Part shown: one piece after another, positions 1 through 37,805 of the stretch
Numbering within the stretch: position 1 is the first letter of the stretch
Layout of the letters: each line of letters opens with the position of its first letter
DNA from: Patescibacteria group bacterium
Lineage (GTDB): Bacteria; Patescibacteriota; Minisyncoccia; UBA6257
Assembly (NCBI GenBank): GCA_030917555.1
Contig: JAUPUN010000004.1
Span: 1 to 37,805 of the forward strand
Reading direction: 5' to 3'
DNA length: 37,805 nt
Notes under the pieces: generated by a model
Database searches by the model: none
What the model was told of the DNA's origin: nothing
What the model saw: the letters and a program-made list of their open reading frames with translations, nothing else
Made by a program: the position numbers and the translations under genes

Positions 1-63
1 ACCGCTAATTAGGGCAACTAGCAAGAAAGAAAGGAGATATTTACGAAAAAGTTTGTCTTCCAT
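1..63 (-). CDS. 5' end of a gene that runs off the left edge. Hydrophobic N-terminus MEDKLFRKYLLSFLLVALISG. Possibly phosphatidate cytidylyltransferase, given its position after uppS.
   Basis: ATG at 61-63 on the minus strand, with 21 codons open to the window edge (hand translation). uppS-cdsA adjacency is common, but too little protein is visible to confirm. Confidence 0.3.
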   Translation of the reverse strand, partial: MEDKLFRKYLLSFLLVALISG

Positions 64-87
64 ATTTTTAATATAATTATAAAAACA

Positions 88-96
88 ATTATATCA
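88..96 (-). promoter_or_regulatory. Candidate extended -10 box TGATATAAT upstream of the edge gene
   Basis: Plus strand attatatca equals minus strand TGATATAAT, 25 nt upstream of the ATG at 63. The identical 9-mer recurs at 16175-16183 and 23102-23110. Confidence 0.35.
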
Positions 97-150
97 TAAA
101 ACAAAGAACAATTAAAGATTGCCCAGCTAAAATTTGACTACACAATATTA

Positions 151-855
151 CTAACGACCAAAATTCCTTTTCCTACGTTGAAATTCTTTGAGAGCTAAAT
201 CTAATTGTTTCTCATCGAAATCAGGCCAGAGCACTTTAGAAAAATAGAGCTCTGCATAGGTAGATTGGAGAGGTAAAAAATTAGAAAGTCTCATCTCTCC
301 TGAAGTCCGAATTACAAAATCTACCTCAGGTAATCCTTTGGTATCTAAATAATTTAAAACTAGTTCTTCAGTAATTTTCTCGGCAGGTACTTGATCTTTA
401 ATGATTTTTTTAATAGCCCTCACTATTTCATCCCGCCCACCATAATTTAAAGCAATATTAAGAATCATCTTATCATTTTTTTTGGTGAGACGTTGAGCTT
501 TTAGAAGAGACTTCTGCAAATTAGAAGGCAAACGATTTAAATCACCCAAATGCCTAAATTGAATTTTCTTCTTATAAAAAAGAGGGGCATATTTTTGACT
601 AAAATCCACAAAAATTTTCATCAAATGGTTTACTTCCTGCTCTGACCTTTTCCAATTTTCAGTAGAAAATCCATAAAGAGTTAAAACTTTGATTCCTCTT
701 TTAAAAGAATGGTTAATAATCCGCACTACCATCTTAATGCCAGCTTCATGACCTGCTTCTGGAGGTAAACCTCGTTTTTTAGCCCATCTTCTGTTACCAT
801 CAATCATAATAGCCAAATGTTGAGGTAATTTTTCTGGGTTTATTTTAGTTGTCAT
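151..855 (-). CDS. uppS: Undecaprenyl (isoprenyl) diphosphate synthase
   Basis: 234 aa. Cis-prenyltransferase signature HLAIMIDGNRRWA, plus IRTSGEMRLSNFLPLQSTYAELYF near the C-terminus. Confidence 0.93.
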   Translation of the reverse strand: MTTKINPEKLPQHLAIMIDGNRRWAKKRGLPPEAGHEAGIKMVVRIINHSFKRGIKVLTLYGFSTENWKRSEQEVNHLMKIFVDFSQKYAPLFYKKKIQFRHLGDLNRLPSNLQKSLLKAQRLTKKNDKMILNIALNYGGRDEIVRAIKKIIKDQVPAEKITEELVLNYLDTKGLPEVDFVIRTSGEMRLSNFLPLQSTYAELYFSKVLWPDFDEKQLDLALKEFQRRKRNFGR

Positions 856-860
856 ATCAG

Positions 861-3800
861 CTAAGAAAGAGGATTAATTCTGGTTCTCCTAAAGCCAGTC
901 CCAGCAGGAATTAAACGACCAATAATCACGTTTTCCTTTAAACCCCTTAAATAATCTACTCTGCCCTCTAAAGCTGCTTTCACTAATACCCTGGTAGTTT
1001 CTTGAAAAGAAGCTGGTGCCAAAACACTAGAAGAAGTTAAAGCTACATTTTTAATTCCTAAGACTATTTCTTCAGCTTCAGGTGGTTTTTTCTTCTCTGC
1101 TTTTAGTTCTCGCACGGCTTGCTGATACATTTCTTTTTCAATTATTTCTCCAATAATAAAATCACTTTCGCCTGAATCAATAATTTTAACACGAGAAAAC
1201 ATCTGCCTAATAATAATTTCCAGATGTTTATCATTAATTTTTTCTCCAGCCAAATTATAAACCTTCTTAATCTCTTTTAAAATATATTTTTGGGTAGCTT
1301 CTTTACCGGCTAATTTCAAAAGTTTTTTCAGATTTAAATTACCCTCGCACAGCTGATCTCCTTTTTTAACCTGATCTCCTAATTTTACCCAGAGAGTAGT
1401 AATTTCTGGCACTGAATATTCTTTAAGATCTTCGCTCTTTTTGCGATTTCCTGATTTAGCATTATTTTCTTTACTGTTATTATCATTGCCTTTAATTCTT
1501 ACTACGATCTTTCGCCCACTCTTCTCTATCTCTATCACTTCTCCATTAATCTCACTTAAAGGAGCTTCTCCTTTAGGCGCCCTAGCCTCTACTAATTCCT
1601 CCACTCTAGGTAAACCCTGAGTAATATCTACTGCCTGAGCTACTCCACCAGTATGAAAAGTTCGCAAGGTAAGTTGAGTGCCTGGTTCTCCAATGGCTTG
1701 AGCTGCTACTACTCCTACTGCCTCACCTAAATCTATCGGCTTTAGCCAACCTAAATCCAGACCGTAACATTTTTGACATAAACCATAGGAAGTTTCGCAA
1801 GTTAAAGGCGAACGAACCATTACTTCTTGGCATTTTGTCCCTAATTCCGTAGCTAATTTTTCATCAATTAAAGTATTGGCTTTGGCAATTACCTTGCCTT
1901 TTTCATCTAAAGCATCTTGAGCTAGATAACGACCTCTAATTTTATCCTCCATCTTTTCTCCCAGTTCTTCTACTTCAGTCTTTTTTACTAGCAATCCTTG
2001 ATGAGTTCCACAATCTTCTTCTCGAATAATTAATTCCTGACTGACATCAACTAATCTTCTAGTAAGATATCCTGCAAAAGAAGTTTTTAAAGCAGTATCA
2101 GCTAATCCTTTTCTCCCGCCATGAGAAGCAGCAAAATATTCCAAAACATTAAAGCCTTCTTGGTGAGAATGAATAATAGGAAGCTCAATAATCCTACCAG
2201 CCGGATTAACTACCAAACCTTTCATACCCATAATCTGAGCAGCTACTCCCCAATCACCACCGGCACCAGAATTAAAAATAATAGAAACTGAATCAGTAGG
2301 AGTAAGCGCTTTGGGCACTAAATCAGCAACTCGAGAAATAGCGTGCCTCCATTGTTCTTCTGATAAGGACTTCTTTTCATTAGAAGTAAGTAAACCATCT
2401 TGATATTGATCAGTTATTTCATCCACTTTTTTTTGAGCTTCTTTAAGAATGTCCTGCTTTTCTTTAGGAATCTGTAGATCAGTTAACCCCCAGGTAATTC
2501 CAGAAAAAGTAGCATAAGAAAAACCTAACTCCTTAATTTGGTCCAAAATCTCAGAGCATTTATTAAAATCTTTATACAAATAAATTAAATCATGGCAAAT
2601 CTTTTTTAAATCTCTAGCTCCTAATTGTTTATTAATAAACGGAAAATCAGAAGGTAAAATATTATTAAAAATTAATCTACCAGGAGTGGTAATAATTAAA
2701 TCACCAACTTTTTCTCCGGTAGCAGCTGGTTTTTCTAATCTAATTTTAAGATACTCATGAAGACCAATTTTTCGATTATCTAAAGCGATTAAAACTTCAT
2801 TACTATTAGCAAAAATTTTAGCTAGTGCTGGGTCACGATTAGTTGGCACATCCATAGTGAGCCAATAAATGCCTAGAATCATATCCTTACGTGGCAACAT
2901 CACTGGGTCACCATCAGCTGGCTTTAATAAACCTAAGCTAGAAAGCATTCTGTTTTGAGCCTCCCTTTGAGCTTCTTCAGTAAGAGGTAAATGAACAGCC
3001 ATTTGGTCTCCATCAAAATCGGCATTAAAAGGCTGACAAACTAAAGCAGGAATTTGAATAGCCAATCCTTCAATTAATTTAGGCTGAAAAGCTTCTACGC
3101 TTAAACGGTGAAGAGTAGGTGCCCTATTTAGAAGCACATATTTTCCCTTGACCACTGTCTCCAAAATCTCCCAAACTATTTCAGGTCCTTCTTCTATTAA
3201 ACGATTAGCAGCTCGAGGATTAGTCACAATTTCTCTTTTAATAAGTTCTCCAATCACAAAAGGTTTAAAAAGCTCTAAAGCCATTTTTTTAGGCAAACCA
3301 CATTCGTGAATATGTAAATCTGGACCAATTACAATCACTGATCTTCCAGAATAATCTACTCTTTTTCCTAAAAGATTCTGACGAAAACGACCTTGTTTTC
3401 CCTGGAGGATATCTGCTAAAGAACGCAAAGGACGATGTTGAGCTGCTTGCATCGGAGCGCTTCCTGAAGATTTTCGGATAGAATTATCAATTAAAGCATC
3501 TACTGCTTCCTGAAGCATGCGCTTTTCGTTTTTAATAATAACCTCCGGAGCTTTTAGCTCTAATAATTTCTTGAGCCTGTTATTTCTATTAATTACCCGA
3601 CGATATAAATCATTTAAATCAGATGAGGCAAATCTTCCACCGTCTAATTGAACCATCGGTCTTAATTCTGGAGGCAAAACCGGCAGGACAGTTAAAAACA
3701 TCCATTCGGGGCGAACCTGAGCTTTCAACATCGACTTTACTAATTTTAAGCGAGCTAAAAGTTTTTTATCAATCTGGGATTGCTTTTTTGTTTTGGTTAT

Positions 3801-4517
3801 TTTTTCTTCTAATTCCTGCTTTAATTTTTCCAAATCAATATCCTCTAGCATTTTCTTAACTGGTTCACTGCCAGTAGCAGCACTAAAAATATGAGCGTAT
3901 TCTTTAGATAAACGCAAATAATCAATTTCAGAAAAAATCATTTTTGGTTTCAAACTTTCTAACTCAGCCTTTACTTGATGATATGATTCTTCCAATTCTT
4001 TCCTTTGGTCTTTAGACCAACTTTTTGATTTGGATAAAAATTCTTTAGTTACACTCTCTAAGGCTTTTTGTTTTGCTTCTTCATCCACTGAAGTCACTAA
4101 ATAGCTATTATAATAAATAACTTTTTCTAAAGAAGGAGCAGGAATATCCAAAATCAAACCAATTCTTGAGGGAATACTTCTTAAAAACCAAATATGAGCT
4201 ACTGGAGCTGCTAAAGCAATGTGACCCATCCTCTCCCTTCTCACTGCTGATCTAGTTACTTCTACCCCGCAACGATCACAGACTACTCCTTTGTAACGAG
4301 CGGTTTTATATTTACCGCAGGCGCATTCATAATCTTTAATAGGTCCGAAAATTTGCTCCGAGAAAAGACCTTCTTTTTCTGGCTTTTGTGTACGATAATT
4401 AATAGTTTCAGCTTTAGTTACTTCACCATAAGACCAAGACAAAATTTCTTCTGGCGAAGCTAATTTCAAGGCTAAAGCCTCAAAATCTTGAATTTTAAAA
4501 TCTTTAGTTTTCTCCAT
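861..4517 (-). CDS. rpoC: DNA-directed RNA polymerase subunit beta'
   Basis: 1218 aa. Catalytic NADFDGDQMAVH motif, N-terminal zinc-binding CACGKY...CDRCGVEV, and position directly after rpoB. Confidence 0.98.
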   Translation of the reverse strand: MEKTKDFKIQDFEALALKLASPEEILSWSYGEVTKAETINYRTQKPEKEGLFSEQIFGPIKDYECACGKYKTARYKGVVCDRCGVEVTRSAVRRERMGHIALAAPVAHIWFLRSIPSRIGLILDIPAPSLEKVIYYNSYLVTSVDEEAKQKALESVTKEFLSKSKSWSKDQRKELEESYHQVKAELESLKPKMIFSEIDYLRLSKEYAHIFSAATGSEPVKKMLEDIDLEKLKQELEEKITKTKKQSQIDKKLLARLKLVKSMLKAQVRPEWMFLTVLPVLPPELRPMVQLDGGRFASSDLNDLYRRVINRNNRLKKLLELKAPEVIIKNEKRMLQEAVDALIDNSIRKSSGSAPMQAAQHRPLRSLADILQGKQGRFRQNLLGKRVDYSGRSVIVIGPDLHIHECGLPKKMALELFKPFVIGELIKREIVTNPRAANRLIEEGPEIVWEILETVVKGKYVLLNRAPTLHRLSVEAFQPKLIEGLAIQIPALVCQPFNADFDGDQMAVHLPLTEEAQREAQNRMLSSLGLLKPADGDPVMLPRKDMILGIYWLTMDVPTNRDPALAKIFANSNEVLIALDNRKIGLHEYLKIRLEKPAATGEKVGDLIITTPGRLIFNNILPSDFPFINKQLGARDLKKICHDLIYLYKDFNKCSEILDQIKELGFSYATFSGITWGLTDLQIPKEKQDILKEAQKKVDEITDQYQDGLLTSNEKKSLSEEQWRHAISRVADLVPKALTPTDSVSIIFNSGAGGDWGVAAQIMGMKGLVVNPAGRIIELPIIHSHQEGFNVLEYFAASHGGRKGLADTALKTSFAGYLTRRLVDVSQELIIREEDCGTHQGLLVKKTEVEELGEKMEDKIRGRYLAQDALDEKGKVIAKANTLIDEKLATELGTKCQEVMVRSPLTCETSYGLCQKCYGLDLGWLKPIDLGEAVGVVAAQAIGEPGTQLTLRTFHTGGVAQAVDITQGLPRVEELVEARAPKGEAPLSEINGEVIEIEKSGRKIVVRIKGNDNNSKENNAKSGNRKKSEDLKEYSVPEITTLWVKLGDQVKKGDQLCEGNLNLKKLLKLAGKEATQKYILKEIKKVYNLAGEKINDKHLEIIIRQMFSRVKIIDSGESDFIIGEIIEKEMYQQAVRELKAEKKKPPEAEEIVLGIKNVALTSSSVLAPASFQETTRVLVKAALEGRVDYLRGLKENVIIGRLIPAGTGFRRTRINPLS

Positions 4518-4538
4518 AGAAGTTAAAAAACTAGATAA

Positions 4539-7500
4539 TTATTCTTTTTTCTCTACTTCTTTCTGTTCTTCGACACCTTCTTCGGTTTTTACTCCCAATA
4601 AATTAATGGCTAAACCTAAAGCCTGTAATTCTTTTAAAATTACATTAAAAGCTGCCGGAACATTAGGGCTTTTAATTTTTTCTCCTCTGATGATAGCTTC
4701 GTAGGTAGCAGCTCTACCAATTACATCATCTGATTTTATAGTTAACATTTCTTGCAAAGTAAAGGCAGCACCATAACCTTCCAAAGCCCAAACTTCCATC
4801 TCTCCAAATCGTTGCCCACCTAAATGAGCTCTACCACCCAAAGGCTGTTGAGTAATCAAAGAATAAGGTCCAATGGCTCTCATATGGACTTTATCTTCTA
4901 CCATATGTTCCAATTTCATTAAATACATTATTCCGATAGCTACTTTTCTTTCAAAAGGTTCTCCAGTTTTTCCATCATAGAGGGTAACTTTACCATCTTC
5001 GGGCAATCCTGCCTTTTTTAATTCATTTTTTACATCTGCTTCAGTTGCACCATCTAACGCCGGAGTAATAGCTCGATAATGTAATTTTTCGCAAGCTAAA
5101 CCTAAATGATTCTCAAACACCTGACCCAAATTCATTCTTTTTCCTACACCAAGAGGATTTAAAATAACATCGACCGGAGTACCATCTTCTAAATAAGGCA
5201 TATCTTCTTCTGGTAAAATAATGGAGATAACACCTTTATTGCCATGGCGACCAGAAAGTTTATCACCAATTCTTAATTTTCGAAGTTCAGCTATTTCTAC
5301 TGTAATTTTCTTAATAACGCCTGGATCTAATTTATCTCCGTTTTTACGACTTAAAATTTTAGTTCTAATCACGCGACCGCTGCGAGATGGCTCCAATACC
5401 AAGGAGCTATCTTTAATTTCTTTAATTTCTTCTCCAAAAATAGCCTGAAGCAACCTTTCTTCAGGAGTCAATTCTGTCTTACCTTTAGGAGAAATCTTGC
5501 CTACTAAGATATCTCCACCTTTTACTTCAGCTCCTATCCTAATAATGCCTTCTTCATCTAAATCCTTTAATTTCTCTTCAGAAACGTTAGGAATATCTCG
5601 AGTGGTCATTTCTGGACCCAATTTAGTATCTACTACATCACAACTAAATTCTTCTAAATAAACCGAAGTAAAGTTATCATTTTTTAAAACTCTTTCTGAA
5701 ATTACTACTGCGTCTTCATAATTAAAACCATAAAAAGGAAGAAAAGCTACTAGTAAATTTTGGCCTAAAGCTAAAACTCCGTGCTCAGCAGCAGAGCCAT
5801 CAGCTAAAAGATCTCCTTTTTTCACTAACTGGCCTGGGTTTACTACCGGTCTTTGATGTAAACAACTGTTTTTATTGCTTTTTTCAAAGGTGATTAAATC
5901 ATAATGTTTTTCTTGATGAGTTTTTGTCTTAATAGTAATTTGAGAACTATCAACCGAAATTACTTCCCCATCCACTTCACTAACTAGACATTGTCCAGAT
6001 TCAAGAGCAATTTTTTCTTCGAGACCAGTGGAAACAAGAGGAGCCTGAGGTTTGACACAGGGTACAGCCTGCCTTTGCATATTAGCACCCATTAAGGCTC
6101 TATTAGATTCATCATGTTCCAAAAAAGGAATTAAACCTACTGCAGCTGAAATTATTTGTTGGCAAGAAATATCCATTAGCTCTATCTCTTCTTTTCTAGC
6201 AATAGCCGGTTCGCCATTAATTCTAGCGGCTACAAACTCATCAATAATTCGTCCTTCTTCGTCTAAATCTACCCCTCCATGAGCAATTTTATACTTCAAC
6301 TCTTCAAAAGCATCTAACCAAATAATTTCCGGTGTTATTCTGCCATCTTTTACTTTAATATAAGGAGTTTCCAAAAACCCAAATTCATTCAATTGAGTAT
6401 AAAGAGCTAAAGATAAAACTAAACCGATATTTTGACCTTCTGGAGTTTGAATTGGGCATAACCGTCCATAATGACTAGGATGAACATCTCGCACATCTAA
6501 ACCAGCTCTTTCTCTCACCAGGCCACCCGGCCCCATCGGTGTAGCTTTTCTTTTATGCTCCAACTCTGACAGCATATTCATCTGTTCCATAAATTGGCAA
6601 AGCTGAGAAACGTTGAAAAACTCTTTTAAGCTAGTAACTAATTGTCTGGGATTAATCAACTGGCCAGGAGTTAAAGTAAGGGGATCTAAACTGGCCATGC
6701 GATCCTGAATAGTTCTGCGCATCCTCATGATGCCGACTCTAAAACGTTCAGTTAAAATTTCTCCTACTGCTTTAATCCGCCGATTACCTAAATGATCAAT
6801 ATCATCATCTTGAGCCTCAGGATCGGTATTTAAACGAACGAGTTCTTTAATAATGGCTACTAAATCTTCTTGAGTTAAAGTTTTTTTATCTAAAGGCACT
6901 GCTAAACCTAATCTTTGATTTAATTTATGACGACCTACTTTAGCCAAATCATAGCGGTCTTTTCTGAAAAACATATTATTAATCAAATCCCTACTATTAT
7001 CATAAGTAGCCAATTCTCCTGGCCTTAAACGTCGATAAATTTCAATATAACCCTCTTCTTCATTAGTAGAAGGATCTTTAGCTAAAGTTTTTTTAAGATA
7101 TTGGGATAAATTTTCATCCTGAAAAGAATCAAAGAAAGCTTGAATCTCTTCATTGGTTTTAAATCCAAAAACCTTTAATAAAGCTGTTACCGGTACTTTT
7201 CTTCTGCGGTCTATTTTAACCCACAAGGCACCATCACTGTCTGTTTCGAATTCTAGCCAAGAGCCATGATAAGGTATTAATTTAGCTCCAAATAGTTTTG
7301 CACCCTTAAAATTAACCGACTCAAAATAAACACCAGGAGAACGATTAATTTGAGAAATTACTACTTTTTCTACACCATTAATAATAAATGTGCCTCTTGG
7401 GGTCATCATTGGCACTTCTCCAAAATACACCTCTTGTTCTTTTTCAATGCCTAATTTTTTATTAGTTAATCTTAATTTTACCCTGAGAACAGCTTCGTAA

Positions 7501-7745
7501 TTTAATTCTTTTTCTTTTACCTGTTTTTCTGTTAATTTTGGCTCTTCAAAATAATAATCTACAAAGTCTAATTCTAGATCTTTACCAGTATAATCTTTAA
7601 TTGGCGAAATCTCTTGAAAAACTTCCTTGATTCCTTCCTTTAAGAACCAATTAAAAGAAGTCGTCTGAAACTCAGTTAAGGCAGGCGGCTTTAAAATACC
7701 CCTCTCATGGCGGGCAAAACTTTTGGTTTCTAAAAGTTGCGACAT
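4539..7745 (-). CDS. rpoB: DNA-directed RNA polymerase subunit beta
   Basis: 1068 aa. Motifs GANMQRQAVP, LSGRHGNKGVIS and EMEVWALEGYGAA. Confidence 0.98.
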   Translation of the reverse strand: MSQLLETKSFARHERGILKPPALTEFQTTSFNWFLKEGIKEVFQEISPIKDYTGKDLELDFVDYYFEEPKLTEKQVKEKELNYEAVLRVKLRLTNKKLGIEKEQEVYFGEVPMMTPRGTFIINGVEKVVISQINRSPGVYFESVNFKGAKLFGAKLIPYHGSWLEFETDSDGALWVKIDRRRKVPVTALLKVFGFKTNEEIQAFFDSFQDENLSQYLKKTLAKDPSTNEEEGYIEIYRRLRPGELATYDNSRDLINNMFFRKDRYDLAKVGRHKLNQRLGLAVPLDKKTLTQEDLVAIIKELVRLNTDPEAQDDDIDHLGNRRIKAVGEILTERFRVGIMRMRRTIQDRMASLDPLTLTPGQLINPRQLVTSLKEFFNVSQLCQFMEQMNMLSELEHKRKATPMGPGGLVRERAGLDVRDVHPSHYGRLCPIQTPEGQNIGLVLSLALYTQLNEFGFLETPYIKVKDGRITPEIIWLDAFEELKYKIAHGGVDLDEEGRIIDEFVAARINGEPAIARKEEIELMDISCQQIISAAVGLIPFLEHDESNRALMGANMQRQAVPCVKPQAPLVSTGLEEKIALESGQCLVSEVDGEVISVDSSQITIKTKTHQEKHYDLITFEKSNKNSCLHQRPVVNPGQLVKKGDLLADGSAAEHGVLALGQNLLVAFLPFYGFNYEDAVVISERVLKNDNFTSVYLEEFSCDVVDTKLGPEMTTRDIPNVSEEKLKDLDEEGIIRIGAEVKGGDILVGKISPKGKTELTPEERLLQAIFGEEIKEIKDSSLVLEPSRSGRVIRTKILSRKNGDKLDPGVIKKITVEIAELRKLRIGDKLSGRHGNKGVISIILPEEDMPYLEDGTPVDVILNPLGVGKRMNLGQVFENHLGLACEKLHYRAITPALDGATEADVKNELKKAGLPEDGKVTLYDGKTGEPFERKVAIGIMYLMKLEHMVEDKVHMRAIGPYSLITQQPLGGRAHLGGQRFGEMEVWALEGYGAAFTLQEMLTIKSDDVIGRAATYEAIIRGEKIKSPNVPAAFNVILKELQALGLAINLLGVKTEEGVEEQKEVEKKE

Positions 7746-7781
7746 TTAATATTTATTTTAAAGTTTAAAAAAGAGAAAAAC

Positions 7782-7806
7782 AAAAAAATTTCTCACTTAA
7801 TGAGAA
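7782..7806 (-). terminator. Weak intrinsic terminator candidate between the TsaB-like ORF and rpoB
   Basis: Minus strand has a 6-bp stem ttctca/tgagaa with a 5-nt loop, followed by a run of 7 T. The stem is A+T-rich and short. Confidence 0.35.
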
Positions 7807-7845
7807 TTTTAAAACACTATCAAGATAATAATTGAAACACTTTAT

Positions 7846-8064
7846 TCACTCTCGGGCTATATTTAAAGCTTTAAGAATGACTTGAGCTATTCTCAGAGAA
7901 GTAATACTTTTTTCCTGAGAAGTATCTAAAGCAAAGCGACGAATCTTCTTAAAAGATATTCTATTCTTTTTTAAAAATTTGTCAAGAGAAAACAAAAGTT
8001 CGTCCCCGCTTTCTGCAGTTACTTGGTATTTTTTATGGTTAGCCCAAAAAGAAAGTATAATCAT
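7846..8064 (-). CDS. 72-aa protein resembling only the N-terminal segment of TsaB (YeaZ)
   Basis: LLFSLDKFLKKNRISFKKIRRFALDTSQEKSITSLRIAQVILKALNIA lines up by eye with the TsaB region ...ILPMV..L......L.DI.A.A...GPGSFTGVRIG...A.GLA. There is no room for the remaining ~150 aa before rpoB. Confidence 0.5.
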   Translation of the reverse strand: MIILSFWANHKKYQVTAESGDELLFSLDKFLKKNRISFKKIRRFALDTSQEKSITSLRIAQVILKALNIARE

Positions 8065-8082
8065 ACAATTATTAATAAAAAT

Positions 8083-8124
8083 ATCTAATATCTAATTTCT
8101 AATTTCTAATATCTAATATCTAAT
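8083..8124. repeat. Six tandem heptamers: ATCTAAT x2, TTCTAAT x2, ATCTAAT x2
   Basis: Read directly: atctaat atctaat ttctaat ttctaat atctaat atctaat. This is the complement of the ATTAGAN units at 8160-8229. Confidence 0.9.
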
Positions 8125-8159
8125 CAAATCTCAATGGCTAATGACAAAATCACACAACC

Positions 8160-8229
8160 ATTAGACATTAGACATTTAGAGATTGAACATTGATTAGAAA
8201 TTAGGTTAATTAGAAATTAGGAATTAATA
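8160..8229. repeat. Degenerate heptamer array (ATTAGAC/ATTAGAA/ATTAGGA type), inverted relative to 8083-8124. Member of a dispersed repeat family.
   Basis: attagac attagac atttaga gattgaa cattgat tagaaat taggtta attagaa attagga. Shares an exact 16-mer attaggttaattagaa (8200-8215) with 12850-12865, and also shares attagacatt, catttaga and attgattagaa. Confidence 0.85.
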
Positions 8230-8254
8230 TTTATTGTGTTTCGGAGTTTGAATG

Positions 8255-8959
8255 TCAATTTTGACTTTTGAATTTTGCCTTTTGACTTATCACGTGTTTA
8301 TCTCGCCATTCTTTAATTTTTTGATGATGACCAGATAAAAGTACTTTTGGTACCCGCCAGCTAATTTTTTTCTGGCGAGGATTGGGATAAAAAATTTCTG
8401 GCCTACTATATTGAGGATATTCTAGAGTACCTTGTTCCAAAGAGAAAGACTCTTCTTTTAAAGATTTTTCTTTTATTACGCCTGGGATTAAACGAGAAAT
8501 AGCATCTATTAAAACCATAGCTGGCAATTCACCGCCTGTCAAGACGTAATCACCAATAGAAATTTCTTCATCAGCCAGATATGTTTTTATTCGTTCATCA
8601 AACCCTTCATAATGAGGACAAATTAAAATTAGTTGTTCGTAATTTTTAAGACGTACTACGTCTTTCTGAGTTAATTTTTTACCTTTGACTGAAAAAAGAA
8701 TGACTCGTCTTTTTTTCAGACATGGTTCTTTCCGCAAAAGCTCTTTTACTGCCTTAAATACCGGTTCTATTAAAAAAATCATGCCCGCTCCACCTCCATA
8801 AGGTCTACCATCCACTGTTTCATGCCGATCAGTAGTCCATTTTCTTAAATTATGAATATTAATTTTAACTAATTTTTTAGCTTGAGCTCGTTTCAAAATG
8901 GAAGTTTGAAAATAGCTTTCAAACGCTTCTGGAAAAATTGTAATAATATCAAAACGCAT
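8255..8959 (-). CDS. trmD: tRNA (guanine37-N1)-methyltransferase
   Basis: 234 aa. MRFDIITIFPE start and the SAM-binding GDYVLTGGELPAMVLIDAISRLIPGV. Stop is TGA. The last ~11 codons are encoded by a heptamer tract at 8255-8289. Confidence 0.95.
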   Translation of the reverse strand: MRFDIITIFPEAFESYFQTSILKRAQAKKLVKINIHNLRKWTTDRHETVDGRPYGGGAGMIFLIEPVFKAVKELLRKEPCLKKRRVILFSVKGKKLTQKDVVRLKNYEQLILICPHYEGFDERIKTYLADEEISIGDYVLTGGELPAMVLIDAISRLIPGVIKEKSLKEESFSLEQGTLEYPQYSRPEIFYPNPRQKKISWRVPKVLLSGHHQKIKEWRDKHVISQKAKFKSQN

Positions 8960-8962
8960 TTT

Positions 8963-9006
8963 AAAAAGAGAAAACCGCGCTTAGATAGTTTCAGTCGCGG
9001 TTTTCT
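8963..9006 (-). terminator. Hairpin plus T-run immediately upstream of the trmD start. Terminator or attenuator after the KH-protein gene.
   Basis: Perfect 11-bp stem agaaaaccgcg/cgcggttttct (8969-8979 with 8996-9006), a 16-nt loop, then cTTTTT on the minus strand. The loop is longer than in canonical terminators. Confidence 0.5.
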
Positions 9007-9034
9007 TAAATTTTACATGATTACCGATTAACTA

Positions 9035-9352
9035 CTAAAGATTCAAACCTTCGGTAATTTGGTCAGCTGCCTCATCGGCTTCTCGAGTATGGGTAGAACC
9101 AGCGGGCTCTTCAATTTTTAAATTAATTCGAGCTCGATTCTTAGCACCCACTACTCTTAAAATAGTGCGAAGAGCTTTGGCAGTTGTTCCTTGGCGGCCA
9201 ATAATTTGAGCCATATCTTGAGGGTCTACTTTTAAAGAAAGTAATACCCCCATTTCATCTACTTTTCTCTCAACTTTTACCGCCTCGGGATGATTCACAA
9301 TGCTCTTTACTATTGTTTCTAGAACTTGTTGATCTACTGGTGTTTCAGCCAT
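9035..9352 (-). CDS. khpA: KH-domain RNA-binding protein (YlqC/KhpA family) with an acidic C-terminal tail
   Basis: 105 aa. KH GXXG core IIGRQGTTAKALRTIL. Sits upstream of trmD, matching the Bacillus ylqC...trmD order. Confidence 0.8.
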   Translation of the reverse strand: MAETPVDQQVLETIVKSIVNHPEAVKVERKVDEMGVLLSLKVDPQDMAQIIGRQGTTAKALRTILRVVGAKNRARINLKIEEPAGSTHTREADEAADQITEGLNL

Positions 9353-9433
9353 ATTACTTATTTAACATTGTTAATAATTACGAGTGTAGCTATCGACCAC
9401 TTCTTAAAGCTACCAAATCTCTTATATTATACA

Positions 9434-11584
9434 CTAACGTTTTTCTCCTTGCAAGAGCGAAAATGAATCTTCTAATTTAATGGAAAGAAGCTGGGAACTA
9501 TTATCAGGGCCAATAGTCACTCCATAAATTATTTGAGCTGCTGCCATCGTAGAACGATTATGAGTAATAATAATAAACTGAGTATTCTTTCCTAACTCTG
9601 TTAAAATTTTTGAAAAACGTTGGCTGTTATCTTCATCAAGGGCGGCATCAATTTCATCTAGAATCACTAAAGGCGGCTCAGATTGAGTTACTATTGCCAA
9701 TAACAGAGAAATGGCTACCAAAGTTTTTTCTCCCCCAGAAAGCATCTCTAAACTTTTTAAATCAGTTTTAGGAATATCGATTTTAATATCTACACCCCAA
9801 TAATTTTCTTCCGGAACAGCAGCTAAAATTTCATTCTGGGAGTTATTTTCCAAGGTCTGTTCTGCTCTAGATTTTTTAATTTGCTCCAATCTGGCAAATC
9901 CACCTTGAAACATTAATCGAAAATACTTATTAAAATCTTCATTAATTTCTGACAACGATTTTTCAAAAGTGCTCTCGATCTCTTTTGTTAATTGCTGAAT
10001 TAAAATTTTTAAATCACGGGAACTTTTTTCTAAATCTTCTCTTTGCTGAGTTAAAAATTCATAACGCTGAGTTACTTCTTCGTATTCTTTTTTGACATTA
10101 AGATCTTCTGTTCCGATCTCTGCTATTTCCTTTTTGAGTCGGAAAATTTGTTTTTCCAAAGAGATTAAATCTCCTTCACTTGCTAAAGGGGTAGGCTGAG
10201 CTGCTTCAGCTTTTATCTCTTCTAAAGTTAAATCTGCCTCTTTCAACCTTCGTTCGAAATCCTCCAGGCGTAATTTATATTTTTCTAAAAGCAACTCTTC
10301 TCGCTGTTCTTCTTTGAGCAGATTTTCTCTCTCTAATCTAAGATTATTTATTTGTTCAAAATTGCTCCTAAAATTTTGATTTTTTTGGGTTAATTCTGTT
10401 TGAAATTGTTTAAGACTTGCTCCTTTCAGAGCTATTTTCTCCTCTAATTGACTCAATTGTTCTTGCAGTTTTAATATTGCTGGTTTTTCTTTTGGAGAAG
10501 GCGGTTTCAAACAGGAATCCAGACTAATAAGCAGGTCTTTGATTTGCTGATGAATTGTTTCTATTTCTTCTATTTTTAAAAGTTCTTCCAATTTCTTTTT
10601 TAAGTTGCTAATTTCTTGAGCTAAATCCGCTTCAGTTATTGTGATTTTACTACTCACTTCCTGACGGCCTAATTCTCTTAACAGCTCGGATTTTTGATTT
10701 TGAAGTTCAATAATCTCCTGAGTAATTTTTTGAATTTTATTTTCTAAATCAGCATTTTCGTTCTCTTTCAAAGTTACTAACTTACTTTCTTCTTTCTGAA
10801 TATTTTGGGTTAACTTTTCTATTCGCTCCTTAAGTTCAGCTAGCTTTTCGGTTTGCGGTAAATTATCTCTAACTAGTGATTTCCAAAGATAAGTAAAATA
10901 CTGCCTTTCTTTAAGTTTTAATTCCCCTTCAATCTCCTCCCGTCTTTCCCAACGACTAACTTGTCTCTTTAAAGAACGAAGATGAGGTAAAATTTCTTTT
11001 TCTAGAGCTAAACTCTTATCGAGGTTAATATTAGTTTCTTCTAATTTCCGTTCTGCTTCTTCTTTTTTTAACTCTAAGTTTTTTAAACCTAAAATTTCCT
11101 CTAGCATTATTCTCCTCTCAAGAGGAGAAACCAAAAGTAAACTTTCTACGGCACCTTGATTGATAATAGAAAACCCTTTTAAACCAATTTTAGCGCTAGC
11201 AGTTAAATCAATAATATCTTTTAAGCGACAGGGTTTATGATTCAAAAAATAGCTATTTTCGCCAGATCTTTCAATCCTTCTTAAGATGCTAATCTCATTA
11301 TAATCTGAATTAAACAGATGAAGCTGATTATCAAAAATTAGTTCTACTTCGCATAAAGAAGCAGCTGTTTCCTTCTTATTGCCAGCAAAAATTAAATCTT
11401 CTCCTTTTTCTACTCTTAAATTTTTAAAGCTTTGCTCTCCTAAAGCCCAACGAATAGCATCGACAATATTAGATTTTCCAGAACCATTAGGTCCCACAAT
11501 GGCAGTAATTAAAGAGGGCAGGTCTATTACTACCTTCCCTTTAAAAGATTTAAAATTTTTGAGAATTATTTTTTGTAAAAACAC
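9434..11584 (-). CDS. smc: SMC-family chromosome partition ATPase, unusually short, with no recognisable hinge domain
   Basis: N-terminal head has LKNFKSF and Walker A GPNGSGKSNIVDAIRWALGEQS. C-terminal head has LSGGEKTLVAISLLLAI and Walker B LVILDEIDAALD. The track ORF starts at a TTG at 11605, but the GTG at 11584 gives MFLQKIILKNFKSF, the canonical SMC N-terminus, and removes the overlap with rnc. Confidence 0.85.
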   Translation of the reverse strand: MFLQKIILKNFKSFKGKVVIDLPSLITAIVGPNGSGKSNIVDAIRWALGEQSFKNLRVEKGEDLIFAGNKKETAASLCEVELIFDNQLHLFNSDYNEISILRRIERSGENSYFLNHKPCRLKDIIDLTASAKIGLKGFSIINQGAVESLLLVSPLERRIMLEEILGLKNLELKKEEAERKLEETNINLDKSLALEKEILPHLRSLKRQVSRWERREEIEGELKLKERQYFTYLWKSLVRDNLPQTEKLAELKERIEKLTQNIQKEESKLVTLKENENADLENKIQKITQEIIELQNQKSELLRELGRQEVSSKITITEADLAQEISNLKKKLEELLKIEEIETIHQQIKDLLISLDSCLKPPSPKEKPAILKLQEQLSQLEEKIALKGASLKQFQTELTQKNQNFRSNFEQINNLRLERENLLKEEQREELLLEKYKLRLEDFERRLKEADLTLEEIKAEAAQPTPLASEGDLISLEKQIFRLKKEIAEIGTEDLNVKKEYEEVTQRYEFLTQQREDLEKSSRDLKILIQQLTKEIESTFEKSLSEINEDFNKYFRLMFQGGFARLEQIKKSRAEQTLENNSQNEILAAVPEENYWGVDIKIDIPKTDLKSLEMLSGGEKTLVAISLLLAIVTQSEPPLVILDEIDAALDEDNSQRFSKILTELGKNTQFIIITHNRSTMAAAQIIYGVTIGPDNSSQLLSIKLEDSFSLLQGEKR

Positions 11585-11595
11585 AAAGATAAAAA

Positions 11596-12291
11596 TTACT
11601 GCCAACCTTTAAGTTTCAAAGCAGTGTCAGCGGCTTGCAATTCCGCTTCCTGCTTAGAATAACCCTGACCAGTAGCTACTAATTCATCTTTGAGATAGAC
11701 CCCTACTTCAAATTGCTTATTATGATCAGGTCCCCAAGATTTTAAAGTTTTATAATTAGGCGTAATACCTAGAATTTCCTGACTTTTTTCCTGAAAAAGA
11801 CTCTTGGCATCTTTATAAGATGAAGTTTTTAGAATTTCCTCAGTTTTGGGGAAAAAATATTTTTGAATAAACTGGCGGGCTTTTTCTATGCCTCCGTCTA
11901 AATACAAAGCTCCTATTAAGGCCTCGACTGCATTAGAAAGAATATAGGACCGAGGATTTTGAAAATCTTTAGCTTCTCCTTTGGACACTAATAAATATTT
12001 TTCAAGCTGTAGTTGATGAGCTACTGAGAGTAAAGAATCGCTATTAACTAAAGCAGCCCTTAAGCTAGTTAGAGCTCCTTCTTGAAGTTCAGGATATTGT
12101 TGCACTAAATAATCAGCTACTACAAAACCTAAAACTGCATCACCTAAAAATTCTAATTTTTCGTTATGAGGTAATTTCCACTCCCGATGCTCATTTAAAA
12201 AAGAGCGATGGGTTAGAGCTTCAGCTAAGAAATCTAAATTATTAAAAGATAGACCTAACTCTTCACTGACTTGCTTAAAATCTTGAATCAT
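11596..12291 (-). CDS. rnc: Ribonuclease III
   Basis: 231 aa. RNase III signature NEKLEFLGDAVLGFVV plus a C-terminal dsRBD. The rnc-smc order is conserved. Confidence 0.95.
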   Translation of the reverse strand: MIQDFKQVSEELGLSFNNLDFLAEALTHRSFLNEHREWKLPHNEKLEFLGDAVLGFVVADYLVQQYPELQEGALTSLRAALVNSDSLLSVAHQLQLEKYLLVSKGEAKDFQNPRSYILSNAVEALIGALYLDGGIEKARQFIQKYFFPKTEEILKTSSYKDAKSLFQEKSQEILGITPNYKTLKSWGPDHNKQFEVGVYLKDELVATGQGYSKQEAELQAADTALKLKGWQ

Positions 12292-12299
12292 GACTTAAT

Positions 12300-12785
12300 T
12301 TAATTATTTAATTCAGAGGCTTGCCCCTGATTACCCAAAGTTTCTTCTAGTTGTCGATAAATCGTACCCAAGACACCGTTTACAAATCTTCTGGAAGAAT
12401 CACCCCCAAAATGTTTAGCTAATTCTACTGCTTCATTAATAGCTACTTTAGGCGGTACTTCTTTTTTATCGCCAAAAATTAATTCAAAAATTCCTATTCT
12501 TAAAACATTTCTATCAATAATATTAATTTGTTCTAAGGGCCACTCTGGCGCTCCACTCTCGATTAATTTATTTAATTCATCCCAGTGAGCTAAAATTCCT
12601 TGAAGCAACCGTTGAGGATAATCAGTATCTTCTAAACCCCGGCCTAAAGTTTCTAAATTTCTTTCAAAAACTGCTTTAATCTCTTCTAGCTTCAAATTAC
12701 GAAAATCGCCTTCGTAAAGTGATTGCAAAACTATGGAACGACTTAAATGACGAGAACCCATAGCAGTAAAATTATCAAATCCCAA
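12300..12785 (-). CDS. nusB: Transcription antitermination factor NusB
   Basis: 161 aa. [11 protein letters not shown]... and [26 protein letters not shown]. The start codon is TTG (plus-strand caa at 12783-12785). Confidence 0.9.
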
Positions 12786-12786
12786 T

Positions 12787-12868
12787 TTCTAATTTCTAAT
12801 CCGCCAGCTGGCGGATTAGACATTGAGCATTTAGAAATTGATTAGAATAATTAGGTTAATTAGAATAA
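12787..12868. repeat. Second copy of the heptamer/inverted-repeat family, centred on a perfect 26-bp palindrome (12795-12820)
   Basis: ttctaat ttctaat, then ccgccagctggcgg, then attagac attgagc atttaga ... attaggttaattagaa. The palindrome tctaatccgccagctggcggattaga was read directly. Confidence 0.9.
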
Positions 12869-12885
12869 TTTTATTAAGTTTCTAT

Positions 12886-13116
12886 CTATTTATTTTCTAT
12901 TTCTTTTTCTTTGATTTTCTTTTCTTTCTTAGAGAGGCCTCGATAAACATCAATAATTTCTTTTTCCTGATAATAACCACAATAAGGACAGACTCGATGA
13001 GGTACAATTTTTCTGCCGCAATGAGGACATTTTGCCAAATTTAAATTTTTTAGAGCCGAATGAGAACGTCTCTTATTAATCCGTGAACGTGAATGATGAC
13101 GTGCTGGTAATGCCAT
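12886..13116 (-). CDS. rpmF: 50S ribosomal protein L32 with a K/E-rich C-terminal extension
   Basis: MALPARHHSRSRINKRRSH plus the zinc ribbon CPHCG...CPYCG. Confidence 0.92.
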   Translation of the reverse strand: MALPARHHSRSRINKRRSHSALKNLNLAKCPHCGRKIVPHRVCPYCGYYQEKEIIDVYRGLSKKEKKIKEKEIENK

Positions 13117-13201
13117 AACAAATAATTTTTATTTTAAATTTTTAATTTTTAAACAAAATATAATCTTTAGAAGAATAGCATAAAAAATTTCTAAAAACAA
13201 G

Positions 13202-16150
13202 CTAAATTTTCTGGATCTTTAAACCAATCTTCTCCCCATTGATATCAACTCCTTCTGTTATTTCCTGAGTAGTCAAACGGATGTTAATCCCCCCAGCTCC
13301 AGTTTCTTGTTGAATCAAATCCTTCCATTGGTCGAATGTTGAGGCTAATTTTTGAGTAACCACTTCTAAATCAACTCTAATTGTATCTTGCGGCACCAAA
13401 TTTTGGTTTTTTCTTTGCTCTTGGATTAGTCTAATCAAATCTCGAATTAGACCTTCTTGGAGCAATTCCTCTGTCAGAGTAGTATCTAAAACTACCTTCT
13501 CTTCTAGTTGAGGATTAAAAATTATTTCTTTAACATTTACTTCTTCTTTAATTAATTGCAGCAATTCCGGATAGTTTTGAAGAGCTGCATCTTTTAAGGT
13601 TAATTTTAAGAGAGGTTGTCGGACTTTCAGATTAGCTTTTTGTCTCATACTTAAGGATAAAGCCGCTATCTCGCGTGCCTCTTTCATTAGTTTTAATAAA
13701 TTATCATTCTCGAAATCTTGAAATACTTTAGGATAATTAGCTAAATGAATACTTAAAGGCTCAGTTTGATCTCTTAACTCTTGCCATAAAGTTTCGGTCA
13801 GAAAAGGACAAAAAGGCGCCAAGAGCAGAGAAAATTGTTTTAAAACAGTCTTTAACACCCAAGAGCTAGCTTGCCATTCTTCAGGAGAAGTAGCTTTCTG
13901 GAAAATACGTCTAGCTCGTCTTAAATACCAACGAGAAAAATCGTCTACAAAGTTATCCAAAGTTTTAGCTGCCTCAAACACTTCATAATTATCTAAATGG
14001 CTAATAACTTCTTTCTTTGTTTCTTCTAAATCAGCCAAAATCCATTGATTGAGAAGAGAAAAAGTTTGAGGAGGTTCTTGTTTGTCTTTAAAAGCATAAG
14101 TCTCATAAAACAGAAAAATATTCCAGAAAGTATTCAAAAAACGCCGTTGCGAAATTACTAAATCAGCTTCTGAAAATCTTTTTTCTTCGCCGGGGCTATT
14201 CAAGGTAAAAAGATACCATCTTAAAGTATCAGCTCCATACTTCTCTATAATGTCTAAAGGCGCTACCACGTTTCCTTTAGATTTGGACATTTTTTCTCCT
14301 TTGGCATCTAAAATTAAACCCAAGCTAATCACATTTTTATAAGCTGGACCAAAATCCATCAAAGTGGAGATAGCTAAAAGAGTATAAAACCAACCTCGCG
14401 TCTGATCTACTGCTTCACAAATAAAATCAGCCGGGAAGGGAATTTGTTTAATTAAATCTGGATAAGAGTTTTCTGCCTTGCTTAAATCTTTGGTTTGCTC
14501 AAAAGGAAAATGATATTGAGCATAAGGCATAGAACCTGAATCAAACCAACAATCAATAACTTCTTCTCTTCTTGACATTTCCTTACCGCAATTGGGACAT
14601 TTAATCTTTATTTCATCAACATAGGGACGATGTAAATCAATTTCTCCTTCGTCATTAAGAGGTAATTTTTGGTCAAGAGATTTTTCTTGTAATTCCTGAA
14701 GAGAACCTATTACTTCCAAATGATGGCAATCGGAACATTCCCAAATAGGTAACGGAGTACCCCAATAGCGATTGCGAGACAAAGCCCAATCTTTAATATC
14801 TCTTAGCCACTGACCGAATCTTCCTTCCTTGAGATGAGCTGGTACCCAATTAATTTGCTGATTATTACTTAAAAGTTGCTCTTTAACTTGAGTCATCTTT
14901 AAATACCAAGCCTCGAAAGCAAAATAAATTAAAGGCGTATGACAACGCCAACAAAAAGGATATTCATGAGTAGTTCCTTTTAAATCTCCCTCTAAGAGTA
15001 TCTTTCGTGTTATTAAATTTTGGAAAATCAGGGGATCAGCCTCTTTAAAAAATTTACCCTTAATTTCTGGAATCTCAGGGGGTGCCTCTAAAAAACAACC
15101 TTTCTCATCAATATTTTTAATAAATGCTAAATTTTCCTTTTTCCCTGCTTCTAAATCGTCTTCTCCAAAAGCAGGGGCTAAATGAACAATACCAGTGCCT
15201 TCTTCAGTAGAAATAAAATCAGCCCCTATTACTTCGTACCTTTTTTTCTCTTCTTGAGAGCTAAAATCATAAGAATAAAGAGGTTGATATTTTAAACCTA
15301 TTAACTCTTGACCTTTTATTTTGCCTTTCAATTCTGCTTCTACCTGAGGTGGCTTCAGATAGCTTATTAGTATTTCCTCTCCAATTTGCCAAAGAGAATA
15401 ATCTAATTTAGGATCAACAGCTAAGCCTACATTAGCTGGGAGAGTCCAAGGCGTAGTAGTCCAAACCAAAAGATAGAATTTGGAATTTGGAATTTGGAAT
15501 TTATTTAAAATTGCGGATTTGGGATTGAGAATTTCAAATTTGATATATATTGAGGGATCCTGAACTACTGCATAACCTTGGGCTACTTCATGGCTTGATA
15601 AAGGAGTGCTACAACGAGGGCAATAAGGCAAAACTTTATAGTTTTGATAAAGAAGCCCTTTCTGAAAAATTTGCTTTAAAAGCCACCAAACAGTTTCAAT
15701 ATAATTAGTTTCAAAAGTAATATACGGATGTTTGGTATCTATCCAATAACCCATTCTTTCAGTTAACCTTTCCCACTCTTCTTTGTAACGCCAGACGGAA
15801 GCTTTTGCTTTTTTATTAAATTCCTTAATGCCATATTCCTCGATTTGAGTTTTATTTTTAAAACCTAATTCTTTCTCTACTTCCAGTTCTACGGGTAAGC
15901 CATGAGTATCCCAACCAGCTTTTCTTTCTACTAAAAATCCTTGCATAGTTTTGTAACGGCAAATCAGATCTTTAAAAGAACGAGCTAAAACATGATGAAT
16001 ACCCGGCAAACCATTGGCAGTAGGAGGACCTTCGTAAAACACAAAAGGCTGAGCATTACGACGTTGTTTAATACTTTCTTCAAAAATCTGATGCTCTTGC
16101 CAAAATGATAAAACCTCTTTTTCTTTTTTAATAAATTCTAATTCTTCCAT
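13202..16150 (-). CDS. ileS: Isoleucyl-tRNA synthetase, type 2 (eukaryote-like) class
   Basis: 982 aa. FVFYEGPPTANGLPGIHHV, WTTTPWTLPAN and KMSKSKGN. The N-terminal region matches the type-2 pattern (YEGPPTANG..., RKAGWDTHGLPVELEVEK). Confidence 0.96.
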   Translation of the reverse strand: MEELEFIKKEKEVLSFWQEHQIFEESIKQRRNAQPFVFYEGPPTANGLPGIHHVLARSFKDLICRYKTMQGFLVERKAGWDTHGLPVELEVEKELGFKNKTQIEEYGIKEFNKKAKASVWRYKEEWERLTERMGYWIDTKHPYITFETNYIETVWWLLKQIFQKGLLYQNYKVLPYCPRCSTPLSSHEVAQGYAVVQDPSIYIKFEILNPKSAILNKFQIPNSKFYLLVWTTTPWTLPANVGLAVDPKLDYSLWQIGEEILISYLKPPQVEAELKGKIKGQELIGLKYQPLYSYDFSSQEEKKRYEVIGADFISTEEGTGIVHLAPAFGEDDLEAGKKENLAFIKNIDEKGCFLEAPPEIPEIKGKFFKEADPLIFQNLITRKILLEGDLKGTTHEYPFCWRCHTPLIYFAFEAWYLKMTQVKEQLLSNNQQINWVPAHLKEGRFGQWLRDIKDWALSRNRYWGTPLPIWECSDCHHLEVIGSLQELQEKSLDQKLPLNDEGEIDLHRPYVDEIKIKCPNCGKEMSRREEVIDCWFDSGSMPYAQYHFPFEQTKDLSKAENSYPDLIKQIPFPADFICEAVDQTRGWFYTLLAISTLMDFGPAYKNVISLGLILDAKGEKMSKSKGNVVAPLDIIEKYGADTLRWYLFTLNSPGEEKRFSEADLVISQRRFLNTFWNIFLFYETYAFKDKQEPPQTFSLLNQWILADLEETKKEVISHLDNYEVFEAAKTLDNFVDDFSRWYLRRARRIFQKATSPEEWQASSWVLKTVLKQFSLLLAPFCPFLTETLWQELRDQTEPLSIHLANYPKVFQDFENDNLLKLMKEAREIAALSLSMRQKANLKVRQPLLKLTLKDAALQNYPELLQLIKEEVNVKEIIFNPQLEEKVVLDTTLTEELLQEGLIRDLIRLIQEQRKNQNLVPQDTIRVDLEVVTQKLASTFDQWKDLIQQETGAGGINIRLTTQEITEGVDINGEKIGLKIQKI
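15476..15542. repeat. Heptamer tract embedded in frame within ileS
   Basis: gaatttg x3, gaattta, an 11-nt break, then ggatttg ggattga gaatttc aaatttg. On the minus strand it encodes IKFEILNPKSAILNKFQIPNSKF. Confidence 0.8.
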
Positions 16151-16174
16151 AAGCTGAATAATTTAATAATAGTA

Positions 16175-16183
16175 TGATATAAT
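16175..16183 (+). promoter_or_regulatory. Extended -10 box TGATATAAT for smpB-ssrA
   Basis: Exact TGnTATAAT match ending 12 nt before the smpB ATG. No Shine-Dalgarno sequence lies between them. Confidence 0.4.
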
Positions 16184-16195
16184 AAAAAAACCAAG

Positions 16196-16666
16196 ATGAC
16201 AAGCCGAAAAACAACTACTGATTTAATTCTTAATCGCAAAGCCAGATTCAACTATGAAATAAAAGAAACATGGGAAGCTGGTTTAGTTTTGAGTGGTGCC
16301 GAAGTAAAATCCGTTAGAGCTGGTAAAATAGATCTCTCTGGAGCCTATGTGGTCATTAAAAACCAAGAGGCTTTTTTGATTAACGCCTCAATTTCTCCTT
16401 ATCAACCGCAAAACCTTACTACTCATTACGACCCTTTAAGAAGTCGAAAACTATTGCTCAAAAAACGGGAAATTGCTTATTTATCTCAAAAATTAAAAGA
16501 AGGAGGTTTGACTTTAATCCCCTTAAAGGTATATAATAAAAATGGTTTACTGAAACTTGAAATTGGTTTAGCTAAACGACAAAAGAAATTTGATAAAAGA
16601 GAAGCTCTCAAAAAGAAAGAATCAAGACAAAAAATACAACGAGCTAAATTAGAGTTTAGAGTTTAG
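16196..16666 (+). CDS. smpB: SsrA-binding protein SmpB
   Basis: 156 aa. NRKARFNYEI, GAEVKS, and a basic C-terminal tail. Lies directly upstream of the tmRNA gene. Confidence 0.95.
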   Translation: MTSRKTTTDLILNRKARFNYEIKETWEAGLVLSGAEVKSVRAGKIDLSGAYVVIKNQEAFLINASISPYQPQNLTTHYDPLRSRKLLLKKREIAYLSQKLKEGGLTLIPLKVYNKNGLLKLEIGLAKRQKKFDKREALKKKESRQKIQRAKLEFRV

Positions 16667-16739
16667 GATTTAGAGTTTAGAGTTTAGGATTTAGAGTTTA
16701 GAGTTTAGAATTTAGAGTTTAGGATTTAGGATTTAATTA
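16649..16739. repeat. Twelve tandem heptamers (TTAGAGT/TTAGGAT/TTAGAAT), organised as a 21-bp super-unit, plus one degenerate unit
   Basis: Read directly. Units start at 16649 and continue every 7 nt to 16732. The smpB TAG stop (16664-16666) is inside unit 3, and the array ends 2 nt before the tmRNA 5' end. Confidence 0.95.
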
Positions 16740-16741
16740 AA

Positions 16742-17115
16742 GGGGATGCCTGGTTTCGATAAGAAGGAAATTGATAATACGCGAGCTGAGGAAGCTTCGT
16801 TAGCTCATTAAAATCGAAGCGGCAATTAAATGCCAATCGAATTCCAGCTTATGCTTATGCCTAAGAACGTAAGCTAAGCTTTGCTCCTCTCTAAAGGGGA
16901 ATTCCTCTAATTGGCGCCTGACCAATTAGCAGGAATTTAAATTTCAGGCTAGAGAGAAAATTAAGTTCTCCGCTTAATTTCTCTTGACCTTTTTCGGAGA
17001 GTTTTAAGAAAAGGTTTGTTCAGCCACCTCTCTTAAGACTAGCAAAGCTGAACTACGCTCGTAGCAGTATTATCAAGGAACTTCTTAGACGCGAGTCCAA
17101 CTCTCGCCATCTCCA
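16742..17115 (+). ncRNA. ssrA: tmRNA (SsrA), one-piece
   Basis: The 5' end ggggatg pairs with the 3' end catctcc, including a G3-U pair. The 3' end agacgcgagtccaactctcgccatctcca closely matches the E. coli tmRNA 3' end. The tag frame GCC AAT CGA ATT CCA GCT TAT GCT TAT GCC TAA (16832-16864) gives ANRIPAYAYA. The full CCA is not encoded. Confidence 0.9.
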
Positions 17116-17229
17116 CTCCTTTATCTTAGTTAGTATTGTGTTTTCTTTAATAAAATAAGTGCCTATCGCTTTGAAAAATATCTTAAAAGCGGTTCTGGAA
17201 GAGCTTTTATAAATAAACATCTTTCCTAA

Positions 17230-17706
17230 ATGGAGTCTAAGCAAATTCGTCTCATCGATCGAGAAGGAAAATTAGTTGGAATCATGCCTTATCATGAGGC
17301 TCTTTTAAAAGCGCAAGAACAACAACTAGATCTTGTAGAAATCAGCGCTAAAGCCAATCCCCCAGTTTATAAATTGGGAGATGCTAGCAAAATAAAATAC
17401 GAAAAAGAAAAAAAACTGAAAGCTCAAAAACTAAAGGAAAGGCAAGCAGCACCAAAAATTCTCAGAATAGGATTTAATGAAGGAACTCATGATTTAATGA
17501 TTAAGAGCAAAAAAATCGAGGAATTTCTGAATGAAAATAGAATTGTGACTATTGAAATGAGGCTTCACGGCAGAGAAAAAGCTCATTTCGATTTAGCAAA
17601 AACCAAAATGGAAAATTTTTTAAAGCTTATTTCTCTGCCCTATAAAATAATCCAACCTATTCAAAGATCACCTCAAGGTTTTCTAGTAAGTTTAAAGAAA
17701 AATTAA
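17230..17706 (+). CDS. infC: Translation initiation factor IF-3
   Basis: 158 aa. IRLIDREGKLVGIM and LDLVEIS..ANPPVYKL. ATG start with an in-frame TAA immediately upstream. infC-rpmI-rplT order. Confidence 0.93.
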   Translation: MESKQIRLIDREGKLVGIMPYHEALLKAQEQQLDLVEISAKANPPVYKLGDASKIKYEKEKKLKAQKLKERQAAPKILRIGFNEGTHDLMIKSKKIEEFLNENRIVTIEMRLHGREKAHFDLAKTKMENFLKLISLPYKIIQPIQRSPQGFLVSLKKN

Positions 17707-17710
17707 TTGT

Positions 17711-17902
17711 ATGAAAAACCTGAAACAAAAATCATATCGCAAAAGAATCAAAATTACGAAACAAGGCAAAATGCTAAGAAGAGCTAGCCATCAAGGGCAT
17801 AATCAGGCTAAACAACCTGCTAAAATAAAAAGACAGAGAAGAAAACTTGTCCTTCTCAGCCATCCTAAATATGTAAAAAATTGCAAAAGACTTTTACCAT
17901 AA
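17711..17902 (+). CDS. rpmI: 50S ribosomal protein L35
   Basis: 63 aa, highly basic, with KRIKITKQGKMLRRASHQGH. Lies between infC and rplT. Confidence 0.9.
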   Translation: MKNLKQKSYRKRIKITKQGKMLRRASHQGHNQAKQPAKIKRQRRKLVLLSHPKYVKNCKRLLP

Positions 17903-17908
17903 ATAATT

Positions 17909-18256
17909 ATGACTAGAGTTAAACGAGGCACTATTGCCAATAAAAGACGAAAAAACCTACTCAAAGAGGCTAAAGGTTTTCGTTATGGTAGAAAAAATAA
18001 ATATCGTCAAGCTAAAGAAGCCTTATTACATGCCTGGAGCCATTCTTTCAAAGATAGAAAAAGGAAAAAACGAGAAAAAAGACAATTATGGGAAATAAAA
18101 ATTAATGCTGCTGCTAGAGAAAATGGCATAACTTATAGCCAATTGATTAATCATCTAAGACAGAAAAACATTAAAATTGATAGAAAAATTTTAGCTGAAT
18201 TATCTGAAAAGCAACCTCACATTTTTCAAGCCATAGTAGCAGAGATTAAAAAATAA
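17909..18256 (+). CDS. rplT: 50S ribosomal protein L20
   Basis: MTRVKRGTIANKRRKNLLKEAKGFRYGR and the rest of the sequence are typical of L20. Confidence 0.95.
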   Translation: MTRVKRGTIANKRRKNLLKEAKGFRYGRKNKYRQAKEALLHAWSHSFKDRKRKKREKRQLWEIKINAAARENGITYSQLINHLRQKNIKIDRKILAELSEKQPHIFQAIVAEIKK

Positions 18257-18272
18257 ATCTCAATTAAATTTT

Positions 18273-18299
18273 AAAAAGCCCCCAACCAGGGGCTTTTTT
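18273..18299. terminator. Bidirectional intrinsic terminator between the convergent rplT and membrane-protein genes
   Basis: Perfect 10-bp stem aaaaagcccc/ggggcttttt with loop caacca. There are T-runs on both strands. It overlaps the stop codon of the minus-strand gene. Confidence 0.65.
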
Positions 18300-18948
18300 A
18301 ATCTCTTAAAGGAAAATAATACTGAGGAGTAATTTTTTTCTGGTGATAAAAATATTTTTTGAGAGGCAAGAGAATCAGAAAACTGACTAACTGGCAGAAA
18401 GCCACAAAAATAAAAACTAAAGGAAATCCAAGGACGGCCGCCAATGAGCTTCCTATTAAAACTGCCAAAGCTGAACCAAAATTAAAACCAGTACTATTCA
18501 AAGACCATTCAAAACTTACTCTTTTAGGATTAATATAACGGGTAAAAAGAGCATTCCAAGGTGGCACATAAAGAGCATCAGCAATACCATAAAGAAAGAA
18601 AATTAAATAAAGTTCAACTATTGATTGAGAAAATAACAATAATAAAGGCACTACTAGATTTAAAAATTGACCAAAAAGCAAAGCAAAATAATCATCAACC
18701 TCTCCTTCTGTTTTATCCAAATAATTGGAAATAATTAATTGAAAAACTCCTTTTACTACAAAATAAATAAAATAGCAAACACCAATAGTTCCTAAAGAGC
18801 TCCCAATTATTTTGTCTAAAACAAAAACAGCAAAAATAGGATTAATAAAAGCCCAACCAGTTAAACAAAGAATATTGTTAATAATTAAAGTTTTAATTAC
18901 TGGATGAACTTTAGTTTGAAAGATATTTTTCAAAGACAGCTGTTTCAT
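18298..18948 (-). CDS. Polytopic membrane protein (~6 TM), resembling half of an MFS transporter
   Basis: 216 aa and very hydrophobic, with a charged loop YLDKTEGEVDD after TM2. Assignment is by eye only. Last gene of the EndoQ-Clp operon. Confidence 0.45.
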   Translation of the reverse strand: MKQLSLKNIFQTKVHPVIKTLIINNILCLTGWAFINPIFAVFVLDKIIGSSLGTIGVCYFIYFVVKGVFQLIISNYLDKTEGEVDDYFALLFGQFLNLVVPLLLLFSQSIVELYLIFFLYGIADALYVPPWNALFTRYINPKRVSFEWSLNSTGFNFGSALAVLIGSSLAAVLGFPLVFIFVAFCQLVSFLILLPLKKYFYHQKKITPQYYFPLRD

Positions 18949-18952
18949 AATT

Positions 18953-21460
18953 TTAAGAAGTAACCGTCAGCTGAAAGTTATTATTTACTACAGTACAAAA
19001 CACTTTGTCACCAGCTTTTACTTTGTTTTTTAAAATTAATTGAGCTAATTCATCTTTAATAAAATGTCTAATTACCGTATCAAGAGGTCTTGCCCCAAAA
19101 ATAGGGTTATAACCTAATTGAGCCAATCTTTCTACCACAGAGAAATCAAATTCTAGGGAAATTTTCTTTTCCAACATAGTCAATTGTAAAGAATTTAATT
19201 TTAATTTTACAATTTCTTTGAGGTGTTCTTGAGTTAAAGGACGAAAGACTACTACTTCATCGAAACGATTAAGCAATTCTGGATTGAAATAATTAGTTAA
19301 TTTCTTTTTTAATTGTTCAGTTAAAGTATTAAAAGCAGTCCCTTTTTCTATTTCATCTTTAATATAATCAGATAAGGCATTAGAAGTAGCAATAATAATA
19401 GTATTAGTAAAGTCAATAGTATTACCTAGATTATCAGTTAACCTTCCTTCGTCAAAGAGAGGTAAAAACAAATCTAAAACCTTAGGATGGGCTTTTTCAA
19501 ATTCATCTAAGAGAATCAAAGAAAAAGGACGTTCTTTCACTGCCTCGGTTAAAACTCCGCTAGTTTGACCTTCCGGATCACCAATAAAACGAAAAACTCC
19601 TCGCTGATCTTGATATTCTGACATATCAAAACGAATCATCAGTTTTTCGCTACCAAAATATACTTTGGCTAAAATTTTCGAGAGTTCTGTTTTTCCTACT
19701 CCAGTAGGACCAACAAAAAGAAATACTCCGATAGGTTTATTAGGATTAGCTAGACCGGCTCGATATTGACGCAAAGCGTCGGCTACTAACGCTACTGCTT
19801 CTTCTTGATTAATAAATGATTTATGAATGTCTTGCTCTAGGGAGAGTAATCTCTCAGTTTCTTCTCCTTGGGATACCTCAAGAGGAATACTAGTTTTAAC
19901 ACTGACTAAATTAACAATATCCTGTTCTGTTACCAATTTCTGTTTTCTTTGACGTGCTCCCTCAAGAGCTTCTGTTAGCAACGACTCAGCAGAAGAAGGT
20001 AAAGGAGTATCAGTTAAAAAACGTTTAGCTAAAAGCACAGCTCTCTTAAGAGCCTGATAACTAATTTTAATCTTGGTTTTTCTCTGCCAGCTTAAAGATT
20101 GAAAAGCTAAAATTTTAAGAGCTTCAACTTCAGAAACTTCCTGAACTCGAATTATTTCAAAAGAATTTTTGACTGTAGAATCAATCTCTAATAAACGATG
20201 GAAATCAACTGGAGTGCTGGTAGCGATTAGAGGAGTATTACCTTCAAAAAGAGGTTTTAAAATTTCAAAAGCGCTTAATCCACCTTCCTGAGTTAAAAGT
20301 TTATAATTATGAAGATCTGACAAATAAAGAATAATGTCATTATTAGCTAAAACTTCTTTAACAATCTGGTCTAAACGATTACAGGCCTCAAAAGGCGTTT
20401 TTAAATCTTGAAATAAAGAGGAAAAAGATAAAGCAATAAGACGATAATCTCGTAAAACTGGTGGCACTTGTCCTCTAACTAAATTATAAGCTAAATAAGA
20501 AACAATCGTTTCCTTGCCAATTCCTGCTTCTCCTAACAGAAGAACATTATTTTTACCAGGTCGACTTAAAATTTTAACTAGTGCCTCATACTCTGTCAGA
20601 TGCCCTACCATCACCCCGATTTTGAGCCGCTGAGCTAAATCAGTAAAATCTACACTGAATTTATCTAAGGTAGGAGTTGGCCTAGAAGTTAGAGATCTAT
20701 TTACTCTAATTTTTTTAGGACGAAAGAAATTTTGAGGAGTATCAGTTAACCCCTTAATTGGTTCGACATTTTTTTTCTTAGCTAATAAATTAATAGCAAA
20801 AGCAATAGCTAAATCATTTTTCTCAATACCGAGTTCTTCTAAGAGTTTAACCGCTTCAGGATCAGTAAAATGAAATGCTCCTAACATTAAGCTATAAACA
20901 TCGAGAGAATCTCTTTTTAATTCTTGTGCTTCTGCTAAGGACTCGCGTGTTAATTGAAGAAAAAAATCTTGAACTGATTCTTTTGTTGACGAGGAATATT
21001 GTAATAATTGTTCTCGTAATTCCCCAAGATGCTCCGGCGTATAGTCTAAATAAGACAAAGATTGAATAATTTCCGGTTCATTAAAACAAAGATAGAAGAA
21101 AGAAGCTATTAGAGAAAGATGACGCTCCTGGCTGAAAAATCTTGTTTCGCTCAATAAGTCTTTTGCCTGAGGGGAAAGAAAAACTGCTAAATTAATTTTA
21201 TTTTTGGTCAGATACTTTTCATTCACAGGACAATCAGACATATTTTTTCTGAGGATGGCAAAGAAAAAGAAAAAAACTCCTAAAATCCCTCCAGCTCGAT
21301 ATCTCCCAAAACCCAGAAATACTAAAAACAAAGAAAATAAAAAACCTAAATAAAGAAAGGCTTGAAAAAAAACACGGTAAAGAAATTGCTTCCAGCGTGG
21401 CCAAAAAAGATAAGCATCTCTTAAAACAAATCGAGTTTGGTTCTTTGAATTTGTTTCCAT
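18953..21460 (-). CDS. Clp/Hsp100-family double-AAA+ ATPase with an N-terminal two-TM anchor and a degenerate first nucleotide-binding domain
   Basis: 835 aa. TM segments lie within aa ~25-70. NBD1 reads LLLGEAGIGKETIVSYLA (Walker A GK-E instead of GK-T/S, nt 20510-20533) and IILYLSDLHNY (Walker B SD-L instead of DE, nt 20303-20335). NBD2 is canonical: FVGPTGVGKTELSKILA, LILLDEFEKAHP, and the sensor region ARPL. Confidence 0.8.
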   Translation of the reverse strand: METNSKNQTRFVLRDAYLFWPRWKQFLYRVFFQAFLYLGFLFSLFLVFLGFGRYRAGGILGVFFFFFAILRKNMSDCPVNEKYLTKNKINLAVFLSPQAKDLLSETRFFSQERHLSLIASFFYLCFNEPEIIQSLSYLDYTPEHLGELREQLLQYSSSTKESVQDFFLQLTRESLAEAQELKRDSLDVYSLMLGAFHFTDPEAVKLLEELGIEKNDLAIAFAINLLAKKKNVEPIKGLTDTPQNFFRPKKIRVNRSLTSRPTPTLDKFSVDFTDLAQRLKIGVMVGHLTEYEALVKILSRPGKNNVLLLGEAGIGKETIVSYLAYNLVRGQVPPVLRDYRLIALSFSSLFQDLKTPFEACNRLDQIVKEVLANNDIILYLSDLHNYKLLTQEGGLSAFEILKPLFEGNTPLIATSTPVDFHRLLEIDSTVKNSFEIIRVQEVSEVEALKILAFQSLSWQRKTKIKISYQALKRAVLLAKRFLTDTPLPSSAESLLTEALEGARQRKQKLVTEQDIVNLVSVKTSIPLEVSQGEETERLLSLEQDIHKSFINQEEAVALVADALRQYRAGLANPNKPIGVFLFVGPTGVGKTELSKILAKVYFGSEKLMIRFDMSEYQDQRGVFRFIGDPEGQTSGVLTEAVKERPFSLILLDEFEKAHPKVLDLFLPLFDEGRLTDNLGNTIDFTNTIIIATSNALSDYIKDEIEKGTAFNTLTEQLKKKLTNYFNPELLNRFDEVVVFRPLTQEHLKEIVKLKLNSLQLTMLEKKISLEFDFSVVERLAQLGYNPIFGARPLDTVIRHFIKDELAQLILKNKVKAGDKVFCTVVNNNFQLTVTS

Positions 21461-21463
21461 AAG

Positions 21464-21808
21464 CTAACGCAAAGTTTTAATAATTAAAACAACTAAAATT
21501 CCGAGCCAACCTAAATAAACACACCAAAACAAAATACTAAAAATTACCAAGCAAGCTCCTCCCCCTAAAATTTTTAAAGCTCGAATAGGAATACTTAAAA
21601 GATAAGCGGGAAATGAGTATTCTTGCCACAACGGTACCAAAAAATAACGATAGTTAGTACTTACTCCCAGTTTTCTATCTAGCTCAAGTATAATTTTAAA
21701 ATAAATAGTGTTAAACCAATCAAAACTATAAATAAAATAAGTCTTAAAAAATTCCTTTAAATAAAAACCCAAACGAGATAAAAAATAAAGAAGAAAACTT
21801 TGACTCAT
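21464..21808 (-). CDS. Small membrane protein (about 3 TM), unknown function
   Basis: 114 aa and hydrophobic. Separated by 3 nt from each flanking gene, so likely translationally linked. Confidence 0.45.
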   Translation of the reverse strand: MSQSFLLYFLSRLGFYLKEFFKTYFIYSFDWFNTIYFKIILELDRKLGVSTNYRYFLVPLWQEYSFPAYLLSIPIRALKILGGGACLVIFSILFWCVYLGWLGILVVLIIKTLR

Positions 21809-21811
21809 AGC

Positions 21812-23077
21812 TTAATATTTAAAAAGTGCTTCTTGGTTGGGAGTTTGCTTTAACTCTTGATTTACTTTTACTTTTCCATACTCTCCGTCATAACCTGGTT
21901 CTAAAATAACTTGCCCCATCCTGACTTTGATAATAGCAGTTGCTATTTCTTGAGACGTAACTCGACTTAATTCTTCAAACTTAGCATCTAAAAGGATAAA
22001 AAATTCATTTGAAAAATAACTGATTAAATTTTGATATTCTGTTTCTACCAGCCGAGTTTTTACTTGGCAATTCAAAACATCTGCAATAATTTCTTTTAAG
22101 GGAACTAATTTCTTAAAAGGAATTGCTCCTGGAGGAATCACATCAGGAGGACGATCAGCTAATTCTTCCACTCTTGATAAGACTCCGATAGTTAAAGGTT
22201 TACCACAAACAGGACATCTGCCTTGCACTTTTTGCCGTTCCGAAGGAGACATTCTAACTTGACAAAAACGATGGCCATCATAATGATACTTTCCTTCCTC
22301 AGGAAAAAACTCAATAGTAAAAAGAAAATGCTGAGAGTCTTTTTTCAAAATTGTCTCTCGTAAATTCTCGTAATTAGGTTCGAAATCAAAAACATTAGCT
22401 TCCCGCCCGATATTTGCAGGCGAATGAGCATCGGAATTAGAAACCAAAGCAAATTTATCTAAAGCCGAAATTCTCCAGTTCATGGGAGGATCAGAACTTA
22501 AACCAGTTTCTAATGCAGCTAAGTATTTAGCATTCTCTCCAAAAGCTTCTTCTAAACTATTAAAACCAGATTTGGAACCAAAAACCGCAAACCAAGGAGT
22601 CCAAATGTGAGCTGGAATAAATAAAGCTCTAGGTTCGAGATTTAAAACTAATTTTAAAAGTTCTTCTGAATCTAAGCCAAGAATAGGCCTACCATCAGCA
22701 GCTAAATTACCTTGCCAAGAAAGAGCCTGATTAATTTTTTCTGCTGCCTCAAGGGATGGTAAAACAATCAAATTATGAACTCTCCTCACTTGACCACCTC
22801 GCTGATAAATATTAGAAATTTCCCCTGTCACTACAAATCTTACTTCTTTTTCTGATCCACTATAAAAAGACGCATTTTTTAAACGATAAAAACCCTCTTC
22901 AGCTGGTACTAATTTTTCTTTAAGTTCTTTAAACCATTGAGGATGAGTAAAATCACCGGTGCCTAAAAGATTAACTCCTTTTTTTTGGGCAGCTAAAGAA
23001 AAATGTTCTAAATCACTTTCTTTGGAAGTAGCTCGAGAGTATTTAGAATGAAGATGTAAATCAGCAATAATTTTCAT
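21812..23077 (-). CDS. PHP-domain endonuclease of the Endonuclease Q family
   Basis: 421 aa. Motifs ADLHLHSKYSRATS, GTGDFTHP, PAHIWTPW, SNSDAHSP, GKYHYDGHRFC...CPVCGKPLTIGV and GYDGEYGKV follow the order I recall for Pyrococcus EndoQ. The C-terminus is NQEALFKY. Confidence 0.72.
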   Translation of the reverse strand: MKIIADLHLHSKYSRATSKESDLEHFSLAAQKKGVNLLGTGDFTHPQWFKELKEKLVPAEEGFYRLKNASFYSGSEKEVRFVVTGEISNIYQRGGQVRRVHNLIVLPSLEAAEKINQALSWQGNLAADGRPILGLDSEELLKLVLNLEPRALFIPAHIWTPWFAVFGSKSGFNSLEEAFGENAKYLAALETGLSSDPPMNWRISALDKFALVSNSDAHSPANIGREANVFDFEPNYENLRETILKKDSQHFLFTIEFFPEEGKYHYDGHRFCQVRMSPSERQKVQGRCPVCGKPLTIGVLSRVEELADRPPDVIPPGAIPFKKLVPLKEIIADVLNCQVKTRLVETEYQNLISYFSNEFFILLDAKFEELSRVTSQEIATAIIKVRMGQVILEPGYDGEYGKVKVNQELKQTPNQEALFKY

Positions 23078-23101
23078 AAATATAGAATTCTGCTAATTAA
23101 A

Positions 23102-23110
23102 ATTATATCA
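23102..23110 (-). promoter_or_regulatory. Extended -10 box TGATATAAT for the EndoQ-Clp operon
   Basis: Plus strand attatatca. The box ends 24 nt upstream of the ATG at 23077 and lies just downstream of the terminator candidate at 23126-23149. Confidence 0.4.
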
Positions 23111-23125
23111 CAATACCAGATATTT

Positions 23126-23149
23126 AAAAACCACCAGTCTCTCCTGGCG
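23126..23149 (-). terminator. Intrinsic terminator candidate that closes a minus-strand transcript starting at or after tRNA-Arg
   Basis: Minus strand reads cgccag gagaga ctggtg g TTTTT. The 6-bp stem needs one G-U pair that exists only on the minus strand (it is an A-C mismatch on the plus strand). Confidence 0.4.
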
Positions 23150-23440
23150 ATTTTTAATTTGATTTTTAAAAATTTAATTTTCGACTTTTGTTTATTTTAA
23201 TTTTTTAAAAATGAGATTACTACGCCTGCGTGCCGTAACACACTTCGGCGTACCAGCACACTCGTTTCGCTCGCTCGCAATAATAAACATGATCTCACAA
23301 TGACAAATAAAACTCACCACCGTTCTCTACCTTACATTTTACTACCCCTAAAAACCTTACTAAGTAAAACTAGCATTTGTATTAACAAAAGATATTAATA
23401 AACAAAAATCTTTTGTCAAACAAGTTAAAACATGAACAAG

Positions 23441-23512
23441 TCCCCCCGGGAGGAATCGAACCTCCATTTCGGGCTCCGGAGGCCCGCGCTTTATCCGTTA
23501 AGCTACGAAGGG
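23441..23512 (-). tRNA. tRNA-Arg (anticodon CCG)
   Basis: Hand-folded cloverleaf. Acceptor CCCTTCG/CGGGGGG (two G-U pairs). D arm GCTT-AACGGATA-AAGC. Anticodon arm CGGGC-CTCCGGA-GCCCG. Variable loop AAAT. T arm GGAGG-TTCGATT-CCTCC. Discriminator A. CCA not encoded. Confidence 0.85.
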
Positions 23513-23619
23513 AATCTTGAGTAAAAAGTAACCTCACTGAGGAACTCCGGAGATTTCCGTGAAACTATTTAACTAAGAAAAGATTAAAATAGTTTTTAAA
23601 GGAAATAGTTAAATAAAGA

Positions 23620-24837
23620 TTAAACTACTAAGAAAGTCTGAAGAAGAGCACCAGCTACTAAAGCCACTAGAAGAAAAACAAAAATAAAATTATTAAGAGG
23701 CACTTCGAAAGCCGGCGTTAAATCTGGCTTCTCTTTGGCTTTTCTTAAAATTAATAAGACCATTGTTCCTTCAAAACCACCCAACATGCCACCCATAAAA
23801 GAAATTAAAGTTAGAATGTTACCTAAATGGCAAAAATACAAGATTAAAGGGCCAAGAATTACTAGAAAGTTACTTAAAAAGGGAGTCCATTTAAAATCAT
23901 TCAAAAAGCTTTTTTTAATATAATCTGCAAAAATTAAATAAGAAGTAACTACAGCTAAAAACCCTAAGCCAGAACCTAAAATAATGATGCCTGGTCCTAA
24001 AATCTTACTTAAACCTAAAATTGACTCAGGAGTAGTCTCAAAACCGGAAGCCCCCACCACAGTCAAAATAAACAAAAGATAGCAAGCAGCTGAAATAAGA
24101 ATACCGCTCACAATAATTTTCTTAAAAGTTTCTCGAGGAAGACGTTTGATTTTTAGAATTCGGTGAGCTGCTGGAACTGCCACTAAACCGTTTAAGGCAT
24201 AGAAGAAAACCCCGTAAGGTAAAAGCCAAGCTGCTTTACTAAGAGGAGGAAACCAGTTTACTCGGGAAAATTCAAAATGAGGCAGCAAGACCAAACCTAA
24301 AACTATAAATAAAACAACCAGTAAAATCGACAAAATAAAATTAATTTTAGTTAAATGGTCTCTTCTGCTTAACAAAATTAAGCTTAAAATAAGCCAAAGT
24401 AAAATCACTACAAACTCAAAGGGGAAAAGATTGCTAGGTAAAAAAGAAATTAATAAAGTTTGAAGAAACTGACTAGCAAGTAAAAGATAAATTAATAGCG
24501 AGAAAGAAAAAGTTAAAAAAGTAGTCAGAAACATTAAGCGCTGGGCAGGCGCACCCAAATAATAACCAGCATAACCAGGTAAACGATATTCTTTACTGGT
24601 CCGCAGTACTATTTCTCCAAAAGCTAAATGAAGATAGATAATGAAAACTAAAACCAGTAAAAACCAACCAAAGCTTACTAAAAAGCTGGCTTGCTCAACT
24701 ACATAAGGCAAGGTAAAGACCCCTGCTCCAATAATAGTACCTACCAGAGTGGCAATTGCTTCGCCTTGAGCCCAAAAAGAACGTTTACCGCTTAATAAAC
24801 TATTATTAAGTGGCTGCTGTTTAAAATTCTGTGTCAC
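23620..24837 (-). CDS. Amino-acid permease-like transporter (about 11 TM)
   Basis: 405 aa. N-terminal IATLVGTIIGAGVFTLPYVV is typical of the aromatic/hydroxy amino-acid permease type. Substrate unknown. Confidence 0.55.
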   Translation of the reverse strand: MTQNFKQQPLNNSLLSGKRSFWAQGEAIATLVGTIIGAGVFTLPYVVEQASFLVSFGWFLLVLVFIIYLHLAFGEIVLRTSKEYRLPGYAGYYLGAPAQRLMFLTTFLTFSFSLLIYLLLASQFLQTLLISFLPSNLFPFEFVVILLWLILSLILLSRRDHLTKINFILSILLVVLFIVLGLVLLPHFEFSRVNWFPPLSKAAWLLPYGVFFYALNGLVAVPAAHRILKIKRLPRETFKKIIVSGILISAACYLLFILTVVGASGFETTPESILGLSKILGPGIIILGSGLGFLAVVTSYLIFADYIKKSFLNDFKWTPFLSNFLVILGPLILYFCHLGNILTLISFMGGMLGGFEGTMVLLILRKAKEKPDLTPAFEVPLNNFIFVFLLVALVAGALLQTFLVV

Positions 24838-24859
24838 TGCTGTAAAGTAAATTAAAAAT

Positions 24860-25114
24860 TTAAACTGACACTAAATAAACTTCGCAACCTTCTTTAACCT
24901 TCTGTTCTACTTCTAAACCAATCTTATCTCCTTTTTTAGCCTGAGTTACTTGTTCGTGATCAATTTGCATGGAAGAAACCTGCTGTTTAAAATCAATCTC
25001 ATGACCGATAATATGAATCTCATCTCCTACTTTTAAAGTACCAGTAAGCTCCACAATAGCTACCTTAATTTTGTCATAATAATGAGTAATTGTACCTACT
25101 AATTTTTCTGACAT
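24860..25114 (-). CDS. Small beta-barrel protein resembling EF-Tu domain II (translation-protein barrel)
   Basis: 84 aa with the pattern VGTITHYYDKIKVAIVEL.G.LKVGDEIHIIG....F.Q.V.SMQIDHE.V..AKKGD.IGL.V. Assignment is by eye only. Confidence 0.45.
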   Translation of the reverse strand: MSEKLVGTITHYYDKIKVAIVELTGTLKVGDEIHIIGHEIDFKQQVSSMQIDHEQVTQAKKGDKIGLEVEQKVKEGCEVYLVSV

Positions 25115-25188
25115 ATTAAGAAAATTAATGATTAAGAAACCGACCTTTTAATTTGCTTTATTTTATCACAAATTTTGAAGAAAAGAAA

Positions 25189-26652
25189 CTAACCTTTAAT
25201 CACTGCCAGTGGTTTTAATTCAGCTACTTTTTGAGCCAAACCAGCTTGAGTAACCACCTCCACTACTTCGTTGATATCTTTATAAGCCCAAGGGGCCTCT
25301 TCTGGCAAACCTGCTAAATAATTTACTTTTACTAAAATTCCTTGTCGAGAAAGCTTTTGCTTTAATTCCTGACCAGAAATTTTCTTTAAAGCTTGATGTC
25401 GAGACATTACTCTACCTGCGCCATGACAAGCAGAATAAAAACTAGCTTCCGCTTCTTCAGTGCCACTTAAAACGTAAGAGGGTGACCCCATCGAACCAGG
25501 AATCAAAACTGGTTGACCAACTGCACGATATTTTAAAGGAATCTCAGGATGACCAGGCGGAAAAGACCGAGTAGCTCCTTTGCGATGAACAGCTAACAGC
25601 GTTTTCTTTCCCTCAAGCTGATACTCTTCTAATTTAATAATATTATGAGCTACATCGTAGAGCACTTGCAGAGTATTGTCTCTCTCGCCTAATACTTTTT
25701 GCCAAGCTTTCCTAAGATAATAACTAATCAATTGGCGATTAGCCCAAGCATAGTTAGCTGCTGCTTGCGAGGCTTTAAAACACGCTTGACCCTCTGGAGA
25801 CTGAAAAGGCACACAAGCAAACTCAGGATCAACTAAATTTAAGTAATATTTTTCACTTAAAGGAAGAAATTCTTTAATATAATCAGTAGCTACCTGATGA
25901 CCTAAGCCACGAGAACCAGTATGAATCATTAATACTACCTGTTTCAAAAATAAACCAAAGACCTGAGCAATTTCAGGTTGAAAAATCTGATTTACTACCT
26001 GAATCTCTAAAAAATGATTGCCAGCACCCAAAGTACCTAATTGAGCTTGACCTCTTTTTTTAGCCAAATCAGAAACAACTCCAGCCTCAGCTCCTTTGAG
26101 ATAACCACCAGCCTCACAATACTCTAAATCCTCTTCGTCTCCATAGCCTTCTTTAACTAATTGATACGCCCCTCCTTCTAAAATTTTATCCAATTGAGTT
26201 AAAGTTAATTTTGTCTCGCGACCTTGACCTAAACCAGAAGGAATATCTCGACTAATCTGATCAACTAGCCTTTCCAAATAGGGTCGGATTTCTTTCTCTT
26301 GATAAGGAGATGTCAAAATCCTCATTCCACAATTAATGTCATAACCCTGCATGCCAGGAGAAATAACCCCATCTTCTACCTTGAGAGCAGCTACTCCTCC
26401 AATAGGCGAAGCATAACCTTCATGAATATCAGGCAGAGCCAAACCATATTTTTGAATACCTTTTAAAGAACAAACATTTACTAGTTGTTCAAGAGATTTA
26501 TCTTGCAAGATCTCATTAAGTAATTTTTGGCTAGCATAAAATCGAGCAGGTACTAACATCTTCGGATTAAAAGATTTAGGAATTTCCCAAAGATACTCTG
26601 TAATTTGATGCAAATCTTCTTTTTTAATCATAATTTTGGTCTTAAAGATCAA
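25189..26652 (-). CDS. rtcB: RNA 3'-phosphate/5'-OH ligase RtcB
   Basis: 487 aa. Motifs GYDINCGMR, GAGNHFLEIQ, HTGSRGLGHQV and CHGAGR. Overlaps the archease gene by 11 nt. The true start may be the internal Met at codon 8. Confidence 0.95.
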   Translation of the reverse strand: MIFKTKIMIKKEDLHQITEYLWEIPKSFNPKMLVPARFYASQKLLNEILQDKSLEQLVNVCSLKGIQKYGLALPDIHEGYASPIGGVAALKVEDGVISPGMQGYDINCGMRILTSPYQEKEIRPYLERLVDQISRDIPSGLGQGRETKLTLTQLDKILEGGAYQLVKEGYGDEEDLEYCEAGGYLKGAEAGVVSDLAKKRGQAQLGTLGAGNHFLEIQVVNQIFQPEIAQVFGLFLKQVVLMIHTGSRGLGHQVATDYIKEFLPLSEKYYLNLVDPEFACVPFQSPEGQACFKASQAAANYAWANRQLISYYLRKAWQKVLGERDNTLQVLYDVAHNIIKLEEYQLEGKKTLLAVHRKGATRSFPPGHPEIPLKYRAVGQPVLIPGSMGSPSYVLSGTEEAEASFYSACHGAGRVMSRHQALKKISGQELKQKLSRQGILVKVNYLAGLPEEAPWAYKDINEVVEVVTQAGLAQKVAELKPLAVIKG

Positions 26653-27070
26653 AAAGAATAATAATTTCTAATTTTCCCTGAGAATTTTGAGTAATTTTTA
26701 CCTGATGATAAGTTACTGCCTTGATTTGAGTCTGAAATTGTTCTATTTTGAAACCAAAAATTTGAGCCTGAAGCTGGGTATCAGTTAAATGTTTAATTTG
26801 TAAGCGAGGAAAAACTGCTTGCTCAATCTCACTTTGGGCTAACACTTCATTTAAAAAATCTACCAATAAAGTAGCTAAATTAACTGAGGAAAGATTAAGC
26901 TCTTGTTGAAGAGAAAAAGAAGAAGGAAAGGGCTCTTTCGTTAAAACATGAGCCATAGCCTCTAGCGCCCCTTCAAAGAGCTCTGCTTTAGTTTGAGCTA
27001 CTATTTTTAACTTTAAATCAGCTGGATGAGTTAAAACTGTCCAATGATAAACCATGCTTAATTGTAGCAC
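26642..27070 (-). CDS. Archease (RtcB activator)
   Basis: 142 aa. THPADLKLKI..QTKAELFEGALEAM and IKAVTYHQVKI are typical of archease. Lies directly upstream of rtcB. GTG start at 27070, or ATG at 27055. Confidence 0.8.
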   Translation of the reverse strand: MLQLSMVYHWTVLTHPADLKLKIVAQTKAELFEGALEAMAHVLTKEPFPSSFSLQQELNLSSVNLATLLVDFLNEVLAQSEIEQAVFPRLQIKHLTDTQLQAQIFGFKIEQFQTQIKAVTYHQVKITQNSQGKLEIIILFDL

Positions 27071-27087
27071 AAAATCTGATTTAATTT

Positions 27088-27112
27088 AAAAACGCCTCCT
27101 AGGAGGCGTTTT
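27088..27112 (-). terminator. Intrinsic terminator of rpsT
   Basis: Perfect palindrome aaaacgcctcc/ggaggcgtttt (27089-27112), followed by a T-run on the minus strand. The rpsT TAG stop (27099-27101) sits in the hairpin loop. Confidence 0.65.
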
Positions 27113-27377
27113 GCTTTATTTGGGACCTCAATTTTTTAGCTAATTGAGATTTATCGCGGCTTGCTTTATTTTTCTTAATCAGATTAGTCTTAGCAGCTTT
27201 ATCAATCAAGCGGTATAACGTATCCAACTGTTTTTTAGCTTCTTCCAATTTGGCTTCAGCTAATAACTTATTGAACTCCTTTCTGGCTTTTTTAATTTGC
27301 TGCTTCTTAACTAAGTTTCTTTCCTTTCTTTTTAAACTTTTCTTTAAAGCTTTTTTGGCTGATTTTGTGATAGGCAT
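27099..27377 (-). CDS. rpsT: 30S ribosomal protein S20
   Basis: 92 aa. Starts MPITKSAKKALKKSLKRKERN, and the rest is basic and helical. Confidence 0.9.
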   Translation of the reverse strand: MPITKSAKKALKKSLKRKERNLVKKQQIKKARKEFNKLLAEAKLEEAKKQLDTLYRLIDKAAKTNLIKKNKASRDKSQLAKKLRSQIKQNAS

Positions 27378-27484
27378 GAAGATAAATTCAAAATTTTAAA
27401 AATCAAAAGTTAAAATTTGAGACTTTATTTTATTTTTAAGCTTAACAAATTCTTTCTAAAAAATCAAATCTTCCTTAGCAAGCT

Positions 27485-28477
27485 CTAATTTGTTAAAATT
27501 TTTCTGAGATCTAGAAGCAAGAGTTCTAAAGCTAAACCTGGAGGCAGTAAGCCTCGTTTTATTCTTTCGTCACATAAAACAAGCCTTTGATAGACATTTT
27601 TCAATTGCGTTAAAGAAAATTTTTTAGCTAGCGGCAACATTTTAGTAACTGGATAAATCTTTAAATTAGTTTTTCTGGCAATGTCAGCTACAGAAGATGA
27701 TTGACTTTCTTTAATTAAAATTAAGCTTCGAAATTCAAAAATTATCAAAGAAAAAATATGAAGAAAATTAGTAACCGAATCATCTTTTGCAAATTCTTCT
27801 TCCAGTAATTTAAAAGCACGGCTAAAATTACCTGCCGCTAAATAGTCCAAAAAATTAAAAATATTAGTATTAAAGGGAAGCCAAACATAAGTCTCGAGTG
27901 TTTTTCTGTCAACGAGAGGTAGACCCAATAAAGATAGCTTTTGTAAAACATAATAAAGAGCACCGGTCTCAGAACCAAAACTGAAACTTAACAATTCCAA
28001 ACTTTCAGCTGTCAATCTAAAACCTAGTTTTTTAGCTTCTGCCTCAATCCAATTCAAATAAGCTTTTCCTTTAAGCAAAGGGAACTCTTTAACCTGTTTT
28101 GCTTGCTTTTTTAACCAGGTAAAATTTTTAGTATCTTTAATCTCGCCCTCTTCATAAATAATCAAAAGAATACTTTTAGCGCTAGCTACTTTGCTTTCCT
28201 CGATAACCTCAATGATTTCTTTTTTTAAAGTTGCAGCAGTAGTCAAGAGATTTTTTAAACTGATTATTTTTATTTGACTAAAGAGAGTTATACTACCAAA
28301 AAGTTCTTTTAATTGAGCTGGTTCTAAAGCTGTTTCGAATTTATCCGCAAAATCGAAAGAAAAATAAAAATGATTTTTATTATGGTAAAAATCTTTTAAG
28401 TAATTTAAATATTGATTAGAACGAAAAGAATCAGGACCGTAAATTAAATAAATCATACTTGTTGACAATGAGGACAA
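27485..28477 (-). CDS. holA: DNA polymerase III delta subunit
   Basis: 330 aa. IYLIYGPDSF start, and the length and helical C-terminal half fit HolA. Sequence conservation in this family is weak. Confidence 0.7.
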   Translation of the reverse strand: MSSLSTSMIYLIYGPDSFRSNQYLNYLKDFYHNKNHFYFSFDFADKFETALEPAQLKELFGSITLFSQIKIISLKNLLTTAATLKKEIIEVIEESKVASAKSILLIIYEEGEIKDTKNFTWLKKQAKQVKEFPLLKGKAYLNWIEAEAKKLGFRLTAESLELLSFSFGSETGALYYVLQKLSLLGLPLVDRKTLETYVWLPFNTNIFNFLDYLAAGNFSRAFKLLEEEFAKDDSVTNFLHIFSLIIFEFRSLILIKESQSSSVADIARKTNLKIYPVTKMLPLAKKFSLTQLKNVYQRLVLCDERIKRGLLPPGLALELLLLDLRKILTN

Positions 28478-29340
28478 TAAAAAGTGGAGCGATTGTGATC
28501 CTTTGCTCTCTTAATAATGCTTTGGCACCGAACACATTTCTCTCCTTCTCTCTGATACACTTTTAAACGGGAACTAAAGCTCCCCGGGCTGCCATCTAAC
28601 ATCCGGTATGCTTCGTCTTCAGCTGAAGTACCTTTAAATTTCAAAGCTTCTCCTAAAACCTTTTTTATAGCTGAAAATAACTTGTCTATTTCTTCTTCCT
28701 TCAGCTCTGACGCCTTTTTAAAAGGATTAAGTTTAGCTTCAAATAAAATTTCATTGGCATAAATATTACCAATGCCGCTCAAATATTCTTGATTCATCAA
28801 AACCTGTTTAATCGGGCCCTTCGTTTTTTTAAGAATCTCCTTGAGCCGACTAGCAGTAAAATCTTTTGCTAAAGGGTCAGGACCTAACTTTTGAAAAGTT
28901 TTCTCTTTTAAAAATTCTGACTGAGTTAATAAAACCACCTTAGCAAAACGCCTTCTGTCAGCCAAAACTAACTGTTTTTGCTGTTTTTGCTTTTCCAAAG
29001 TAAAAACCCAATGAATAAAAGTATTCTCTTTGTCTTGATAATAACCCTGCTCTAAAGATAACCATTTCTGATTGCGAAAAAGATAATGTCCCACTAACAA
29101 GTGTCCTGTTAGTTTTAAATGAATCCATAAAATTAAATCTCCTTCCAGATTTAAAAGAATATTTTTTCCTCTCCGCGCTGCTTGCTTGATTTTTTTGCCT
29201 TTTACAAGAGACTGAAATTGAGGCCAAGTAAGATGATTTTGCTTTCTAAAACTATCACTCCAAACATCAATAATTCTCCAGCCCTGGATTTGCTGGTTTA
29301 ATTGCTGAACAATGGTTTCTACCTCTGGTAATTCAGGCAT
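28453..29340 (-). CDS. mutM: Formamidopyrimidine-DNA glycosylase (Fpg/MutM)
   Basis: MPELPEVETIV, with the catalytic Pro2 requiring the ATG at 29338-29340. The track ORF start at 29364 adds 8 spurious residues. C-terminal zinc finger CVRC...CPHCQ. Overlaps holA by 25 nt. Confidence 0.9.
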   Translation of the reverse strand: MPELPEVETIVQQLNQQIQGWRIIDVWSDSFRKQNHLTWPQFQSLVKGKKIKQAARRGKNILLNLEGDLILWIHLKLTGHLLVGHYLFRNQKWLSLEQGYYQDKENTFIHWVFTLEKQKQQKQLVLADRRRFAKVVLLTQSEFLKEKTFQKLGPDPLAKDFTASRLKEILKKTKGPIKQVLMNQEYLSGIGNIYANEILFEAKLNPFKKASELKEEEIDKLFSAIKKVLGEALKFKGTSAEDEAYRMLDGSPGSFSSRLKVYQREGEKCVRCQSIIKRAKDHNRSTFYCPHCQQV

Positions 29341-29365
29341 GATAATAAAGTCAAAAATTTGCACC

Positions 29366-29396
29366 CACCTAAATTTTTTTTAAAAACATTTAGGTG
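29366..29396. other. Hairpin between the histidine kinase stop and the fpg start
   Basis: 9-bp stem cacctaaat/atttaggtg with a 13-nt A/T loop. No clean T-run follows on the minus strand, so its function is unclear. Confidence 0.3.
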
Positions 29397-29449
29397 AGCA
29401 AGAAAGTTAAAAGTCAAAATTATCTAATCTAGCGGGGGGCAAGAGATGG

Positions 29450-30769
29450 TTACTGCGGGGGAAGATAAGCTGGATCAAGAGGTAAAGAAAAAGTAAAAGT
29501 GGAACCCCGGCCAACTATTGATTCGACCCAAATTTTACCACCGTGGTGCTCTACAATATTTTTTGCTAAATATAAACCTAAACCAATACCACTAGTTTCT
29601 TCCTTCATTACTGCTTCTGATCTAAAAAACTTAGTAAACAATTTTGATAAATCCTGGGGTGCAATTCCTTGACCAGTATCAGCTACTGAAATATTGATAA
29701 AAGGCAATTTAGGATCTAATTCTAGTTTAATAGCTACCTCTCCATTTTCTACGTTATACTTAATAGCATTATCTACCAAAATCTCTAGGACTAATTTTAC
29801 TCGCAGTGGATCCATTACAAATGGTTCTAATTTAAAATTAGGCCGATAAAAAATAAGTTTTACTTTCTTTTTTGAGGCAGCTGGCTCAAAATTGGTTAAA
29901 ACGTCTTCAATGATAGGAATCAGATCGGCTTGAGTAAATTGAAAACCAAATTTGCCTTCCTCTATTTGACTCGCAGTTAATAAATCTTCAACCGTTTTTA
30001 AACTTTCTACTACTGCCTCTTGACCTTGCTTAATTAATTTTTCTTGCTCTGGGGTGAGAGGGCCTAGTTCTTTTTTAACTAATAATTCCAAAATCCAAGA
30101 TAAACCAGCTAAAGGAGTCCTTAACTGATGAGCTGCTACTGTAATAAAATCACGCTGAGTTTTTTGTAAAGCTTCATCTTTAGTTAAATCATGAATAATT
30201 TTTAGAAAACCATAATTATTACCATGTTCGTCTACTACTTTAGTAGTCACAATCTCTAGAGTTAATTCCCGAGGTTGATCAAATTTGACCTTAATTTTCT
30301 GAGGATAAGTATCAGCTGATCTTTCTACCACCAAAGGAGCTAAACTAGGAAAAATTAATTTAGTGAGAAAACCATAGCGAGCGTCATTACTTAATTCTGG
30401 CCTAATTACTTTACCAATCAATTCTTCGCGTTTTAAATTGGTAAACTTTTCTAGGGCTGGATTAACCAAAATAATTTCAAAATCATTAGTATAAGAAACA
30501 GCTGGATCATCGATACTATAAATCATGGCGTTAATCTGATTCCTCTCTAAATCCAAGCGGCTGCTAATTTCAATCAAATTGAGAGCAATAACAGTAGCAA
30601 CTAGCCAAACTCCTAGAGCGAGCAGGCTTAAAATTAAAACTACTGTCTCGGTTTGAAACAAAAAAAGAGCTAATAATAATTGACTGATTAATAAAAGACC
30701 AAGAAAAATAAAAGGCAAAAAAGAACTATCGAAAAAATGTTTTTTGAGTTGAGTAAAAAATTTAAACAT
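29450..30769 (-). CDS. Sensor histidine kinase (two N-terminal TM, PAS-like domain, HisKA, HATPase_c). No response regulator in the window.
   Basis: 439 aa. H-box AAHQLRTPL, N-box LVDNAIKYN, G1 DTGQGI and G2 GIGLGL. Confidence 0.85.
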   Translation of the reverse strand: MFKFFTQLKKHFFDSSFLPFIFLGLLLISQLLLALFLFQTETVVLILSLLALGVWLVATVIALNLIEISSRLDLERNQINAMIYSIDDPAVSYTNDFEIILVNPALEKFTNLKREELIGKVIRPELSNDARYGFLTKLIFPSLAPLVVERSADTYPQKIKVKFDQPRELTLEIVTTKVVDEHGNNYGFLKIIHDLTKDEALQKTQRDFITVAAHQLRTPLAGLSWILELLVKKELGPLTPEQEKLIKQGQEAVVESLKTVEDLLTASQIEEGKFGFQFTQADLIPIIEDVLTNFEPAASKKKVKLIFYRPNFKLEPFVMDPLRVKLVLEILVDNAIKYNVENGEVAIKLELDPKLPFINISVADTGQGIAPQDLSKLFTKFFRSEAVMKEETSGIGLGLYLAKNIVEHHGGKIWVESIVGRGSTFTFSLPLDPAYLPPQ

Positions 30770-30781
30770 ATAAATAAGATC

Positions 30782-33373
30782 TTACAGTTCTCCCCAATTG
30801 GAACCTTGTTTCAAATGAACCTTTAAAGGCACTTCTAATTTTACTACTGTTTCCATAATTTCCTGAAGCTGGGAAGCTATCTTTGGTATTATCTCAGATT
30901 TAATTTCTAAAATCAATTCGTCATGAATTTGTAAAACTAACCTGGCTGCCTCAGTTAACTTTTCTTTTACTAAATAATCGTTAATTTGAATCATGGCAAG
31001 TTTGATAATGTCTGCAGCCAGACCTTGAATGGGTAAATTAACAGCTATTCTTTCTTCCTGCCTTCCTATTTGACCTAAAGAGCCGATTAGCGGCAAAAAG
31101 CGTTTTCTTCCAAATTGGGTTGCCACGTACCCTAAATCTTTGGCTTTAGTTAAAGAATAGTCTAAATAATTCTTCAAACCAGGAAAATTTTTGAAATACT
31201 GTTCTTTAAAATATTTCGCTTCTTTTGAACTGATTTGGGCAGTTTCACTTAAGGCTTTCTCGCCCATTCCATAAATAATGCCAAAATTAATTACTTTGGC
31301 TATTCTTCTCATCTCTGGCGTCACTTGTTCCTCTGGCACCTTAAACAAATAGCTAGCTGTTAAGTTATGGATATCTTTGTCCTGATTAAAAGCTTCTTTG
31401 AGATTAGGATCCAAAGAGAGATGAGCTGCCAAACGTAAATCGATCTGAGAGTAATCCAAAGACAGAAAAACAAAACCGGGAGCAGCTTGAAAAGCGCTTC
31501 TAATTTTTTGGCCCCACTCCCCTTTTAAAGGAATATTTTGTAAATTTGGTTCCTCAGAAGATAAGCGACCGGTAGCAGTGCCAGTTTGATTCCAGATAGT
31601 ATGGATTCTTTGAGTTTGAGGATTAATAAAATTAGGCAAAGTCAATAAAAAGGAAGTCTGCATTTTTTTTAATTGGCGATATTCTATAATTAAAGGAATA
31701 ATTGGGTGTTCGCCTTTGATTTTTTCTAATTCGGCTTCATCAGTAGAAGGCTGACCACCACCAGTTTTTTTTAAGGCTCCTGAATCCAGTTGTAAGACCT
31801 CAAAGAGAATTGTTCTCAATTGTTGGTAAGAATTGAGATTAAAATGTTGCCCAGCTAAATTATAAATTTGCGTCTCTAAATTAAGAAGCTTTTGTTGAAT
31901 TTCTTGAGTTAAAGAAGTCAATTGGACAGGATCAACCAAAATGCCAGTCATTTCCATCTGAGCTAAAATCGGAATTAAGGGTTGCTCTATTTTAGTCCAG
32001 ACTTCCTCTAAATCAAGACTGGCTATTTTAGTTTCAATTACATCAGCCAAATTTAAAAGCTGTCCTACATTTTCTGCTAAGGTCTCTAATTTTAATTCTC
32101 TAAAAAAAATCTTATTTAAAGTAGCCAATTCATAATTTTTCCTTTCAGGATCAAGTAACCAGCCTAAAATTTCTAAATCCTCAAATTTCAGATGTCGACA
32201 ACAAGGAAATTCTTCGATTAAAACTTTAGCCCCAAGAGTTACCCAGCTTTTCTGTTCCTCCCAAGACAAATTAGACAAGTTAGTTAATTCTTCTAAAGGT
32301 ATTTCAAAAATTAATTGCTCCGGAAAAACAAAAAAAACCTTTTTCTTTTGTCTTTCTCCAAATTTTTTACCTTCATAATTGAAATAAATTCCAATCTTTT
32401 GATGTTCTTGAATTAACTTCGCTAAATTATCCCAAGCTGCTTTAGTGGTAACTCTCTCTACTTTAAGAGCTGGCGAGGTTTTCTTACTTAAAGAGGTAGC
32501 AAACAGTCTTTGGCTGAGACTATTAAAACCTAACTGCTGAAAAAGTGGTAAAAGTTTTTCTGAGGAAGGGGGCTTCAGGGTGGCATCTTCTAATTTCACT
32601 TCCAAATCTATCTTTTGATCAAGGGTAACCAATCTTCGATTAAAAAAAGCTTGCTCTTTATTTTGAAGCAAAGTTGTCCTTAGTTTGGGGCTTAATTTTT
32701 GAGCTAAAGGAGTATTCTGTTCTAAATTTTTATAAAGGTTTTCTAAATCATGAAAATCTTGAATCAATTTCAGGGCAGTTTTTTCTCCAATACCAGCTAA
32801 ACCTTTAATATTGTCGGAAGGGTCTCCTCTCAAAGCTTTTACCTCAGGCAATTGCTCTGGCAATAATTGATATTTTTCTTGAATCTTTTTTAGATCATAA
32901 ATAATTTCATCTTTCAGGCCTTTCCTTAAAGTATAAACTTTAGTTCTTTCGTTCACTAACTGCAAAGTATCTAAATCTCCAGTTAAAATAATAATTTCTA
33001 AATCTGGACCTTGAAACTTTGAAGTTAGGACAGCAATTAAATCATCTGCTTCATAACCGCCTTGGGCTAAAACAGGAATACCCCAATTAGTTAAAATCTC
33101 TTTAATAATTTTAATCTGTTCATAAAAATTATCCGGAGCTTTAACTCTTTGTGCTTTATAATCATGATATTCTTCATGCCGAAAAGTGGGTTGAGCCGAA
33201 TCAAAAGTAGCAATGACATAGTCTGGCTTTAATTCGTCCAAAACTTTAAGTAAAACTAAAAGAAAACCATATACTCCATTTACTATTACTCCTTGAGGAG
33301 AAGTTAAGGGAGGTAAAGCATGATAAGCCCGATGTGCCAGGGCGTAACTGTCAATAAGAATTAATCTCTTCAT
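30782..33373 (-). CDS. polA: DNA polymerase I
   Basis: 863 aa. N-terminal 5'-nuclease domain (LILIDSYALAHRAYHAL, GDPSDNIKGLAGIGEKTA). Polymerase motif A LSLDYSQIDLRLAAHLS, motif B RRIAKVINFGIIYGM and motif C LQIHDELILE. Confidence 0.95.
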   Translation of the reverse strand: MKRLILIDSYALAHRAYHALPPLTSPQGVIVNGVYGFLLVLLKVLDELKPDYVIATFDSAQPTFRHEEYHDYKAQRVKAPDNFYEQIKIIKEILTNWGIPVLAQGGYEADDLIAVLTSKFQGPDLEIIILTGDLDTLQLVNERTKVYTLRKGLKDEIIYDLKKIQEKYQLLPEQLPEVKALRGDPSDNIKGLAGIGEKTALKLIQDFHDLENLYKNLEQNTPLAQKLSPKLRTTLLQNKEQAFFNRRLVTLDQKIDLEVKLEDATLKPPSSEKLLPLFQQLGFNSLSQRLFATSLSKKTSPALKVERVTTKAAWDNLAKLIQEHQKIGIYFNYEGKKFGERQKKKVFFVFPEQLIFEIPLEELTNLSNLSWEEQKSWVTLGAKVLIEEFPCCRHLKFEDLEILGWLLDPERKNYELATLNKIFFRELKLETLAENVGQLLNLADVIETKIASLDLEEVWTKIEQPLIPILAQMEMTGILVDPVQLTSLTQEIQQKLLNLETQIYNLAGQHFNLNSYQQLRTILFEVLQLDSGALKKTGGGQPSTDEAELEKIKGEHPIIPLIIEYRQLKKMQTSFLLTLPNFINPQTQRIHTIWNQTGTATGRLSSEEPNLQNIPLKGEWGQKIRSAFQAAPGFVFLSLDYSQIDLRLAAHLSLDPNLKEAFNQDKDIHNLTASYLFKVPEEQVTPEMRRIAKVINFGIIYGMGEKALSETAQISSKEAKYFKEQYFKNFPGLKNYLDYSLTKAKDLGYVATQFGRKRFLPLIGSLGQIGRQEERIAVNLPIQGLAADIIKLAMIQINDYLVKEKLTEAARLVLQIHDELILEIKSEIIPKIASQLQEIMETVVKLEVPLKVHLKQGSNWGEL

Positions 33374-33376
33374 AAA

Positions 33377-33829
33377 CTAAAAACTAAATTCCAAAATCCT
33401 AGTCCGAGCACCTGTTATTTTAAATTTAATTGTCCAATGCTTTTTAGGCAAACTGGATTTGATTTTGTTTCCCCATTCAATAAAGATAATATTTCTGGGG
33501 TCAGCTAATAAATCACTAAAACCCAAAATATCCAAATCTTGAGGATGTTCTAAACGATAACAGTCTAAATGCCACAAATAACTAAAATTTTTGCTTTTGA
33601 GAGGAAATCTTTTCATTAAAACAAAAGTAGGACTAGCGATTTTTTCGTGACAATGAGCTCCGTGAGCTACTCCCTTCAGAAATTCTGTTTTTCCAGCGCC
33701 CAAATTGCCTTCCAAGGACACTACTAAAGCTCCTTTCTTTAAGGGCTTGCTTAGTAATAAACTTTTAATAAAACAGCTGGCGATTTGCTGAGTTTCTTTG
33801 GGACTAGCACTAAGAATAGCATATTTCAT
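33377..33829 (-). CDS. tsaE: tRNA t6A biosynthesis ATPase TsaE (YjeE)
   Basis: 150 aa. LEGNLGAGKTEFLKGVA, SPTFVLMKRF and HLDCYRL. Confidence 0.88.
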   Translation of the reverse strand: MKYAILSASPKETQQIASCFIKSLLLSKPLKKGALVVSLEGNLGAGKTEFLKGVAHGAHCHEKIASPTFVLMKRFPLKSKNFSYLWHLDCYRLEHPQDLDILGFSDLLADPRNIIFIEWGNKIKSSLPKKHWTIKFKITGARTRILEFSF

Positions 33830-33853
33830 TGACTCAATTATAGCACAGAAAAT

Positions 33854-33888
33854 TATAAGTTGTAAGTTATAAGTTATGTGTTATAATG
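33854..33888. repeat. Five heptamers (TATAAGT TGTAAGT TATAAGT TATGTGT TATAATG) in the divergent tsaE/pilB spacer
   Basis: Read directly. The last two units form the extended -10 box. Confidence 0.8.
33879..33887 (+). promoter_or_regulatory. Extended -10 box TGTTATAAT for the PilB-like gene
   Basis: Exact TGnTATAAT match. It overlaps the first ATG of the track ORF (33886), so translation more likely begins at ATG 33892 or 33898. Confidence 0.4.
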
Positions 33889-36801
33889 AAGATGCTTATG
33901 GATGATCTAACTCAAAAAAGAGAGGAAAAAATCAAAAAGCTCTGGCAAGAATCTAAAGAAAGAATGGCTGAAGATTTAGCAGCTAAACATAATCTGCTTT
34001 ATGCTGATTTAAAAAAAATAAATATTTCTCCGAGCGCTTTGGAGATCTTACCAGAAGAAAAAGCTAAAGAAGCAAACGTAGTAGTCTTTGAAAAAATTGG
34101 TTCTAATCTCAAAATTGGCCTTACCAATCCTGAAAACCCTAAATCTCTCCGAGTAGTTGAAGAATTAAGAGCCCAGAATTATAAACCAGTAATTTATGTT
34201 ATTACTGAAGAAAGTTTAAATTGGGCCTGGACTTTTTATCGCTTCATTAAACCAAGACTTGAAAAAATTACTAATTCTTTGGATGTTTCTCAAACTAAAA
34301 CAGTTGAATTTTCTGCTTTAAACCAAGAATTATTAAATTATCCTGCTGAAGAAGTAACTACTTTAGTATCTCTTATCTTAAAATCAGCCATTAATATTGA
34401 CGCTTCTGATCTCCATTTGGAGCCACAAGACCAAGGGGCTTTAATTCGTTTTCGGGTTGATGGCGTTCTTTATGAAGTAGCTGAAATTGACACTAAAAAA
34501 TACCAAACAATTTCTTCCCGCTTAAAACTTATTTCTGGTTTAAAACTAAATATCACTAATAGCCCACAGAATGGTCGCTTTTCTATCAAAAATGAGGACA
34601 CTATTTTTGATGTTAGGGCTTCTAGTTTACCTAGTCCCAAAGGAGAATTTCTTGTCTTTCGACTTCTCAATCCCAAGCGCATGGCTTTTAGTTTAAGTGA
34701 CTTAGGTTTTAAAGACAGAGATTTGCAACTAATTAATAACACTCTTTCTAGTCCTAACGGCCTCATCTTAGTAACTGGGCCTACTGGTTCTGGTAAAACT
34801 ACTACTCTCTATGCCCTCTTAAAAGCTAAGGTTTCAGTAGGCATTAAAATCATCACTATTGAGGACCCAATTGAATATCGCTTGCCAGGCATTAATCAAA
34901 CCCAAGTTTCTAAAGATTACACCTTTGAAACAGGCTTAAAATCAATTTTACGGCAAGATCCAGATGTGATTATGATTGGTGAAATGCGAGACCCTAATAC
35001 TGTGAGTACTGCTTTGCAAGCCAGTCTCACTGGTCATTTAGTCTTCTCTACTTTGCACACTAACGAAGCCAGTGGTACCATTGATAGGCTTTTAGAACTA
35101 GGGGCAGACAGAAATATTTTGCCTAGCGCTTTAAGGCTCATTATTGCTCAACGTTTAGTCAGAAGACTCTGTCCTGATTGTAAAGAAGCTTACGAACCCT
35201 CACCAGAGCTTCAAGAAAAAATTCAAGAAGCATTTGCCATTCTTTCTCCCAAAAGCAAAGTAAAAATTCCTCAAACAATTCCTACTCTCTATCGAGCCAA
35301 AGGTTGCGAAAAATGCCATTTTCTGGGCTATCAATCACAAATCGGTCTTTTTGAAACTTTACCCATTACTCCCAGAATTACTAAAGAAATTTTAGCTCAA
35401 GCTAGTAATGACAACCTCAGAAAAACTGCCATCGATGAAGGAATGATTCCTTTATTTCATGACGGACTCTTAAAAGTGTTGGAGGGTATTACTTCCTTAG
35501 AAGAAGTTACTAGAGTAGCTGGAGATATCGAATATGTAGAAAAAAATTATCAGGAATTATTTTCTCAAACTCTTTTAAGAGGAATCAAACTTACTGCCGC
35601 AGATGAGAAGGAAATTGAAAAAATTTTAAAAACTAATCAAAACTGGTCAGAATATCTCAAAGATAAACCTACTTCCCAACAAATCGCCTATCTCATAGGC
35701 GGAGCTTTAAAAGCACGAGCTACTGATTTACATTTTGAACCAGAGGAAAATCAAATCAAAATCAGACAAAGAATTGATGGCGTCCTTTCAGAAATGGCAA
35801 GTTTTGATTTAGCTGAAGCGCCAAGGCTTCTTAATGAAATTAAAAATTTAAGTGGTTTGAACACTGAAGAGACACAAAAAATTCAAGAAGGAAGATTTCG
35901 AGTTAGTTTTCCTAACAGAAATTACGATATTAGGCTTTCCATTCTTCCGAGTGGCTATGGCGAAAGCGCAGCTTTAAGGCTTTTGGGTAATGAAACTCAA
36001 ATTTTAGATTTAGAAAATTTAGGCCTGTTACCTTCTAGTCAAGCTAAAATTGAAAAGCTTCTGCAAAATAAAATGGGCTTAATTTTAGTAACCGGACCAA
36101 CTTCTGCTGGTAAAACTACTACCCTTTTTGCTTTACTTAAGGAATTAAATCAGCCCGATGTCAAAATTATTACAGTAGAAGACCCAATTGAATATCGCTT
36201 GCCTGGCGTAAATCAAACCCAGATTAACGAAGAAAAAGGTTATACTTTTAGCAGCGCCATTAAAACTCTCTTGAGACAAAATCCTAATATCTTATTAATT
36301 GGAGAAATCAGAGATAAAGAAACAGCAAAAATAGTCTGGCAAGCCTCATTAACCGGACACTTAGTACTCTCTACTGTTCATGCTAATGATACTCAAGAAA
36401 TTATTCCTCGTCTTAAAAGTTTAGGCATTGAGCCTATTGATTTGATGAAAGCTTTGGAAGGGGTAATTAGCCAAAGATTAGTCAGAAAATTATGTCCTGC
36501 TTGTAAAATTGCAGCACCGGTTCCCCAAGAATACTCTTCTCTTTTTGAAAAAGCTCTTCAAAAATATCCGGAATACCAAAAACAATTCCAACCTCCTTAT
36601 CAAATGTTTCTGCCTCAAAAATGTGAACAGTGTAATTTTACTGGTTATCAAGGCCAAACTGGAATTTTTGAAATTGCTACTCAAAAAGAATTAGAAAACT
36701 TAAAGCAAATTTCTTATCCTACTTTATTAGATGATGCTTTAATTAAAGTTCTTTTAGGCGTCACTTCTTGGGAGGAAGTAAAAAGAGTTTTAGACGTTTA
36801 A
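33886..36801 (+). CDS. Tandem-fused double PilB/GspE-type (type II/IV secretion, type IV pilus assembly) ATPase
   Basis: 971 aa. Module 1 has an N-terminal GSPII_E_N-like domain, DLHLEP..RFRVDG, GPTGSGKTTT (aa 298), IITIEDPIEYRLPGINQTQV, DPDVIMIGEMRD, TGHLVFSTLHTN and CPDC...CEKC. Module 2 has DLHFEP..RQRIDG, GPTSAGKTTT (aa 737), IITVEDPIEYRLPGVNQTQI, NPNILLIGEIRD, TGHLVLSTVHAN and CPAC...CEQC. The true start may be 33892 or 33898. Confidence 0.88.
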   Translation: MKMLMDDLTQKREEKIKKLWQESKERMAEDLAAKHNLLYADLKKINISPSALEILPEEKAKEANVVVFEKIGSNLKIGLTNPENPKSLRVVEELRAQNYKPVIYVITEESLNWAWTFYRFIKPRLEKITNSLDVSQTKTVEFSALNQELLNYPAEEVTTLVSLILKSAINIDASDLHLEPQDQGALIRFRVDGVLYEVAEIDTKKYQTISSRLKLISGLKLNITNSPQNGRFSIKNEDTIFDVRASSLPSPKGEFLVFRLLNPKRMAFSLSDLGFKDRDLQLINNTLSSPNGLILVTGPTGSGKTTTLYALLKAKVSVGIKIITIEDPIEYRLPGINQTQVSKDYTFETGLKSILRQDPDVIMIGEMRDPNTVSTALQASLTGHLVFSTLHTNEASGTIDRLLELGADRNILPSALRLIIAQRLVRRLCPDCKEAYEPSPELQEKIQEAFAILSPKSKVKIPQTIPTLYRAKGCEKCHFLGYQSQIGLFETLPITPRITKEILAQASNDNLRKTAIDEGMIPLFHDGLLKVLEGITSLEEVTRVAGDIEYVEKNYQELFSQTLLRGIKLTAADEKEIEKILKTNQNWSEYLKDKPTSQQIAYLIGGALKARATDLHFEPEENQIKIRQRIDGVLSEMASFDLAEAPRLLNEIKNLSGLNTEETQKIQEGRFRVSFPNRNYDIRLSILPSGYGESAALRLLGNETQILDLENLGLLPSSQAKIEKLLQNKMGLILVTGPTSAGKTTTLFALLKELNQPDVKIITVEDPIEYRLPGVNQTQINEEKGYTFSSAIKTLLRQNPNILLIGEIRDKETAKIVWQASLTGHLVLSTVHANDTQEIIPRLKSLGIEPIDLMKALEGVISQRLVRKLCPACKIAAPVPQEYSSLFEKALQKYPEYQKQFQPPYQMFLPQKCEQCNFTGYQGQTGIFEIATQKELENLKQISYPTLLDDALIKVLLGVTSWEEVKRVLDV

Positions 36802-37080
36802 CAATCGCTCACCCCTTTCTCTTTCGCTCAAGCTATTTCGCCAAAGACAACAATCGTTCAGAGATATTTGCCTTTCGAAAACGTCCAAAATCCCCAGCGA
36901 TGATTTTGGACTCGCGCAAGCTCCTCGCTCCCCCTCACTTGGAAAGCACTGGGCTTCGCCCCTCATTAGAAACAGATCAATTTTATTGTTTTTTGGTAAT
37001 AGCCAATCTTTTTCAAGTGAGGGGCTTCGCCCTTAAAGATGAAATCTTGTGCTTTCCAAGTGAGGGGTGAGCGATTGTTA
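36799..37080. repeat. 282-bp G+C-rich nested inverted-repeat element (MITE-like or structured RNA) spanning the convergent spacer from stop codon to stop codon
   Basis: 17-bp perfect terminal inverted repeats: taacaatcgctcacccc (36799-36815) and ggggtgagcgattgtta (37064-37080). 19-bp inner inverted repeat: 36931-36949 with 37049-37067. Third pair: 36951-36965 with 37018-37032. 10-bp hairpin at 36883-36911. Confidence 0.6.
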
Positions 37081-37805
37081 TGTCGGTTCTTCAAAACTTA
37101 AATAATTTTTGGCTTTTTCTGGTTCTTGCATAATGGCTAAAGTCACCTGTTCTAAATGAATGCCGCGGGAACCTTTGACTAAAATTAAATCCCCTTCCCT
37201 AATAATTTCTTTAGCTTTTTTAGCAGCATCTTTACTGTTATTAAACCAATAAATATTTTCTTGTGAAAAACCTAATTTTAAACATTCCTCTAAAGTAATT
37301 TTCATTTGTTCGCCAACTAAAATTACAATCTCAGCTTGTTTAATAATTTGACTTGCTATTTGGCGGTGAGCCTCTTCGCTATATTGACCAAGCTCCCTCA
37401 TATCTCCTAAAACTAAAATTCTCCTTTTGACAGTATAAAGATTTTCCTTTCTTAAAGCGGTAGTTACTTCCTCAAAAATCCGTAAAGCCATTTTCAAGGC
37501 AGTAGGATTGGAATTATAGCTATCTTCCAAAATCCAGGTATTATTTTTACCCCTCAAAAAAGTGGTTCTCGCTTTTAAAATTTTGTATTCTTCTAAACTT
37601 TGAGCAATTTGAATCAAATTTAAACCCAAAGTTAAACCAACTGCTGTTCCAGCAGATAAAGCATAAGCTTGAGCTTCACCAAAAACTCCCTTAAATTTTA
37701 AGGGGACATAACTACCTTGATATTCTAAGCGAAAACTCATACCTGTTTCTCGTAAATCTTGAGAAACTACCAAAGAATAATCAGAAATTTTGACCTCAGC
37801 TTTCT
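37078..37805 (-). CDS. murF: UDP-N-acetylmuramoyl-tripeptide--D-alanyl-D-alanine ligase, C-terminal part. The gene continues past the right edge.
   Basis: Mur ligase central and C-terminal domains: LEDSYNSNPTALKMAL, LVLGDMRELG and LVKGSRGIHLE. The reading frame stays open upstream of the Met at 37773 as far as the window edge. Confidence 0.85.
   Translation of the reverse strand, partial: KAEVKISDYSLVVSQDLRETGMSFRLEYQGSYVPLKFKGVFGEAQAYALSAGTAVGLTLGLNLIQIAQSLEEYKILKARTTFLRGKNNTWILEDSYNSNPTALKMALRIFEEVTTALRKENLYTVKRRILVLGDMRELGQYSEEAHRQIASQIIKQAEIVILVGEQMKITLEECLKLGFSQENIYWFNNSKDAAKKAKEIIREGDLILVKGSRGIHLEQVTLAIMQEPEKAKNYLSFEEPT

Follow-up and report, generated by a model that had tools for sequence, protein, structure and literature searches.

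Characterised ATPases of the PilB/GspE/PilF type (5tsg, 5tsh, 6olj, 5it5, 5oiu, 4kss and 4pht) are single-module proteins, as the original prediction for this locus had assumed, and no tandem chain is present among the solved PDB structures. Each half of the protein described here has the full N2D and CTD fold of these enzymes and all of their motifs, but the chain differs from them in carrying two motors, separated by a fixed linker of ~50 aa, and one N1 domain per two modules. In the literature searched we found no description of such a tandem PilB form, which appears never to have been described before. Thermus thermophilus PilF (6f8l, a 913-residue chain) is likewise a long PilB-type protein derived from internal duplication, presumably one that multiplied the N-terminal GSPII domains and left a single ATPase module. 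The 6f8l chain matches each half of the tandem protein in one stretch only, indicative of a single module in PilF, whereas the tandem doubles the motor itself. Two rings from this ATPase superfamily are combined in the competence type IV pilus machine of Vibrio cholerae, where PilT and PilU form coaxial rings at the base and the distal ring needs the proximal one to dock (bioRxiv 10.1101/2025.10.14.680967). These two retraction-class ATPases are made as separate chains and lack the zinc motif, whereas the tandem joins two modules of the extension class in a single chain, for which stacking is conjectural. Further afield, KaiC (CI/CII) and the type II AAA+ proteins (ClpB, p97, NSF) originated when a P-loop module that forms hexamers was duplicated internally, and they provide precedents for stacked rings, whilst F1 alpha3beta3 is a precedent for alternating sites in one ring. 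These belong to other superfamilies or branches, and we know of none that acts on a pilus platform.

Architecture and class of the tandem gene

The window, a 37,805-nt stretch of a Patescibacteria contig, carries at 33886-36801 (+) one uninterrupted ORF of 971 aa, comprising two full PF00437 modules and a single N-terminal MshEN-type domain. Its features are as follows.

33860..33887, + strand: promoter-like site TTGTAA-16-TATAAT with a TG-extended -10, a consensus match only
33886..36801, + strand: tandem PilB/GspE-type ATPase gene, 971 aa, coordinates including the stop; the alternative ATG at 33898 gives the 967-aa database form
33886..34221, + strand: N1 domain, GSPII_E_N/MshEN-type, aa 1-112; PF05157, present once; top Foldseek match 4pht, a GspE-GspL complex
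34222..34335, + strand: pre-N2D segment of module 1, aa 113-150, to which the inter-module linker is homologous
34336..34725, + strand: N2D of module 1, aa 151-280, DLHLEP...RFRVDG, conserved Arg residues kept
34726..35523, + strand: CTD of module 1, aa 281-546, with RecA-like ATPase core, zinc subdomain and C-terminal helices
34777..34800, + strand: Walker A of module 1, GPTGSGKT, aa 298-305, K304 invariant
34849..34905, + strand: Asp box of module 1, IITIEDPIEYRLPGINQTQ, aa 322-340, EDPIE at 326; holds the nucleotide-similar stretch
34978..34992, + strand: Walker B of module 1, GEMRD, aa 365-369, E366 invariant
35029..35058, + strand: His box of module 1, TGHLVFSTLH, aa 382-391, H384 and H391 invariant
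35170..35316, + strand: tetracysteine zinc motif of module 1, C429 C432 C474 C477, 4/4 Cys invariant
35524..35673, + strand: inter-module linker, aa 547-596, mostly helical, with invariant G546 at its start
35674..36045, + strand: N2D of module 2, aa 597-720, DLHFEP...RQRIDG
36046..36798, + strand: CTD of module 2, aa 721-971, with C-terminal helices reduced in length and conservation relative to module 1
36094..36117, + strand: Walker A of module 2, GPTSAGKT, aa 737-744 (family consensus GPTSSGKT), K743 invariant
36166..36222, + strand: Asp box of module 2, IITVEDPIEYRLPGVNQTQ, aa 761-779, EDPIE at 765
36301..36315, + strand: Walker B of module 2, GEIRD, aa 806-810, present in 119/120 best homologues
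36352..36381, + strand: His box of module 2, TGHLVLSTVH, aa 823-832, H825 and H832 invariant
36493..36633, + strand: tetracysteine zinc motif of module 2, C870 C873 C913 C916, 4/4 Cys invariant

The start codon is ambiguous by 4 aa, the database gene call (P0001) being 967 aa long and beginning at ATG 33898. As the promoter-like site overlaps the first ATG, translation probably begins at ATG 33892 or 33898, which would leave only a very short leader. Downstream of the gene lies a hairpin for which Rfam returned only sub-threshold miRNA-precursor noise.

Two complete modules in one ORF had been predicted, with a GSPII_E_N-like domain on module 1 only and two PF00437 matches expected from an HMM search, and the profile searches bore this out. 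PF00437 (T2SSE) scored 712 bits (cut-off 24.9) in two stretches of the 971-aa protein, and PF05157 (MshEN) 27.1 bits (cut-off 23.1) at aa 36-114 alone, once per chain and absent from module 2. The Walker A, Asp box, Walker B, His box and CxxC motifs all lie exactly where the original prediction had placed them. The NCBIfam GspE and PilB models each match the protein twice, and the two halves share 40 % identity over 400 aa (E = 6e-92). By hhalign the inter-module linker resembles the pre-N2D segment (aa 550-614 versus 113-175, probability 93.7 %). An AF2 monomer model gave a pLDDT of 88, with TM-scores in Foldseek (normalised to target) of 0.93 to PilF 5oiu and 0.92 to PilB 5tsg; its pTM was 0.53, at which the predicted inter-domain geometry is not confident and the planar and stacked ring arrangements considered below are unreadable from the model. 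The architecture is that of a motor unit, consisting of pre-N2D linker, N2D and RecA-like CTD with its zinc motif, duplicated in tandem, the second copy having lost the N1 docking domain.

All four motifs of the PilB/GspE family (Walker A, Asp box, Walker B and His box) occur in both modules; the chain departs from the family, whose members have one motor module each and assemble as homohexamers, in having two per polypeptide. Each half scored 241-305 bits against solved GspE, PilB and PilF structures and 91-118 bits against PilT. Judged by these scores and the CxxC...CxxC motif, both modules are assignable to the PilB/GspE extension class and not to the PilT/PilU retraction class. The whole protein scored 780 against TIGR02533 (GspE; cut-off 630) and 764 against TIGR02538 (PilB; cut-off 676), totals that are inflated by the summing of two modules and do not by themselves establish an equivalog-level assignment of either module alone. 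The ComGA model NF041000 scored 498 bits, over its cut-off of 300 and far under the GspE and PilB scores, so that ComGA is not the best-matching subfamily. The c-di-GMP motif of MshE-type ATPases is a tandem RLGxx(L/V/I)(L/V/I)xxG... at the extreme N-terminus of MshEN; no RLG-type motif was noticed when the N-terminal 60 aa were read by eye. The N1-equivalent domain of GspE binds GspL, and the single such domain of the tandem protein may bind a partner likewise.

Conservation of both modules and history of the duplication

The original prediction had proposed a hunt for the same architecture in related genomes, and it proved neither rare nor genome-specific. It is common to at least 174 protein clusters (90 % identity), all named ones belonging to Parcubacteria/Patescibacteria, and about 13 full-length representatives remain at 50 % identity. 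A junction-spanning search of 1.84 billion representatives returned 14 full-length tandems; the taxonomy of distant representatives was mostly uninformative, few of them carrying names. The best 120 matches are all full length (925-1030 aa; 964-1030 aa save one) and 39-75 % identical to the window protein. A scan of GTDB species genomes with a single protein, using peptide patterns that were too specific, found just three tandem loci and supplied single-module outgroups.

These data bear directly on whether the gene could be an artefact, created either by a false join during assembly or by reading through a pair of adjoining pilB genes. The modules do share short nucleotide-similar stretches (described below), and a related single-module sequence (P0184) resembles a module-1/module-2 chimera, so that collapse or recombination at such stretches is possible. 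Against this, the at least 174 clusters are independent and derive from NCBI, JGI, ENA and Logan assemblies, with some contigs of 250-570 kb; the linker is constant at 50-52 aa in all of the best 120 homologues; the two halves have co-diverged, with H1-H1 and H2-H2 distances (first and second modules, respectively) correlated at r = 0.93; and a locus at which separate pilB and pilT genes are neighbours (L010) looks quite unlike the tandem. We consider an artefact of either kind to have next to no probability, and an assembly join was rejected as effectively refuted by family size and the constant linker.

Gene conversion between the modules was also considered and rejected. A 45-nt stretch coding for the Asp box (34864-34908 versus 36181-36225) had been reported to differ at only three positions; we counted five mismatches (40/45 nt identical) and saw no sign of recent exchange. 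Identical residues of the two halves share the same codon 50 % of the time gene-wide, in relatives the Walker A or His-box region contains 45-nt windows that are equally similar (35-40/45), and the H1-H2 distance within one protein (1.01) is close to that between proteins (1.04). The likeness is explained by amino-acid constraint and codon bias, with gene conversion unneeded.

The claim that both catalytic sites are intact, with no dead half, withstood comparison across the family. In the best 120 homologues K304/K743, E366/E807, H384 and H391/H825 and H832, all eight cysteines and the N2D arginines of both modules are invariant. Mean column identity was 0.70 for CTD-1 and 0.65 for CTD-2, and 0.60 and 0.59 for the two N2Ds. 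Every residue needed for catalysis or zinc binding is retained in both modules, under equally strong constraint. One module might nevertheless be regulatory or structural despite intact motifs, for example binding nucleotide without turnover, as do NSF-D2 and the F1 alpha subunit. Consistent with this, H2 evolves somewhat faster (mean pairwise distance 0.80 versus 0.67 for H1), its Walker A is mostly GPTSSGKT instead of GPTGSGKT, and conservation is lower in its zinc subdomain and C-terminal helices (0.57 and 0.54 versus 0.67 and 0.65). One-dead-one-live tandems also exist, as in P0134, which arose independently, the Walker A of module 1 has degenerated to GSGTT (K to T). A purely structural module would be expected to drift, however, and the invariance in both modules of the N2D Arg, the Lys of Walker A, the Glu of Walker B and the two His of the His box speaks against this explanation, which we regard as improbable.

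The proposed phylogeny of the two halves gave a mixed outcome. In a first NJ tree H1 and H2 were each monophyletic and sisters to one another (bootstrap 35, 80 and 83 of 100), but after 122 single-module representatives were added the tree no longer separated H1 and H2 cleanly; with internal branches this short, NJ does not settle the duplication history. Among the 'single' sequences that nest within H2, some are mere fragments, such as P0142 on a 1.9-kb contig. Three tandems fell off the H1/H2 split: the halves of P0131 (74 % identical) pair together, as do those of P0136 (55 %), whilst both halves of P0100 lie inside the H1 clade yet are not sisters. P0134 (L015), from a high-GC, sulfatase-rich bacterium, also has two T2SSE modules per chain, but its halves group together and with non-CPR PilBs, and a PilC-type T2SSF domain takes the place of N1. 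The trees suggest that most tandem proteins descend from a single ancient duplication that covered pre-N2D linker, N2D and CTD, with at least two further tandem duplications in the same group and one more, that of P0134, in an unrelated bacterium.

Genomic context and an apparent second PilB

The tandem gene stands alone among housekeeping genes in nine contexts. In the window, all other ORFs of at least 100 aa were housekeeping or lacked a Pfam match, and a six-frame scan for the prepilin motif gave no match. No pilC (T2SSF), pilM/N/O or pilin gene was found in the window, nor within 10 kb of the tandem gene in L001, L002, L004, L016, L017 and L021; a pilin-like N_methyl gene lies three genes from the tandem gene in L017. 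In L022, comFC and pilM are found at a distance of 9.4 kb, and their order matches that at the start of the pilM...pilB-pilT-pilC cluster of a relative (L023), which served in place of L022's own pil cluster. The exact L022 PilM protein was not found in the protein database, its relatives being truncated at an in-frame TGA. The gene is therefore not part of a pilus or T2SS gene cluster, and since pilC, pilM and pilin genes are absent within 10 kb in eight of the nine contexts, it is homology that ties the tandem to a pilus machine. Recurring neighbours include ruvB, directly downstream in three lineages, ruvC, polA, fpg, xseA, a comEA-like gene and comFC.

Canonical PilBs of Parcubacteria pil clusters fall outside the H1/H2 clade, so that the tandem modules differ from them in phylogeny as well as in lying away from pilC, pilM and pilins. 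One tandem (P0029) and one single-module protein (P0333) share their sources (JGI, Logan and ENA) and a longest contig of 299,657 bp, yet are only 37-40 % identical. The identical contig size points to one genome, and one relative's contig thus appears to carry both the tandem gene and a canonical PilB, which would make the tandem an additional paralogue and not the sole pilus motor of the cell. The comFC and pilM genes of the tandem-bearing contig L022, arranged as in L023, point the same way. The description of the gene as solitary consequently stands for the window, which contains no pilus gene, but not for the relative with an apparent canonical PilB. We are highly confident in the core statement that the tandem is real, conserved, equipped with two active modules and an extra paralogue.

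Possible ring arrangements and implications

Both modules probably hydrolyse ATP. The single N1 domain would dock the chain to a partner of the PilM/GspL type, within a machine resembling a type IV pilus and encoded elsewhere in the genome, and the tandem would act as a second, lineage-specific assembly motor. The case for any ring arrangement draws on precedent and topology. Tentatively, and with modest confidence, we prefer six chains forming two coaxial, stacked hexameric rings. Module 1 would form the membrane-proximal ring, bearing six N1 domains, and module 2 the distal ring, held by six 50-aa linkers. GspE-Hcp1 fusions (4ksr, 4kss) resemble such an arrangement in that a ring-forming unit sits on the GspE C-terminus of a protein solved as a hexamer, with GspE at chain residues 24-402 and Hcp1 following it; unlike the tandem, they are artificial, have a very short linker and a partner that is no ATPase. 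The fusion geometry of Lu et al. 2013 is reportedly coaxial. Stacking is also favoured by the retention of N1 on module 1 only, and by descent of the linker from the segment that leads N2D towards N1 in single enzymes. Against stacking, the distal ring would be out of direct reach of the PilC platform, and the equal conservation of both catalytic sites fits a planar ring at least as well.

In that planar alternative, which is the chief competitor, three chains would form one six-module ring, (H1-H2)x3, with only three N1 domains and with one H1 and one H2 always at opposite positions. The original prediction took the tandem to imply such a trimer-of-tandems pseudo-hexamer; given the stacking precedents and 4ksr/4kss, a two-ring hexamer is at least as plausible. 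If the ring followed the C2-symmetric PilB cycle, one site of each kind would fire per step and neither module could decay, exactly as the retained catalytic residues and near-equal conservation would have it. A fresh tandem duplicate could join a ring through existing interfaces, which would explain the repeated fusions (P0131, P0136 and the non-CPR P0134). Both twofold and threefold symmetry are in the family repertoire, PilB having been solved in C2 CCOCCO and PilT in C3 OCOCOC (6olj, 6ok2, 6ojy), and by our own estimate from predicted helices the ~50-aa linker could reach a neighbouring module. On the other hand, the natural tandem ring P-loop ATPases known to us (KaiC, ClpB, p97, NSF and EccC) stack and do not alternate; the N1 docking domains would be halved whilst the co-resident canonical PilB keeps six; and the linker, leaving the distal C-terminal face, would need to turn back to reach the neighbour on its N2D side. 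We consider the planar ring a serious but somewhat doubtful possibility.

On either the stacked or the planar arrangement the tandem might be a naturally asymmetric pilus motor, a planar (H1-H2)x3 with two non-equivalent kinds of site or a covalent pair of rings, one driving the other, although we hold this to be unlikely. Such a motor could merge the roles of separate ATPases, for example extension with DNA uptake or retraction. The recurring recombination, repair and competence genes in the neighbourhood are a weak lead toward a role in DNA uptake.

Parcubacteria are tiny symbiotic bacteria, and in the Patescibacteria type IV pili are regarded as key to attachment to hosts and to living off them. 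In many Parcubacteria a pilus ATPase of a third type is retained amid housekeeping genes; it is apparently unstudied, and its tandem architecture is hidden by the current labels 'GspE/PulE family protein' or 'PilB'. A natural covalent PilB pair bears on how the six sites of a ring are coordinated. If planar, it would allow every second site of a PilB ring to be mutated genetically, without engineered linked subunits; if stacked, it would be the first extension-type double ring, a covalent counterpart of PilT-PilU.

Two PilB/GspE modules in one reading frame

The tandem gene encodes 971 aa without interruption, and by every sequence criterion its product is a member of the T2SSE/PilB superfamily. 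Pfam HMM searches returned two matches to PF00437 (T2SSE; 712 bits summed), as the original prediction had anticipated, and a single match to PF05157 (MshEN/GSPII_E_N) at aa 36-114, in agreement with its assignment of an N1-type domain to module 1 only. The NCBIfam GspE and PilB models each matched two stretches of the protein. A regular-expression scan reproduced all motif positions previously read from the sequence, and two complete PilB/GspE modules in one ORF were thereby confirmed by Pfam, NCBIfam and motif scan alike.

Tandem gene and motifs located in the window protein by regular-expression scan
33886..36801, plus strand: tandem ATPase gene
Walker A: aa 298 and 737
EDPIE: aa 326 and 765
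Walker B: GEMRD at aa 365, GEIRD at aa 806
TGH: aa 382 and 823
CxxC: aa 429, 474, 870 and 913

Modules 1 and 2 were 40 % identical over 400 aa (E = 6e-92). Solved GspE, PilB and PilF chains scored 241-305 bits against each half and PilT only 91-118 bits; no tandem chain was present among the PDB matches to either half. An AlphaFold2 model that drew on 120 homologues had a mean pLDDT of 88.2 and a pTM of 0.53, so the arrangement of the modules relative to one another was not confidently predicted. The modules of the model superposed on PilF (5oiu) and PilB (5tsg) with target-normalised TM-scores of 0.93 and 0.92, respectively, and the best E-values were obtained for 4pht, GspE in complex with GspL, over approximately 490 aligned columns, more than one motor module.

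A 45-nt stretch corresponding to the Asp box (34864-34908 versus 36181-36225) had been described as differing at three positions between the halves; the actual count was five. Across the gene, identical residues of the two halves share an identical codon 50 % of the time, and relatives contain 45-nt windows at Walker A or the His box that are just as similar, so recent exchange between the halves need not be invoked. The database gene call is 967 aa long, implying a start at ATG 33898 and leaving the N-terminus uncertain by 4 aa. A promoter-like site with an extended -10 (TGTGTTATAAT; region 33860-33898) reaches to 33887 and overlaps the first ATG (33886); the tandem-gene mRNA may be leaderless or carry only a very short leader.

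Extent and origin of the tandem family

The best 120 database hits were all full length (925-1030 aa, all but one 964-1030 aa) and 39-75 % identical to the window protein. Named hits were labelled 'GspE/PulE family protein' or 'PilB' and came from the Parcubacteria group, Minisyncoccia, Paceibacterota, Moranbacteria and the Patescibacteria group. Further searches added nine and then 45 tandem clusters, including a Falkowbacteria protein (UniRef 'AAA+ ATPase domain-containing protein') and a Wolfebacteria fragment, so that the architecture sought in related genomes was found in a total of at least 174 clusters at 90 % identity. When a 171-aa query spanning the junction was searched against 1.84 billion 50 %-identity representatives, 14 full-length tandems and a few fragments were recovered, and all other hits lay on one side of the junction only. 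In the 120-sequence alignment the inter-module linker measured 50-52 aa in every member, with only 46 % sequence conservation. An assembly join was excluded by the size of the family and the constant linker.

The same alignment bore out the claim that both catalytic sites are intact. The Walker A lysines (K304/K743), Walker B glutamates (E366/E807), His-box histidines (H384, H391, H825 and H832) and all eight cysteines were invariant, and conservation was similar in modules 1 and 2 for both the CTD (0.70 versus 0.65) and N2D (0.60 versus 0.59) domains.

With five single-module outgroups and a PilT root, module 1 (H1) and module 2 (H2) sequences were each monophyletic and sisters of each other (bootstrap 35, 80 and 83 of 100), and H1-H1 and H2-H2 pairwise distances were strongly correlated (r = 0.93). 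Together these results indicate that most of the family goes back to a single ancient fusion, the two halves of which have since co-diverged. The tree became less clear once 122 single-module representatives were added; a phylogeny of the halves, as originally proposed, supports a single old fusion with few outgroups but is blurred by wider sampling. Profile-profile comparison aligned the linker (aa 550-614) with the stretch just ahead of the first N2D (aa 113-175) at 93.7 % probability, indicating that the duplicated unit comprised the pre-N2D segment, N2D and CTD, with the second copy lacking N1.

Several proteins depart from this pattern. The halves of tandems P0131 and P0136 (L016 10001-12985) are 74 and 55 % identical, respectively, against a family norm of approximately 37-50 %; each half has the other half of the same protein as its nearest relative, and, measured by HMM envelope, the linkers are shorter, at 34-37 aa. 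Both proteins belong to the same group as the family, and their halves appear either to stem from more recent, independent duplications or to have been homogenised. P0134 (L015 10001-13144, GCA_964384625.1) is an independent tandem T2SSE protein that does not come from Patescibacteria. Its contig has a GC content of 62 %, is rich in sulfatase genes and also carries CBM9 and BatA/MoxR genes; an ECF sigma/anti-sigma pair lies immediately upstream of the P0134 gene. In P0134 a PilC-type T2SSF domain replaces N1 at the N-terminus, the module-1 Walker A reads GPTGSGTT (Lys to Thr) with module 2 intact, and the halves group together, apart from the Parcubacteria family. P0184 (L019 763-2424) is a single-module PilB; a pilin-like N_methyl/Laminin_G_3 gene comes next on its 3.4-kb contig. 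Compared with tandem P0100 it is a chimera, with approximately 80 % identity to H1 across the first ~160 module alignment columns and 62-95 % identity to H2 beyond them. It arose either as a natural reversion, when the modules recombined, or through collapse of the assembly at a conserved stretch. The single-module PilB P0138 (L020 5191-6918) clusters with tandem-type modules, and its gene sits not in a pil cluster but in a conjugation/T4SS-like set comprising PrgI, a TraC-like gene and a VirB4/TraG-type P-loop ATPase.

Gene neighbourhood and relation to pilus genes

The window has a GC content of approximately 34 % and, besides the tandem gene, holds housekeeping genes only: uppS, rpoC, rpoB, trmD, khpA, an SMC-like gene, rnc, nusB, ileS, smpB, infC, rplT, a ClpB-like gene, rtcB with archease, holA, fpg, a histidine kinase, polA and tsaE. 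The last of these precedes the tandem gene, and a Mur-ligase gene on the opposite strand comes after it. No prepilin motif was found in any frame of the window, and the description of the gene as solitary is therefore correct for this window.

Housekeeping genes surrounded the tandem gene in all nine contexts examined (the window, related loci L001, L002/3, L004/5, L016, L017, L021 and L022, and the close relatives L006/7). In four of the nine, tsaE lay within three genes; ruvB was directly downstream in three (L004, L016 and L021), with yebC and ruvC also present in L004 and L021 and a ComEA-like HHH_3 protein and xseA in L004. Upstream of the tandem gene, holA, fpg and polA occurred both in the window (27485-33829) and in L001, whilst L022 displayed a PIF1 helicase, a PD-(D/E)XK nuclease and comFC around it. 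The recurrence of recombination, repair and uptake genes may be due to chance in small genomes or may hint at a role in DNA uptake. L022 alone had a pilM gene less than 10 kb away, with a comFC-like gene in front of it.

Between the converging stops of the tandem ATPase and Mur-ligase genes is a 282-nt intergenic region (36799-37080) of nested inverted repeats, with a perfect 18-nt pair that includes both stop codons (36799-36816/37063-37080) and a perfect 19-nt pair (36931-36949/37049-37067). Its folding energy is -113 kcal/mol (z = -9.6); it matched no Rfam family and has no second copy in the window. An analogous long inverted repeat, AACAATCGCTCGTCTTTTCTTCTGCTCATT ... AATGAGCAGAAGAAAAGA, directly follows the stop codon in L001, a 73 %-identical relative. 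Candidate identities for the repeat are a bidirectional terminator, a structured RNA and a MITE-like insert, and a 100-aa ORF within it (36768-37070) is probably spurious.

In L022 (GCA_964475745.1; 30.5 % GC), the tandem gene (10001-12985) contains one in-frame TGA, read as Trp in the database protein; the column of the tandem alignment at this codon is variable and does not separate Trp from Gly. An in-frame TGA is also present in pilM (22432-22985), 9.4 kb downstream, and database relatives of this PilM end at 125-127 aa, at the same point. These TGA codons suggest that UGA is reassigned in the lineage, with genes shortened by standard gene calling.

A related contig, L023, begins like L022 and continues with pilM ... 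pilO, PilB (580 aa), PilT (357 aa), PilC and a pilin. Searching with its PilB retrieved P0333, a single-module PilB of 584 aa. P0333 matches the tandem P0029 (62 % identity to the window protein) in its sources (JGI, Logan and ENA) and in the length of its longest contig (299,657 bp). Identity between P0333 and either P0029 module is only 37-40 %, and 13 such canonical PilBs formed their own clade, outside that holding all H1 and H2 modules. Clusters of pilBCDMT have been reported in published Paceibacteria genomes (PMC9763046), and pil genes are co-localised in many CPR genomes (PMC6744442). From this one contig-length match and synteny, together with the separate canonical clade and the published clusters, the tandem protein is most likely an extra paralogue, distinct from the pil-cluster PilB.

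Possible working arrangement and significance

Each module of this extension-class protein carries a complete, strongly constrained catalytic and zinc-binding set, and each chain has one N1 and one helical linker of fixed length. Judged by sequence, both modules would hydrolyse ATP; N1 would dock the protein to a PilM/GspL-type partner, and the motor would power the building of a type IV filament, the remaining components of which would be encoded at other loci. The original prediction placed three chains in one six-module ring, (H1-H2)x3. Opposite positions would then always hold one H1 and one H2, and the C2-symmetric PilB cycle (6olj) would engage one site of each kind per step, which would account for neither site having decayed. 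We consider this planar ring possible, at roughly one chance in three.

Known natural tandem duplicates of ring P-loop ATPases (KaiC, ClpB, p97, NSF and EccC) are stacked. By analogy, the tandem protein may form a hexamer of two coaxial rings, which we put at a little under even. Such stacking would retain six N1 domains per particle, and the linker derives from a segment that leaves the N2D face in single enzymes. A GspE with a C-terminally fused ring protein has been solved as a hexamer (4ksr/4kss), with GspE ahead of Hcp1 in the chain. On precedent, N1 number and linker descent, stacked rings are at least as plausible as the planar trimer-of-tandems and are slightly preferred here; the planar arrangement is possible but is not required.

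A full-text search of papers readable without a subscription found no description of a natural tandem PilB or GspE, and none was found in a survey of the type IV filament superfamily (PMC6668835); a CPR protein-family study placed PilB and PilT in one family, leaving architecture uncommented. The possibility that this is already a common, described subfamily thus holds for how widespread it is but, in the literature searched, not for its description. Public databases already list the tandem proteins, under generic names. The protein lacks both the one-module-per-chain layout and the gene-cluster setting of characterised members and is still recognisable as a member of a well-known superfamily. 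It offers a natural tool to probe site coordination in PilB-type rings, and its motor architecture, which is conserved and seems not to have been described before, occurs in a bacterial group for which pili are believed to be important.

Follow-up and report, generated by a model that had tools for sequence, protein, structure and literature searches.

The window, by which we mean the whole stretch of 37,805 nt analysed, contains two convergent genes separated by a spacer of 282 bp (36799-37080). The plus-strand ORF (33886-36801) ends in a TAA codon at 36799-36801 and encodes a T2SSE (PilB-like) ATPase, and the protein encoded by the minus-strand ORF, which ends at 37078-37080, carries a Mur ligase C-terminal domain, in agreement with the PilB-like and MurF-like assignments of an earlier sequence-only reading. 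The spacer is raised in G+C content, as had been noted (45% vs 34% for the window). It had been described as a single element bounded by perfect 17-bp inverted repeats, the ends of which supply both stop codons. The parts that we distinguish, together with one further site in the window, are as follows.

16742..16749, plus strand: empty E target site (GGGGATGC, a single copy in the window) bordering the tmRNA gene on its 5′ side, filled in syntenic relatives.
36799..36811, plus strand: gene-end word TAACAATCGCTCA, left copy; it opens with TAA, the stop codon of the PilB-like gene.
36812..36848, plus strand: module D (CCCCTTTCTCTTTCGCTCAAGCTATTTCGCCAAAGAC), a dispersed repeat with little structure, ~88% identical to L075/L036.
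36849..36860, plus strand: AACAATCGTTCA, matching the gene-end word directly at 11 of 12 positions (repeat family D3), compared with B/C junctions.
36861..36930, plus strand: B-type MITE-like element, left arm only (GAGATATTTGCCTTTCGAAAACGTCC...CTCCTCGCTC), 82-92% identical to L050, L042 and L045.
36931..37067, no strand assigned: E1, palindromic, of the CCCCTCACTTG...CAAGTGAGGGG family, long 137-nt form with 19-bp perfect arms (36931-36949 / 37049-37067).
36959..37024, no strand assigned: E2, a 66-nt palindromic element nested in the E1 mini-hairpin GGGCTTCGCCC, with a 5-bp duplication, CTTCG.
36973..36997, no strand assigned: switch-point interval, by alignment of pilB-side type to its left (L021, L023) and murF-side type to its right (L116).
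37068..37080, minus strand: gene-end word TAACAATCGCTCA, right copy; TAA at 37078-37080 is the stop of the MurF-like gene.

The repeats listed in the earlier reading were all found in the sequence, including the 10-bp hairpin (36883-36892 / 36902-36911), the 19-bp perfect pair and the 11/12 direct copy of the terminal repeat. The outer inverted repeat is indeed perfect and has the two TAA stops at its ends, but it measures 18 bp, not 17 (36799-36816 / 37063-37080, TAACAATCGCTCACCCCT). Its left arm is made up of the left TAACAATCGCTCA and positions 36812-36816, and its right arm of the right TAACAATCGCTCA and the terminal GGGG(A) of E1. The window has two copies of the outer 17-mer where 0.07 would be expected, a count that none of 100 shuffles reached. 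Three exact occurrences of the octamer GTGAGGGG or its complement were recovered out of the four reported, the fourth, CCCCTCAT at 36959, having one mismatch. The third pair, taken to be complementary except for a central ttc, is really a direct repeat (family D4) of the self-complementary mini-hairpin GGGCTTCGCCC, which came about because E2 inserted into that mini-hairpin. An ORF of 100 aa spanning the palindrome (36768-37070) had no match in a Pfam search and is treated as spurious.

The G+C-rich, structured core of the spacer is a non-autonomous palindromic element, E1, with a sister element, E2, in its loop. As expected of a MITE, members of the E family are small and non-coding with terminal inverted repeats, occurring as 66- and 137-nt units with 19-bp perfect arms. 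Without its nested insert, E1 is a 66-nt hairpin repeat; E2 sits in its loop, flanked by CTTCG at 36954-36958 and 37025-37029, and the left terminus of E2 has decayed to CCCCTCATTAG. At five orthologous sites the short (66-nt) and long (137-138-nt) forms differ exactly by the E2 insert, and the difference between L115 and L116 at the murF site is likewise an E2-type insert. The suggestion of a non-autonomous MITE-like insertion is borne out for the core (36931-37067) and fails for the whole spacer, parts of which occur separately elsewhere. E1 in the window has no target duplication (flanks CTCGCTC and TGAGCG), which fits a recombinant copy.

Folding confirmed that the spacer is far more stable than shuffled sequences (z = -9.3 for the plus and -11.0 for the minus strand), with all of the structure located within 36931-37067; E1 as a DNA hairpin has a folding energy of -41.4 kcal/mol (z = -10.3). 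The hairpin could in principle be retained because it serves the convergent genes, whether by terminating or insulating transcription in both directions or in the form of a structured RNA, a role favoured by its extreme stability on both strands, its location between convergent genes and the presence of other copies directly after tRNA 3′ ends. We consider this improbable. The sequence following the stem, TGAGCGATTG, has no T-run of the type that defines an intrinsic (Rho-independent) terminator, and a promoter and terminator scan of 36400-37500 returned nothing in the spacer. Rfam searches at the gathering score and at E <= 10 yielded only miRNA-precursor models, which we regard as long-hairpin noise, far below their thresholds (the best, a plant model, scored 27.5 bits vs a threshold of 135). 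The same element is also found at tRNA and tmRNA 5′ ends in either orientation, and relatives have the same gene ends without it. A loop kept in the same orientation had been read as a hint of RNA-level selection; the two GGGCTTCGCCC copies are instead the halves of one mini-hairpin split by an insertion with its 5-bp duplication, and at one and the same site the whole loop is found in either orientation in different loci. Nothing supports an ncRNA or a canonical terminator.

The left ~130 nt of the spacer consist of fragments of other dispersed repeat families, D and B. This part is nearly unstructured (z = -1.8 and +0.3 for the left 132 nt; +0.3 for module D). The counterpart of module D in L075/L036 lies 3′ of a mreB-like gene, related copies are present in L051, L050, L067 and L046, and positions 36805-36850 also match L063. 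AACAATCGTTCA stands where B/C-type elements carry a TCGCTC target duplication. Complete B elements, with both arms and the 6-bp TCGCTC duplication, are found in L042 and L050; the window copy lacks the right arm and holds the 10-bp hairpin (36883-36911) within its left arm. Neither for the whole spacer nor for modules D and C did TA, TAA or TTAA, considered as target duplications, give a consistent pattern.

The outer 18-bp inverted repeat is no transposon end. It exists because both convergent genes end in the repeat-associated word TAACAATCGCTCA, with the TAA of this word coinciding with the native stop. The overlap between stop codons and repeat ends is no chance event, since the same 12-mer begins at the stops of several unrelated genes; in L042, L050/L059, L054 and L115/L116 it supplies further long ORFs with their in-frame stop. 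A reading of the whole 282 bp as one MITE with 17/18-bp terminal repeats, inserted at TA or TAA and receiving its internal insertions later, is close to refuted, and we regard it as extremely unlikely. It would account for the perfection of the inverted repeat, for the TA on each side, which could be a Tc1/IS630-type duplication, and for the CCCCT direct repeats on either side of 36817-36930, a stretch of 114 nt that looks like an insertion into a once-perfect 32-bp palindrome. However, no second copy of the whole unit was found in GTDB representatives or IMG/VR, only the left end is present in L021 to L023, the right end forms part of the murF locus in relatives with no pilB nearby, and the D+B+E left composite also lies downstream of the mreB-like gene. 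A copy-number check with the 17-mer gave only single chance matches in 596 Gb of reference genomes; there were 19 in GTDB representatives and one in IMG/VR, none longer than 20 nt and in unrelated phyla. The claim of a single element with 17-bp ends therefore falls, because its parts occur separately and its ends are at different loci in relatives. Finding the same stops without the element had been named as a refutation, and this was observed in part: both the PilB-like and the MurF-like protein end at the same residue in relatives, and a 74%-identical pilB orthologue in L051 lacks the element and has TGA as its stop. Instead of one element, the 282 bp hold small mobile repeats, palindromic in nature, that have piled up on one another.

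Relatives of the window were found via the 90% cluster of the PilB-like protein, as an exact look-up of its sequence matched no record. In the closest relatives, pilB and murF are at separate loci, each with its own E copy, whereas in the window one hybrid E copy connects the two. The gene order in L021 is pilB-D-B-E(left half)-tRNA-Ser-comF-like. In L115 and L116 it is murF-TAACAATCGCTCA-E-CTCGCTCTTAAGG-tRNA...L21, with a murF-TAA-CAATCGCTCA-E junction that pilB does not adjoin. The window switches from pilB-side to murF-side type inside E2 and is 100% identical to L116 from ~36979 on. The pilB-murF junction is thus either a real recombination or an assembly chimera. The latter, in which the assembler crossed from the pilB to the murF locus via the shared E sequence and neither the junction nor the outer repeat exists in any cell, is a serious possibility, somewhat short of an even chance. 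The window is an entire contig of 37,805 bp, with the spacer element 725 nt from the contig end; in each of four close relatives the contigs stop within it, and sample ERZ28615675 has pilB and murF on different contigs with other neighbours. The switch from pilB-side type to L116-identical sequence, the E1 copy without target duplication and the B element without its right arm point in the same direction. Against this, true recombination of two inverted E copies yields an identical sequence, and the pilB-side copy of L021 has been naturally rearranged too, having lost its right arm and acquired tRNA-Ser as its neighbour.

E loci were fetched with the 19-mer arm of E1; the sample is biased towards E1, and counts are of contigs, many of them orthologous. 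The 19-mer is present in 75 metagenome contigs of Parcubacteria type, mostly as plus/minus pairs with a spacing of 66 or 137-138 nt. Of the 25 distinct flank contexts, 16 have a junction with a direct repeat of 4 nt or more, vs 1.07 expected and a maximum of 6 contexts in 2000 flank shuffles. Target duplications in the family are short (4-7 bp overall, 4-6 bp in most contexts). Insertion generally takes place immediately 3′ to a run of G, and very often the insertion point coincides with one of the two borders, 5′ or 3′, of a gene for tRNA or tmRNA. Within 3 nt of such an edge lie 26 of the 94 top-level copies (a rough estimate for chance is < 1), and at these borders the element's own GGGG restores the first bases of the gene. 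Up to three E copies occur within 3-4 kb in L039 and L069, and the same sites are seen with short and long forms and with both orientations. The best evidence of E mobility is the tmRNA 5′ site, which is empty in the window and filled in syntenic relatives, where it reads GGGGATGC, a 137-138-nt E copy and GATGCTCGG, with GATGC duplicated. A scan of IMG/VR with the E1 19-mer gave no match, hence no sign of a phage origin. The E family is widespread in Parcubacteria and apparently undescribed: no such element is described in the literature searched, of incomplete coverage, on CPR MITEs, on GIY-YIG proteins combined with inverted repeats, or on UPF0213 and YhbQ.

The space between the same E termini is filled by many different sequences. 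The E-type termini CCCCTCACTTG...CAAGTGAGGGG also bound 287-bp units, the sole gene of which encodes an 87-aa GIY-YIG nuclease of the UPF0213/Slx1-like stand-alone type. In L069 (1169-1455) the unit consists of CCCCTCACTTGGAAAGAAT-ATG...87 codons...TTCCAAG-TGA-GGGG, and all 14 of the further copies fetched are exactly 287 nt long with the same termini. The start codon is 19 nt from one end and the stop codon inside the other terminal repeat in every copy. Units occur at the edges of tRNA genes, with CCCG, CACC, CTCCG, CCGGTAG or CCCGTAG as the duplication, and an identical 87-aa protein is present in at least three contexts. Upstream-extended gene calls in three further clusters begin SPSLGKNM, the translated terminus. 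The protein matches the Pfam GIY-YIG family (PF01541, E = 1.2e-15) and, in the PDB, the UPF0213 protein 1zg2 best (4e-9), followed by SLX1. Among the catalytic columns, Y3, Y5, Y16, G18, R26, H30 and E62 are invariant in the alignment and E50 nearly so; the GIY and YIG motifs and the conserved Arg and Glu of the superfamily are all present. It comprises the catalytic domain only, with no separate DNA-binding domain. A homologue in L090, with 48% identity, comes with a separate inverted repeat of 16-20 nt that differs in sequence, again with the stop codon inside. The 37.8-kb window holds no GIY-YIG unit, and no TnpA was seen adjoining any fetched 287-bp copy. To see whether the E1 interior descends from the 3′ end of the GIY-YIG gene, the two were aligned locally; the score of 45 hardly exceeds the 38 due to the shared arm by itself, and we draw no conclusion from it.

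The shared termini make the 87-aa nuclease a putative partner in the mobilisation of E units. We propose, tentatively and with more doubt than confidence, that the E elements make up a new class of mobile DNA in prokaryotes, in which the Slx1-like nuclease of an autonomous 287-bp member would insert it at hairpin feet (including tRNA/tmRNA borders and other E copies) and drive hairpin derivatives that reshuffle Parcubacteria genomes. The autonomous member would have two ~19-bp terminal inverted repeats around the 87-aa GIY-YIG gene. In the mechanism that goes with our favoured explanation of the spacer, the element-encoded nuclease would cut hairpin or cruciform ends and structured targets, and that cutting would mobilise both the 287-bp units and the hairpin derivatives in trans; the window junction would be the product of recombination between two E copies, and effects on transcription of the two convergent genes a by-product of the very stable hairpin. 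A spread of duplication lengths from 4 to 7 bp is unlike classical transposition.

E may instead be mobile with the GIY-YIG gene as a passenger, or as a homing gene aimed at the hairpin loop, movement being due to another transposase or to host recombination; we judge this unlikely, though far from implausible. To our knowledge no GIY-YIG nuclease acts as a transposase, and none is described in the literature searched. The bare catalytic domain and the many different sequences between the same termini would also suit a passenger gene. Yet in copies of exactly 287 nt a passenger would hardly keep its start codon at a constant distance of 19 nt to one end and its stop codon within the other, and the design of ORF plus repeat is retained in the 48%-identical homologue despite a different repeat. 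Nor was a larger unit seen: in the 0.7 Mb of DNA fetched, a search for E termini enclosing units >400 nt found only solo, decayed termini.

Several known systems resemble E in part. Bacterial MITEs (Correia/NEMIS of Neisseria, RUP of Streptococcus pneumoniae, ERIC/IRU and cyanobacterial Nezha) are, like E, short (66-150 nt) and non-coding, with terminal inverted repeats, short target duplications, hairpin potential, dispersed and nested copies and presence/absence polymorphism. E differs in that the only coding unit with its termini is 287 bp long and specifies a GIY-YIG nuclease and no DDE transposase, in the varying length of its duplication (4-7 bp) and in its strong preference for exact tRNA/tmRNA borders. 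REP/BIME sequences with their RAYTs (REP-associated tyrosine transposases) likewise form mosaics of extragenic palindromes in spacers, with a small nuclease gene bracketed by inverted copies of the dispersed repeat. However, RAYTs are HUH/Y1 enzymes of ~150 aa and REPs have a GTAG motif and no target duplications, whereas the gene flanked by E is GIY-YIG, duplications are present and the coding unit occurs at several sites; we therefore rejected membership of this group. GIY-YIG homing endonucleases (I-TevI, Seg proteins) share with the 287-bp unit a GIY-YIG catalytic domain in a selfish mobile gene. They are ~200-260 aa long with a C-terminal DNA-binding domain, spread through homologous repair at a single cognate site and lack both terminal inverted repeats and target duplications; the E-associated protein, with 87 aa, a catalytic domain only and several unrelated insertion contexts, was not assigned to them. 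IS200/IS605 elements and their palindrome-associated derivatives, with sub-terminal hairpins, an HUH TnpA and neither terminal inverted repeats nor duplication, were also rejected, as E has both of these features and no TnpA was seen beside any copy. Rickettsia palindromic elements (RPEs) are, like E, palindromic selfish repeats of a reduced genome that insert non-destructively in or beside genes, including RNA genes, but they are in-frame insertions within coding sequences, no nuclease gene is associated with them and there is no sequence similarity. The best sequence matches, in the same size class, are the UPF0213/Slx1-like stand-alone proteins (BH0048, PDB 1zg2; EF2693, PDB 1ywl). We know these only as ordinary single-copy host genes of unknown role, without flanking inverted repeats. 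Dunin-Horkawicz et al. (2006, PMC1564403) describe such stand-alone GIY-YIG proteins as the domain in its minimal form.

Overall, the explanation that we favour, mechanism included, and hold to be probable is that the pilB-murF spacer is a mosaic of small selfish repeats dispersed in related Parcubacteria genomes. The appearance of one element supplying two stops would then be an accident of a repeat pile-up plus a recombinant or chimeric junction. This carries a warning for CPR genome annotation and binning, as assemblies of five related populations break at the E repeat.

If the proposed new class proves true, its autonomous member would be the smallest self-contained DNA transposon known, at less than 300 bp, and the first in which a GIY-YIG nuclease goes together with inverted repeats at the ends and with target duplications. 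Should the nuclease move the repeats, the chemistries of transposition would gain another nuclease family, and the widespread UPF0213/Slx1-like stand-alone proteins a testable function. Classical mobile elements are regarded as scarce in CPR bacteria, yet E is a dispersed, nested repeat system that seeks tRNA borders and is linked to a minimal GIY-YIG nuclease. Its repeats also mark gene-order breakpoints between very close relatives.

The outer inverted repeat of the pilB–murF spacer (36799-37080), previously described as 17 bp, is perfect over 18 bp (36799-36816/37063-37080), and the window has two occurrences of the 17-mer where 0.07 would be expected. Its outermost triplets are indeed the stop codons of two convergent ORFs, the left one encoding a tandem T2SSE (PilB-like) ATPase and the opposing one a product with a Mur-ligase C-terminal domain. 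The ATPase (33886-36801, 971 aa) consists of two complete T2SSE ATPase units fused together, a double form that is conserved, at ~965–1020 aa, in many Parcubacteria and Patescibacteria proteins. The inner pair matches perfectly across 19 bp (36931-36949/37049-37067), and both the 10-bp hairpin and the direct copy (11/12 matches) of the terminal word noticed in the sequence-only reading are present. The spacer is also richer in G+C than its surroundings, as was claimed (45% versus 34% for the window), and folds with z = −9 to −11; 36931-37067 accounts for the whole of this signal (z = −10.3), and the 132 nt to its left are nearly unstructured. The octamer GTGAGGGG is repeated, but has three exact occurrences rather than four, and what was taken for a third pair of complementary arms is actually a direct repeat of a mini-hairpin, GGGCTTCGCCC.

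Repeat features of the window
36931-37067: E1 repeat, long form
36959-37024: E2, nested in E1
36954-36958 and 37025-37029: CTTCG duplication flanking E2
36861-36930: left arm of a B element, whose right arm is missing
16742-17118: tmRNA gene with an unoccupied E target at its 5′ end

The structured part of the spacer belongs to a family of palindromic repeats with common termini, E. A scan of JGI metagenome contigs located its 19-nt arm at 75 loci, most of them forming a plus/minus pair spaced 66 nt or 137–138 nt. In the short form, E1, the two arms enclose TGGGCTTCGCCC followed by (A/T)4AGATGAAATCTT. The long form carries, in addition, a further palindrome, E2 (66–67 nt, CCCCTCACTTGAAA...TTTCAAGTGAGGGG), inserted in the GGGCTTCGCCC mini-hairpin, where CTTCG is duplicated. 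The loop kept in the same orientation, earlier read as a hint of RNA-level selection, is accounted for by this E2 insertion, which splits the mini-hairpin and duplicates CTTCG. The same 11–14-nt termini also enclose other sequences of 60–148 nt.

The 67 E copies with both flanks available fall into 25 contexts, and 16 of these show a direct repeat of ≥4 nt at the junction, against 1.07 expected, with a maximum of 6, when flank pairings were shuffled (n = 2000). The 5′ end of the window tmRNA gene is an empty site: the gene start reads ...AAAGGGGATGCCTGG, and in syntenic contigs (70–77% identical) the filled site reads ...GGGGATGC, E (137–138 nt), GATGCTCGG. Whether the short or the long form is present depends on the contig, both here and at four other sites. 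At several sites the loop orientation varies while the flanks stay the same; in three pairs of fetched contigs (L031/L070, L030/L039 and L041/L067) the asymmetric E1 loop lies in opposite orientations at the same site with the same duplication, which points to flipping of the loop in place between the 19-bp arms, to gene conversion or to more than one insertion event. At the tmRNA site of one contig (L074, 262–484), the E element and 20 nt of its left flank are partly duplicated in tandem.

E copies are concentrated at RNA genes. An edge of a tRNA or tmRNA gene, 5′ or 3′, lies within 3 nt of an E edge in 26 of 94 top-level copies, representing about a dozen distinct sites, where fewer than one would be expected by chance (estimated from 77 tRNA/tmRNA genes in 0.70 Mb). 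Insertion is usually directly 3′ of a G run, and the 5′ end of the RNA gene is restored by E's own terminal GGGG.

Simple repeats of other kinds also occur in the window. A 7-nt tandem array (TTAGAGT/TTAGGAT, ~12 copies, 16649-16735) precedes the tmRNA gene, and arrays of A+T-rich words (AATATCT, TTTTGAC, ATTAGAATA, TAATTTT) occupy spacers at 8080-8124, 8259-8288, 12841-12870 and 13123-13152, matching spacers in otherwise unrelated Parcubacteria contigs as well.

A coding member sharing the E termini was found in another contig (L069, 1169–1455). This 287-nt unit runs from CCCCTCACTTGGAAAGAAT through ATG and 87 codons, its final codons and stop lying within the other terminus (..TTC CAA G|TGA|GGGG). 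The product is a GIY-YIG domain (Pfam, 1.2e-15) with conserved catalytic residues; the nearest solved structures are UPF0213 proteins (1zg2, 4e-9), followed by SLX1, and its class is the "minimal stand-alone Slx1-like" GIY-YIG of Dunin-Horkawicz et al. 2006 (PMC1564403). A database search returned 946 homologues at E ≤ 1e-10, and among the best 120 of these the contigs are mostly 0.5–2 kb. Among the closest homologues fetched, most have NSLILSK at the C-terminus, and SPSLGKNM, the translated terminus, opens three longer gene calls. All 14 further copies with fetched DNA are exactly 287 nt with the same termini, flanked by CCCG, CACC, CTCCG, CCGGTAG or CCCGTAG, and one identical protein occurs in at least three different contexts. 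A 48%-identical homologue (L090, 1037–1336) lies within its own 16–20-nt inverted repeat, CCCRGTAATTCAACTTTGAA, with its stop codon inside the right copy; no such bracketing repeat surrounds a 40%-identical homologue beside the tmRNA 3′ end (L095, 565–873, and orthologues). A search of the fetched DNA for a larger unit with E termini found none, and the window contains no copy of the GIY-YIG gene.

The left part of the spacer is also built of dispersed modules. Positions 36805-36930 match, at ~88% identity, DNA that follows an mreB-like gene in two contigs (L075/L036), with sub-modules recurring in four more (L042, L045, L050 and L063). Complete B elements, and the C elements related to them, are bounded by GGARATATAT...ATATATYTCC and show a 6-bp duplication of TCGCTC; the slot at their centre is filled by an E copy or by a small, unrelated G+C-rich hairpin. 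They make up a second MITE-like family, seen in L042 (minus strand, after a 464-codon ORF), L046 (5084–5290), L050, L059 and L067 (54–330); one gene end is occupied by B in L050 and by C in L059.

The TAA of the 12-mer TAACAATCGCTC is the in-frame stop of the window pilB and murF and of at least three other genes (L042, L050/L059, L054), and the word is followed by D (a further dispersed module), B, C or E. It is present at 36799-36810 and 37069-37080 and in L042, L050, L054, L059, L067, L115 and L116; the stops of at least five unrelated genes on different contigs coincide exactly with its start. The empty-state pad is roughly TAACAATCGCTC(GCTC)TTAAGGTTTTAAAA, and the word may represent a solo end from some other element, or else a landing pad. 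PilB relatives (~75% identity) terminate in ..RVLGV, ..RVLGI or ..RVLDI and MurF relatives (60–71%) in ..FEEPT or ..FSCPT; the native C-termini of both proteins are unaltered. One pilB orthologue (L051, 74%) has a TGA stop with a related module 170 nt beyond. The outer repeat thus exists because two convergent genes end in the same word, and its 13 nt extend to 18 because the E terminal CCCC(T) adjoins.

The PilB-like protein assigns the contig to Parcubacteria/Minisyncoccia. Relatives carry the two genes at separate loci. Five contigs from other samples, drawn from the PilB-like protein's 90% cluster, all keep the left spacer part at 97–98% identity, and four terminate inside the spacer. The fifth, L021, diverges once past the inner hairpin's left arm and its insert: an A+T-rich stretch is followed by a tRNA-Ser, by another hairpin bounded by the same termini and then by a ComF-like gene, and both murF and the right-hand outer-repeat copy are absent. 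For murF, the two nearest relatives, one of which shares its sample with L021, have the order murF, TAA, CAATCGCTCA, E (short or long), CTCGCTCTTAAGG, tRNA...ribosomal protein L21, and pilB is not beside murF. Each gene therefore has its own copy of the word and of E. In three JGI contigs (L022, L024 and L025), frameshifts break pilB and polA orthologues 95–99% identical to the window into several ORFs, more likely sequencing errors than pseudogenes.

In the alignment, the window matches the pilB-side copies up to ...CATTAGAAAC (~36972), and from ~36979 past the murF stop it shows no difference from the murF-side copy in L116. This switch of type makes the window's E a hybrid, which fits the absence of a target duplication around it and of B's right arm. 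An assembler may have jumped through the E repeat from the pilB locus to the murF locus, the window being an entire contig of 37,805 bp; we consider such a chimera a serious possibility, while leaning slightly away from it, and real recombination (inversion) between two inverted E copies predicts the identical sequence.

Among known systems, the E core behaves like a MITE and has the features that define one, except that its coding partner is the GIY-YIG unit, whose role is putative. The arrangement is similar in design to REP/RAYT, but the enzyme differs and E has duplications; nor does the E/GIY-YIG unit qualify as a conventional homing endonuclease gene. In the literature searched, neither MITEs in CPR bacteria nor inverted repeats bounding a GIY-YIG gene are described. 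That the unit is a 287-bp transposon driven by the GIY-YIG nuclease is a possible, though somewhat doubtful, reading. No Rfam family matched the spacer, which contains no hairpin followed by a T-run. E copies lie at both 5′ and 3′ ends of RNA genes, in either orientation, and are missing from orthologous sites in relatives. We conclude that E is selfish DNA; its −41 kcal/mol DNA hairpin may block transcription or replication, an effect that would be incidental.
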